A stretch of DNA of 64,000 bases from Mustelus asterias (lineage: Eukaryota). The stretch covers positions 36,022,001 through 36,086,000 of the forward strand of contig NC_135826.1 in NCBI RefSeq assembly GCF_964213995.1. The letters are read 5' to 3'. Made by a program: the position numbers and the translations under genes. The notes under the pieces are model-generated. The model searched no databases, was not told the DNA's origin, and was given only the letters and a program-made list of their open reading frames with translations. Position 1 is the first letter of the stretch. Each line of letters starts with the position of its first letter. Shown here in pieces: positions 1-64,000 of the stretch.

Positions 1-1259
1 ATCTGTCCATATATTCTGAAGTAATCTCAAAGTTCACATTTTGGATAATTACAGAATAAAATGTCCTTCACTGACCTCCAGTGGAGATTAATTGGTGCAG
101 TCAGACATTCAACTTCCTTTTAAACATCACTGTGCAATACATTCTTGTTTAGGAGCATGAGAGAATACCAAAAATACAGATGGCCATGAAAATTGTCAAA
201 TTATTAGTGAATTATGTAGAGATAAATTTCCTTAAAATATGAGCTTTCATTCTGGTATTCAAAATACACAGTACTCCAACAGTGGACAGAGTTTGGCAAA
301 TCTCTGGCAAATACCCAGGAAGGCAGCTAGAAGGCTCAGAGATTGGGGGCCAAATCTTTATCCTCCTACAACCTAGAATAACCTTCAATGCTTTATGTGG
401 ATGTGGATTCAGTCAGAACAAGCAACTATTTTACTGTTGATGAGGATATAAATTTAAAAATTGTCGGGGTCATATATATGAAATTAAACATAGCAATATA
501 ATTGACTGATAATAAGCTTATATCAGAAACAAGCATTTCGTAAATGCAAATATTACAGCAGAAAGAATACTTTCCAAAAGATAAAACAATTAATTTCTAA
601 ACTGCAATAATAAAAAAGGCTCCAGTCTCTTTAACCAATATTTAACGATCACTATCCTGTTTGTTCACTGAAGTTCCTACAACTTTCAATTATATACCAC
701 TTTAAACACATCACAATCCAAGTGACTCCCCAGCTCTGCCACTGCCAAGGAGGGGGTTTAGTTAATAATGCTGAAACAGCAGCAATAGATTCTACCATTG
801 AGTCATCACACTAATATTTAATGCAATATACAAAGAAACATGGACCATGAAAAACCACACTTCCCAATACAAACGTGCAGGATTCTCTCTTCCCACGTCA
901 CCATCTCAGGTGGATCACTGTAATTGGCCTCATGAGGAAGGGGAAAATTGCACATTGGCTCCAGCTAGATACGTCCGGCTGAAAATAAGCTTCACTTTAA
1001 TGTTAACGCTCGAATAGGAAAAAAGAGCAACTTGAGTGAAATACTGAGGACCTGGGAAAATGTTCCATCAACAGGCCTACATTTTGAGGAGCAGAGCGAA
1101 CAATACACAATCAGCGCACATTTCTAAAGGTGCCCTGGAGAAGAAAATGAAAGGGACTGAAAACTGAAATATTAAAGCTACTTTCACTCATTTGGCAACC
1201 CAACACATATGCACTTGGCTAAGTTTTGAAGTGACACCGTGAAGCAGAATTATATTTGT

Positions 1260-1265
1260 TTTATT
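1260..1265 (-). terminator. Putative polyadenylation signal of NDUFA11
   Basis: AATAAA on the minus strand about 48 nt after the stop codon. Confidence 0.6.
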
Positions 1266-1312
1266 GGACAGAATACACTATATTACAATAGTTTGCACTG
1301 CTTGAGCTGTTT

Positions 1313-1425
1313 TCAAAGTTTGGGAGGTCCTGATATGCGCCAACCTTCCATCTTGCCCATCTTCATGAGAGCGGCAATTACGCCAAAACCAAGGCAGGCG
1401 GAGGTACCCGTCATGTAGCTGTGAG
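1313..1425 (-). CDS. NDUFA11: NDUFA11 coding exon 4 (stop)
   Basis: tctttccacAG acceptor; AHSYMTGTSACLGFGVIAALMKMGKMEGWRISGPPKL*; total CDS 408 nt = 135 aa + stop. Confidence 0.93.
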
Positions 1426-2319
1426 CTGTGGAAAGAGACAAGGTATGTATTAAAATTATCACAGTTCAGATGAATCATCAACCTGAAATACTTAACTCTC
1501 TACACTATTGCTGCCAGACCTGAAGTTCCAGCATTTTTCTGATTCTAAAATTGTACAGCCCTTTCCGCTTTACTAAAGCAAATAATACACCAATGCCAGA
1601 ACATGAAATATTCAGCACCGAATCAGGTCAGATCACCACACATTCAAAAAAAACATGAACTGGACACACAGTAAGAGCTACATGTGTGAAACATTGTAGT
1701 ATCTTCATCACAAATACTCAAGAGCCCATTCTATGAGAAACCATTACAATGAAACATACTGGAAGCATTTCAAAAGCACGCTGGGACATAGAAACCAGCA
1801 TGCAGAATTTCAAATGTTACTTGTTAAATCACAAATCATGGGAAATGCTGCTCCAGTGAGAACATTACCATGTTTGGACCTTAAAGTGTTCATAAAACCA
1901 TCTATCTGGTGCTATCTAGTGGACAACATTAGGAACAGCAGCTGTCGCAACAACCAGTCAACTACTGAGCCATTAATCACAGGGCCCCTCAATTGTGAGC
2001 CCTCCAATCGAACGAGAAATCTGGCTCAAATCCAACTGGGAAAAAGAGGGTGGGATAAACTGCTAATTCAGATACTCCAAATTTATACCAGTTTTTCAAT
2101 AAACCAGGGGATTATCACAATTGAAAATCTCCCACTTCCGCATCCCCATCACTTTAGGGAACCTCTGGAATACACATTTGTTACAAGTGCCACCACTCTT
2201 CCCAATTATCGCTAGAATGTTCACTATACTGCTGCCTACTGTACATAATATAGTTCAAGAACCTCAGGATGGGCAGCAAAGTTAAAAGGATACAATTCCA
2301 AGGCCAGTATTCATCTTGC

Positions 2320-2570
2320 ATGGCCCAGATCAGGTGTAAGGGATCAGGGTGGCCAAGGCTTCACCTGATGCAATTTTTTTAAAGTCATCGTGACCTTTTG
2401 GCCAAGATAAAGCACAGCTCGAGCCCAGGAGTGGGTGCAATGCCTCATCCTCTCAGCTTGGATCTTGCTTGATCAAGCCCAAGGTGGGATGTACACCCTT
2501 GCTTTATCAACTTGGATCTGGTTTGCCCCTCATGTGGGGACTCTGATTGAACTTCATTGGCTTTTTGATT
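2320..2570 (+). repeat. Diverged second copy of the double-U2-head repeat
   Basis: tggcccagatcaggtgta and ccttttggccaagataaag U2-like motifs separated by gcaatttttttaaa; downstream cagcttggatc...gatcaagcccaag...cttggatc...gactctga parallels 15820-15910. Confidence 0.55.
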
Positions 2571-2774
2571 AGGAATGAAGTACCAAAAAGGCACAAAAAA
2601 AAATTGTCAATCAGTCCAGTAATTCAGTTAATACCCTATCCAGGATCAGTCAGTCTGATCACCAAAATTGAGCAGGGGAGCCACAATTCAAACACAACTC
2701 AGTCATCAAATTGACTTCATACAAATCACTTAATACTCTAGAGTAATATTGTTTAATTCTATCAGATATTTGAC

Positions 2775-2954
2775 GTGAAGATGCTGGCGTTGGACTGGGG
2801 TAAGCACAGTAAGAAGTCTCACAACACCAGATTAAAGTCCAACGGGTTTATTTGGTATCACAAGCTTTCGGAGCGCTGCTCCACTCAACTGATGAAGGAG
2901 CAGCGCTCCGAAAGATCACGATACCAAATAAACCTGTTGGACTTTAATCTGGTG
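2775..2954. mobile_element. Fold-back Penelope-like terminal-repeat insertion
   Basis: Inverted arms 2825-2882 and 2897-2954; CTGATGA...GAAA at 2889-2913; flanking direct repeat ATCAGATATTT at 2761 and 2955. Confidence 0.75.
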
Positions 2955-3924
2955 ATCAGATATTTAGACCAAGGGAAATTTGAGTAACTCCATTATAAAG
3001 GCTTACACACGTTGGCATGTGCACATTTAAGAATTCGTTCAATTCAAATGGGAAAACCTATGCCAAGTGCTGAAGGGGCAGAGTAGGTTTGTTTTTAAAT
3101 TTCAAAGTTCTCACTGCAGATCACGGCTTCATTGGTTGAAATTTTTTCAGAACTTTTTTTTTTTTAAATGGTGCACCTGCTTAGTGACTATGCATTATCT
3201 TTTTTCCCTGATGCCCAGCTCTCGAAGTCTCAAAGTAGCAGGTTTACAGCTTATAAAATAAAACAGCTAAAAATCCACTGGCCTACTCGGTGCTCACTGC
3301 CAACCAGAAGGGAGAAAGGCCTCAGCCAGAATTACCAACAGTTGCCCAAAGGACAAGAGTACAATTTCAAAAATCTCCAAGTTCAAGCAAATGCCATTAG
3401 TTCGGCTGATGGACCACGACAATTTTCAGGTCATGAAATGTTAATGATAAAAACAGTAAAGACATGGATGACAGTGAATCTGGTAGAGAAAGGGCCCATG
3501 GATGTTGTTGTGAAGATGTGTGACAGGTTGAAATATGCATTTATAGGTGAGCTAGAAATAATGTCAATCTATAAACTAAAAGACAAAACCACGAAACAAA
3601 AACCCAATGCTGATGAGGCATCTGAAGCATCAGTAAGGACCAAATGCAAAGTAATAAATGTGCTGGCTGCTATCTCTTTACTTGGAATAATGATATAAGC
3701 ACTTTACTGGTCCATTACAAGACCTAGATCCATGAAGATATTTCTGATATTGTTGAAAAGGTATGCCAAAGAAATAGCAATCTTTCCTGGGTAAGGCACT
3801 CTTTCGGCCTCCTTCTGCACAGAATTGTCCAGGAGGGCTAACTTTTCCTGGATAATTGTGCAGTGTCGAACAGTCCGGACCCCGCCTCCACCAATGCCGG
3901 CTGCATTCATCATCTCTCTAAATT

Positions 3925-4075
3925 CCCCCTCCCTCCAACCACCCTCCCCACCCCCCCCTCCCCCTCCAACCACCCCCCCCCCTCCCCCTCCAACCACCCT
4001 CCCCCCCCCAACCACCCTCCCCCCTCCAACCACCCTCCCCCCTCCCCATTTTCCCTTCCTCCCCCTCCTCTCCGC
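3925..4075. repeat. C-rich low-complexity tandem repeat
   Basis: Repeated CCAACCACCCTCCCCCC units. Confidence 0.85.
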
Positions 4076-4534
4076 CAATTTATGTCCCCTCCACCCCTAT
4101 CTCATCCACTTGCTGCAGAAACTTACCTTCCCCCTGGCCTGTTATTTTCAATTGAACCTTTAAACTCATCTGCTTTGTAGTAGCTAGTGCCGTTAAAAGG
4201 GGGGTGAGTCCTCCTGTGCTTTGCTGCTCGAGTCTCACCCGGCCCGAGTCCGGAAGGTCAGGCGTGACAGAATTGAAGCATAGGCAAGTTGGCATGGTAA
4301 CCCACTGCGGATTGCCACTCCGAGGAAGTTACAGCCCAACTAGTAACGATTTATACAGACCCTCAATTTTTCTTTTCAATAATTTACCCATTGCTGAAAT
4401 GAAGGTGACTGACCTGTAGTTACTTGGCCTATCCATTTTAAATAATGGTACAACATTGGTAGTCCTCAGGCACCATGTTTGCAGCCAGAGAGAATTGGAA
4501 CTGAGTCCAAGTTCTGGACTCAGAGGTAGGATCT

Positions 4535-4980
4535 GAAGGCATCGGAGAGAGTTTGGAGGGAGTACAGAAGAGTTCACAAGAATGATTCCAGGGATAAACA
4601 ACTGTAGCTGAGAGGTTAGATTGGAGACATTAGGAATGTTTTCTTTGGAGAAAAGGTGGTTGAGAGGAGTATCAATAGGGATATTCAAAATCCTGAGGGT
4701 ATGAACAAGGTAAATAGTGAGAAACTGTTCCCTTTCAAGAAAGCACAGATTCAAAATAATTGGCAAATGAGTAAAAGTGATAAGGAAAACTTTTCTCATC
4801 CAAATGGTGGTTGGAGTCTGGAACAAACTTCCAGAGTAGGGGAGGTAGGTTCAATTGAGGTATTCAAAAAGGAATTGGATTGCTATCTGATAAGAAAGAA
4901 TGTGCAAGGTAACAAGGGAGTGGGACTAGGTAGAATGTTTTTTTCAGAGTCAGTACAAACTCAATGGGCCAAATGACCCA
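4535..4980 (+). mobile_element. Degenerate CR1 3' fragment
   Basis: agaagagttcacaagaatgattccaggg and downstream CR1 3' motifs, ending tcaatgggccaaatg. Confidence 0.6.
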
Positions 4981-4981
4981 A

Positions 4982-5282
4982 GGTGGCACAGTGGTTAGCA
5001 CTGCTGCCTCACAGTGGCAAGGATCTGGGCTCGATTCCTAGCTTGGGTCACTGTCTGTATGGAGTCTACACGTTCTCCTCATACTTGCGTGGGTTTCCTC
5101 TGGGTGCTCCGGTTTCCTCCCACAGTCCGAAAGGCGTGCTGGTTAGGGGCATTGGCCATGCTAAATTCACCCTCAGTGTACCCAAACAGACGCCAGAGTG
5201 TGGCGACTAGGGGATTTTCCCAGTAACTTCATTGCAGTGTTAATGTATGCCGACTTGTGACTCATCAATAAACTTTACTTTT
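4982..5282 (+). mobile_element. V-SINE-like tRNA SINE with alternative tail (type B)
   Basis: Same head and core as type A but tail ccctcagtgtaccc...cagtaacttcattgcagtgttaatgta...cttgtgac...aataaacttt. Confidence 0.85.
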
Positions 5283-5319
5283 TAGTTTTAGGCCCAAATT
5301 TCTTACCCTGTGAAAGTCA

Positions 5320-5880
5320 TCATGTTACGATCACTCTGAGATCTAGAGGATCCTTTGCTATGAGGTTATTAATTAATCCTGTCCTGTCTCATTACACATC
5401 AGGTCTAAAATTGCCAGTGCCATGGTTTGCTCCAGAATGTATTATTCTAAGGAAGTGTTCCAGGTACACTATGAATTCATCCACCAGGCTACCTTTGCCA
5501 ATTTGATTCATCCAATCTAAGATTATTAAAATCTCCCTCGATATTGCTTTCTTATAAGCCCTCATTATTTCTTGATTTATATTCTGTCCAACAGCATAGC
5601 TATTGGTCAATAGGGCTGTAAACCTTATGGCTTCTTTCCTTTGCTACCAATTTCCACTCAAGTTGATTCTACATTTTGATCCTCCAAACAAAGATCAATT
5701 CTCACGACTGTACTGATCTCATGCTTCATTAACAGAGGAACCCGACTCCTTATCCTTTCTCCCTGTCCTTCTGAAATGATAAATGCCTTTGAATATTCAG
5801 GTCCCAGCTGTGGCCACTTTGCAACCATGTCTCTATAATGGCTATCATAACATATCATAACACATTTCTATTTATGCTAT
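5320..5880 (-). mobile_element. Degenerate CR1 endonuclease-region fragment
   Basis: INQEIMRAYKK...DWMNQIGKGSLVDEF resembles the CR1 APE domain. Confidence 0.55.
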
Positions 5881-6175
5881 CATCTTGCTATCCAAATGTA
5901 TACAGCTTTCTTAAAGGAATGTTTTATTCATCATTTTTTCTAACTCTGACCTGACTTGTGTACTCTTAATTGTATGCCCTTTCGCTTTCACTGCCTTCAG
6001 CCCACAAATAAATACACCCAAAGAAAAAGACGTGAATAGACATAATGTGAATAAGTACTCTGCAATGTTTAAATTTTTTAAAAACAGATTATTTTTTTGA
6101 CAGGATCACTTTCCAAAACCTTATCAGAGATTTCTAGAATTCAAGCACCATCAGACAGCTGTAACAAGCACTCAC

Positions 6176-6298
6176 CTTTCACTCCGAGGAGGGCACCTGA
6201 AGCACAACCTCCAATGAAATAATTCAGTGGATCATCTTCTGTTCCTCGGATTTGTGCAGTTAGGCAAGTGGTCACTCCAAAAATTGCGCCAAGTGCGG
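6176..6298 (-). CDS. NDUFA11: NDUFA11 coding exon 3
   Basis: ccttttAG acceptor, GTGAG donor; 123 nt; AALGAIFGVTTCLTAQIRGTEDDPLNYFIGGCASGALLGVK contains the diagnostic DDPLNYF.GGC. Confidence 0.95.
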
Positions 6299-6449
6299 CT
6301 AAAAGGCAAGCAAACGGGCATGAGCTTGTTATATTCCTCAATATACAGCCCTCAAAATAAGACAAGAGAAAGAACATGATGCAGCTGCTAATTACACAAG
6401 GCTTTCGATCAAACAGCAGCAGCAAAAAATATCCAGAATATAATCTATT

Positions 6450-8265
6450 AAGAGAGAGTGAGTCATGGAGGTTTACAGCATGGAAACAGGCCCTGCGGCT
6501 CAACTTGTCCATGCCACCTTGTTTTACCATTAAGCGAGTCCCAATTGCCCGCATCTGGCCCATATCCCTCTATACCTATCTCACCCATGTAACTGTTTAA
6601 ATGGTTTTTAAAAGACAAAATTGTACCTGCCTCTGGCAACTTGTTCCAGACATTCACCACACTCAGTGAAAAATTGCCTCTCTGGACCCTTTTATATTTC
6701 TCCCCTCTCACCTTAAACCTATGCCCACTAGCTTTAGACCCCCCTACCTTTGTGAAAAGATGTTGACCCTATGCCCCTCATGATTTTATAGACCTCTACA
6801 AGATCACTCCTAAGCCTATGCTCCAGGGAAAAAAATACCAGTCTTCTTATAACTCAAACCATCAAGTCCCGGTAGCATCCTAGTAAATCTTTTCTGCACT
6901 CTTTAGTTTAATAATATCCTTTCCACAATAGGATGACCAGAACTGTACACAGTATTCCAAGTGTGGCCTTACTAATGTCTTGTACAACTTCAACAAGACG
7001 TCCCAACTCCTGTATTCAATGTTCTGACCAATGAAACCAAGCATGCCAAATGCCTTCTTCATTCACCCTGCCCAGTTGTGACTCCACTTTCAAGGAGCTA
7101 CGAACCTGTACCCTCAGGTCTCTCTGTTCTATAACTCTCCCCAACACCTTACCATTAACTGAGTAAGTTCTGCCCTGCTTCAACCTACCAAAATGCATCA
7201 CCTCGCATTTATCTAAATTAAACTCCATTCATCAGCCCACTGGCCCAATTGATCAAGATCCCATTGCAATCCTAGATAACTTTCTTCACTGTCCACTATG
7301 CCACCAATCTTGGTGCTTTCTGCAAACTTACTAACTATGTCTCCTAAATTCTCATCCAAATCATTAATGTAAATAACAAATAACAGTGAACCCAGCACCA
7401 ATCCCAGAGGCACACCACTGGTCACAGGCCTCCAGTTTGAAAAACAACCCTCTACAACCACCCTCTAGCTTCTGTCATCAAGCCAATTTTGTATCCAATT
7501 GGCTCCCTCACCCTGGATTCGGTGAGATTTAACCTTCTGCAACAACCTACCATGTAGTACCTTGTCAAAGCCCTTGCTAAAGTCCATGTAGACAATGTCC
7601 ACTGCACTGCCCTCATCTACCTTCTTGGTTACCCCTTCAGAAAATTCAATCAAATTCATGAGACATGATTTTCCACTCACAAAGCCATGCTGACTGTCCC
7701 CAATCAGTCCTTGCCTTGTCTCTCAGTTCCTACAGATCTTATCTCTCAGAATACCTTCTCACAACTTACCCACTACAGATGTTAGGCTCACCAGCCTGTA
7801 GTTCCCAGGCTTTTCCCTGCAGCCCTTTTTAAACAGCAGGGTAGCACAGTGGTTAGCACTGCTGCTTCACAGCTCCAGGGACCTGGGTTCGATTCCTGGC
7901 TTGGGTCACTGTCTGTGTGGAGTTTGCACATTCTCCTCGTGTCTGCGTGGGTTTCCTCCCACAGTCCAAAGATGTGCGGGTTAGGTTGATCGGCCATGCT
8001 AAAATTGCCCCTTAGTGTCCTGAGATGCGTAGGTTAGAGGGATTAGTGAGTAAATATGTAGGGATATGGGGGTAGGGCCTGGGTGGGATTGTGGTCGATG
8101 CAGACTCGATGGGCCACTGTAGGGTTTCTATGATATCAAAATTGGCCTTGCCCCAATTCAGAATTTTAACTTTTGGGCCAGACTATAATTTTCTATAGTT
8201 ATCTTAAAACTAATGGAATTATGGTCACTGGTCCCAAAGTGATCCCTCACTAACACTTCTATCAA
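6450..8265 (-). mobile_element. CR1 LINE fragments in NDUFA11 intron 2, interrupted by a SINE
   Basis: RT ORF pieces (MDFSK.FDKV, LLFVIYINDLD, VRPHLEYCVQFW); same subfamily as 50755-54586. Confidence 0.88.
7836..8133 (+). mobile_element. SINE type A
   Basis: Same head, core and tail as 36680-37022. Confidence 0.85.
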
Positions 8266-8439
8266 GATTGACAATATATTCAACACAATTGGATTTGGGA
8301 AGTCAGCAAAGGAAATTAGCAGCCTTTAAAGTAATAGATGCACCGGCAGTGTAAGGCAGTACTCCACGATAATCATACTCTGGAGAAAGTAGACTTGATT
8401 ATCTGAAATGTCTTTTCTCTCTCTGGATTTTAACACTCA

Positions 8440-10385
8440 GGAGATCAATCATTTCAGTTGCAGGATTTGACTGCAGGAGCTCCTCAGGGTAATGTAGGAA
8501 TCACCTTCAGCTACTTCATTAATTACCTTCTCTCCACTGTAAGGTTAGAGGTGGGGATGCTTGCTGCTGATAATGCAAAGTTCAGCACTATTCACAACTT
8601 CAAATACTGAAGCATACCGTGCCCTTATGCATCAAGACATGGACAACATTCAGGCTTGGGCTGATAAATGGCAAATTACATATGCATCATACAATGACCA
8701 CCTCCAACAAGAGAGAATCCAACCATCGCCACCTGACATTCATTGGCATTACCATCACTGAATTCCTCATTATCAACATCCTGAAGGCTACCATGGACCA
8801 AAAACGGAGCAGGAAAAACCATATGATTACAGTGATTACAAGAACAGGGCAGAAACTGGGAATTCCGCACCAAGTGATTCGAATCCTCACTCCCCAAAGC
8901 CTGACCACCATCTAAAAGGCACTAGTTGGGAATGTTTTGGAATAGTCTCCACTTGCCTGGATGAGTGCAACAACACTCAAGAAACTCGACACCATCCAGG
9001 ACAATATAGTCCATCTTAAACATTCATTCCTTTGACCACCAACACACAAGTGTCAGCAATGTGTACCATCTACAAGATGCACTGCAACAATTTACCAAGG
9101 CTCCTTCGACAGCACCTTCCAAACTTGCAACCTTTACCACCAAGGACAAGGCAGCAGATGCATGGAACACTACGACCTGCAACACACCATTCTTCCTTCA
9201 TTGTTGCCAGGTCAAAAGTCCTTCCCTAACATCACTGAGTGCAACTACACCCACAGGGATTGCAGTGGCGGTTCACCACCACCTTCAAGGATAAATAGGG
9301 ATGGGCAACAAATGCTGGCTTAGCCAACAACACTCACATACTGTGAAAGAGTTTTTTTAAATTTCCAACCATGTTTTTTAATAATTGACATTCTGAATGA
9401 AGTCCACCCTTTGACATGAATTATGCTTTTCCATTTCCTCCTTGGGCCTCAGCACAAATCTCCTCCATTAAACTATCTTCTCCTCAATTTCCTTCTGTTC
9501 CCACACCGAATTATACTACTTTATCTCTTCGGTCCCAAATAACATCAACCACTGGTCCCTTTGCTGCAGAATTGCTTCAATGCTGTTCCCTTCACCTAAA
9601 ATCAAAAGTGGAGATGTTCGCTGATCATTGCCATGTCAGTACCTCAACTCCTTAGATACTGAAGCAGTCCATGCCTACAAACAGCAAGGCCTCAACATCA
9701 TTCAGGCTTATGCTGATGAATGGCAAGTTCCTTCACTGTTGCTGGGTCAAAATCCTGGAACCCCGTCTGAACAGCACTGCGTCAGCATCAACACCAGTTC
9801 AAGGCGGCAGCTCATCATCATCTTCTCAAAGGCAATTAGGAATGGTCAATAAATAATGGCCGAGCCAGTGATAGTCATATCTCATGAACAAATTAATAAA
9901 TTCATACCACAAATGCCAGGCAATGACCATCTACCACTTTTGCTTGCCATTCCTCACTATGAACATGCTGGAGAAGCCACATAAGTTCAGTGGCAACAAG
10001 AGCAGGGTCCTGCCCACCCACAGTGGCAGCAGTGTATACCATCTACAAGTTACACTGTGGCAACTCATCAAGCCTCCTCCAACAGCACCTTCCAAATGCA
10101 TGACTACTGCCTCACAGACAGGCAATGGAGACAAATGCATGAAAACACCACCATTTGAAAGTTTCATTTCATGTCACCCACTATCCTGACTTGGAAGTTT
10201 ATCATTCTTTCACTGTCACTAGGTCAAAATCCTGGAACTGCCTCCCTGTATTGACACCACATGGACTGCAGTGGATCAAGAAGCTGGCTCACCACCACTT
10301 TCTCAAGGACAATTGGGGATGAGCAATAAATACTGAGTTTGTCAGTGATCTGCCCCATCCACATTCCAAGAGCCAATAAAAATAC
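8440..10385 (+). mobile_element. Cluster of degenerate fragments of a second CR1/L2-group LINE lineage
   Basis: MFAD and DNIQAWADKWQ RT remnants; three 3' ends ggcaa(t)tagggatgggcaataaatgctggc; same tail at 17970-18040 and 58650-58720. Confidence 0.7.
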
Positions 10386-10970
10386 TTTCCTCACCTTCTT
10401 GAAGTCTGCTGTTGACATCTACTTTATTCCCATAACAGCATTGATGATATAAATCTCCTGATGCCTGTTTTACCATTCAGCAACAGTTCTCTTGCTGTCT
10501 CGCTGCCTAAAGCTGCACTTATGTTAATCATGTCAGCATCACCATGTAGGTATGTGGGAGTAAAACTACTGAAGCGATCAGGACTCCTGATTTATACTCC
10601 ACATCCGAATCTTCAAAATCAATATAACACTCCCATTTCCCTTCCTTAATATTTTAACTATTTATCTTTAACTTCACTGTTACTTTCATACTCACCTGTG
10701 TTCAACTTCTCTTTTGCTGTGTATCATAGTGCCCCACTGCAGACCACAATGACCTCAGCATTCAAGCACTCCAGAGAGTCAGTGCCTCCGAAGGGTTCAT
10801 GCAGCCCAATGGAGCTACATTTCCCAAGACCACATGCATCCACAGTAAACAGTACACAAGTAAAATAATAGAAGTTCTTGGTGAAAATTGATTCTCCTGA
10901 GAATCATATCGAGCGAAGCAGACTTCTTCACAAACAATCTTGGACTGGAGTGTAACAGAGATGTCCTTAC

Positions 10971-11063
10971 CCATAGTCAAGGTGCCATTGGTTGCTCTCT
11001 GCACCGCTTCAACAACATTTGTAGGTGGCAATGCAACAATATGATAGGCTGAGCCAACGAGGC
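10971..11063 (-). CDS. NDUFA11: NDUFA11 coding exon 2
   Basis: ttctcttcatAG acceptor, GTAAG donor; 93 nt; (G)LVGSAYHIVALPPTNVVEAVQRATNGTLTM; phases match exons 1 and 3. Confidence 0.9.
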
Positions 11064-11584
11064 CTATGAAGAGAAGTTACAAGAATAAGACAATCAAAGG
11101 AAGATCTGACATTCTGTAGAGAATGACTGTTTTATTATGACACAAAGTTACACCACCACAGAAATCTAGTTACTGTACCCCTTGTACCCCTTTCAACAGC
11201 TCTCAAATAGAAACAGGTTGAAGTGGCACCTCTGACAAAATGGATCACAAACAATTTCCAAATGTTACCGTCAAGCCTGTAACTGATAATATCCAAAACG
11301 TAACTATTTACATTTTACCTCCCCTTCAGATGCAAATAATCATATCGCTAAATGGTCAATCTAACTGAAAAAAACTATCAACACACATCCGTGGTCAAGA
11401 ACTCACTGCGTAAGGTTAGTCTTAAACATAAATAAAGGCAACTAAAAGGGTAAGACAACAGAAATGGTCAGTACGATAAAAAGGTTAAAAAGATGGTAGG
11501 GATTCAATGCCAGATATGTATCCAGGGCCCAGAGATGGGGATACACCCGATACAAAACTTTAGGGCCTGGGAGGGTTAGAGAAG

Positions 11585-11983
11585 GTCATGATGTGGAGAT
11601 GCCGGCGTTGGACTGGGGTAAACACAGTAAGAGTTTTAACAACACCAGGTTAAAGTCCAACAGGTTTATTCGGTAGCAAATGCCATTAGCTTTCGGAGCC
11701 CTGCTCCTTCGTCAGATGGAGTGGAAATTTCCTCTCAAACAGGGCATACAGAGACACAAAATCAAGTTACAGAATACTGATTTAGAATGCGAATCTCTAC
11801 AGCCAACCAGGTCTTAAAGCTACAGACAATGTGAGTGGAGGGAGCATTAAGCATAGGTTAAAGAGATGTGTATTGTCTCCAGACAGGACAGCCAGTGAGA
11901 TTCTGCAAGTCCAGGAGGCAAGCTGTGGGGGTTACTGATAGTGTGACATAAACCCAACATCCCGGTTTAGGCCGTCCTTATGT
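11585..11983 (-). mobile_element. 5'-truncated Penelope-like element: ORF C-terminus plus terminal repeat with hammerhead motif
   Basis: Minus strand reads THKDGLNRDVGFMSHYQ* (typical vertebrate PLE GIY-YIG C-terminus); flanked by 10-bp direct repeat GTTAGAGAAG at 11575-11584 and 11984-11993. Confidence 0.8.
11683..11719 (-). ncRNA. Minimal type I hammerhead ribozyme motif
   Basis: CCAT-CTGACGA-A-GGAGC-AGG-GCTCC-GAAA-GC-TA-ATGG: stem I CCAT/ATGG, core boxes, stem II, palindromic AGCT in place of stem III. Confidence 0.7.
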
Positions 11984-12174
11984 GTTAGAGAAGCCCAAGC
12001 TTGATGTCCTAAAGGACACCAAGATCTGAAAACTTGGCTTTAAAAAGCAGAGGGCAGTGACAATGATCAATGGCAGTTGTCATGGTTACTATGATTGGCT
12101 TTTTAATTCCAGATTTATTAATTGAATTAAAAATAAAATCAGAACCATCAGCCTCACTTTTTTTTAAAGTTTTG

Positions 12175-12710
12175 GTCTCCTTATTTGGTGAAGGATGTGG
12201 TGGCATTGGAGGCAGTTCAGAGGAGGTCATCAGATTCATTCCTGGAATGAAAGGGTTGATATACGAGGAGAGATTAAACAGTTTGGGCTTATATTTGCTG
12301 GAGTTTAGAAGGATGAGAGGGGATCTGATCGAAATATGTGAAATGTCAAAAGGAATTGATAAAGTAAATGTAGACCAAATGTTTCCTCTTATGGGGCAAT
12401 CTAGAACAAGAGGTTACAGGTATAGTGAGAGGCAGTAGATTTAAAACTGAGATGAGGATGAATGACTTCGCAGAGGGTGTGAATTTGTGGAACTCACTGC
12501 CCCATAGTGCATTGGAGTCTGAATCGTTGAATGGCTTCAAGAAGGAGATAGATATATTTCTAATAAAAAAAGGTACAAAGGGATATGGGAAATAGGTGAG
12601 AAGGTGAATTTGAGACCAGGGAGAGCTCAGCCATGATCTGACTGATGGCGGAGCAGGATCGAAAGGCTGAATTTGCTTATTTCTGTTCTTAATTCCTATG
12701 TCCCTATGTT
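12175..12710 (+). mobile_element. CR1 LINE 3' fragment
   Basis: YEERLNSLGLYLLEFRRMRGDLIE; ends ttcctatgtccctatg. Confidence 0.8.
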
Positions 12711-14489
12711 TAATGGGGTTGCTGCGCTGCAACTTTCAACCTTGGGCGATTTCATGGATCAGAATTTTTTTTAAGCCAGACAACTCTGAAGCTGTCCGAA
12801 GGTCAAACTGACAGCCAAGCAGTGACTGGAGGAGCATCTGGCATGGGAAAGATAGACTCCTGATAGATAGTGCCTCCAACAGGTCCTGCTTCTCCACTTG
12901 TGCACTGGCCTGCAAAACTCTTCTGATAACCTTTAGTGAATACAGATTTTTTAAAGATCTGTTACAAGGGGATTTATGCATTGAACTCATTGGAATAAAA
13001 ATGGAAGCCAATCTGATCAAAATACAGAAGTTACCGTTAGAGATGGTTAGGACAAGAGGCATGGGGTGGAGAGAGAGAGAGCGTATGCCCAGGACTACAT
13101 GCCGAATGACTCACAATGCATACAGTGAACATTACATGCATCTCAGTTGTACTGAAGACCTCGGAGTGCAACTTGTTCTTTGGAGACAACCTTTAAAACA
13201 ACTTGGCAATCTTTGTAAGGACCATTGTAAAATGTCTGAAATATTTCCTTTACTGTACTGAAGCATCTCAATGTTCCTTGATGAATGTAAAGAACATGAA
13301 TATTACTGCTTTTTGTATCATGGCTATTTTGGAATGTTTGTAATGTTCTTTCAGATTTCTTATGAATAAAGTATATTTTTGGGGGGAAAAGCCTCCATTG
13401 TCCATGGCGAACTAGAGGTGGATGAAGGTGCATATGGAAATATATGCAGGTTCGAGGTAAAGCAGCAAAGATTTCTTGGGCTCTCATTTTTGCAGGTATT
13501 CTATGGGCCCATGGGGCTGTGGCACGTCGGGGGTGGGGTGTGGTTTCAACAGCTGGAATCACACCTCATCTGTTTAAGGTTTCAATGGAAACCTGCTTAT
13601 TGTCTCAAGGGAGTCAGATGAATATTTGTGCTTTTCAATATTTTTTAGGGACCAGCACCAGGGATATCCGTAGAGCGGTGCTGCTGTTGGCGCAAGTAAT
13701 CGTTTGTATATCCATTAAAAATCATCAGGGCTTTCAACAGCATCAAATTCACAGAATTAAAAAGATTACGGCCACCATGCAGGAGTCTTTCAGCTGTAAT
13801 GAACAATTAATGATAACATCTTCTGGGAGATCAAGGAAAATCAGAAAATTAAAGTAGAGAGTCCTAGTTGGTAACAATGCCAGTGCAGACCCGGGAAGCT
13901 GTCAATCAGCCTTGTGCCAAGATGGACCCGGTTGTCATCCACATATGCTCCCAGGGAATTGAAATGTCGCTTCTAGTGATACCAAGTTATCTTGAGTGAT
14001 GTGAGTGAGTGCTGTCAGTATTTCCAGGGAAGGAGAAAGGAGTTCAGGCAGCAGCAAGCGAATGGGACCATCTCTTCTCCTCCATCCCTCTTTCCCTTCT
14101 ACAACTATCCAACAATGAAACAATGCAAGCTGCAGCACCGGGACAGACTCTCTTTTCTCTATAGAGCAAGTAGCTGAAATATATAAAAACAGAACCAGAA
14201 AGCTTTCCTTGCACTCTGGTTTACAAGTATTGAATCTTTCTCCCAAATTTGAATTTACTGCCACCAATGTACAGAACATGTTAAAGAGGCAATCATAAAA
14301 TCAGTGAGATTCTTTGCAATGTTATAAACAATCAGATATTTTCCTGTTAAATTAACAATGTTAAACTAAATTTTGTACTGAGGGTTTATTTAATAGTCAG
14401 GTTTAATAGTCACAAGCTATCACTGCAGCTCTTAATAGTAATGATCCATATTGCACATATATTAGAAAATATTTTTAAACAGATGCCAA

Positions 14490-14790
14490 GTTATTTAGTT
14501 TAGTCATTAGTGTCACAAGTAGGACTGTATTAACACTGCAATGAAGTTACTGTGAAAATCCCCGATCCACAACACTCCGGCTCCTGATCGGGTACACTGA
14601 GGGAGAATTTAGCATGGCCAATGCACCCAACCATTACATCTTTCGGACTGCGGGAACAAACCAGAGCACCGGGAGAAAACCCATGCAGGGCCGGAGAGAA
14701 CATGCAGACTCCACACAGACAGTGACCTAAGCCAGGAATCAAACCCAGCTTCCTGCACCATGAAGCAGCAGTGCTAACCACTGTGCCACC
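14490..14790 (-). mobile_element. SINE type B
   Basis: Same motifs on the reverse strand. Confidence 0.85.
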
Positions 14791-15013
14791 GACCTCCTTA
14801 AGTGATGAGATACTGACAATATCAAAAGTCATTTCACGGCTCAATTGCCATGGATCCTTAATTTAAACGTAATATCTTTAAAGTGTTGAATGTGCAGGGT
14901 CCTTTCTTCCCAGTTTTGTTTTCATCTGAAACCTTTATTACACATCATAGACTTCATTTAATCACAGTCTAAACTGATTTACTTCACCTTGATATCCAAC
15001 ACCCATGGCCCTT

Positions 15014-15120
15014 CCTTGTTTTTTGTTCGGGCTGTTCCCCCTCCTTTTGGGGAGCTGCTCCTTTTAATTTGTCCCTATGTTAATTTGAGTTAGTTTATTT
15101 GTTTGGTATTCAAAAGGGAT
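15014..15120 (+). mobile_element. Tx1-clade 3'UTR-only insertion
   Basis: Homologous to the reverse complement of 42575-42680; 13-bp TSD ACCCATGGCCCTT at 15001-15013 and 15121-15133. Confidence 0.7.
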
Positions 15121-15282
15121 ACCCATGGCCCTTAGGTTTTGCAGTGTTAACGCAAGCCTACTGGTGACGCTGGCTCTGTGTTAATTAGAGGTTAGGCTGG
15201 GCTCTCCCCGCCTGCCTCCAGCTCGGTATGCCACCCTTCGCCCTGCCGCTATCCTAAGGCCCCGAGCCCTGCCCTTACTCAC

Positions 15283-15361
15283 CGAGGCCGACCCCGGCCC
15301 GGGTGGTCTCCCAGGTTTTGCTGGGACATTCCTCGCCATCCGCCGCCTCCCAGTAACCCAT
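15283..15361 (-). CDS. NDUFA11: NADH:ubiquinone oxidoreductase subunit A11, coding exon 1
   Basis: ATG at 15361; reads MGYWEAADGEECPSKTWETTRAGVGL+G (cf. the NDUFA11 YWD..DG..C motif); donor GTGAGT follows; CpG-rich context; 79 nt, phase 1. Confidence 0.9.
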
Positions 15362-15399
15362 AGCCGCGCGCCTCAAGGACACGGTCACCGGGGGAACCG

Positions 15400-15625
15400 A
15401 CTCAAACACCGCGAGAGCTCGGCGCCGCCCATGTGATCACCTCCCAGTCGTCACGTGACCGCTTTTCTCGGCCGCCGGCCATATGCCCTGGTGCGCAGGC
15501 GCAGTCAGGCCAGCCGTCTGTCGCAGCGCGCAGGCGCAGTCAGGCCAGCCGTATGTCGCAGCGCGCAGGCGCAGTCAGGCCAGCCGTATGTCGCAGCGCG
15601 CAGTCGCAGTCAGGCCAGCCTCAGC
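15400..15625 (-). promoter_or_regulatory. NDUFA11 CpG-rich promoter with E-box and NRF1-like repeats
   Basis: Palindrome GTCACGTGAC at 15450-15459; repeated GCGCAGGCGCA NRF1-like motifs at 15493-15620; directly upstream of exon 1. Confidence 0.65.
15493..15620. repeat. 35-bp tandem repeat, about 3.7 copies
   Basis: Unit GCGCAGGCGCAGTCAGGCCAGCCGT(A/C)TGTCGCAGC starting at 15493, 15528, 15563 and 15598 (partial). Confidence 0.95.
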
Positions 15626-15642
15626 TGGAGCCTGTTTAAGTT

Positions 15643-15930
15643 TCGGCCTTTTGGCGAAGATCAAGTGTAGTATGCGGATGCTGCACTTGGTTGAGGTCAT
15701 TAGATTACATTTAAGCTTCATTTTCATATGAAGCAATTTTTAAAAGCGGCATCTCGGCCTTTTGGCTAAGGTGCAAATGAGATCAAGCCTTGGAGGAGGA
15801 AGACCTGCACCTACTCCAATCAGCTTGGCTCATGTCGATCAGGCCCAAGACAACATACCCTGCCTTGTCAGTTTGGATCGGAAATGTCTCAACTTGTTGA
15901 GACTCTGAATTGGATTTGATTGAATTGGGG
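15643..15930 (+). repeat. Repeat with two U2 snRNA 5'-end fragments (U2 pseudogene fragments or candidate U2-derived SINE)
   Basis: 15643-15673 matches U2 nt 9-39 with 1 mismatch; 15752-15770 matches U2 nt 7-25 exactly; no U2 Sm site or 3' stem-loops; body similar to 2320-2570. Confidence 0.7.
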
Positions 15931-15944
15931 AAAGTATGAAAAGA

Positions 15945-16841
15945 AAGTCTATTTACTACTGTCACAAGTAGGCTTATATTAACACTGCAATGAACAGAGA
16001 GATCTTGGGGTCCATATCCACAGATCTCTGAAGGTTGCCACTCAAGTGGATAGAGGTGTGAAGAAGGCCTAAAGTGTGTTAGCTTTTATTAACAGGGGGT
16101 TGGAGTTTAAGAGCCGTGGGGTTATGCTGCAACTGTACAGGACCTTGGTGAGACCACATTTGGAATATTGTGTGCAGTTCTGGTCACCTCACTATAAGAA
16201 GGATGTGGAAGCGCTGGAAAAAGTGCAAAGGAGATTTACCAGGATGCTGCCTGGTTTGGAGGGTAGGTCTTATGAGGAAAGGTTGAGGGAGCTAGGGCTG
16301 TTCTCTGGAGCGGAGGAGGTTGAGGGGAGACTTAATAGAGGTTTATAAAATGATGAAGGGGATAGATAGAGTGAACGTTCAAAGACTATTTCCTCGGGTG
16401 GATGGAGCTATTACAAGGGGGCATAACTATAGGGTTCATGGTGGGAGATATAGGAAGGATGTCCGAGGTAGGTTCTTTACTCAGAGAGTGGTTGGGGTGT
16501 GGAATGGACTGCCTGCAGTGATAGTGGAGTCATTTAAGAACATAATAGGAACATTTAAGTGGTTATTGGATCGGCACATGGAGCACACCAAGATGATAGG
16601 GAGTGGGGTAGCTTGATCTTGGTTTCAGATAAAGCTCGGCACAACATCGTGGGCCGAAGGGCCTGTTCTGTGCTGTACTGTTCTATGTTCTATAATGAAG
16701 TTACCGTGAAAATCCCCTCGTCGCCACACTCTGGTGCCTATTTGGGAACACCAAGGGAGAATTTAGCATGGCCAATGCACCTTAACCAGCACGCCTTTCG
16801 GACTGTGGGAGGAAACCGGAGCACCCGGAGGAAACCCACAT
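15945..16841 (-). mobile_element. SINE type B, 5'-truncated and split by a CR1 insertion
   Basis: Tail at 15945-15994 continues at 16694-16841. Confidence 0.8.
15995..16693 (+). mobile_element. CR1 LINE 3' fragment inserted into a SINE
   Basis: LVRPHLEYCVQFWSP and RGDLIEVYK; (TTCTATG) tail; TSD AATGAA at 15989-15994 and 16694-16699. Confidence 0.9.
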
Positions 16842-17519
16842 GGACTGGGTGCTCTTGAGTTAAAATTGGGGTTAGCTGAGTTTCGGGATGAGCTGAAGTT
16901 TTAGTGTGGGTGAAAAGTGAGAGCCTGGCCCAAAGAGCATTGGAACACTCGGGTCTGGAGGTAACAAATGCCAGGATTTCAGCAGCAGATGGACTGAGGC
17001 AGGTGATATTAGAGAGACGGATAGGATCAGAACTTTAGCCCAGAGTTAAATTGGATGGCAACATTATTAACAGTGATTCAGCCTGGGACTTGTGAGGAGG
17101 GGGAGAGGTGGAGATGGTGTATTGCAGGCAACATTTTTAATGCAATCCTTCTTCACAATTTTTAATTGGAGATGAAATTTCAGCTCATCTACTACTGGAT
17201 ATTAGAAAAGCACAGTGACAAATCAAAAGCATTTAAGCAGTTCGAGAGGTGATGATGAGGTGGAGTTGGATGTTATTAGCGTACACATGAAATGCGTCAT
17301 TGTATTTTGACCCCCACTCCCCCCCCCCCTCAAAGATATGCTGGGAAATTTGTCTTGGAAAATCCCACGTAAGCGTTTACCCAGCAATTGTCCAGAAGAG
17401 CTAACTTCCCCTGCAATTTAAATTACTAACTTTGGATGATTCTCCCAGTTTTACACTCAGTGTTACTCTAAGAGTAAGAAGAAAAAGAAGTATTCTAACT
17501 TCAGTGTATCTTATAGCTC

Positions 17520-17937
17520 CTGCTGTGTCCAAGACGGCAAGAAACTACAAAAGGTCACGAATTAAGTCCAGTCCATCACTCAAACCAGCCTCCCATCCAT
17601 TGACTCTGTCTACACTTACTGCTGCCTCAGAAAAGCAGCCAGCATAATCAAGGAATCCATGCAGTCCGGACATACGCTCTTCCACCTTCTGTCGGGAAAC
17701 AGATACAAAAGTCTGCGATCACATACCAACCGACTCAAAAACAGCTTCCCTGCTGCCATCGGATTTTTGAATGGACCGACCTTACATTAAATTGATCTTT
17801 CTCTACACCCTAGTATGACTGTAACACTACATTCTGCATGCTCTCCTTCCCTATGTACGGTATACTTTATCTGTATAGCGTGCAAGAAACAATACTTTTC
17901 ACTGTATACTAATGTGACAATAATAAATCAAATCAAA
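17520..17937 (+). mobile_element. Rex1-like LINE 3' end
   Basis: PGHTLFHLL.SG.RYKSLRSHTNRLKNSF-like remnant; tail tgtgacaataataaatcaaatcaaa. Confidence 0.7.
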
Positions 17938-18264
17938 GGGACGACAGCGCGGCTCCCACCACCACCTACTCAAGGGCAAATAGGGATGGACAATAAATGC
18001 TGGCTTAGCCAATGATGCCCACATCCCATAAAAATGAATCTGAAGAAAATTGCAAATAAAATCATTTGCTTATTTTGAAAGAGTGCTTATTTTTGATTCC
18101 TGTAAATCGAGAATTCATAGTGTAGCACGCAATACATTTTATGAGCTGGGATTTGGAGTGAGTGGTCACTGTCCTGATCCCGGGTAGCGTTTATCATTCA
18201 ATTAGATACTGGACAAGAAACAGACAAGAAACACTCTGGATTACTGGGGACAATGGGGGGAGCG

Positions 18265-18392
18265 GGGTGGGATTTTAAGGCCTCGCTTGTCCCGAAACCG
18301 TAAAATCCCACTCAAGATCAATGGACCTTCCCGTGCTCTGCCCCTCACCCACTCTGATTCCCGTGGCGGGCAGGCCGGTAAAATTCCAGCCG
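18265..18392. mobile_element. Short non-autonomous DNA transposon (Harbinger-like MITE); copies also at 25304-25430 and 45918-46030
   Basis: Terminal inverted repeats ggg(t/c)gggatttt...aaattccagcc and a shared internal sequence in three copies. Confidence 0.6.
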
Positions 18393-19389
18393 AGATCTCT
18401 TTGCAGGGGTATGACAAATAATGCCGATATCTAGTGTGCAAATCCCAGAACTGTGACAGTAGGGAAATGCAATAATCAACTTGTACACAACAATATCTCA
18501 TAAACAGCAAATGACTTGAATAAGGAGTCCATCTGTTTTTGTTGCTGTTGGTTGGTCATGAAGGGGATTTTGGCTACCATGCTGACAGAACTCCATGCTT
18601 TCTAATAATTTTACAGAATTTTCTATATCCACCCAACATGGTAGACAAAGCTGGAGTTCTGCAGTGAAGCAGTGCCCTCTCAGCTCTGTCTGCTGATGTT
18701 GTCTAGATTACACCCACTTGTGATATTGTTGTTCACGCTTAACTGCAAGGATCATGTAAGATTATGGAATGGTAAATCTACAAAATCTGTAAAGAATATG
18801 AGTTGTGCCAACTCCATGTTCAGCACTTTCACATCAGAGCTTGACTTTGATTCATTTTACACCCTCTATTCCCTGTTTTATTAACAGGTATACAGGCCCA
18901 AACCCATCACAGACAGGACACTACGAAAATTTCTCTACATGCAAGGCATCACAATCAAAGTCAGACATGGAGATGTACCAATTAGCACCACTTTAATTAA
19001 TTAATCAATGCCTATTGTAATACAACAAATGCCACCGTAAGGTTAAACATGAAGATTTACAATAAGAACTTTATCCCTAAATGTATTAGTCTTTTTTTAT
19101 TTACTGTTATTATTACAGAGCTATGTCCAATATCCAAGATTGTGATACAGTTAACAAGATTAAATTTACAGTTCACATTCAGCGTAACACTGTCAAATCC
19201 AGGCTACTTCCAAAATGAAAGCATAAACCTACGACCCCCTTCCCTGAATAGGTTGGTGCATATAGCTTTATCTTCCTCGACTATCATCATCTTCACCCCT
19301 CTTAAGTAATGTAGCATGCATTTTATCTCATTATAATGAATACAATTACTTTCTTCCAGTTTGGCAATGTAAACCATTAGGCATTATCT

Positions 19390-19560
19390 ATAGAATCATA
19401 GAATTGAATCATAGAATTCCTACAGTGCAGAAGGAGGCCATGAGAATGTGAAAGATGAGAACTTGTAAACTCCACACAGACAGTCACCAAAGGTCGGAAT
19501 TGAACCCGAGTCCCTGACACTGTGAGGCAGCAGTGCTAACCACTCTGCCACCGTGTTGCC
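19390..19560 (-). mobile_element. SINE type A, internally deleted
   Basis: Head and (ATAGAATC) tail present, core missing. Confidence 0.7.
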
Positions 19561-21466
19561 TCGATGATCCACTTTTGAATTTATTTCTGTCTACATATTC
19601 TCTGCTGCTTTCAGAAATGCTTCAGAAATTCTTTTTATGTTTTAGCTTTCCTGGAATCCTTCTGAATTGTTTTTTTTCTCAATTGTCTACATTTTGTTCT
19701 GAACTATATGGGGGTTGAATTGATTAGCCCTTGATCAGGGATTGTTGTGAACCCATGCCCTTTCAGTGGAATGCAGGGGGTATATGATGTGCTGCTTGCT
19801 GATTATCATTGGGATCCAAACATTATTGCTGCCTGGCACTACTAAAAACTGGCCTGTACTGCTTAAAGTTTGCCTGCACCTTTACAAAGGAAGGGGCATT
19901 GTGGCTGTGGGAGGTACTGAGATAATTGGGGATGTGTACAGTGCAATAATCAACAATGGTTGGACATGGAAGAGAGTGGACATCAAGGTTTTCACGTGCC
20001 CCACTAGAGATCTTCGTGAAGAGCTGGAAATGAGGAAAAGTAGCCTGTGCTCTCAGGGCATGCTCAGAAAGCAGTGGCAAGGAAAAACAGAGAGGCGCTA
20101 AAGCAATTAGTTCCCGGTCAGCTCTGCTTGTTCAAGATCTTCTATGGACTGGACTTGTATTGCTAACCCTTGTAATGCTGTGGATCTCATCTTGGGCTAT
20201 AATGTGGCTGTGGTGCAACTCTAATGGAGACTTTGTCCTTCGCGAGAAACTGTTTATTCAATAGTTTGTTAAAAACCCATACCTTGCCTGCAATGAACAT
20301 GGAAATATCTGCATTCTTCAGAGCTGCAATATTTAGGGCTGTACACCTCATTTATTTCACCATAGCAATGCGTTGTGTCGTTCCAGTCTGCATTCGATTG
20401 AATCCATCAGCTCTTTTCTCCTTTCAATTATATTTCATTTGACACATTTGCTTGAACCGGAACCCAAATCATTTTGTGATATGTTTTATTTGCATTCGAG
20501 TTCATTACTTACAGGTGCTACACTTCAACAAGTTCTGCAGTGAATGAACAGCTCTTGTTTATTGTCTGAGTCCATCAGTAGCATCACATCTAAGTGCCTG
20601 ATAAACTCTGAAACAGTTCAGTGAGTATATGGTTGGCTTGCTGGTAGTAATACGAAGTGTACCATGTGGAGGTCAGTCCAGCATTCCGCTCCATGATGCT
20701 GGTCATCTTTATGCACTGCAAATTACGTTGCCAGATGCTGATGTAATCAATAAGAAGCCATATCCTTGTTACAGGGAGCAGTCAAGATGTTTCGTATTGG
20801 TCTAGAAAAAGACTGTAGAAGGGAAAGAAAGAATTTGTATTTATTAGTGATAACCAGCACATGCTTGACATAGTGGCCACAAAATTGGACTCCATAATGT
20901 CGCTGGGTGAAACCCGGGGTACCAAATATGGTGGTCAATCCACTACACTAGTGTGAGCGTGCCATGTATATGTCAGAAGCATGTGGATTGGGCAGATCAC
21001 TCAGCATGTAATGCTAACCAGCTCCCCCCACCCCCCACCCCAACCTCTTCCCCTCCCTGTTTACTTATAGTAATCAGCATGGGACTTTCAGCTGAGCTCC
21101 CTTTGACATTTTGTGTTCAGCAGAGTCAGTGGAAGATCCGTCTATGGTTTTGTTGCTAAAAAGTTGTTGGAGTCAGATGGGAAAGGTGCTGGATTTTCCT
21201 AAGGAGTTCAGTAGCATTTCGAGATCGCCGGGCAGAAAACCGGCACTCAACTCCTGAGGCTCAATATTTGCAGTCCCTGTGGGGTTGCAGAATGAACAGG
21301 GAGCATGGGCAGCGGAGAGGGGAAGCTATGCATGGAGGGAGGAAAAGGAAAGCTCTCGGTAGAAGGTTGTACCCAGCTAGGGTCTTCAGGGAGCATTTCA
21401 TCAACCTCCACCTCAGGCAGGAGCAGTGTCTAACGAGCAAGAAGGTGATCTGTGCCACCTCCTTCA

Positions 21467-21720
21467 TGATGTGGAGATGCCGGTGTTGGACTGGGGTGAA
21501 CACAGTAAGAAGTTTAACAACACCAGGTTAAAGTCCAACAGGTTTATTTGGTAGCAAAAGCCACACAAGCTTTCGGAGCTCTAAGCCCCTTTGCTCTGTT
21601 TGTGAACAGAATTCCCACTCACCTGAAGAAGGGGCTTAGAGCTCCGAAAGCTTGTGTGGCTTTTGCTACCAAATAAACCTGTTGGACTTTAACCTGGTGT
21701 TGTTAAACTTCTTACTGTGT
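21467..21720. mobile_element. Fold-back Penelope-like terminal-repeat insertion with hammerhead motif
   Basis: 92-bp inverted arms 21500-21591 and 21629-21720; TSD CCACCTCCTTCA at 21455-21466 and 21721-21732; hammerhead motif at 21620-21656. Confidence 0.85.
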
Positions 21721-22489
21721 CCACCTCCTTCAAACAGACCTGAGGTATTGCTTTTTAGAAGACTTGCAAATAGTTCCCCACACCATTCATCTAATTTTGC
21801 TAAAATTCCCAGAGGAGAATATAGGTTTACAGTACATAAGCAAATGAAAACAATTTTTCACAATTTTAAACTTACATGAAATTGTTATGCGAAACAAATT
21901 TTTAAATTTAAATAGCTGTCATTTAAAATTTATGTAAGTTATAATATGCAACTCAAGTTGTGTTCATTTGAGCAGTATTGAAGGGTGCTGCATTGTTGTA
22001 GGTGCTATCTAGCTTTCAATGAGATATTGTGGGTGATTTTATAGCCCTGTTCACCATAGGCACAAATCCCATTATGGCCAGAAACTCTCGCGAGAGAGCC
22101 ATATGGAGAGAGCCTATCTCAGTTTGAGATCTTCCCCGCCCTCGGCAGCAATGTAATCTGGTTCACAACCAGTGAGGACATGACATTACCATACATTAAC
22201 ATCTATTTAAATATTCAAAATTGGCTTAATACCGTATCTTCTGGGAACGTCAGATGTTCCCACCTGCCGGCATGAAGTAACGCCGGTGGGAATCACCACT
22301 GATCTTCAGAAATTGGAGACCAGATGTGTTGAGCACACCGGGGGAGCTGGGAGGCCAGTGTAGCCTTAGGGTGGTCATGGACATGGCTGTGCAGTGTCCT
22401 GGCACTGCTCCCTGGCACCGCCAACCTGGCTGTACCAACCTGACAATAATTTCCAAGTCCCATCTGCCTACTTTGTTAATTCTGGTTAA

Positions 22490-22745
22490 TGCGAAAATCA
22501 CTATCTCACTACCTGAAGAGGAGCAGGGAATTCGCCTGGTGTCCTAATCAAATAGTCCACCCACGACAAAAGTTACTAAAACATTCATCTCAATGTTGTT
22601 TGCTTTGGGCAAAATGGCCACAACATTTGTCTACAAATAATAGTTGTTACTGCCCTTGAATGCACAATAATTGAAAGATTTTTTGGGAGTGTTTGTAAGA
22701 AATGTGTTAAGATTTCAGAAAAAAAGGTAGACATTTAGATGCTTT
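22490..22745 (+). mobile_element. Ancient Deu-domain-like SINE remnant; related pieces at 21965-22030 and 18430-18700 (-)
   Basis: gaagaggagcagggaatt...ggtgtcct...actaaaaca resembles the DeuSINE core and L2-type tail; highly diverged. Confidence 0.4.
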
Positions 22746-23234
22746 TGCATGGGTGTTTGTTTAATGAAAGTTATGGCAAACAGTACTTCTGTAGAGCCTT
22801 TTAAACCTGTCTCTCTTATCCCAGTGATAGAATGATGCATCCACTTTTTCTATTCTGAATATCTGTGCAGTATAAAAACATTATTTACGTTTCTTTTAAA
22901 AAGGGGTGTAAAAATTAGAATCCCCTTCCTTAATCATCTACTTAATGTTAAATTGAGTGTATTTATCCACCTGGTCATTTATTTAATCTGTTGGAATGTT
23001 CGTGGCATGTGAGAAAAAAAAATCAACATTTCATTTATTTTCATTGGGCCATTATACGCAGAACCTACACAGGCCCCAGCTGAATCCCAAACCTCTTATG
23101 GCTATTTGCCACTTGAAAGCCAGAGAAGCTTCTTCATATTCACTGCCTCATTGCCAACTCCATCCTCAGCACTGGCAACATCTGGCTGCAACTTTTCCTA
23201 CCTTGTTAGAATGACACTGGTGTATGTGCTGATT

Positions 23235-23987
23235 TTATAAAATCAGACACATCCGAGAGGTCTGCGCACGTGCTTTGAACCGCCGCCTCTTCCTGCTTTC
23301 ATTCAGCCTGTATCTTGCAGTGCAGTGGTTCGCCATGGTAGAACCCTCCGGAAAGTGCCTCTTTTGTCTCCGATGGAGAATGATGCGGTAAATCCCAGTT
23401 ATGGCACTGTGGGAGTCCTGAGTAGGATTATTGCAGATGTGTTCCTCCGTGATTCCCAAATTTCTCAATGCTTTCTTCACCTCCTTTTCCTCTTCGTTTA
23501 GAGGGAGAGAGCTGGCCAAGTGGGCTGGGTTCAAGCGGTATGGTAGGTATGGCTCTGGACATTCTATTCCCTTCAACCATGGGCTTTCCAGGATGTTGGA
23601 TAGGGTGTAGCGGTTTGTTGGGATGTTCTGAAGAATTCCTTGGATGAGTTTCTGGCAGGGTTCCGATACATAGGCTGGAATTGTGTATGATCCAAGTAAA
23701 ACGCACTTTTTCAACTTCCTGATGTTCTCTGCACGGAAAGGCAAGGTTCCTGTCACCATAAAGTAAAGCAGGATGCCCAGAGCCCAGATGTCCACATAGA
23801 TTCCAAAGTAGCTCTTTTCTTGAAAAAGTTCTGGGGCTGCGTAAGGCGGGGAGCCACAACAAATGTTTAAGGGTTCACTCAGAGGACACAGTGCACTGAA
23901 GCCAAAGTCACCCACCTTCACACAGTTAGTACCTGAGTAGAACACGTTTTCTGCTTTGAGATCCCGATGGATCACATTGTTCTCGTG
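23235..23987 (-). CDS. NIM1K: NIM1-like kinase, coding exon 3 (stop)
   Basis: ccttttttcAG-type acceptor; [16 protein letters not shown]...DFGFS...[12 protein letters not shown]...LGITEEHI...CLIL*; total CDS 1302 nt = 433 aa + stop. Confidence 0.93.
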
Positions 23988-24514
23988 CTGAAAAAGGAAA
24001 ATGGAAAGTTAGTCAGGCAAAATGAGGAGAAATCAGGGAAGGAACAGATGAGAACATTGAGGAGATGATAGTCTATCAGTTGTAATACACATACCAGGGC
24101 CACCCAGTATCAGGACTATCACCAGTACCAGCTCCATTTTTCCATTCTAGCAAAGACTTCTCCCCAGAGCACAGCCAAAATTAATTTTTGCATTATTATC
24201 AATCCTTTCTCTTTACTTCTCTTACAATAATAGGGCTGCATTTTCCCACAGGGTTCAGGATCCCGATATTGGGATCAATAGAAGGACCCGGACCTGCACA
24301 CTTCCCAATAAGCAAGACTGGCTCAGCAATTCTCTGGGAGGCAGCCTACCAACTGGTTCTTTATGAGCTTCTTTATCTGAATAAGGTAGCGGTAACTCTT
24401 GTACACCTTCCTGAATACTAGAAACAAACAGATCTAACTCAACAGCACAATAGCAGTTCGGCCATCTTCGTTCCAATTTCTGTTACATCTACCCAGTCCT
24501 TTCTGTTGGACCTC

Positions 24515-24649
24515 CACTGTGGGTGCCCTTCCTGCACTGTGGGAGCCCTTTCTGCACTGTGGGTGCCCTTCCTGCACTGTGGGTGCCCTTCCTGCTCTGT
24601 GGGAGCCCTTCCTGCATTGTGGGTATCCTTCCTGCTCTGTGGGTGCCTT
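24515..24649. repeat. 20-bp tandem repeat, about 6.5 copies, in the last kinase intron
   Basis: Unit C(A/T)CTGTGGG(T/A)GCCCTTCCTG. Confidence 0.9.
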
Positions 24650-26544
24650 TAGCGCAGGACAGTTGTTCTCTATTAGGAAGCGAAAAGGATAAAAATCAAC
24701 AGAGAGACACTCATCCCAATCACGTTGATGGGATTGACCATTTTAAAGTATAGGATGGCTATGGTTTAAGGTGGGTATCCTGCTTCAACTTCCACAAAAG
24801 CTGCCTTCCTTGGTTGCTCTTTCTTCCTTTTTCTGGGTCAGTGCTGAGGTAGTCTGGGAAGGATCCACAGATGTTAAGTTCTGCTTCCAGAGGAGACATT
24901 TCCTATGAGGTTACTTGGGTCACTACAGACCTCTTTGGCCCTAGCCGTTGTTTTATCAGATAGTTAACATTCACTGAAAGATCACTTTTCCATTAAGAAT
25001 ACAAATAGCTACATCTTGGGCTGAAAGCTTGGATACAGAATGCTACAAATTGGGTTGCCCTGGTTTTTGGAGGTGAGGGAAGTGATGCCCATACAGTCAG
25101 TTTTTTTTTTGCCCATACAGTCAGTAACACACAATTGTCATGTACCCATTTCAGCTGTACGATTGTGGAACATTGGTTTGAGCAGTTCCAGTGATGTTTC
25201 TCTGTCCTCCAAGCTATCTGCAGCCTCTGCGCACAGTATCAGTTGCTGATCACGAGCTACCACTAGGCTTCCTATTAAAGAGAGGCTGCATTCCTGAGAC
25301 TATGGGTGGGATTTTATGGCCTCGCTCATCCTGAAACCGGAAAATCCCACCCGAGGTCAACGGACATTTCCATGGTCCGCCCCTTGCCCACTCCAATTCC
25401 CATGGCGGGCGGGGTGGTAAAGTTGCAACCTATGACTGAGGAAAAATCATTTCGAAAGATTGGGAGAATGTCGCAGCAGGCAAGGTTGAGGGCTTATTTC
25501 TTTATTGATGCTGCACTGGAGGCTCTGATCACTTGAGATGGACTCCTGGATGGAGTTTTCCCAAGTGGGAAAGAAATCCAGAAGGCACAGCCTGAAGAGA
25601 CAATGGGAACATTTGCCCTGAAGGTGAAGGCCTGGAACCCGGACAGGGGCAGACCTGCTTAGGGATGTCCTGTACAGCAATCTGCTGTCTTCCCCAGTGC
25701 AAGTCAGCAGCCTTCCATCAACCACACAGTAACCACAGGGGTAGCACTGTGTAGAGGCAAGAGCACTTATATGACAGACTCTACAGGATTGCGCAAGGGG
25801 GATTAGTTCATTGTTGTTTCTATAGTTGGACATGCTGTTGCATAAAGATGCTTTGTAAAGGTCTTTATTGGTGACCTTTATTGCTGGATGTTGGGCAAGG
25901 AGTCATTGTGATGGAGAGCGTGAAATGAATGTAGGGGTGGTGCTAGGTGGGCCCATGTTGAGACGGGAAAGTTGTTTGAAATGGAAATGTAGCTTCACAA
26001 TCCTCCGTCTGACATTCCATTTAGCTACGGGACGCAGGAAGCCAACAGGGATGGCAGCAAAGACATGTTTGATGGACATTCTGCATATTCTGCGAAAGGT
26101 TACAGCTAACCACTATGGATCAGGGCTGATCAATTAACAAGCTGATGTAGGGGCAACAATCTTTTATTTGCTCAGGCTAGAATAACAGAGGCCATGATTA
26201 TTCTACCTGGATCAGTTCAAACAGGGAGAGCTACTTGTAGGTTTATTCATGATCCACCCAACTCAGTTGTGACTCATCATTGATTGATTACTGGAGCTTT
26301 GCTACAGGATGTGAGCAGAGATTACCCTCTTTGTTAGAACATAGAATCTTTGAAAAGAAATGTTGGTGACCTTCGCCTAATATCTAAACTGGTGACAGGA
26401 TCAGGATGGTACTTTATTATCTGAGGGCACAAAGCAAGTTCCCTTAGCTCAGAGGAAAGCTTCAGTGCAGTAACCCTACCCTGATCCTTCAGGCCGTTTG
26501 CTAGGAAACTGGTGAAACCAACGCTTACATTCACATCACATAGT

Positions 26545-26835
26545 GGGGCATGGTGGCACAGTGGTTAGCACTGCTGCCTCACAGCGCCAGGGACCGGGGT
26601 TTGATTCCCAGCTTGGGTCACTGTCTGTGCAGAGTCTGCATGTTCTCCCCGTGTCTGTGTGGGTTTCCTCCGGGTGCTCCGGTTTCCTTCCACAGTGCGA
26701 AAGACGTAATGGTTGGATGCATTGCTAAATTCTCCCTCAGTGTATCCGAACAGGTGGAATGTGGTGGATCGGGGATTTTCACAGTAACTTCATTGCAGTG
26801 TTAATGTAAGCCTACTTGTGACTAATAAATAAATA
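26545..26835 (+). mobile_element. SINE type B
   Basis: Same motifs. Confidence 0.85.
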
Positions 26836-27928
26836 ATCCCACCTGGTTATTACAGATAACCACACATTCAATTTTTAGGATCACAGAACATGGGTCTATG
26901 CAACCAAACAGTTAGCTGGCTTATTCTTACTGCGTCATGAAAGATGCATCTATTGTTGTAGTTTAATTGTAGTCACAGCACCTACTTTTCACTTTCCGAG
27001 ATTAAATGTCTGGCTTTTTGAAGGTTGGTTTGTGATTAAGTATCTCAACCTACTCTGAAAGCTCAACTTTCTCATTTCTAGAAATCTCAGCTGTCACCGC
27101 GCCAGGAGATGATTTTTCAGACAACCCCTTCTTTGCAGGCTTCCAATGCGATAGGGACCGTCTTCATGCAGGGGGCAATACCATATGTGCTTGTATTCAG
27201 GCTGAGTGCAGCGCAGTCCTATGCATAACATGCGCAGGTGATCGCTGCATCGGAACGTGCTTTAACAGCATTCCCACAAGAAGTGCCCCTGTTGATAGAG
27301 GCAGATGAGGATGACGGTCTCAGGAGTTAATATTGCTCTTGGAATTTTGTAGCAAACATCATCTTGGATCACTGACCTTAGTCATAAATGCTTGCCTATT
27401 GAGTTGGGGAAATCAAGGTCAGGAGGGTGATCACATTGATTATGCAGTGTCTGTCTGCCTCATAAACAGCCGGATCACCACAGTTAACTCCAATTCACTT
27501 CAGTGAAGGATCAGTGCTTTAAGACGCAAGTGGTATATGGAAGAGTGCAGAAGAAGTAAAGAATGACCTACCTTGTAGGGTTTTCTTCATTCTCTGAATG
27601 CTGTGGCAATCTCTACACTATGCTGCTACCTTGTCATTCCATAAGGACTTTGAAGGATATAAAATTGACACTGTTTTCTTCCTCTCACAATGTTCTCTGG
27701 CAGTCTGAAAACTAAATGCAACCTTGTGGACACATCAGAATTCATTAATGATGCTGGAGTGGAAAGATCAGATAGACAATCTACTTTAAACCATCTGACC
27801 TTAAAATGAGATTGCCCATTAGGTGAATTTGTGCAATTCGGTGGTGTGTAAAGCAGGTGGCATCAATTCAAAGATGACAATACAAGACAGACTTTTATTT
27901 TTAAGCCAAGCTTAAATCACCCACTTAC

Positions 27929-28197
27929 CATGTGTTTGACAGCCGATATAATCTGAACAAATATAAATTTACACTCATATTCCAAAAGTCGCCCATGCAT
28001 GGAGACCTTGGTGAACAGATCCCCTCCATCCGCATACTCCAAGACCAGGTAGAGTCGAGACTGTGTCTCCAGCATCTCGTACAATCGGATGACGTTCGGG
28101 TGATTAAGTTGCTCCATACACTGGACTTCGCTCATGAATGGTTGATGTGACTTATGGCTCAGATGCTTTTTATCCATGATCTTGATCGCTACCTTCT
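27929..28197 (-). CDS. NIM1K: NIM1-like kinase, coding exon 2
   Basis: tttgtAG acceptor; EKVAIKIMDK...EVQCMEQLNHPNVIRLYE...IISAVKHM; GTAAG donor; 269 nt. Confidence 0.92.
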
Positions 28198-29021
28198 CTA
28201 CAAATTACAAAGAGAAAGACATTGGTTACTTTCTTGTATGAGTGACAATGTACTGAGTGTAGTCTCTACACTTCTATATTGCAGTCAATGGAAAGAGTAG
28301 ATAAGTTTGTGTCTGATTCCTCATTTAGGTGACTGGACGTGTAGCGTGTTCAGAGGATTGCATTACATACCAGGGTAGCATGTACTGGGATGCTTAATTT
28401 ACTGAGATACTGTGTGCTGACTGGTGCTGAAGTAATCCAAGTGGTTTATAGCCTCTGCATGTTTTTGAGCTGCTTTAATATGGTCCCTCCCAAGTTAATC
28501 ATGGTTTGTAATCTCCCTGAGGACAATCTAATGTGGTTTTGATGGATCTAATATAATCTTGGAGAGATGTGCATTGACAGATCAATATTTCTTTATGATG
28601 ATATGATTATGTTGTCATGGGTCCAAAAGGGCAATCCAGGGAGCAGGGTTAAGCATGCTTATTATCAATTTCAATGGCTACTCATGAATCTGATACTTTT
28701 CATGTTGGTATTACTCATTTGATCTTACTACCTCTTCTTATCACCCAGAAACAGGCTTGGTAATCTATCACTCGAGTGTCCCATCCAATGCTGACTGTAT
28801 CTGGTCTCGGCTGTTACATCCATTATGGATGAGAAAAAAATTAGATGAAAATCCAGGATTGTTGGAGGCAGCATTCTTTTTATAGTGCACCTCATGAGTA
28901 AAACTGGGAAAATGGGGAAGGGAAAAAACCATTTTGGAAGCTGTTCAACAGGTCAAGAGTGGCCCTTTTCCATATCTTTTATTCTTAATATGAGGGATCT
29001 TCCTTTACTGCGTCTTCTTCC

Positions 29022-29356
29022 TTAGAATCATAGAATTCCTACAGTGCAGAAGGAGGCCATATGGCCCATCAAGTATACACTGGATCTCCAACAGAGCATC
29101 TTACCCAGGCCCTATCCCCGTAACCCCATGTATTTACCCTGCTAATCCCCCTAATTTACACACATTAGAATACTAAGAGGCAATTTAACATAGCTAATCA
29201 AACTAACTGGCACATCTTTGGAGTGTAGGAGGAAACTGGAATACTCAGAGAAAGCCCATGCAGACACGGGGAGAACGTGCAAACTCCACACAGTCACCCA
29301 AAGCCAGATTGAACCCGGGTCCCTGGCGCTGTGGGATCCGCTAACCATTGTGCCGC
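29022..29356 (-). mobile_element. SINE type A
   Basis: Same consensus motifs on the reverse strand. Confidence 0.85.
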
Positions 29357-29429
29357 TCTTCATTCGTCTCTTTCACTTTCTCCAACTGAGCAAGTGACAG
29401 TGCAATATTTTATAATAACATTATAAATT

Positions 29430-29730
29430 TATAAAGTTTAATTACTCATGTCACAAGTAGGCTTACATTAACAATGCAATGAAGTTACTGTGAAAATCCC
29501 CTAGTCGATACACTCCGGCCCCTGTTCGGGTACCCTGAGGGAGAATTTAGCATGGCCAATGCACCTCAGCAGCACGTCTTTCAGACTGTGGGAGGAAACC
29601 AGAGCACCCGGAGGAAACCCACGCAGACAAGGGGAGAATGTGCACACTCCGCAGTGACCCAAACCGGGAATCGAATCCAGGTCCCTGGCGCTGTGAGGCA
29701 GCAGTACTAACCACTGTGCCACCATGCGGC
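29430..29730 (-). mobile_element. SINE type B
   Basis: Same motifs on the reverse strand. Confidence 0.85.
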
Positions 29731-30217
29731 ACTAAGACTCATCTAGTAAAGAAAGTGTTCATTCCCAGCCTTCAGTGTTCAAGATTACGAACATCCTTGA
29801 CAGCCTGAACCAATCATATCTGTGCTCTGGGATGGGATCAGTGAGATGGCGGGGTGGGAGGGTCAGGAGTGGTCCTGTGCCTTGCTGAATAAAACTCGGG
29901 AAGATTATTGTCCCAGTGTCCATGCATGTGATATATGACCATTACTAATTTCATCATCACTTAATTACTGGCCTGAATTATTAGATTTCTGTTTTAGTCC
30001 CAAGAACAGACAGCTAAATCTTTACCAACACAATGCGATTTAATATTCTTTCATTCACAATCTCTTGATGTGCTAGGATTTATGAATCTTGCCTTTTAGA
30101 ATAATTTTGTGTCTTATCAAATGCCAGATCTCATTGTAATGGGTATATTGTAATTGCCACTGTCACCAACTTTAAGGATTGCTAATGTACAATGCTGCTG
30201 GGCATTATGTACCTGGT

Positions 30218-30352
30218 TAAAAGCAAAATACTGTGGATGTTGGAATCTGAAACAAAAACAGAAAATGCTAGATGCAGGTCTGACAGCATCTGTGGAGAGA
30301 GAATAGAGCCAAAGTTTCGAGTCTGGATGGGTCAAAGGGCCAGCATTTTCTG
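30218..30352. mobile_element. Degenerate terminal fragment of a second PLE-like repeat family
   Basis: aaaagcaaaatactgtggatgttggaatctgaaacaaaaacagaaaatgct...gtttcgagtctggatg; related remnant in opposite orientation at 1466-1545. Confidence 0.4.
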
Positions 30353-30708
30353 ATTATGTACCAGGTCCGAGTTTGGCAAAATACTGAGACACAGATCACT
30401 TCACAACTCGGTTGTGCTTCAAATAATTGGAGCCTCCAGTGCAATTGAATATCAGATTAATTGATTGGTAAGGGTAGAAGAGGTGCACAAGAGGCCAGAG
30501 TCAGAGAAATTCAGAGTTTAGGTGGGGACTGAAGGTATGCAGGAGGGTACAGAAATAAGGAAGGGCAGAATGAGTATTTTAAATTTGAAACACTGTCAGG
30601 AGAAAGCCAATGTCAGTGATTGAGGGAAGGAAGAGAGAATAGGGTCCTGAGCTAGCAGACAGTGATTCACTCACAGAGTGTCATTCTCCTGTCTGGTCAA
30701 TCAATGAG

Positions 30709-31015
30709 AGTGGCACAGTGGTTAACACTGCTGCTGCACAGTGCCAGGGACCTGGGTTCAATTCCGGCCTCGGGTGACTGTCTGTGTGGAGTTTGCACGT
30801 TCTCCCCGTGTTTGTGCGGGTGCTCCAGTTTCTTCCCACAGTCCAAAGATGTGCAGGTTAGTTGATTGGCCATGCTAAATTGCCCCTTGGGGTCAGGAGG
30901 ATTACCTGGGTAAATACTTGGGGTTAAGGGATAGGGCCTGGGTGGAATTGTGGTTGGTGCAGGCTCGATGGGCCAAGTGGGCTCCTTCTGCGCTGTAGGG
31001 ATTCTATCTATGATT
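30709..31015 (+). mobile_element. SINE type A
   Basis: Same consensus motifs; sits within an inverted rearrangement. Confidence 0.85.
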
Positions 31016-33013
31016 CCCACAGACGGAGAGCGTGGGTTCAAGACCGCCCCTAATGGCTTTGGTCTTCAAACCCTCTGTTTAACTGAACCACTGTGCCACT
31101 CTCATTGATTGACCAGACAGGAGAATGACACTCTGTGAGTGAATCGCTGTTTGCTAGCTCAGGGCCCTATTCTCCCGAGTTGAACTTTTAAGTCCACATC
31201 TTCATTGTAACGGAGTTCATCCACTTCCACCTCCACAAAATGCCTCATCCTATTCTGCAGCTGAAATACTCATCCACGTCTTAATGCCTTTAGACTCAAT
31301 TACATCAATGCTGCAGGCTGGAATCCCATCGTTCCCCCTCTGATATCCTTTAAGGGACTTGATGGACCAAATGGTCTCCTTCTGTGACATTATGACTCAT
31401 CAAAACTCTGCTGTTTGTATCTTATCCCGCGTCAAGTCCCGCTGATCTTTCATCCTTCCCTCAATCACTGACAGCGATCTTAGTGAGAGTGCATTTTAGG
31501 TGAGAATGGAATCAGACGAGGAAAAATCCACTGTGCTGGACAATGGAAGGGAGATATTGGAGGATATTACAGTGGGAGACCACATCAAAGGCTGTGGAAA
31601 GATTGAGAAAGATAAGATAATTCCACCATGGCCACATTCAGATAGGATGTCAATAGTGATTTTGGTGAGGGACATTTCAGTGCTTTGCCTCAGGAGAAAC
31701 CTAATTGGAGATTCAACCGTAGAATTACATAAATCTGAACATAGATTTGGAAAGTAGAACCATATTTAATTAGGTTGGAAAGGAAAGAGAGATAGAACAT
31801 GAAGCAACGGTTTGCAACAACAGAGGTTGTGATTTTATTTTCAGGAGTACCCCAATATGGTGATTTTGAAAGGGAGAAGGGCAGTATCCTCGAGCCATTT
31901 ATAACGTCAAATGGCATGGGGGCCAGGAAAGGATCTGAGGTTCCATCGATGTGGAGTCAAGGGAGCAGAAACTGGGTTTCGTGAACAAGACAGGAGATAA
32001 GAGAGAAACTAGAAAAATATATGGGTTCAGGGCTAAGGCGGGAGAACTTGGTGGAGAGAGAGTTTGGCTTGGTAGCTAAAGGAAGCGATGCTGCAGCAGA
32101 AGTTATGGGGATTATCTCTGTAATAACTTTACCGAGACCAGTATCCCTTCACCAAAAGTTAGATTTATTTACAATAGCTAATAATACTCCGACAGGTATT
32201 TCTCAATACAGAGTGTACACTCTGAGTGTCAGTAACCCAGACACTCCACATTTTCCCATTGGACAGTGTTAACTGCCTAAATCAGGGAGCTCATATTCTA
32301 ACAGGTCCACGTCGTTGACCTCGATAAAGTCATTACAGTCTCAATCTTAGTAACATAGTCTATGAGCTCCTCAGACTTATTATTGGAGGTGGGCATGGAG
32401 GGGCACAGGGCAGGTGGACTGAAGGAGATGGTTGCTCTTGTGAAAAGGAAACCAGGATAGTTTTAAGCCTGCACCAAATTAAGGTAATTGTCATGAGGGG
32501 AGAGAGCAAAGATTTTGCTAGCACTTGGGACACCAGAGGTGGGGTCGGAGTGTGGTTGAACAAACTGAATGCTGCTTTAGTGATGAAGAAATGAAGGACT
32601 GTGATCTTATTGAATAAGAGACAGGCTCAAGGGAATGAACAGCCCACTCCTGCTCCTAAATTCAAAAGCTAGGCAAACTGCATGAGGACAGGATTGGAAC
32701 TATAAGAACATGTGTCCATGACATTCTGTGCTCTTCACCCCCAGTGCTGCTTCAGTCGTGCCTCCATTGGTCCGTGTTTTCAAATTGTCAGTTTAATAAT
32801 GTCAAAGATTATTGATAATTGCTACTCGTATTTTCCTCTACCAGTTTTAGCTAATCACTGAATGCATTATTTATAGATGGATTGCTTGAAGCACTAAACT
32901 CCATATTTGTTTTATAATGTTTAGTTTAGAACAATTTTAGCATTACATCATTTGATAACAGCAGAATGACAGCATGGCACCAACTTGGACATTATAATAA
33001 TTTGGATATTATA

Positions 33014-33352
33014 TGGTGGCACAGTGGTTAGCACTGCTGCCTTACAGCACCAGGGACCCGGGTTCGATTCCAGCCTTGGGTGTCTGTCTGGGTGGAGTTT
33101 GCATGTTCTCCCCGCATCTGTGTGGGTTTCTCCCGGGTGCTCCGGTTTCCTCCCACAATCCAAGTATATGTAGGTTAGGTGGATTGCCCACACTAAATTG
33201 CCCCTTAGTGTCCCAAGATACATAGGTTAGGGGGATTAGCAGGGTAAATAGGTGGGGTTTCAGAGTATGCCTGAGGTATGAGTCGGTGCAGACTCGATGG
33301 GCCGAATGGCCTCCTTCGGCACTGTAAGGATTCTGTGATTCTATTCTATGAT
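33014..33352 (+). mobile_element. SINE type A
   Basis: Same consensus motifs. Confidence 0.85.
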
Positions 33353-33548
33353 AAGGCAGACAGTGTTATTTCTAATCTTGATACCAGCGTGAGCTGTTCC
33401 TAAAGCTCTGTAGCTTTGTGTATATCCTCTTCCATTGCAAATGTAGACAGCCTGTTCAAATAATCTTTTAACAATATGTTTACCTTATCTCTTAATCAGC
33501 CAGAGTGCTCAATATACAGGGTTGATTGAGTAAAGTAAATTCATTTAC

Positions 33549-33828
33549 CTTTCGTCAAGCAGTGTATTCCAAGCTTCACCTTTGAGAAGTTCCCAATGCC
33601 AATTTCTCCACGGAGTTGGTAAAATCCAATCCTTTTTCCAAGTATCAGTTCATTTTTCACTATCTTGTTGTTCCGCATGTCATAAATAGCTTTCTCAAAG
33701 GGTGTGAGAAACACATTTTGCTGCTCTCCCTCCTCGTCATCCTCCGTCTTGCATTGTATCAGCCGCTTCACGTCTTGTGTCGGGCTGAGGTAATCTTCAG
33801 TGTGAACAGAAAGCTTTGCTACGGCCAT
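33549..33828 (-). CDS. NIM1K: NIM1-like serine/threonine kinase, coding exon 1
   Basis: MAVAK...LTPFEK...LGKRIGFYQLRGEIGIGNFSKVKLGIHCLTK; glycine-rich loop; donor GTAAAT; 280 nt; in-frame stop 9 nt upstream of the ATG; orthologue versus paralogue not resolved. Confidence 0.88.
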
Positions 33829-34250
33829 CGTGAGGGTTCACAGTTTGTATCTGAGAAACTGGAACTCCGTCACCATCCCTTTTAAAAAAAAATTCTGTCA
33901 AAGTCAACAAGGAAAATTTCCCCTCTCAAAGAATGGTGGAATAGCTGGTCTTTATGGAATCTCATCTCTATGGAATCTCTGTGCCTAATGATCTTCTTTC
34001 TCAGAAGAATCTTCCCAGACTTTGATACAAGTTATGCTTGTTAGTCTCTGCAGAGAGTCCAGATCTAAGTGATTTTGCCATAGAAGATGGTTGCTGCTTA
34101 TGGGTCTGGAATGTTGTTATTTGATCATCTTAATCAGTTGTAAGTTGAACGGCAACTACTTTATCTTCTACTCAATGACTGAATGGATTCTGAATGGCGA
34201 GAGTACCTTCTTCAACTTCTAGACACTGTCTAAGGTTCTCTGAGATGAAA
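33829..34250 (-). other. Probable 5'UTR part of the first coding exon of the kinase
   Basis: Strong acceptor ttatttttcctccAG ending at 34251; no better acceptor noticed between it and the ATG. Confidence 0.5.
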
Positions 34251-35459
34251 CTGGAGGAAAAATAAATTGAATTTCAGTAACGGGCATTAAGTAAAGCTGT
34301 GCAGAGAGCGTTCGTTTGGAGGAGTCACAAAAATCCACTTGACAGCTTGTAAATTAGGAGGAAATCAGCCCAGAGAAAACTGTTTTGAATTTTATGTCTT
34401 TCTGGCAAAGTGCAGTTGGAGGGTCTTTCAGCAGTTTACACAGTACTAAACCTCTCTTCACAGAGGAGAAAGCAAACACTGAGCAGTGACGGGGAAAGCA
34501 CGTTCACAGTCAAATGTAACACCCTATGTGATGGGCTCTACCCCTCCTTACCCTTCTTGAACCATCTGTGACCTTTGACGTGATTGACCACAACATCTTT
34601 TGCAACGACTCTCCGCCATTGACCAGCTGGATAGGATTGCCCTTGCGTGACGATACTTTGCCTTTGAGAAATGTATTTCAGTCATGTGCAGGATCTGTTT
34701 TAGTAGGCTTTTTTTATTATCAGTGCTGCTGGGTCTATAACCGGCATCTTCCATTGTTACTGCAGCAGTATAAATGCTCCTAATTGCTAGAATGTTTGTT
34801 TTAATTTGAACAATGTTGCTCTGCTGATTTTAGTGATTTTCCCTGGGGTTTTGTAGAGTAGGACATGATTGGGTTGATTGACAGTAATATCAGGTGACTG
34901 GGTGGAGCTAGGCTTACACAGAGAAATCAAGCTCAGATGCTGCTTAGAGTTGATAGAGAGCAGTACCCCTCTTTTCTCTCTGAAATCTGGAGACTGGGAT
35001 CTGCCAGAGACTAGGTTTATTTCTTTGAAGTTCTGCTGAGGATATAGCTTTCTCTGAGAGTCTGCTGTATGAGTTGGAAGACAGATGTCTGTTTGGATTT
35101 CTGTCCAGAGGTGGTGGCTGGAAATCTAGCATCCACGTAAGCATATCTGCTTTTGGTGCTAACTGGTTCTGAAGAAGAGATTTATATCTATGGGGATACT
35201 GCTAAATTGGAATAATAGAGATGGATAGTTGTCAAGAATTATAGTTTGTCATGTTTAAATATTTTAATTGGTAAAAGTTATGCTAATTCTTATTATATTT
35301 GAACTGTGTTCTTAAATAAAGTTTGTTCTGATAAAAGCTTCCAAATAGGTCAATTGAATCATACCTGGAGTGAAATCCGTTAATGCCAAAACCAAAAGGA
35401 AAAGTTAGAGTCTAGGCTAACTTCAAAATATACCTTTGAGTTTCTGATCTAGTCCCTAA

Positions 35460-36470
35460 CACTTGCCTGGGTCAAACATTAAATCATAACCAGAGAATCC
35501 CCGACAATGGCTTCTCTTCCCACTCCTGCACCATTCCCTCTGGAGGCTCCCAAGTACTTATCCTTGTCTCCTTCCTATTTCTCATTAATATGCTGCCCCT
35601 CACTGACATCATCCGAAAACAAGTGTGATTCCATATGTAAACTGATGAGACCCAGCTCCATCTTACCACCACCTCTCTTGACCCCCTTCTCATTGTCACG
35701 CTACTTGACCAGCATCCAGAATTGGGTCTGAAATATCCTCCAATTAAATATTAAAAACACAGAAGTCTTTTTCCTCAGCTCTCCCTACAAACGTCATTCC
35801 CTAGCCGCCAATTCTCTTCCCCTCCCTGGCCACTGTCTGAGACTGAACCAAACCATTTGCCTCCCCCGTATCCTCCCCAACACCAAATCAACTACCTCCA
35901 TAAAATCTCTCATCTATGTCCTTGCCTCAGCCCATCAGCTGCTCAAACCCTCACCCACACCATTTTTAACATTACACTTGACGACTGCAATACTTTCCTT
36001 GTCGACGCCCTCAGGAATTTCGAGTTTATCCAAAAGTCTGCTGTTTGCACCCTACTCACATCAGGTCCTATTCTCCCATCATCTGCCCCCTACATTTGAT
36101 TTAGCTCAGTTGGCTGGACAGCTGGTTAGTGATGCAGAACGACACCAACAGTGCGGGTTCAATTCGCGTACTGACTGAGGTTATTCATCAAGGTCCCGCC
36201 TTCTCAACCTTTCCCCTCGCCTGAGGCATGGTGATCCTCAGGTTAAATCACCACCAGTCAGCTCTCCTCCTCAAAGCTTATCATCTGGGACTACGGTGAC
36301 TTTACTTTTACACTGGTACCTGGTCCAGCAACGCCTGTATTAAATCACATGTTTTTGTGATCCAATCTTTCGAAAGTTTCACCCCTCCCTATCTCTGTAA
36401 CTTCATCTAGCCCAACAACCCTCCAAGAACTCTGCATTTCCTTCATCTCACCATTGATAACTCTGACTTC
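35460..36470 (+). mobile_element. Degenerate L2-like LINE fragment containing a tRNA-derived SINE (about 36098-36310)
   Basis: L2-like remnants (LSPSAAQTL.H, LDDCN..L, FIQKSA); insert with tRNA-like head tagctcagttgg...gggttcaattc and actttactttt tail. Confidence 0.55.
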
Positions 36471-36679
36471 CTTTGAGAATATAATTCCTGAGTGATCAGT
36501 ATGCGACTAGTTTTGGGAAAATGAGAGTTATGAGCAAATTAGTTGTTCACATAATGACATATGTAAATTAATTTCCAATGCTGATTTTGGAAGAACACTC
36601 TGTGCTTGCATAAAAGGCCCTCTGGGAAATCAGCCAATAGGTGTGCAGAATGCACGTCTGATGGCTGATCAGTGATTTA

Positions 36680-37022
36680 GGGCGGCACGGTAGCACAGTG
36701 GTTAGCACTGCTGCTTCACAGCTCCAGGGACCTGGGTTCGATTCCCGGCTTGGGTCACTGTCTGTGTGGAGTTTACACATTCTCCTCGTGTTTCCGTGGG
36801 TTTCCTCTGGGTGCTCCAGTTTCCTCCCACAGTCCAAAGATGAGAGTTAGGTTGATTGGCCATGCTAAAATTGCCCTTTAGTGTCCTGAGATGTGTAGCT
36901 TAGAGGGATTAGAGGATAAATGTGTAGGGTTATGGGGGTAGGGCCTGGGTGGGATTGTGGTCGGTGCAGACTCGATGGGCCAGATGGCCTCTTTCTGCAT
37001 TGTAGGGTTTCTATGATTCTAT
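36680..37022 (+). mobile_element. HE1/V-SINE-like tRNA-derived SINE with CR1-type tail (type A)
   Basis: A box ggtagcacagtggttagc, B box gggttcgattccc, central gggtttcctc..ggtgctcc.gtttcctcccaca, tail gactcgatgggcc...ttctatgattcta. Confidence 0.9.
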
Positions 37023-39639
37023 GAATGGAGAGCTGGCAAAACGGTTCCCCATGTAATTTTCTGGCATGCCTGAAACCAATTGGTAGGAACCATGCCAGGC
37101 AGATAACTGACCTCTCAAAGAGAGAAGATGGGTAGGGCAGTGGAAGAGAAAATGAAGTAGCTGAGAGTGAGCATTCTGAGGGAGTGTAGGCGAATTTTCG
37201 GATTTTAGGGGCAGTGGAACAGAGGCTGAGGAAGGGCCATCAGTGCAAATTGGGCTACGTGCAGATAGGTAGTTACGTAGCCAGGAGTTGAGTTGGGGAT
37301 AGTTGAGCATGTCCCATACAGGAAACAAGCCTAAAGGGTGCAGGGAAAAAGAGTGTGGAACAAAAGTGCCGATTTGATGAGTGATACAAGATCAAAGTGG
37401 AGGAGTCAAATGTGTGGAGAGGTAGAGCCAGATGTTATCAGCATACTTGTGAAAGCTGTCATAGAATCAATACAATACAGAAGAAGGCCATTCAGCCTAC
37501 TGAGTCCATTCTGGCTCTCTCTATACAGCAATCCAGTGAGTCTCATTCTCCTGCTGCATCCCTGTAGCCCTGCCAGTTTATTTCACTCAAGTTCCCTTTT
37601 GAACTGACTGACTCTCCATTTTCACCACCCACGTAGGCAGCAAGTTCCAGATCATTAGCATTTACTGCTTAGAAACATTTTTCCTCATATTTCCCCCTGC
37701 ATTATTTGCTCAAAACTTTAAGGGCAGAATTTCCCTGTCCCACCTGCATTACGCGAGCAGGAAAATCCCAACCTAAATCTGTGTTACCAGTTCCTTGTAC
37801 CATCAGCAAATGGGAACAGTTTTATTTTCATTAGGCACAAGCTGTTTCTGTAACTTCAAATGTTGGCCAATCATAATATGGTCCTGCTTATGGAGGACTG
37901 AAAGTCCTACTCTCCCACACTCTTCCCTTTGGCATTCTCTCTTTAGGGAAATTGCAGGTCAAACTCTCTTCGGTCAAGAAGGTCAGCACAATGGAGCCCA
38001 TAAAATACGTGCAAAGAAGCTAAGGCAAACATGAGGTAATGCTTGCAAACAAAAAGAATGGCAAAGACTTTCTCTCTCAGGTGATTTACTGAGCTGATAT
38101 TATTAATAGCTAACCGGACATACCCAGTTTATCATGGTGAGGCCTCCTGCATGGACAGAACCTGATGTCCCCAAATCTGTTCAAAATGCTGAGGGAATTT
38201 GCATATATTTTCGAGCCCCATCTCACAAAAAAGACCCAAACCCTGGATTTGGTGCACGGTGGTCTTGACCTGACTTTGTAACCTCACCGACTATATGTGT
38301 GATGTGCTGCCGGTGAGACTGAGGGTGCGGGATCCAGTATAATCAGGGCTTCAATGTCTAAACTGAAGAGTGGCTACTTGGACATAATACCTGGGACCAA
38401 TTGACCTTGTTGACCTGTATCCAAACAAAAAGTCAATACCTTCAGAACAGCAAATTTATGTTTTAAAAAAGCCAACTTGGCAACTTCACTCACGAGTACT
38501 CAACGAGTACATTCAAGTGAAATCCAACATATCATACTGCAGGGCTAATGCTTCAGGTTTGAGCAGATTAGAGTTTAACAAATTGGAGTGCCTCCTAGTG
38601 ACCGTACATGAAGGAGGTCTCTTCCTAATTCTCTCACTCAGCTGCTGTTTACATTCCAATTGCGCTCTGCCCTGTCCCAACCTCATGATAACTGGATTGC
38701 GACTGCACCCTGGAGCTGGCAAAATAGTAACATACAGTACGACACAATCACACATAATTTCTAGGTGAGCACAGCATTAACCTTCGGATTTGTTCTGGTA
38801 TCGGCAAAGAAGCTTAACAGTGTCCAGCAATTTGGTGCACGAATAATTTTAGAATTGAATTAAATTGGTTACAATATAATTTCTTTTGAATGTCCAATTG
38901 CATACACTTTTAGACAGAAAATGGCTTGTCATGCATTCACAGGATTAGTTAGTTACCTGTTTAATTGGAATTGTGTTTCCTTCTCCGTCTGTTGTAACTT
39001 ATGTTGATTGGTCACTTTTGCTTTGTCCTTGTTGCATGGGGCGCCCCCCTCCCGATGTCTTTTGATGTTTTCGGTTCTCTGTCAGCTGCACTCGAGTCCG
39101 GGGAGAGCTTCAATCTCTGAGGAGCGTTACAAAGAACAGGCAACAGTGAGGCTGCTCACTGGGTTAATCTAATTCGGTCATGGCAGTCTTAAGAACGAGG
39201 ATTAATGGGGGTTACTTTTCTTTTTTCTATCTGGCCTGGTTATTCTTAACAGGATTTCAAGAATTACTGCCTGAAATGAAATGACACAATTTATTAAAAT
39301 GTGTCATTAGTGCAATCACTTCTTCTAACAGAATGTAGACAAGCATCTTACAATCACCTGCCAGTTCTGCTGTAATCTATCATGCAAAGCTCCTAAAGCC
39401 ACTTCTCGCACGACATACCTACTTACATTAATATTTAGATTTGACATGGAGGGAGAGAGTAGTCTCTCAGGGGCAGATTGAGACAAAATGTAGAGAATCG
39501 GCAGCCAATTTTTCAGCGCTAGCGTTTTTTAAATTTTCCATTGACTTAGAAATTATTGCCAAGATTCTTAATTTTAAACCAAATAAAAGCGACTGTGACG
39601 AGGAAACAGATTTCCAAAAAAACCTCAAAAAATTATTGT

Positions 39640-40003
39640 TCTATGAACCAAAGAATCCCCACAGTGCAGAAGGAGACCATCTGGCCCATCAAATCTACAC
39701 CAACTCTTTGAAAGTGAATCTTACCCAGGCCCACGCCCCATCCTCACCCTATCCCCATAGCCCTGCACATTTCCCATGGTTAATCCACCTAACCTACACA
39801 TATTTGGACACTAAGGGGCAATGTAGCTTGGTCAATCCACTTAATCTGCACATCATTGGACTGTGGGAGGAAACCGGAGCACCCGGAGGAAACCCATGCA
39901 GACACTGGGAGAACGTGCAAACTCTACACAGACAGTGACCCAAGGCCGGAATCGAACCCGGACCCCCGGCGCTTTGAGGCAGCAGTGCTAACCACTGTGC
40001 TGC
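39640..40003 (-). mobile_element. SINE type A
   Basis: Same consensus motifs on the reverse strand. Confidence 0.85.
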
Positions 40004-40839
40004 CTTGGCTGAAAGAGTCAAAAATCAGCATCACTACGAATCTGTTTCGCTTTGCTAGTGTAGGTCCATCTTATCCAAGAGGTGTGTATTAAGGAGGGTA
40101 TTCAAAGGAGAAGCAGTTGGAGAGGTTCTGCAAAGGAATTTCAAGGCAATCGGGCTGAGATGACTGAAGGCACGCTCAACAATTGTGGGGCAAAGTGAAT
40201 ATGGGATGCATAAAAGGCAGGAGCTGGAGGATCCCCACTTCACTCACAAAGGTGTGCTTGTTAATGGGTGCTTCAATCTTCCAATTTTCACACTGCAGTG
40301 TGTATATGTAATACCCAACTAAATCATGTGTATGTCTGGCCAATTTATAACACACCTGTGAAACCTTGAGATAGTTGACTTTGTTAAAGCTGCTATATAA
40401 ATGCAAGTTGTTGCTGTTCTCCACTTTTGCCACTGTGTTGTGGTTTGTAAACCCAGCTATGCTTGCCCTGCCTCCCACCACTATTCCCCTCACCCCATTC
40501 TTGAAGTTGCTGTCCTGGTTTCTCTGGGGCAAACCTTTGCATCAGACAGATTGAGTCCACCATCTCTAAGGCTGTGTGACCAGCAAAAGCTTCAGGCTGA
40601 CTCTGCAGCTTATGTGGAACCCACCTGGACCCCAGAAGCAGGATTTTTACTTAGTCAGGTTGTCATTACTGTAACAGGAGATAATCCAGATAAATATATG
40701 CCAGCACTTAGTGGGAGCAGGTCATTAAAGGGGTGGCGGGAGGGGAGGAGAAGAAACCTGTCACTGGATAGATTAAAAACCTGCTTGGAGAGGAAGCAGT
40801 TAGGTGAATTTCTTTGCAGCATATGTCAGCATGCTAATA

Positions 40840-41446
40840 CAGTAAGAAGTTTAACAACACCAGGTTAAAGTCCAACAGGTTTATTTGGTAGCAAAAGCCA
40901 CACAAGCTTTCGAGGCTCTGAGCCCCTTCTTCAGGTGAGTGGGAATTCTGTTCACAAACAGAACTTATAAGACACAGACTCAATTTACATGAATAATGGT
41001 TGGAATGCGAATACTTACAACTAATCCAGTCTGGAGACTGTCTGGACCCCCGGCGTACCTGGGGTACCTGGACGAGCACTCAGAGCCTGCGCGGACCAAT
41101 TGTCGGGGGTATTCGCAGACATCTTTAACATAGCTTTACATTGTCTGGAGACAATACACATCTTTTTAGCCTGTCTTGATGCTCTCTCCACTCCCATTGT
41201 TTTGTTTCTTAAAGACTGGATTAGTTGTAAGTATTCGCATTCCAACCATTATTCATGTAAATTGAGTCTGTGTCTTATAAGTTCTGTTTGTGAACAGAAT
41301 TCCCACTCACCTGAAGAAGGGGCTCAGAGCCTCGAAAGCTTGTGTGGCTTTTGCTACCAAATAAACCTGTTGGACTTTAACCTGGTGTTGTTAAACTTCT
41401 TACTGTGTTTACCCCAGTCCAACGCCGGCATCTCCACATCATGACT
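40840..41446. mobile_element. Fold-back Penelope-like insertion with captured local DNA
   Basis: About 194-bp inverted arms 40839-41032 and 41213-41406; TSD AGCATGCTAATA at 40828-40839 and 41447-41458; hammerhead motifs at 40901-40937 (-) and 41308-41344 (+). Confidence 0.88.
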
Positions 41447-41739
41447 AGCATGCTAATATCCAGGGAATACTCACCTAGCTTACTTGTGTTTCTGCAAAGT
41501 CAGGTTTAGACAGGACAGCATCACTTCCAGGTACCCAGTGACTTAACGCCAACTGCATTACAAGTGTCAGAAGTTCCAGGCAGGTCCCCGTAGCCAAAAG
41601 ACCAAAGTATAGAATTCATGTTTTCTCAGAGGCTAACACACAGGTGCTAATAGAATGGATCAGACTTGCAGGAAATGGTGACTGGGTATTCATGGAAGGA
41701 AACAGTGAAAGGAGTTAGAATAGCCATGTGTGGGGAGCT

Positions 41740-42411
41740 TTCGGTAGCTACATGTCTCATATTCAAGATTTTCAGACCAGTGTCAGGAGTTAACCCAATG
41801 ACCCTGACCTATACAAGAAATCCAGATATGATCTACGGAGATCCTTCAAAGATGCCAAAAGACAGCACCGGACCAAGCGAGAGTCCCAGGGTAGCCACAC
41901 AGACTCCCACCAACTATGGCAAGATCTGCAAGACACAACAGGCTACAAGATGAAGGCATGTAAAATTGCCCCTCCCCAATGAGCTCAACACATTCTTTGC
42001 CCATTTTGAGAAAGAGGTCAGCGAGAGCACGCACTCCACCCCGAAATCCTCGGACGAACCTCTATCCGAGGTCACCATCGCAGACATCAGAGCAACCTTC
42101 TCGAAAGTCAACCCATGGAAAGTGACTGGCTGGATGGGGTACCTGGACGAGCACTCAGAGCCTGCGCGGACCAATTGTCGGGGGTATTCGCAGACATCTT
42201 TAACATAGCTTTACATCAATGTGAGGTTCCTATCTGCTTCAAGAAGACAACCATTATCCTGGTACCAAAGAAAAGCCAGGCAGTGTGCTTTAGTGACTAT
42301 CATCTAGTGGCTCTGACATCCATTATTACGAAAGGGTTATAAAGGTTAGTCATGGTACAAATCAATTCCGGGTTACCAGATTGCCTGGATCCACTACAGT
42401 TCACCTATCGC
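41740..42411 (+). mobile_element. Rex1/Babar-like LINE RT fragment
   Basis: LPNELNTFFAHFE; DGVPGRALRACADQLSGVFADIFN...VPICFKKTTIILVPKK...DYHLVALTSII. Confidence 0.8.
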
Positions 42412-42942
42412 CGCACAGTGGTTAGCACAGCTGCCTCACAGAGCCTGGGACCGGGATTGGATTCCTGGCTTGGGTCACTGTCTGTGTGAAGTCTGCACAT
42501 TCTCCCCGTGTCTGCGTGGGTTTCCTCCGGGTGCTCCAGTTTCCTCCCACAGTCCGAAAGACGTGCTGGTTAGGCCTCTTTTAGGGCAAACCAAATAAAC
42601 CAACTCAAATTAACTCAGGGATAAAGTAAAAGGGGCAGCTCCCCAAAAGGAAGGGGAACAGCCCGAAAGGAACAGAAGTGCAAAGGAAACTTAAAACATC
42701 AAATCGTAATGTGATTATCGGGGTCTATAACGCACCCCAGCCCCTGCGGTGCCCAAGGGGCGCGGAAGGTGTCAACTGCGCCCGTGGAATGGGCTGGTTA
42801 AGGTGCATGGGCCATGCTAAATTCTCCCTCAGTGTACCCGAACAGGCCCTGGAGTGTGGCAACTTGGGGGTTTTCACAGTAACTTCATTGCAGTGTTAAT
42901 GTAAACCTACTTGTGACAATAATAAATAAACTTTAAACTTTA
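42412..42942 (+). mobile_element. SINE type B containing a Tx1 insertion
   Basis: Head 42412-42574, tail 42793-42942 ending aataataaataaactttaaacttt. Confidence 0.85.
42575..42792 (-). mobile_element. Tx1-clade (L1-like) retrotransposon 3' end inserted in a SINE
   Basis: Minus strand reads STGAVDTFRAPWAPQGLGCVIDPDNHITI* (Tx1 ORF2 C-terminus-like); imperfect TSD GCTGGTTA(A)GG at 42565 and 42793. Confidence 0.7.
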
Positions 42943-42969
42943 GTGACTTTAGAGCCCTGCTGCTCATTG

Positions 42970-43200
42970 CACTCTGATTGGTTAGCAACTCATGCTAACA
43001 ATCTGATTGGGCAATGGCCAGTGGTCATCTGTTGCGTTATTGGTCAATTCACCGGGTGGTCCGCCTCTTTCTCTCTCCTGATTGGTGGAGGCCGTGCCCA
43101 GTTCTGTGTTCTGATTGGTGGAGGGTGTGATTGACAGTGGGGAAAGAGCGCGCTGATTGGTGGTTGTGGGGCGGCTGCCGGTGCGGCGGGAAGGCCCGGT
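42970..43200 (+). promoter_or_regulatory. POLE4 promoter with six reverse CCAAT (NF-Y) boxes
   Basis: ATTGG at 42977, 43006, 43039, 43081, 43114 and 43156, five of them as CTGATTGG. Confidence 0.75.
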
Positions 43201-43201
43201 G

Positions 43202-43408
43202 ATGGAGGAGATGGAGAGCGGCGCGACGGCGGCAGCGGAGCCGGGGCAGAGCCTGCAGCTGGAGGCCGAGGCCGAGAGGCCGGGCTCGGCCCCGCTGCAG
43301 CACAAGCTGCTCCGGCTGCCGCTCAGCCGCATCAAGGGGCTGATGAAGGCCGATCCTGACGTGTCGCTGGCGAGTCAGGAGGCCGTGTTCGCCATCGGCA
43401 AAGCCACG
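43202..43408 (+). CDS. POLE4: DNA polymerase epsilon subunit 4 (histone fold), exon 1
   Basis: MEEMESG...RLPLSRIKGLMKADPDVSLASQEAVFAIGKAT then GTGAGA donor; 207 nt; CpG island. Confidence 0.92.
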
Positions 43409-43527
43409 GTGAGAGAGAGTGAGCGGCCCCCGGGAGGCGGGCCCAGGCTGTCAGTGTGGCCGCTGGGCCCGCCTGTACTCCAGTCACCGCCGCCATCCTG
43501 GTCCCTGCCCAGCGCTGCTCTCCTTAT

Positions 43528-44322
43528 TACAGATATATTGACCCAGAAGAGGGGTGCAGAGTATATTTGCCCCAAGGAGGGGGGGGGGGTGCAGAGTATA
43601 TTTGCCCCAAGGAGGGGGGGGGGGTTGCAGAGTATATTTGCCCCAAGGAGGGGGGGGGGGGGGGTGCAGAGTATATTTGCCCCAAGGAGGGGGGGTGCAG
43701 AGTATATTTGCCCCAAGGAGGGGGGGTGCAGAGTATATTTGCCCCAAGGAGGGGGGGTGCAGAGTATATTTGCCCCAAGGAGGGGGGGGGGGGTGCAGAG
43801 TATATTTGCCCCAAGGAGGGGGGGGGGGGTGCAGAGTATATTTGCCCCAAGGAGGGGGGGTGCAGAGTATATTTGCCCCAAGGAGGAGGGGGTGGGGGTG
43901 CAGAGTACATTTGCCCCAAGGAGGAGGGGGTGGGGGTGCAGAGTACATTTGCCCCAAGGAGGGGGGGTGCAGAGTACATTTGCCCCAAGGAGGATGGGGG
44001 GGTGCAGAGTACATTTGCCCCAAGGAGGGGTGGGGGGGTGCAGAGTACATTTGCCCCAAGGAGGATGGGGGGGTGCAGAGTACATTTGCCCCAAGGAGGG
44101 GTGGGGGGTGCAGAGTACATTTGCCCCCGGGGGCGGGGGGGGGGTGCAGAGTACAATTGCCCCAAGGGGGGGGGTGCAGAGTACAATTGTCCCAAGGAGG
44201 GGGGGGGGGGGGGGCGGTGCAGAGTACATTTGCCCCAAGGAGGGGGGGGGGTGCAGAGTACATTTGCCCCAAGGAGGGGGGTGCAGGGTACCTTTGCCCC
44301 AAGGTGGGGGGTGCAGGGTACA
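43528..44322. repeat. G-rich minisatellite in POLE4 intron 1, about 23 copies
   Basis: Unit (G)nTGCAGAGTA(T/C)ATTTGCCCCAAGGA of about 30-43 bp with variable G tracts; it explains the six overlapping Pro/Gly ORFs. Confidence 0.95.
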
Positions 44323-44325
44323 TAG

Positions 44326-44476
44326 AATCACGAGCTTTCGGAACACTGCTCCTTCATCAGATGAGTGTTGGCCTGATGAAGGAGCAGCATTCTGAAAGCT
44401 TGGGATTCCAAATAAACCTGGTGTTGTGAGACTTCTGACCGTGCCCACCCCAGTCCGACGCTGGCATATCCACATC
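44326..44476. mobile_element. Penelope-like terminal-repeat fragment with back-to-back hammerhead motifs
   Basis: Minus CAT-CTGATGA-AGGAGCAGTGTTCC-GAAA-GCTC-GTG (44329-44363); plus CTGATGA...GAAAGCTT (44373-44401); same cccagtccgacgctggcatatccacatc end as the other copies. Confidence 0.7.
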
Positions 44477-44879
44477 AGAAGATAAAGGCTAACTACTGCA
44501 TAAATTCCCACTATAAGACAAGGGACCAAGTGCTGGAAAGTGGGATTGGAATAGGTAGGTGCCTGGTGGCTGGTAGAGACACGAAGGGCCTCTTTCTGTG
44601 CTCTAAAAGTCTGACTCTGTGAAAAGCTAAAGAAAATAGAACATCTTAAGGTACTTCACCGCAGTATAATTACACTAGAAGTTGACAGGGTACCAAAGAG
44701 GAAGTATTGGGACAGTAACCATAGGCTTGGTCAGAAAGTAGGTTTTAAGAAGAGTCGAGAGAGGTTTGAGAAGGGAATTTGAGTTGAAGCCTAAGAAAGC
44801 TAAAGTCACGGCTGCCAATGGTGAGATGAAGAAGTGGGATCAATCACAATTTATTTAGTACAAGCAACTCCAAATATCA

Positions 44880-46878
44880 TGTTCATCCTTTGAGGCTACT
44901 ATGGGACAATTGAATTTTGGATGAGTTGTTGCTTGGGGTTTCTTCTCATGTGCTATTGTGGACCTGTTGAATCTTTGTGATCAATTTCCTTGGGCAGCCG
45001 AATGTTTCCATTACTTTCCAAAAGACCTTGGAATTGAATCTAAACGGCATTGGTCAGATCAAAAAAAAGTGTTGTCGAGATCCATGTTCTGTTCATGGCA
45101 TTTCTCCTGCACTGTCTAACTGCAAACAGCATTTCAGTGGTTTCTGAAACCACACTGACTCTCGCAGCAGCTTAGCTCCTGGTTGAGATGGAGCACTAAG
45201 TGGTTCAAAAGGATTCTGGCAAAGGTTTTGCTGGTGATGGAAGGAAATGAGATTCCTCTCTGTTGGAAGATTGAGATCCTTTCTGCTTGTTCAGGTGGAC
45301 AATGCTCGCACATATTCTGAAAGAATTCAGTGAGCTACCGTACCAGGTATTGATCTGCCTTATAGTCCTCAGCTGGGATAGCATGAGCTCCTGGAGCTTT
45401 GCCCTAGACAGGAGTTTGATGGCATTCATCATTTCTAACGGTGTGGAGAGCAGTGGATGACAACCTGTTGATTGCTTCTTCATTGATGGATGAAGGCTGA
45501 TTGAGGTTGTGGTTAAATTGCTCTGCCCATCTTTCTAGAATTTGAGCTATTTCTGCGAGCAGTGTTGACCCATCAGCACTGAGGATTGGTGTTGAATCAG
45601 TGGACTGGCTGGGGCCCATAGACAGATTTCAGAACATTGTCAAATCTCTTCCAGTCTTTGTGGTTTGTATATGACTGAAGTTCATCTGCTTTCTGATTCA
45701 ACCAAGTGTCTTGGATCTCTGAGTTTGCATTTGACCGACCCAGCAAATGTTTTGGTAGGCATTGTGCTTAGGTAGTGATAACTTGTCATTAAGGTAAATC
45801 GTCTAGAGGCGATGTTTCTCCTCCAGTAGTTTCTGGATTACCTCATTGTTTTCATCGAACCAATCTTGATGCTTATGAGAGGTTGGGCCAAAGGCCACTC
45901 GAAGGTGGAATACATTGAGGCAAATTTTCCACGTGGATCGTAGTGGGTGAGGGGCGGGCCATGGAAAGGTCCGTTGACCTCGAGCAGGATTTTCTGGTTT
46001 CGGGGCGAGTGTGGCTGGAAAATCCAGCCCTATATCTTTGAGGGGTCATTCGTCGTCCTCAATGCAGAGAGTGCCTATTTTCACTGTACAGGGAGACTCT
46101 CCAGCTTCTCTGGGAGAGATTTCATCATTACCGTCTATTTGAGTCTTGAGGCATTTCTCAACTTCGTGCCTTAAAGGTGTCTAGAGGGATAGATCTTGAT
46201 GTTTAGCCATGAAATGATATGACTGGTCAGTCCAGCAGTCAGTGCTTTTGTTACAAGTTTATCCTACCTATTCTTCTGATTGATGATGACAGTCAATTAG
46301 CTACCAATGTATAGAGCAGGGGTGCATTCAAGATACCTTGTGATTAGGGAGGTGGAAAACTGTAGTGGTGATTTAAGAGCTCATGCTCAGCATGCATCTT
46401 CAGTAAGAGGAGACCAGTGCTGTTAGAACGGCCAATCCCATTTCTCCCAATTATCCCTTCCCACGGCTGATGATCTGCACCAATTCTTGTCTTGAAGTCA
46501 CCAAGAACAATTAGCTTGGCTGACTTTGGTACTGTAGAAATCAAGAAGTTGAGGTCATCTGAGAGCTTATCCTCTACTTAATCAGGATTGGTCATTGTAG
46601 GGTTGTATATACAGAGAGCTTGTCTGTTGCTGTGAAGGGTGGGTTTAAGCAGCATCAGATGATCATTAATACCCTTGGGAAGGCAAGTCAACTTATGGAT
46701 GAGATGATTAATGAGGCAAAGCCTACACCAGCTTCATGCAGTTATTCTTTTCTATGGCCATTCCAAAAGAATGTGTAACTTGCACAGATTTCCTTGAGCT
46801 GGCGAGTTCTGTGAGGATGGCGATCTGTACATTGTACCTAGCCAGCTCTCTACAGACAAGAGCAGTTCTTCTCAGGTC
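44880..46878 (-). mobile_element. Degenerate RTE/BovB-like LINE, split by the CR1 and continuing at 50582-50720
   Basis: Fragments RRTALVCRELARYNVQIA, LIVLGDF.TRIGADH..WEGIIGRNG and ILERWAEQFN; RTLMDSTQINR lies on the far side of the CR1. Confidence 0.75.
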
Positions 46879-49800
46879 ACACCGGGACCACGGGAGGAGG
46901 GTAACTGGGTAACAGTGAGGAAGGAGAAAGCTCAGTTGATGGTGAGCACCCCGGTGGATGTGCCCCTTAATAATAAGTACTCCTGTCTGAGTACTACTGG
47001 GGTGGACAGCCCACCTGGGGGAAGCAGCGGTGGCAGTGTCTCTGGAGCTGAGCCTGGCCCAGTAGTGCAAAAGGGTAAGGAAAGGAGGGTAGTGCTAATT
47101 GGGGACTCTACGGTGAGGGGGTCAGATAGGCGTTTTTGCGGACACAGACGGGACTCTCGGATGGTGGTTTGCCTCCCTGGTGCAGGGGTCCGGGATGTCT
47201 CTGGTCGAGTCCCAGAAATCCTGAAGGGGGAGGGAGAGGAGCCGAAGGTCGTGATGCATATAGGTACTGCTGACATAGGTAGGAAGAGGGAAGGGGTCAT
47301 GAAAAGAGAATATAGGGAGTTAGGTAGACAGCTGAGAAAGAGGAATGCAAAGGTAGTAATCTCGGGATTGCTGCCTGTGCTGCGGGAGAGTGAGAACAGG
47401 AATCGGTGGAGAATGAATGCGTGGCTGAGGGACTGGAGCAAGGGACAAGGATTTGGGTACTTGGATCATTGGGACCTCTTTAGGGGCAGGTGTGACCTGT
47501 TTAAAAAAGACGGGTGGCACTTGAATCCCAGGGGGACCAATATCCTGGCGGGAAGGTTGGCTAAGGCTACTGGAGAGACTTTAAACTAGAAAGGTTGGGG
47601 GGAGGGAATCGAAATGAGGGGACTGAGAGCGAGGAGGTTAGCTCGCAAATAGATAAGGAATGTAAACAGGGTAAGAGGGAGGTTAGACGAGTGATGGAGA
47701 AGGGAAGTGCTCAGGCTGAAGGTCTGAGATGTGTCTATTTTAATGCCAGGAGTGTAGTGAATAAAGTGGATGAGCTTAGAGCGTGGATTGCTGCTTCGAA
47801 TTGTGATGTGGTGGCCATTACGGAGACTTGGATGTCTCAGGGACAGGACTGGGTGCTTCAGGTGCCGGGTTTTAGATGTTTCAGGAAGGACAGGGAGGGA
47901 GGCAAGAGAGGGGGGGGAGTGGCACTGTTGATCAGGGATAGTGTCACGGCTGTAGAGAAGGTGGACGCCGTGGAGGGATTGACTACGGAGTCTCTGTGGG
48001 TGGAGGTTAGGAACAGGAAGGGGTCGGTAACGTTGCTGGGTGTTTTTTATAGGCCGCCCAATAGTAACAGAGATGTTGAGGAGCAGATGGGGAAACAGAT
48101 CCTGGAGAGATGTAGGAATAACAGAGTTGTCGTGATGGGAGATTTTAATTTCCCAAACATAGATTGGAATATCCCTAGGGCTAGGGGTTTGGATGGAGAG
48201 GAGTTTGTTAGGTGTGTCCAGGAGAGTTTCCTGACACAGTATGTGGATAAGCCTACTAGAGGAGAGGCTGTACTTGATCTGGTGCTGGCTAATGAACCTG
48301 GACAGGTGGAGGATCTCTCGGTGGGTGAGCATCTTGGGGATAGCGATCATAATTCTATCTCCTTCACGATAGCATTGGAAAGAGATAGGATCAGGCAGGC
48401 TAGGAAAGTGCTTCTCTGGAGTAAAGGGAAATACAGTGTCATCAGGGAGGAAATTAGACGGGTAAATTGGAAGGAGGCATTCTTGGGGAAAAGTACCGAA
48501 GGAAAGTGGAGGATTTTCAAGGAATGTTTGTCTGGAGCTCTGCATGACAACGTTCCGATGAGACAGGGGGGTGTTGGTAGGGTACGGGAACCGTGGTGCA
48601 CGAAGGTTGTGATGAACCTGGTGAATAAGAAAAGAGAGGCGTACAGAAGGTTCAGAGAGCTAGGAGGTGTTAAGGATTTAGAGGAGTATACGGGATGTAG
48701 GAAGGAGCTTAAGAAGGAAATTAGGAGAGCGAGAAGGGGTCATGAGAAGGCCTTGGCGGGTAAGATTAAGGAGAATCCCAAGGCTTTCTACAAATATGTC
48801 GAGAGTAAAAGGATGAGATGTGAAGGCATAGGACCCTTAAAAGGTGAAGGGGGAAAAGTTTGTGCGGAACCGTTAGAAATGGCGGAGGTGCTTAATGAAT
48901 ACTTTACCTCGGTATTCACGGTGGAAAGGGATCTGGGTGGTTGTACTGCTGGTTTGCGGTGGACAGAAAGGATCGAGCATGTGGACATAAAGAAAGAGGA
49001 TGTGTTGGAACTATTGAATGGCATCAAGGTTGGTAAGTCGCCGGGACCGGATGGGATGTACCCCAGGTTACTGTGGGAGGCGAGGGAGGAGATTGCGGAG
49101 CCTTTGGCGATGATCTTTGCATCGTCGATGGAGACGGGAGAGGTTCCGGAGGATTGGAGGATTGCAGATGTGGTCCCTATATTCAAGAAAGGGAACAGGG
49201 ACAGCCCGGGAAATTACCGACCGGTGAGTCTAACCTCAGTGGTTGGTAAGTTGATGGAGAGGATCCTGAGAGACAGGATTTATGATCATCTAGAGAAGTT
49301 TAGTATGATCAAAAGTAGTCAGCACGGCTTTGTCAAGGGCAGGTCGTGCCTTACGAGCCTGGTTGAGTTCTTTGAAAATGTGACCAAACACATTGACGAA
49401 GGAAGAGCGGTGGATGTGGTCTATATGGACTTCAGCAAGGCGTTCGATAAGGTCCCCCATGCAAGACTTCTTGAGAAAGTGAGAGGGCATGGGATCCAAG
49501 GGGCTGTTGCCTTGTGGATCCAGAACTGGCTTGCCTGCAGAAGGCAGAGAGTGGCTGTGGAGGGGTCTTTTCTGCATGGAGGTCAGTGACCAGTGGAGTG
49601 CCCCAGGGATCTGTTCTGGGACCCTTGCTGTTTGTCATTTTCATAAATGACCTGGATGAGGAAGTGGAGGGATGGGTTGGTAAGTTTGCTGACGACACCA
49701 AGGTAGGTGGTGTGGATAGTTTGGAGGGATGTCAGAAGTTGCAGCGAGACATAGATAGAATGCAAGACTGGGCGGAGAAGTGGCAGATGGACTTCAACCC

Positions 49801-50580
49801 GGATAAGTGTGTGGTGATCCATTTTGGCAGATCCAATGGGATGAAGCAGCAGTATAATATGAAGGGTACCATTCTTAGCAGTGTAGAGGATCAGAAGGAC
49901 CTTGGGGTCCGGGTCCATAGGACTCTTAAATCGGCCTCGCAGGTGGAGGATGCGGTCAAGAAGGCGTACGGCGTACTAGCCTTCATTAATCGAGGGATTG
50001 AGTTTAGGAGTCGGGAGATAATGCTGCAGCTTTATAGGACCCTGGTTAGACCCCACTTGGAGTACTGCGCGCAGTTCTGGTCACCTCATTACAGGAAAGA
50101 TGTTGAAGCCATTGAAAGGGTGCAGAGGAGATTTACAAGGATGTTGCCTGGATTGGGGGGCATGCCTTATGAGGATAGGTTGAGGGAGCTTGGTCTCTTC
50201 TCCCTGGAGAGACGAAGGATGAGAGGTGACCTGATAGAGGTTTACAAGATGTTGAGAGGTCTGGATAGGGTAGACTCTCAGAGGCTATTTCCAAGGGCTG
50301 AAATGGTTGCTACGAGAGGACACAGGTTTAAGGTGCTGGGGGGTAGGTACAGAGGAGATGTCAGGGGTACGTTTTTCACTCAGAGGGTGGTGGGTGAGTG
50401 GAATCGGCTGACGTCGGTGGTGGTGGAGGCAAACTCGTTGGGGTCTTTTAAGAGACTTCTGGATGAGTACATGGGATTTAATGGGATTGAGGGCTATAGA
50501 TAGGCCTAGAGGTGGGGATGTGATCGGCGCAACTTGTGGGCCGAAGGGCCTGTTTGTGCTGTGGCTTTCTATGTTCTATG
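46879..50580 (+). mobile_element. Young CR1 (HER1-like) LINE, 5'-truncated within ORF1
   Basis: ORF1 46915-47589 with SGNH esterase motifs (IGDS, HIGT.D, DGWHLN); ORF2 47595-50503 with APE endonuclease (VAITETW, MGDFN, SDHN) and RT (PQGSVLGP, FADD), broken by one frameshift near 49570; (TTCTATG)n tail. Confidence 0.95.
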
Positions 50581-52789
50581 TCTGTTGATTTGTGTGCTGT
50601 CCATGAGGGTGCGCTCTTTCTGTGTGCCAGTGGTGACTATATCACCTTTTACTTTTTTGTGATTGCCTTATGACCGCATTGATGGGAGCACTGCCAGCTG
50701 TGGCCTACTGGCCAGGGAAGTGAAGCTGCCAACTTTTAAGACGTATTTTCTATAGGGTGGTAATAGTAGGGGATTTTAACTTTACCAACATTGACTGGGA
50801 CAGACATAGTATTAGAGGGTTGAATGGAGAGAAATTTGTTGAGTGTGTTCAGGAGGAATTTCTCATTCAGTATGTGGTTGGCCCGACCAGAGAGGGGGCA
50901 AAACTTGACCTCCTCTTGGGCAATAAAGAAGGGCAGATGACAGAAGTATTAGTGAGGAATCACTTTGGGACTAGTGACCATAATTCCATTAGTTTTAAGA
51001 TAGCTATGGAGAATGATAGGTCTGGCCCAAAAGTTAAAATTCTAAATTGGGGCAAGGCCAATTTTGATGGTATCAGGCAGGAACTTTCAGAAGTTAATTG
51101 GGGGAGTCTGGGAAGGCAAAGGGACGTCTGGTAAGTGGGAGGCTTTCAAAAGTGTGTTCATCAGGGTAAGTACATTCCTCTTAGAGTGAAAGGCAAGGCT
51201 GGCAGAAGTAGGGAACACTGGATGACTCGGGATATTGAGGCCCTGGTCAAGAAGAAGGAGGCTCATGACATGCATAGGCAACTGGAATCGTGTGAATCCC
51301 TTGAAGAGTATAGAGGGTGTAGGAATAGAGTTAAGAGAAAAATCAGGAGGGCAAAAAGGGGACACGAGATCTTTTGGTAGATAAGGCAAAGGAGAATCCA
51401 AAGAGCTTGTCCAAATACATAAAAGGCAAAAGAGTAACAAGGGAGAGAGTAGGGTCTCTTAAGGATCAACAAGGTCATCTATGTGCGGATCCACAAGAGA
51501 TGGGTGAGATCCTAAATGAATATTTCTCATCTGTATTTGCTGTTGAGAAAAGCATGGATGTTAGGAAATTTGGGAAATCAATAGTGATGAATGGAGGAGT
51601 GTACATATTACAGAGAAGGAGGTGTGGAAGCCTTAAAGCGCATCAAGGTAGATAAATCCCCGGGACCTGATGAAGTGTATCCCAGGACATTGTGGGAGGC
51701 TGAGGAGGAAATTGCGGGTCCCCTCGCCGAAGTATTTGAATCATCGATAATCACGGGTGAGGTGCCTGAAGATTGGAAGGTGGCAAATGTTGTGCCTTTT
51801 TTTAATAAGGCTGCAGGGAAAAGCCTGGGAACTACAGGCCAGTGAGCCTCGCATCTGTAGTGGGTAAGTTGTTAGAAGGTATTTTGAGAGACAGGATCTA
51901 CAGGCATTTAGAGATGCAAGGACTGATTAGGGACAGTCAGCATGGCTTTGAGAGTGGAAAATCATGTCTCTCAAATTTGATTGAATTTTTTGAAGGAGGT
52001 AGATGAGGGCAGTGCAGGTGATGTCTACATGGACGTTAGCAAGGCCTTTGACAAGGTACCACATGGTAGATTGTTGCATAAGGTTAGATCTCACAGGATC
52101 CAGGGTGAGGTATCTAAATGGATACAAAACTGGCTTCTTGACAGAAGCCAGAGGATGGTTGTAGAGGGTTGTTTTTCAAACTGGAGGCCTGTGACCAGCG
52201 GTGTGCCTCAGGGATCAGTGCTGGGTCCACTGTTATTTGTCATTTATATTAATGATTTGGATGAGAATATAGGAGGCATGGTTAATAAGTTTGCAGATGA
52301 CACCAAGATTGGTGGCGTAGTGGATGGTGAAGAAAGTTATCTCGGATTGCAATGGGGTCTTGATCAATTGGGCCAGTGGGCTGACGAATGGCAGATGGAG
52401 TTTAATTTGGGTAAATGCGAGGTGATACATTTTGGTAGATTGAACCAGGGCAGAACTTACTCAGTTAATGGTAGGGCACTGGGGAGAGTTACAGAACAAA
52501 GAGATCTAGGGGTACATGTTCATAACTCCCTGAAAGTGGAGTCACCGGTGGACAGTGGTGAAGAAGGCATTCAGCATGCTTGGTTTCATTGGTCAGAACA
52601 TTGAATACAGGAGTTGGGACGTCTTGTTGAAGTTGTACAAGACATTGGTAAGGCCACACTTGGAGTACTGTGTACAGTTCTGGTCACCTTATTATAGAAA
52701 GGGTAGTATTAAACTAGAAGGAGTGCAGAAAAGATTTATAAGGATGCTACCGGGACTTGATGGTTTGAGTTATAAGGAGAGGCTGGATA

Positions 52790-53822
52790 GAACATAGAAT
52801 AGTACAGCACAGAACAGGCCCTTCGGCCCACAATGTTGTGCCGAGCTTTATCTGAAACCAAGATCAAGCTATCCCACTCCCTATCATCCTGGTGTACTCC
52901 ATGTGCCTATCTAATAACCGCTTAAATGTTCCTAAAGTGTCTGACTCCACTATCACTGCAGGCAGTCCATTCCACACCCCAACCACTCTCTGCGTAAAGA
53001 ACCTACCTCTGATGTCCTTCCTATATCTCCCACCATGAACCCTTGTTATGCCCCCTTGTAATAGCTCCATCCACCCAAGGAAATAGTCTTTGAACGTTCA
53101 CTCTATCTATCCCCTTCATCATTTTATAAACCTCTATTAAGTCTCCCCTCAGCCTCCTCCGCTCCAGAGAGAACAGCCCTAGCTCCCTCAACCTTTCCTC
53201 ATAAGAACCTCCAAACCAGGCAGCACCCTGGTAAATCTCCTCTGCACTCTTTCCAGCGCTTCCACATCCTTCTTATAGTGAGGTGACCAGAACTGCACAC
53301 AATATTCCAAATGTGGTCTCACCAAGGTCCTGTACAGTTGCAGCATAACCCCACGGCTCTTAAACTCCAACCCCCTGTTAATAAAAGCTAACACACTATA
53401 GGCCTTCTTCACAGCTCTATCCACTTGAGTGGCAACCTTTAGAGATCTGTGGATATGGACCCCAAGATCTCTCTGTTCCTCCACAGTCTTCAAAACCCTA
53501 CCTTTGACCCTGTAATCCACATTTAAATTAGTCCTACCAACATGAATCACCTCACATTTATCAGGGTTAAACTCCATTTGCCATTTTTCAGCCCAGCTTT
53601 GCATCCTATCTATGTCTCTTTGCAGCCTACAACAGCCATCCACCTCATCCACTACTCCACCAATCTTGGTGTCATCAGCAAATTTACTGATCCACCCTTC
53701 AGCCCCCTCCTCTAAGTCATTAATAAAAATCACAAAGAGCAGAGGACCAAGCACTGATCCCTGTGGCACTTCACTAGCAACCTGCCTCCAGTCAGAAAAT
53801 TTTCCATCCACCACCAACCTCT
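52790..53822 (-). mobile_element. CR1 LINE 3' fragment nested antisense in the older CR1
   Basis: ORF 53188-53817 with RT motifs; tail matches the 15995-16693 copy. Confidence 0.9.
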
Positions 53823-54132
53823 GGTGGAGACTGGAACTTTTTTCTCTGGAGCGTAGAAGGCTGAGGGTGATCTTATAGAGGTCTATAAAATAATAAAGGG
53901 CATAGATCAGCTAGACAATCAATATCTTTTCCCAAAGGTAGGGGAGTCTAAAACTAGAGGGCATAGGTTTACGGTGAGAGGGGAGATGTACAAAAGGGTC
54001 CAGAGGAGCAATTTTTTCACAGAGGGTGGTGAGTGTCTGGAACAAGCTGCCGGTGGTAGTAGTAGAGGCGGGTACAATTTTGTCTTTTAAAAAGCATTTA
54101 AACAGTTACATGGGTAAGATGGGTATAAAGGA

Positions 54133-54470
54133 ATCATAGAATCCTACAGTGCAGAAAGAGGCCATTCAGCCCATCGAGTCTGCACCAACCACAATCCCAC
54201 CCAGGCCCTATCCACATATCCCTACATATTTACCCACTAATCCCTCTAACCTATGCATGCCGGGACACTAAGGGGCAATTTAGAATGGCCAATCAACCTA
54301 GCCCGCACATCTTTGGACTGTGGGAGGAAACCGGAGTACCCGGAGGAAACCCACGCAGACACGAGGAGAATGTGCAAACTCCACACAGACAGCGACCCGA
54401 GCCGGGATTCGAACCCGGGTCCCTGGAGCTGTGAAGCAGCAGTGCTAACCACTGTGCTACCGTGCCGCCC
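54133..54470 (-). mobile_element. SINE type A nested in a CR1 3' end
   Basis: Full head gggcggcacggtagcacagtgg on the minus strand; CR1 resumes at 54471. Confidence 0.88.
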
Positions 54471-56154
54471 CATGTGGGCCAAATGCAGGCAATTGGGATT
54501 AGCTTAGGGATTTAAAAAAAAAAAGGGTGGCATGGATAAGTTGGGCCGGAGGGCTTGTTTCCATGCGGTAAACCTCTATGACTCTAACCCCTTCGTCATA
54601 CGAGGAAGCTGAGCAATATAGCCCTGTTCAGTTGCTCAGGGCTGTCGAGTTCCATTACCTCAGTACAGTGTAAAACAACTCTCTGGGCTAAACTACCTTT
54701 CTGCAGATTCACAGCTCAAAATCCCAGTGAATTCACACTTGCCGTCGTGTTGCCCACTTATCGGCGCATGATTCTTGATGGGTAGATAATACATGGTAAA
54801 TAAAAAGATGGTGAACATGACTTGTGTGCGAATTGGATTATAGTGAGCAAGGGTTGCTTCTTGTCAGCCTCACTCTCTTATCCTTACTTATCTTGATCCA
54901 TGGTGAGATGAGACTAGACAGCTGGAGATAAATCTGGATGTAGTGAGTAACCAGGACGTCTTTATCTTGTCGAGCTCTGCACATTCCACAACATAGTGCT
55001 TACCGACCTTCAAGACCTCACATTGGTCGCATTGCCCAGTTTGGGGACGTCCACCTTCGCATGCCAAGGTAGACCAATCTCTAGATTGCTGAGAATAGGA
55101 GACCAGATGGCTACTCTCGCCTGGTTTGGCCAAGCCATTGGAAGAGTTTCCTGGGGTATGGCCCCTGTTGCATGCAAACAATACTTGGAGCCACAAGCAA
55201 AAGCTGGGTGATGGTGAGGGTAAATACAGGATAAGCAACTCCCAAAATTTGCAGTGAGCACGTTATGAGAGGCACCAACCCACCCTTGTATTCTGCCTCC
55301 AATTATAGGATTATTCCCTAATACGATCAGGCTCCTATCGCACTGATCCAATTTTTACTTACGGTGTTCATGTGTACTCTTTCTCTTCCCCTGCCATTGT
55401 CCTGTGTTAGATTTAAATCAGCATTGTTTAAGCACACTGAATGTGTTGGGATGAGCTACAAGTGGAATCAATCCTGAGGGAGCTGCGCTTGAATTTGCTA
55501 CGTACTCAATTGAGATCCTTTTGGCATTCGGAAAATAATTCTATACATTGCAGTCTATTAAGTATCTGTATGTCCTAAGATTGTGGAAGGCACTATAAAA
55601 AAACACATCTTTCTTTATTAGCTAATTGAAGGTTCTGTAAATTGTTGGGATCTGATTCCATTGGATGGCTCACGTGTCTAACCTGCCTCACTCTTTAAAT
55701 ATAACTGGTATATATGTGAGTTTAGGAGTGTCCGGCGTTGGGAGGCCAGCAATGCTGCAATTGCCAGTATGAGCGGTGAAGGTAATCCATCCTGTTTTCA
55801 GATGTAAAGTTAACTTAGATGCTATTCGCTGCTTTGCATGCTGCTGATACCAATGCCAATATATTTATTTTATAGGGCTACCTTCTTGGTCATCAACAAT
55901 TGTAAAGTATAGTGTGCCAACTCTGGCAGTCACTTACATGGGTCATCTTAAAAAGCAGGATCTGCATGAATACAGTGTAATGGACAGCTGCAATGGACGC
56001 AGTCACTGTGATGGGAACCATTAGGATGACTGGCTAATGGGCATGGGATAAGTGAACAATGACACCTTGCATTTATGTGGCTTTTTATGTTTAACATAAA
56101 ATATTCTAAAGTGTTTAAAGGGGTGTTTACAGGGGTGTTATAAAGCAACATTTG

Positions 56155-56340
56155 TTTAAGGTTTATTTATTAGCGTCACAAGTAGGCTTACATTATCACT
56201 GCAATGAAGTTACTGTAAAAATCCCCCTAGTCGCCACACTCCAGCGCTAATTCGGGTACAGTGAGGGAGAACTTAGCACGGCTGATGCATTTACCGGCAC
56301 ATCTTTCGGTCTGTAGGAGGAAACCGGAGCACCTGGAGGA
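56155..56340 (-). mobile_element. SINE type B, 5'-truncated
   Basis: Tail and part of the core. Confidence 0.75.
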
Positions 56341-56944
56341 TACTTATTTCTTCAAATGTTATCTTGCTCATCTTAACTTTTAAATTGAATCCCATAGTCC
56401 TCAAATAGTATAAGGAAGGGAAGAACCATTTGTATCCCCCAAAGTTTCCACATCTGCAAACATGTTTAATGACTTTTAACAAGTCTGTTTCCACCCCATT
56501 CCCTGAAAACTTTCCTCCAGGGAACAAAGTCCTTGGGTAAATGATCTTTTTTTCATATTTATCTGTTTGGCACTTGACATATTGTAAACTTATTTTTTTC
56601 AGCTTCATTTCACTTACTTTGTTATGTCAACGATTCTACCTGAGTTTGCATAATCGTTTAATCTCTGGTATTAAACAGTGACATTGAGCTTGCATAAGAG
56701 TGGATTCACAAAGCTTAAGACTTAAGAAAAGCTTCCATCTTGCTCCTGGGTTTGCTACTAATGAGGCATTGATAACTTTCCTTCTTTAGTAGGGTCGTCT
56801 GAATGAAGACATGCTGGCCTGCTTAGGAAAAATACTAGAGCTGTATAGGGCCTACTGGAATTATGTACTGAATCTCTGGAGAGGGGAGGCATACCGGACA
56901 ATCTGGGTACCCCAGTGACTGAATGTGTTTGGTTTCTCTGACAG

Positions 56945-57029
56945 GAGCTGTTTGTTGAAGTGATCGCAAAGGATGCGTACACGTCCGCTTTGCAGGGAAA
57001 GCGGAAAACCATCCAAAGGAAGGACGTGG
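56945..57029 (+). CDS. POLE4: POLE4 exon 2
   Basis: tttctctgacAG acceptor; ELFVEVIAKDAYTSALQGKRKTIQRKDV; GTAAG donor; 85 nt. Confidence 0.93.
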
Positions 57030-57247
57030 GTAAGACTGCCAGCAGTGCCTGTTATGTCAGACTCTTACCAGAGCAGACACCAGGGTCTTAGTTCTTGGGA
57101 TTTTTGTGTGTGTGAATGATTGGATTTTGATCTATTGAGCTTATCTGGGGTGCGGGAATGGTCGCTTTGGTGAAATAGTCAATTGTGGTTATGATTGGAA
57201 GTTGTCCATGTTGTTGAATGATGCCTTTCTTTTTATTCCTCCTTCAG

Positions 57248-57289
57248 ATAATGCAGTTGATGCCACGGACGAATTTGCATTTTTGGAAG
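57248..57289 (+). CDS. POLE4: POLE4 exon 3
   Basis: cctccttcAG acceptor; DNAVDATDEFAFLE; GTGAG donor; 42 nt. Confidence 0.92.
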
Positions 57290-57526
57290 GTGAGTGCTTC
57301 CTCCCTCTGTTTAGCAATCGGTGCCTTTGTTCTGGCAGGTTCTTGCTGCCATTACTTGGTTCCTTCTTAATTCATGGACACTGGAGAGCACAAAACAAAC
57401 TGATGATACAACTCGGCCAGTAGAGGAGGCATTGTTGCTGCAAGTTGCCTCAGACACAGTTACCTTGAGTTGAGGGACTGATGTAAAGGCTTAAACGTTG
57501 CGAATTGCACAAACTATCTGACCTGT

Positions 57527-57870
57527 TCATAGAAATCACAGAAACCCTACAGTACAGAAAGAGGCCATTCGGCCCATCGAGTCTGCACCGACCACAATCC
57601 CACCCAGGCCCTACCCCCATATCCCTACATATTTTACCCGCTAATCCCTCTAATCTACGCATCCCAGGACACTAAGGGGCAATTTTAGCATGGCCAATCA
57701 ACCTAACCCGCACATCTTTGGACTGTGGGAGGAAACCGGAGCACCCGGAGGAAATCCACGCAGACACGAGGAGAATTTGCAAACTCCACACAGACAGTGA
57801 CCCAAGCCGGGAATGGAACCCAGGTCCCTGGAGCTGTGAAGCAGCAGTGCTAACCACTGTGCTACCGTGC
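57527..57870 (-). mobile_element. SINE type A in POLE4 intron 3
   Basis: Same consensus motifs on the reverse strand. Confidence 0.88.
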
Positions 57871-59656
57871 CGGTGGTTGTGGAAGATTGTTAATCAATCT
57901 TCCACAACCACCGATGTAATCTATTCCTAACTGTTGATGTGGTCCCTACTTTAATCAGATTTTGATAATACATTCCACAGTTTTTTAAGTTCTACATCTT
58001 TTTGCGTTTAATCTTTTACCTATGTCCCCATATGCACAAGGAGCAGGAGTAGGCCATTCAGCCCCTCAAGCCTGCTCCACCATTTCATAAGATTATGGCT
58101 GATCTGTTAGTAACCTCAAATCTGCATCACACCTACCCCCGGTAACCTATCACCCCTGATCACCAAGAATTTATCCACCTCTGCGTTAAAAAATATGCAA
58201 AAGCTTCTGCTTCCACTAACTTTCAGGTCTAATGTGGAGTTAAGGATTTTCTGGTCAGTCATGATCTCATAGAACGGCGGAGCTGACTTGATGAGCCGAA
58301 CGGTCTCCTGCTCCTAGGTTTTATGGTTTTAAGAGAGTTCCAGAAGATTCAGAGAGAGAAAAAAATGAATCTCATCTCTGTTTTAAATGGGCAATCTCTT
58401 ATTTTTTTAAACAGTGACCACTAGTTTCAGAATCTCCAATAAAGGAAACATCCTCTCCAAGTCCACCCTGTCAAGACCCCTCGGGAAGCTTATGTTTCTA
58501 GACTCAATTGCTTTAAATATTTTCTATCCACTGTCTCACCCTTTCATAATTTTAAGCACTTATCAGTACACTTATAATAGCACAATGGGTGTGCCTGCAC
58601 CGAATGGACTGCAGCAGTTCAAGAAGGCGCCTCACAAGCCCCTTTTTGAGGACAATTGCGGCTGGGCAAGAATTGCTGGCCTTACCAGTGAGACGCTCAT
58701 CCCGTGAAAGAGAAAAAAAACCTTAAATTCATAGAGTTTCATAGAATCCTACAGTGCAAAAGGAGGCCATTCGGCCCATCGAGTCAGCACCGACCACTAT
58801 CCCACTCAGGCGCTATCCCTACAACCCCATGCATTTGCCCTAGCTAGTCCCCCTTATTATTATTCTTCCTTTAGAAATGAGAGTGGGGCATCTTTCATTA
58901 TCACATTATAATGTTTCAAGTCTTGTCTTTACATTTGCATTTTTACATATATGGCAGCAATCCAGTAACCCCCCTCCCCTCAGTTGTTTCAACATCCTTC
59001 TATACCGTAAGCCCCAAAACTGAATTGTACCCAATTGTGACTTTATGGTTTAATTAACCATTCTGTTGTTGACTCTTCTATATCTCTCGAAACCTAATAC
59101 TCTGTTAGCTTTTCTCGTATGGTCCTATCCTGCTGCTTTTAATGTCTTGTAATCCTGAACTCCAAACAACCTTGCTTATCCGCGTCGCCTGGCCTCCACT
59201 TCAATTAATAAGTCATTACACTTCAACCTCGCTTCCCTCTCACAAACAATTTAAAAGTAATTAATTGGCTGCGCACTACTTTGAGATGTGGGGATATCGT
59301 TCACTTGAAACCTTAATGCTGTTTAATTCTCCACAAATACTGTCTGACCCGCGATTTGCAGCATTTTGTTTGTTCGAGCACCTGCAATATTTTGGGTTGG
59401 ATTTAATCTCTTTCCCTGTCTCTTAAGCCTTTTCCCTTCTGTATATGGTGTCTCACTCGCCTTCATAATTTGATTGTTCCAACTCCCTAAATTCCATTGG
59501 TAAGGAATGTCTTCATCCTTACTTTCCCAGGTTCTGGTGGTGCTGTTGCAATACCAGAAAGGTTGAGACAACAAGTCACTGTTTTTGGGGCTGGCATTTT
59601 GTTATATCTGCTTATTCGTACGTTCCAGAGAATTTCAATACACTTTATTCTTCCAG

Positions 59657-59670
59657 GAACTCTCGATTGA
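59657..59670 (+). CDS. POLE4: POLE4 exon 4 (stop)
   Basis: ttcttccAG acceptor; completes (G)TLD*, the known POLE4 C-terminus FAFLEGTLD; total 348 nt; ATTAAA at 59823-59828. Confidence 0.85.
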
Positions 59671-60554
59671 ACTGGAACCGATCTTGACTAGAGGCCAAAT
59701 TAACTGTAGATGGGAGAGTTGTTCAGAGATTCTCATTTTGTAAGTGTGTGTACATTTTGTATAATATGTAAAAAGGGTGTTGTACCTGTTTAGCAATTGA
59801 TATCGGGTTTGAATGTTTGCAGATTAAATGACTACATTAAGAAGCTTCTGTAATTTTTATCTTGAATATTACCCTTGACCACAAGGCCTTTCAGTCATGC
59901 TGCTGGTGGGGCTAGCATGTGATTGTACAGAAGAAAATCCCAATACGATTAGATGGGATCAATAGCTTACAGAATAGATGATCTCTTGGAATATAATTCT
60001 AATAATACACCGCTAGCTAGCATCACCACCCAATGACGCATGCCATCTTAGTAGGTGTGACGATGTTACGAAAAGTTAGCACTGCAATATAAAATCACTG
60101 GCTTTTACACAATTACAAATACATAGCAGGATCCGATCTGAAACCTGTACTGCTGATGAACAGAGGAAGACTCGAAGGGTAACTGAACTTGCGGCTAATT
60201 CTAACCTGAAACTTATTCCGAGGGGCCCACTATTCTATCCAGATCGTAATAGTTTCTACCTCAGTTCATTATCTTTCTGTATTGTAGGAGGATGGTATGT
60301 GTTAAATAATGATTGTATGTAAGTTTGTCAGACATTTCAATTCACTGTTGTGTTTATACCATCTGAAGTCGCCTTTGTGCTGCACAAGTGCCAAACCTCA
60401 ATTAACACACTTTTGTATCCTTCTCCTCTTGAACCAAAATCACTCCACCACACCCTGCTCCATTGTTCTTGCTTGTCTACCTGTTCTGTAGCACAGGGAA
60501 TTATTTGCCATGTGTATCTAAGAATAATGCACTTGCTTAGTTTTTCAAAAAATT

Positions 60555-60785
60555 ATTTTATTGTCACAAGTAGGCAATGAAGTTACTGTGAAAATCCCCT
60601 AGTCGCCACACTCCAGTGCCTGTTTTGGTACACTGAGGGAGAATTTAGCACAGCCGATGCACCTAACCAGCATGTCTTTCGGACTGTGGGAGGAAACCAG
60701 AGCACCCGGAGGAAACACACGCAGACTCCACACAGACAGTGACCCAAACTGGGAATTTAACCCAGGTCTGTGAGGCAGCAGTGCC
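60555..60785 (-). mobile_element. SINE type B
   Basis: Tail, core and partial head. Confidence 0.8.
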
Positions 60786-61454
60786 TCAAAAGCACTGCCT
60801 GCTTTCAGGGGCCTTAGACACTAATAGTACATTTTGTTACTCCATGTGCAAGGATTCTTGAGCTGTGCCATCAGGTATTGCAATATGGGCTTGGTGGTAA
60901 AGGGTAAGATTTATAGGTAAACTTATGTAACGTGTAAGATCCCAGTGACCTATATTCGAATGATGATCCTCTTTGTGGAATCCCACACAACCTAATTCTA
61001 CTAATTTAAGTGACCTGTGCTGTATCATATTTGTCTGCTCTCTCCTCTCACAAATGACAAGAATACAAAATGTCTCCAATGAATGCAATTAGATTAACAT
61101 TGACCAGGAATTGTTAAGCTGGATATAAAGCTGTTCACCATGCTTGTGAATGCTGATGGCCTGTAGCAGTCAGTCTAAGGGTCTGAAGCTTTAAAGGATA
61201 GTTATTGATTAAGGAAGGCTGTGTGTGCTTTACCTCTTTGAGCTCAACTTTTTTCTGACCTTTGTGCTTGGTGGTTGAGTTCTGCTCTTTTTCCACCTAA
61301 TTTATTGTAGGAACTATTTCAATTATCTCTCAATCCAGCTGAATCAAGGGCCATGTTTTGATTTTGCTGTACCTTTCTGTGCAAGCGATTATTATGCCTG
61401 GCAGTACAATGACTCATTCTTTGGGGCTGGTTATCTGAACTGAACCATACATTA

Positions 61455-62240
61455 TAGAAACATATATAGGAAATTAGAAGCAGGAGTAGGCTATTTGGCC
61501 CTTCAAGTCTGCTCCACCATTCAATATGATCATGGCTGATCATATTCAATCTCTTGATCCCTTTGGCCCCTAGAGCTATATCTATTTCCTTCTTGAAATC
61601 ACACACTGTTTTGGCCTCAACTACTTTTTGTGGTAGTGAATTCCACACATTCACCACTCTCTGGCTGAAGAAATTTCTCCTCACTTCAGTCTTAAAAGGT
61701 TTACCCCTTATCCTCAGACTATGACCCTAGTTCTGGATTCCCCCACTATTGTAAACATTCTTTCTAAATCTATTCTGTCTAACCCTGTTAGAATTTTTTA
61801 AGATTCTATGCCATCTCCTCTCACTCTTCTAAACTCCAAAGAGTATTATTTTAACTATCTTCATATGACAGTCCTGCCATCCCAGGAGTCAGACTGGTAA
61901 ACCTTTGCTGCACTCCCTCTATAGCAAGGGCATCATTCCTCAGATTAGGACACTAAAACTGCATGCAATACTCCAGATGTGGCCTCATGAATGCCATATA
62001 TGATTGCAATAAAACATCCCTATTCCTATACTCATCCTCTCGCTATGAAGGCCAACATACCATTTACCTTCTTTACTGCCTGCTGTACAAGCACGCTTAT
62101 TTTCAGCAAATGATACACGAGGACACCAAGGTCTTGCTGAGTATCTACCTCTCTCAATTTGCACCCACTTAAATAATAATCTGCCGTCCTATTTTTGCTA
62201 CTGAAGTGGATAAGCTCACTTATCCAAATTATACAGAATC
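61455..62240 (-). mobile_element. CR1 LINE 3' fragment
   Basis: RRNFFSQRVVNVWNSLPQKVVEA. Confidence 0.8.
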
Positions 62241-63276
62241 AAAGTCTTTTTTCTTTGTCCCTTGATTGCAGAAGACTGTGGGTCCAAGCCTCTCGGTATG
62301 GTTTGAGCAGACAAGCCTGATGTTTCAGGTCAATGTTGCATCAAATAGAAATAAATATTGATGAATTGATCAGAGAGGTAAAGAAAAACCTGAGGAAGAG
62401 AAACAGGGCCGTCGGTGCAAACTATAACAGTAAGATGTTCCTTCAGTGCTTTATCAGTGAGGGGTTATTCAGGGAGGAATGGAAAACCTTCAGCATGCAA
62501 ATAGGTTAAAAACGTGACTGCTCGAGAGTAGAACTTCTTCATGATTGAAGGTATCAATCCTAGCCTGGCTGAAAGCTTTTACAGTTAATTAGACGCCAGG
62601 GATAGATGATACTTATCCCATCGTACTATTTGTGTAGTATTGGCAATCATTGAGGGTGTTGCTGGACTACATGAAGGGATTATAAGATTTGCAATAGGTT
62701 AACGTGGTCTCCTTATTTGAAAATACTGAGCTATTTAAAGCAGCCAGCTAGAATTTGTGAAACAAACAGCCAGTAGGCCCCAAAGTAAAAAGCTATCACC
62801 ACTGCTACAGGCCTTTCTCTCTTTCTGAATGCGTGGTCATGTCTTTAAAGAAGGTTAAGTCCTGAATCCCAATATAGTTGGATTTAGGGGAAGTAAGGCG
62901 GGGCAGATTTTGCTTTATTTACATCCAAGCTTTTGGATTGTGGATGAGGAAAATCAGCTTTTAAACTCTATATGAAAGTGGGTAAATCAAGACTAAGGAA
63001 ATGGAATTGAGATATCCACGAATGAGCAGCACGGTGACATGACAAGAGAAAATAACAGGAGCTTTGAGATTGTGAAAATAATGATAAAGCAGTGAAGGAA
63101 AGTGAAAAATCATTGAAAGTGAGCAACGGAATATAATTGGGTTTGAAGTGAGTGACTAGGGAGGAATGGTCCAAGTAAGAAACCAAATTGCAGTTAGTGG
63201 TGGGGAATGTGAATTATTGAGAAGACAGATAGCAGAGACTTGGAGTATAATAATGGGAGGAGTGAACAACAAAACG

Positions 63277-63646
63277 GGGAGGCGATGGCCTAGTGGTATT
63301 ATCGCTAAACCATTAATCCAGAAACTCAGCTAATGTTCTGGGGACCTGAATTTGAATCCTGCCACGGCAGATGGTGGAATTTGAATCCGATTTTTAAAAA
63401 AAAATTGGAATTAAGAATCTACTGATGATCGTGAACCCATTGTAGATTGTTGAAAAAAACCCATCTGATTCACTTGTGTTCTTTAGGTAAGGATGGCAGA
63501 TTTCCTTCCCTAGTCTGGTCTACATGTGAATCCAGAGCCACAGCAATGTGGTTGATTCTCAACTGCCCTCCAAGGGGCAACTAGGGATGGACAATAAATG
63601 CTGGCCAGCCAGCGACGCCCATGTCTCATGAACTAATTTTTAAAAA
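63277..63646 (+). mobile_element. tRNA-derived SINE of another family, sharing its tail with the LINE at 8440-10385
   Basis: Head tggcctagtggta...tttgaatcc; tail ggcaactagggatggacaataaatgctggccagccagcgacgccca. Confidence 0.7.
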
Positions 63647-64000
63647 GGAATCTGAGGGTAGAGAGAGACTAGGATTGAGGGGTGAAGATAATGAGTGCCA
63701 TGAAGAGCAGTGAAAAGACTATGAACTAATGAAAGAATAAAATTGAAGAGAATGGGAGGAGAGGGATAGTGTAATAGTGAAAAGAGTATTTTTCTCTGTG
63801 CCACAAGTGAGGAGAGATTGGAAGTAAGAGAATGCCTGAGAGGGATTATTCTGTTTGTTCGTGCTTCATTTGGTGTTTGGAAGTTTACAATGTGTTGAAA
63901 TCACAAGTTTAATATGTTGTATTCATTTATTCTGTATCATACATCAATTTACAATGATTAAACTCTGGCAGTAATCATGAACCTGCATATATTAATACAT

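Follow-up and report, generated by a model that had tools for sequence, protein, structure and literature searches.

A family of snRNA-derived SINE-like retroposons in Mustelus asterias and a possible source of its RNA in U2 genes

The stretch of Mustelus asterias DNA analysed here (64,000 nucleotides, hereafter the window) carries two copies of an element that is, with hardly any room for doubt, a dispersed non-coding SINE-like retroposon. Very probably, this SINE is a non-autonomous passenger mobilised by a Keno-type LINE of the Tx1 clade, whose target site in U2 genes it uses. Judging from sequence features, it is probably transcribed by RNA polymerase II (Pol II) from the promoter of SINE-bearing U2 genes.

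Results

The Window Carries Copies of Two Related Families

A preliminary description, made from the window alone, had noticed two U2 5' fragments about 110 bp apart. Measured against the same genome's own U2 gene, the spacing is 111 bp, and the first fragment is identical at 30 of 31 positions to U2 nt 9-39, including the branch-point recognition sequence. The second fragment corresponds to U2 nt 7-25 (15752-15770) and is followed, as had been described, by a 9-nt insert and AGATCAAG. The end that had been placed at 15930 needs revision, the true one lying at about 15942 (Table 1). The similar architecture reported at 2320-2570 reflects homology over 2321-2603, with a local score of 119 when compared to a maximum of 45 in 500 shuffles, and the bodies of the two copies alone score 77, with a shuffle maximum of 36 (500 shuffles). 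Neither copy shows a clear target-site duplication, the longest exact matches being 4 and 6 nt. With 29.2 bits on the Rfam U2 model, whose cut-off is 46, the copy at 15643-15942 is not a functional U2 gene.

Table 1. Positions of the SINE copies and their parts in the window
Feature	Position	Strand	Remark
Family A copy (subfamily A1), ~300 bp	15643..15942	+	5'-truncated to U2 nt 9; 95.6% to A1 majority sequence
Head 1, U2 snRNA nt 9-39	15643..15673	+	Branch-point recognition sequence GTAGTA at 15667-15672
Arm complementary to head 1	15681..15699	+	From folding; predicted long hairpin pairing U2 nt ~18-36
Spacer	15693..15716	+	Aligned with U4 nt 23-47 piece of family B; in A1 too diverged for a score of its own
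Small hairpin and T5 run	15715..15745	+	Pol III stop signal; in 57/58 copies
Head 2, U2 nt 7-25 retained as U2 stem I	15750..15773	+	U2 fragment proper 15752-15770
Internal hairpin unit	15779..15857	+	In part duplicates the next unit
Body from U2 nt ~40-102	15858..15928	+	Stem IIb hairpin 15886-15903 (C-G to U-A, family B vs A)
Tail motif and short A-run	15930..15942	+	
Copy of older family B	2321..2603	+	
Worn U2 head (family B copy)	2321..2340		
Spacer with deletion (family B copy)	2347..2371		
Head 2 (family B copy)	2386..2408		
Body derived from U2 nt 46-112 (family B copy)	2504..2574		
Worn AATAAA and A-tail (family B copy)	2574..2603		

The surroundings of the 15643 copy are themselves rich in features. 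Directly upstream, 15284-15625 is CpG-rich and has three tandem 35-bp GC-rich repeats, which we take to contain an NRF1-like motif. A likely first coding exon runs on the minus strand from 15361 to 15284 (26 codons, with a splice donor at its end); it presumably resembles NDUFA11 and has no Pfam match. Directly after the tail begins another abundant SINE (15943-16850), split by a repeat of ~700 bp at 15992-16693 that we assume to be like a CR1 3' end; this SINE may have disrupted the target-site duplication of its U2-headed neighbour. Elsewhere in the window, there are a repeat with long inverted arms (21464-21700, recurring at 2768, 11586, and 40801) with spurious Rfam miRNA matches, and minisatellites at 43546-44322 (period 31-38 bp) and 24491-24670 (period 20 bp).

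The U2-Headed Element Forms Dispersed Families of Different Age

The genome searched comprises 3.68 Gb, and the family counts come from the best 40 scored of the first-look candidates. The query from 15643 gave 2286 such candidates, and the best 40 scored were all 91-100% alike over most of the query, which bears out the earlier argument that this is not a single U2 pseudogene. The query spanning 2315-2600 gave 2421, with the best 40 scored at 78-100%. From 30 aligned loci, the family A unit is ~315 bp long, begins at U2 nt 1, and closes with a short tail motif and an A-run. Two subfamilies can be told apart: A1, to which the window copy belongs, at 95-99% to its own majority sequence, and A2 at 98-100%. 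Family B is older than A, has AATAAA before its tail, and in 15 of 30 loci its first U2 head is replaced by U1 nt 1-95. Family C is one-headed and was found beside the U2 cluster on contig C24, and all 40 scored matches to it are at 87-100%.

Target-site duplications of at least 8 nt flank 24 of 62 family A copies (60/3738 in mismatched pairs) and 12 of 29 A2 copies (16/812 in mismatched pairs), and head-to-tail stacks of the SINE have one duplication in common. In the old families, duplications are not clearly over control (1/19 in C; 1/8 and 1/8 in B). The flanks of aligned copies have no common sequence, and the target consensus after the A-run shows a weak T bias only. Dispersal, an A-rich tail, and target-site duplications agree with the U2-headed mobile family that had been suspected. 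The same description had left the choice between a SINE and the remnant of a U2-targeting element such as Keno or Utopia; the first stands, as a SINE-like retroposon, and the second falls, since the SINE has no coding sequence. Neither was LINE sequence found in the SINE body.

An arbitrary sample of 77 stretches of 10 kb (770 kb) contained one copy of family C, the U1-headed end of a known family B copy, and none of family A. By Poisson arithmetic from this sample, there are roughly 1,000-35,000 copies in all, likely a family of jumping sequences thousands strong. Copy numbers based on Rfam first-look counts (135,653 for U2) were rejected because U4 gave 232,592. Two intact SINE copies exceed the Rfam U2 cut-off (48-58 bits), true U2 genes scoring 170-190 bits.

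The Element Is a Mosaic of snRNA Pieces

The part after the heads had been described as a non-U2 body. Alignments of families B and C revise this, as the body descends from U2 nt ~39-112. The family B body aligns to U2 nt 39-112 with a score of 48 (0/500 shuffles as high), and the family B copy of the window, over 2419-2585, aligns to U2 with a score of 35 (0/500 shuffles). Family C aligns to U2 nt 44-154 with a score of 63 (shuffle maximum 33), follows U2 colinearly as far as about nt 154, and is homologous to the bodies of both A and B. The family A body alone shows no significant match to U2 (81/500 and 88/500 shuffles as high). Since it is homologous to the family C body (score 96, shuffle maximum 37), itself alignable to U2, we conclude that it too is U2-derived.

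The spacer of family B matches U4 nt 23-47, with 23 of 25 positions identical (0/300 shuffles). Comparisons of family A with U1, and of A1 and C with U4, were not significant, and that of A2 with U4 was matched by 9/300 shuffles. With a U2 body, a U4 piece in the family B spacer, and U1 heads in some family B copies, the element is pieced together from several snRNAs.

Across families, U2 stems I and IIb are retained, and two-sided changes are found in 9 of 37 core pairs, a count reached by 10/500 shuffles and inflated by the kinship of the sequences. Compared with shuffles, A copies fold with z-scores of -5.2 and -8.4 and one old B copy with -0.9. The predicted head hairpin would cover most of the branch-point recognition sequence. 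Since none of its 20-27 predicted pairs shows a two-sided change, folding energy is what speaks for this hairpin.

A Keno-Type LINE and the SINE Use the Same Site in U2 Genes

In the genome searched (G000), U2 genes cluster on C24 and a variant U2 (170-175 bits) clusters on C21, and both clusters hold a LINE with ZCCHC3-type ORF1, APE, RT, and zf-RVT domains, whose nearest solved structure is L1 ORF2. Its 5' end has a U2 head (nt 1/5-33/35), in register behind the U2 flank, and its tail is joined to U2 nt 38/39 in both clusters. The LINE is dispersed across the genome (147 scored copies, 92-100%), with 1144-aa open frames in five copies among the 20 stretches read. Since 16 of the best 30 loci are at non-U2 sites, strict U2 specificity does not hold, and we regard it as a Keno-type LINE with relaxed targeting.

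The SINE uses Keno's U2 site, as the preliminary description had guessed in pointing to Keno, and SINE copies are joined to U2 nt 38/39 in both U2 clusters. A genome-wide pattern search for the SINE tail followed by U2 nt 38-49 gave five matches (control 0), all of them family A at U2 nt 38/39. Of 12 junctions between an A-run and U2 nt 38-54, eight belong to the LINE, three to the SINE, and one to another repeat. Five of the junction matches sit in re-inserted composites and do not count as independent insertions; the clusters themselves hold only four junctions. Both elements meet at G000:C24:43,060,550-43,064,357, where a U2 gene that retains its native upstream flank is interrupted in turn by a SINE, the LINE, and a second SINE, and U2 nt 38-55 recurs between these insertions. 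In addition, 5 of 16 dispersed LINE 3' ends continue directly into a SINE head, as against no family A copy in the 770 kb sampled arbitrarily, and three of these five have one duplication in common. The SINE is distinct from the LINE 3' UTR except for a tail motif of ~10 nt (7/500 shuffles for B; not significant for A). For family B at the U2 site, there were two pattern matches, both with LINE-type tails, and no SINE was seen inside U1 genes in seven stretches of 10 kb.

The snRNA arrays show further traces of the LINE and of their own turnover. At C24:44,815,000-44,940,000, tandem units of 8,035 bp each pair an intact U2 gene with one interrupted by the LINE. An abundant SINE is inserted in the LINE copy of this array, which indicates that a broken LINE was amplified along with the array. 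Several units of the C24 U2 array are 207 bp and not 191 (88% match), which suggests that a 16-nt internal duplication has spread via array turnover. At C21:28,044,000-28,082,000, variant U2 genes, ~90% identical to the C24 type, repeat with a 448-bp period; the LINE occupies most of these U2 copies, and in one case its 1144-aa frame is open. U4 genes at G000:C1418:78,000-87,999 have a nearly complete Keno-type LINE and an old SINE copy between them, and the spacer of a U1 array contains a LINE fragment; the genes are uninterrupted in both cases. In the window, 13340-13390 is a 3' end like the tail of the Keno-type LINE (26-nt match), possibly of a related Tx1 family.

U2 Genes as a Possible Source of SINE RNA

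With a U2-embedded copy as the query, the best dispersed A2 copies start at nt 1 in 15 of 29 cases and at nt 1-2 in 17 of 29. The U2 flank lies upstream of none of these 17, and the junction between head and body is identical in all 29. Most A1 copies have their start at nt 4-6, and 3/29 at nt 1-2, with a query that itself lacked nt 1-8. Such starts are compatible with transcription from a U2 promoter; a by-eye search for a PSE yielded no confidently identified promoter element upstream of either U2 cluster.

The flank of the C21 U2 genes gave 20 matches, of which 10 lead into the SINE, six into the LINE, and four into intact U2. One of the 10 leading into the SINE is in the C21 cluster and nine are elsewhere, including two duplicates and two within one composite. 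Outside the cluster, six of seven flank-bearing SINE composites lie between new duplications of 10-18 nt, assessed by eye, and two more units consist of the SINE and U2 target within outer duplications, one with a LINE tail. Re-insertion of composites between new duplications implies that copies in U2 arrays have served as RNA templates. Since the composites begin upstream of U2 nt 1, what they show is read-through out of a U2 unit or LINE lying further upstream, and not that the adjacent promoter initiates transcription. Three composites have additional U2 pieces (nt 6/8/11-43/48) at their 5' end. Together with the U1 and U4 pieces, which cannot be acquired via insertion into U2, these show that template jumps onto snRNAs occur, and such jumps could also give a start at nt 1.

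These observations lend weight to an alternative that we hold to be unlikely, with the same SINE and LINE, in which the RNA arises by read-through from host introns, an upstream LINE, or an upstream U2 unit, a template jump to free U2 snRNA during reverse transcription fills out the U2 head or substitutes a new one, and insertions into U2 genes are a side effect. The composites starting upstream of nt 1, the added U2 fragments with ends at nt 43-48, the U1 nt 1-95 heads in half of the family B loci, and the U4 piece all fit it, and SINEU-2 shows such jumps in the portion of Kojima 2015 (PMC4494074) available to us. Against it, the single junction of the A2 copies argues for heads passed down from master copies, common 5' extensions would be expected from read-through at varied loci yet none precede the 17 A2 copies starting at nt 1-2, and the LINE has a head of the same type in register behind the U2 flank.

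Improbable, in our view, is a master that is a separate diverged snRNA-like gene outside the U2 clusters, with its own upstream snRNA promoter and possibly a host function. Family C, with its colinearity to U2 up to about nt 154, does look like a diverged near-full-length U2, and structure is kept across families, as the kinship-inflated count of two-sided changes in 9/37 pairs (10/500 shuffles) indicates. However, the U2-cluster flank is the sole common upstream sequence seen, the many subfamilies with differing head loops suggest many masters, and family A has an altered Sm-site region.

Very improbable is an ordinary Pol III SINE in which U2 pieces by chance serve as A and B boxes. We take GATCAAGCC at 15780-15788 to match the B-box consensus and TGGCTAAGAT to be A-box-like, but the B-box-like motif is altered in the youngest subfamily, A2. 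T4-or-longer runs, 3-4 per copy, are present in 58/58 copies, which disfavours Pol III; a T4 lies in each head, and the runs of at least five T in 57/58 copies would terminate this polymerase. By Rfam and the T-run count, the SINE has neither the tRNA, 7SL, or 5S head nor the terminator-free body of a canonical Pol III SINE. Finally, U2 pseudogenes that each arose as separate chimeras, or remnants of Keno or Utopia, forming no family, can be dismissed, because even though the head ends near nt 37-39, Keno's insertion point, where U2 retrocopies frequently end, the 40/40 dispersed matches, the fixed ends with one junction in all 29 A2 copies, the subfamilies at 98-100% to their majority sequence, and the body without LINE sequence all speak for a family.

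Transcription of SINE-bearing U2 genes remains our preferred reading, and we tentatively place it in a wider picture, to which we give a little less than even confidence. The SINE would be a recently or still active snRNA-mosaic lineage, separate in origin from crocodilian SINEU, with source copies maintained in U2 genes, insertion at nt 38 by Keno, transcription from nt 1 by the U2 promoter, and an antisense arm that masks the branch-point sequence so that splicing is spared. In the preferred reading itself, the LINE would nick U2 at nt 37/38 and the SINE be inserted there; pairing of the SINE head with nt 1-37 of the gene would fuse the copy in register behind the U2 upstream flank. The SINE-bearing U2 gene would then yield RNA from U2 nt 1 through the SINE, which LINE proteins would copy, mostly into loose A/T-rich sites and at times back into U2. 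Second U2, U4, and U1 heads would be gained via re-insertion into U2 or template jumps onto snRNAs, and the predicted head hairpin would mask the branch-point recognition sequence. As to the masters themselves, two U2-embedded A2 copies have six and two changes found in 0/29 dispersed A2 copies, and the best 40 scored matches include no gap-free, full-length descendant of the one-headed copy behind the C24 flank, so that no present master emerges from these comparisons.

Discussion

Kojima 2015 (PMC4494074), in the part available to us, leaves the transcription of SINEU open, finds SINEU in crocodilians alone, and describes mostly old families. With young copies, LINEs with open frames, and SINE-bearing U2 genes in one genome, the question becomes testable. 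The family described here would extend snRNA-derived SINEs past crocodilians, add U4 as a donor, and show an evolutionary series, from the U2-colinear C to B and A. If transcription from U2 genes is confirmed, it would explain how promoter-less snRNA-headed SINEs are transcribed, and this would be a SINE class that exploits a host RNA gene in two ways, for its sequence and for its promoter. A practical consequence is that intact SINE copies, scoring above the Rfam U2 cut-off, risk being miscounted as U2 genes.

Among known systems, Keno is close to the LINE. As far as the consulted parts of PMC6136364, PMC4640811, and PMC3706591 go, Keno uses the same U2 site, with an 18-21-nt duplication of U2 nt 38-55/58, and the 3' flank at C24:43,060,550-43,064,357 equals the Keno flank given in the available text of PMC6136364. 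The LINE shares with Keno a 3' end at U2 nt 38/39, APE and RT domains, and L1/Tx1-type ORFs, although Keno is described in these excerpts as far more site-specific. Unlike Keno, the SINE is non-coding, and it has only a short tail motif in common with the LINE. Utopia uses the same U2 site according to the portion seen of PMC4640811, with a restriction-like endonuclease where the local LINE has an APE domain.

The R2 and R2/R1 SIDEs of Drosophila are a functional analogue, going by the accessible sections of PMC3414825. They too travel with a site-specific LINE without being autonomous, reside in a multicopy RNA gene, and depend on the transcription of this host gene, and snRNA template jumps are seen there as well. 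In contrast to the SINE, which is made of snRNA pieces and mostly dispersed, they are LINE deletion derivatives with a ribozyme and are confined to rDNA; the SINE has no match to the ribozyme families in Rfam.

The closest known system is crocodilian SINEU, a likeness by description in the part available of PMC4494074 and not by sequence alignment. The SINE has the features of that class: a U1/U2-derived 5' head, a non-coding unit of <500 bp with a 3' A-tail, descent from master copies (one junction in 29/29, subfamilies) and not from independent chimeras, internal oligo-T with no working Pol III unit as far as sequence can tell, and a target in common with a Tx1-clade LINE. SINEU-1, -2, and -3, with Tx1-Mar as partner, are alike in size (<500 bp), in the repeated addition of U1/U2 heads, in the A-tail, and in internal oligo-T; there too, copies stand in tandem around a single duplication, the Tx1 partner, from the Keno branch, has snRNA heads, and SINEU-3 and family C are both the simplest, U2-colinear form (PMC4494074, same portion). 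Searches of the literature revealed no such family outside crocodilians, nor did term look-up in the text at hand of PMC5499810, PMC13023118, PMC5381603, and PMC5786205, and a Repbase or Dfam entry may exist. The differences are equally clear in what PMC4494074 describes in that portion. SINEU has no U4 piece and targets Mariner-N4, whereas here there are a U4 piece and the Keno site in U2 genes, and crocodilian SINEU is mostly old, whereas the youngest copies here are 98-100% identical to their majority sequence. We regard the family as a real one of the SINEU kind, distinguished by its Keno-type partner and its insertions into U2 genes.
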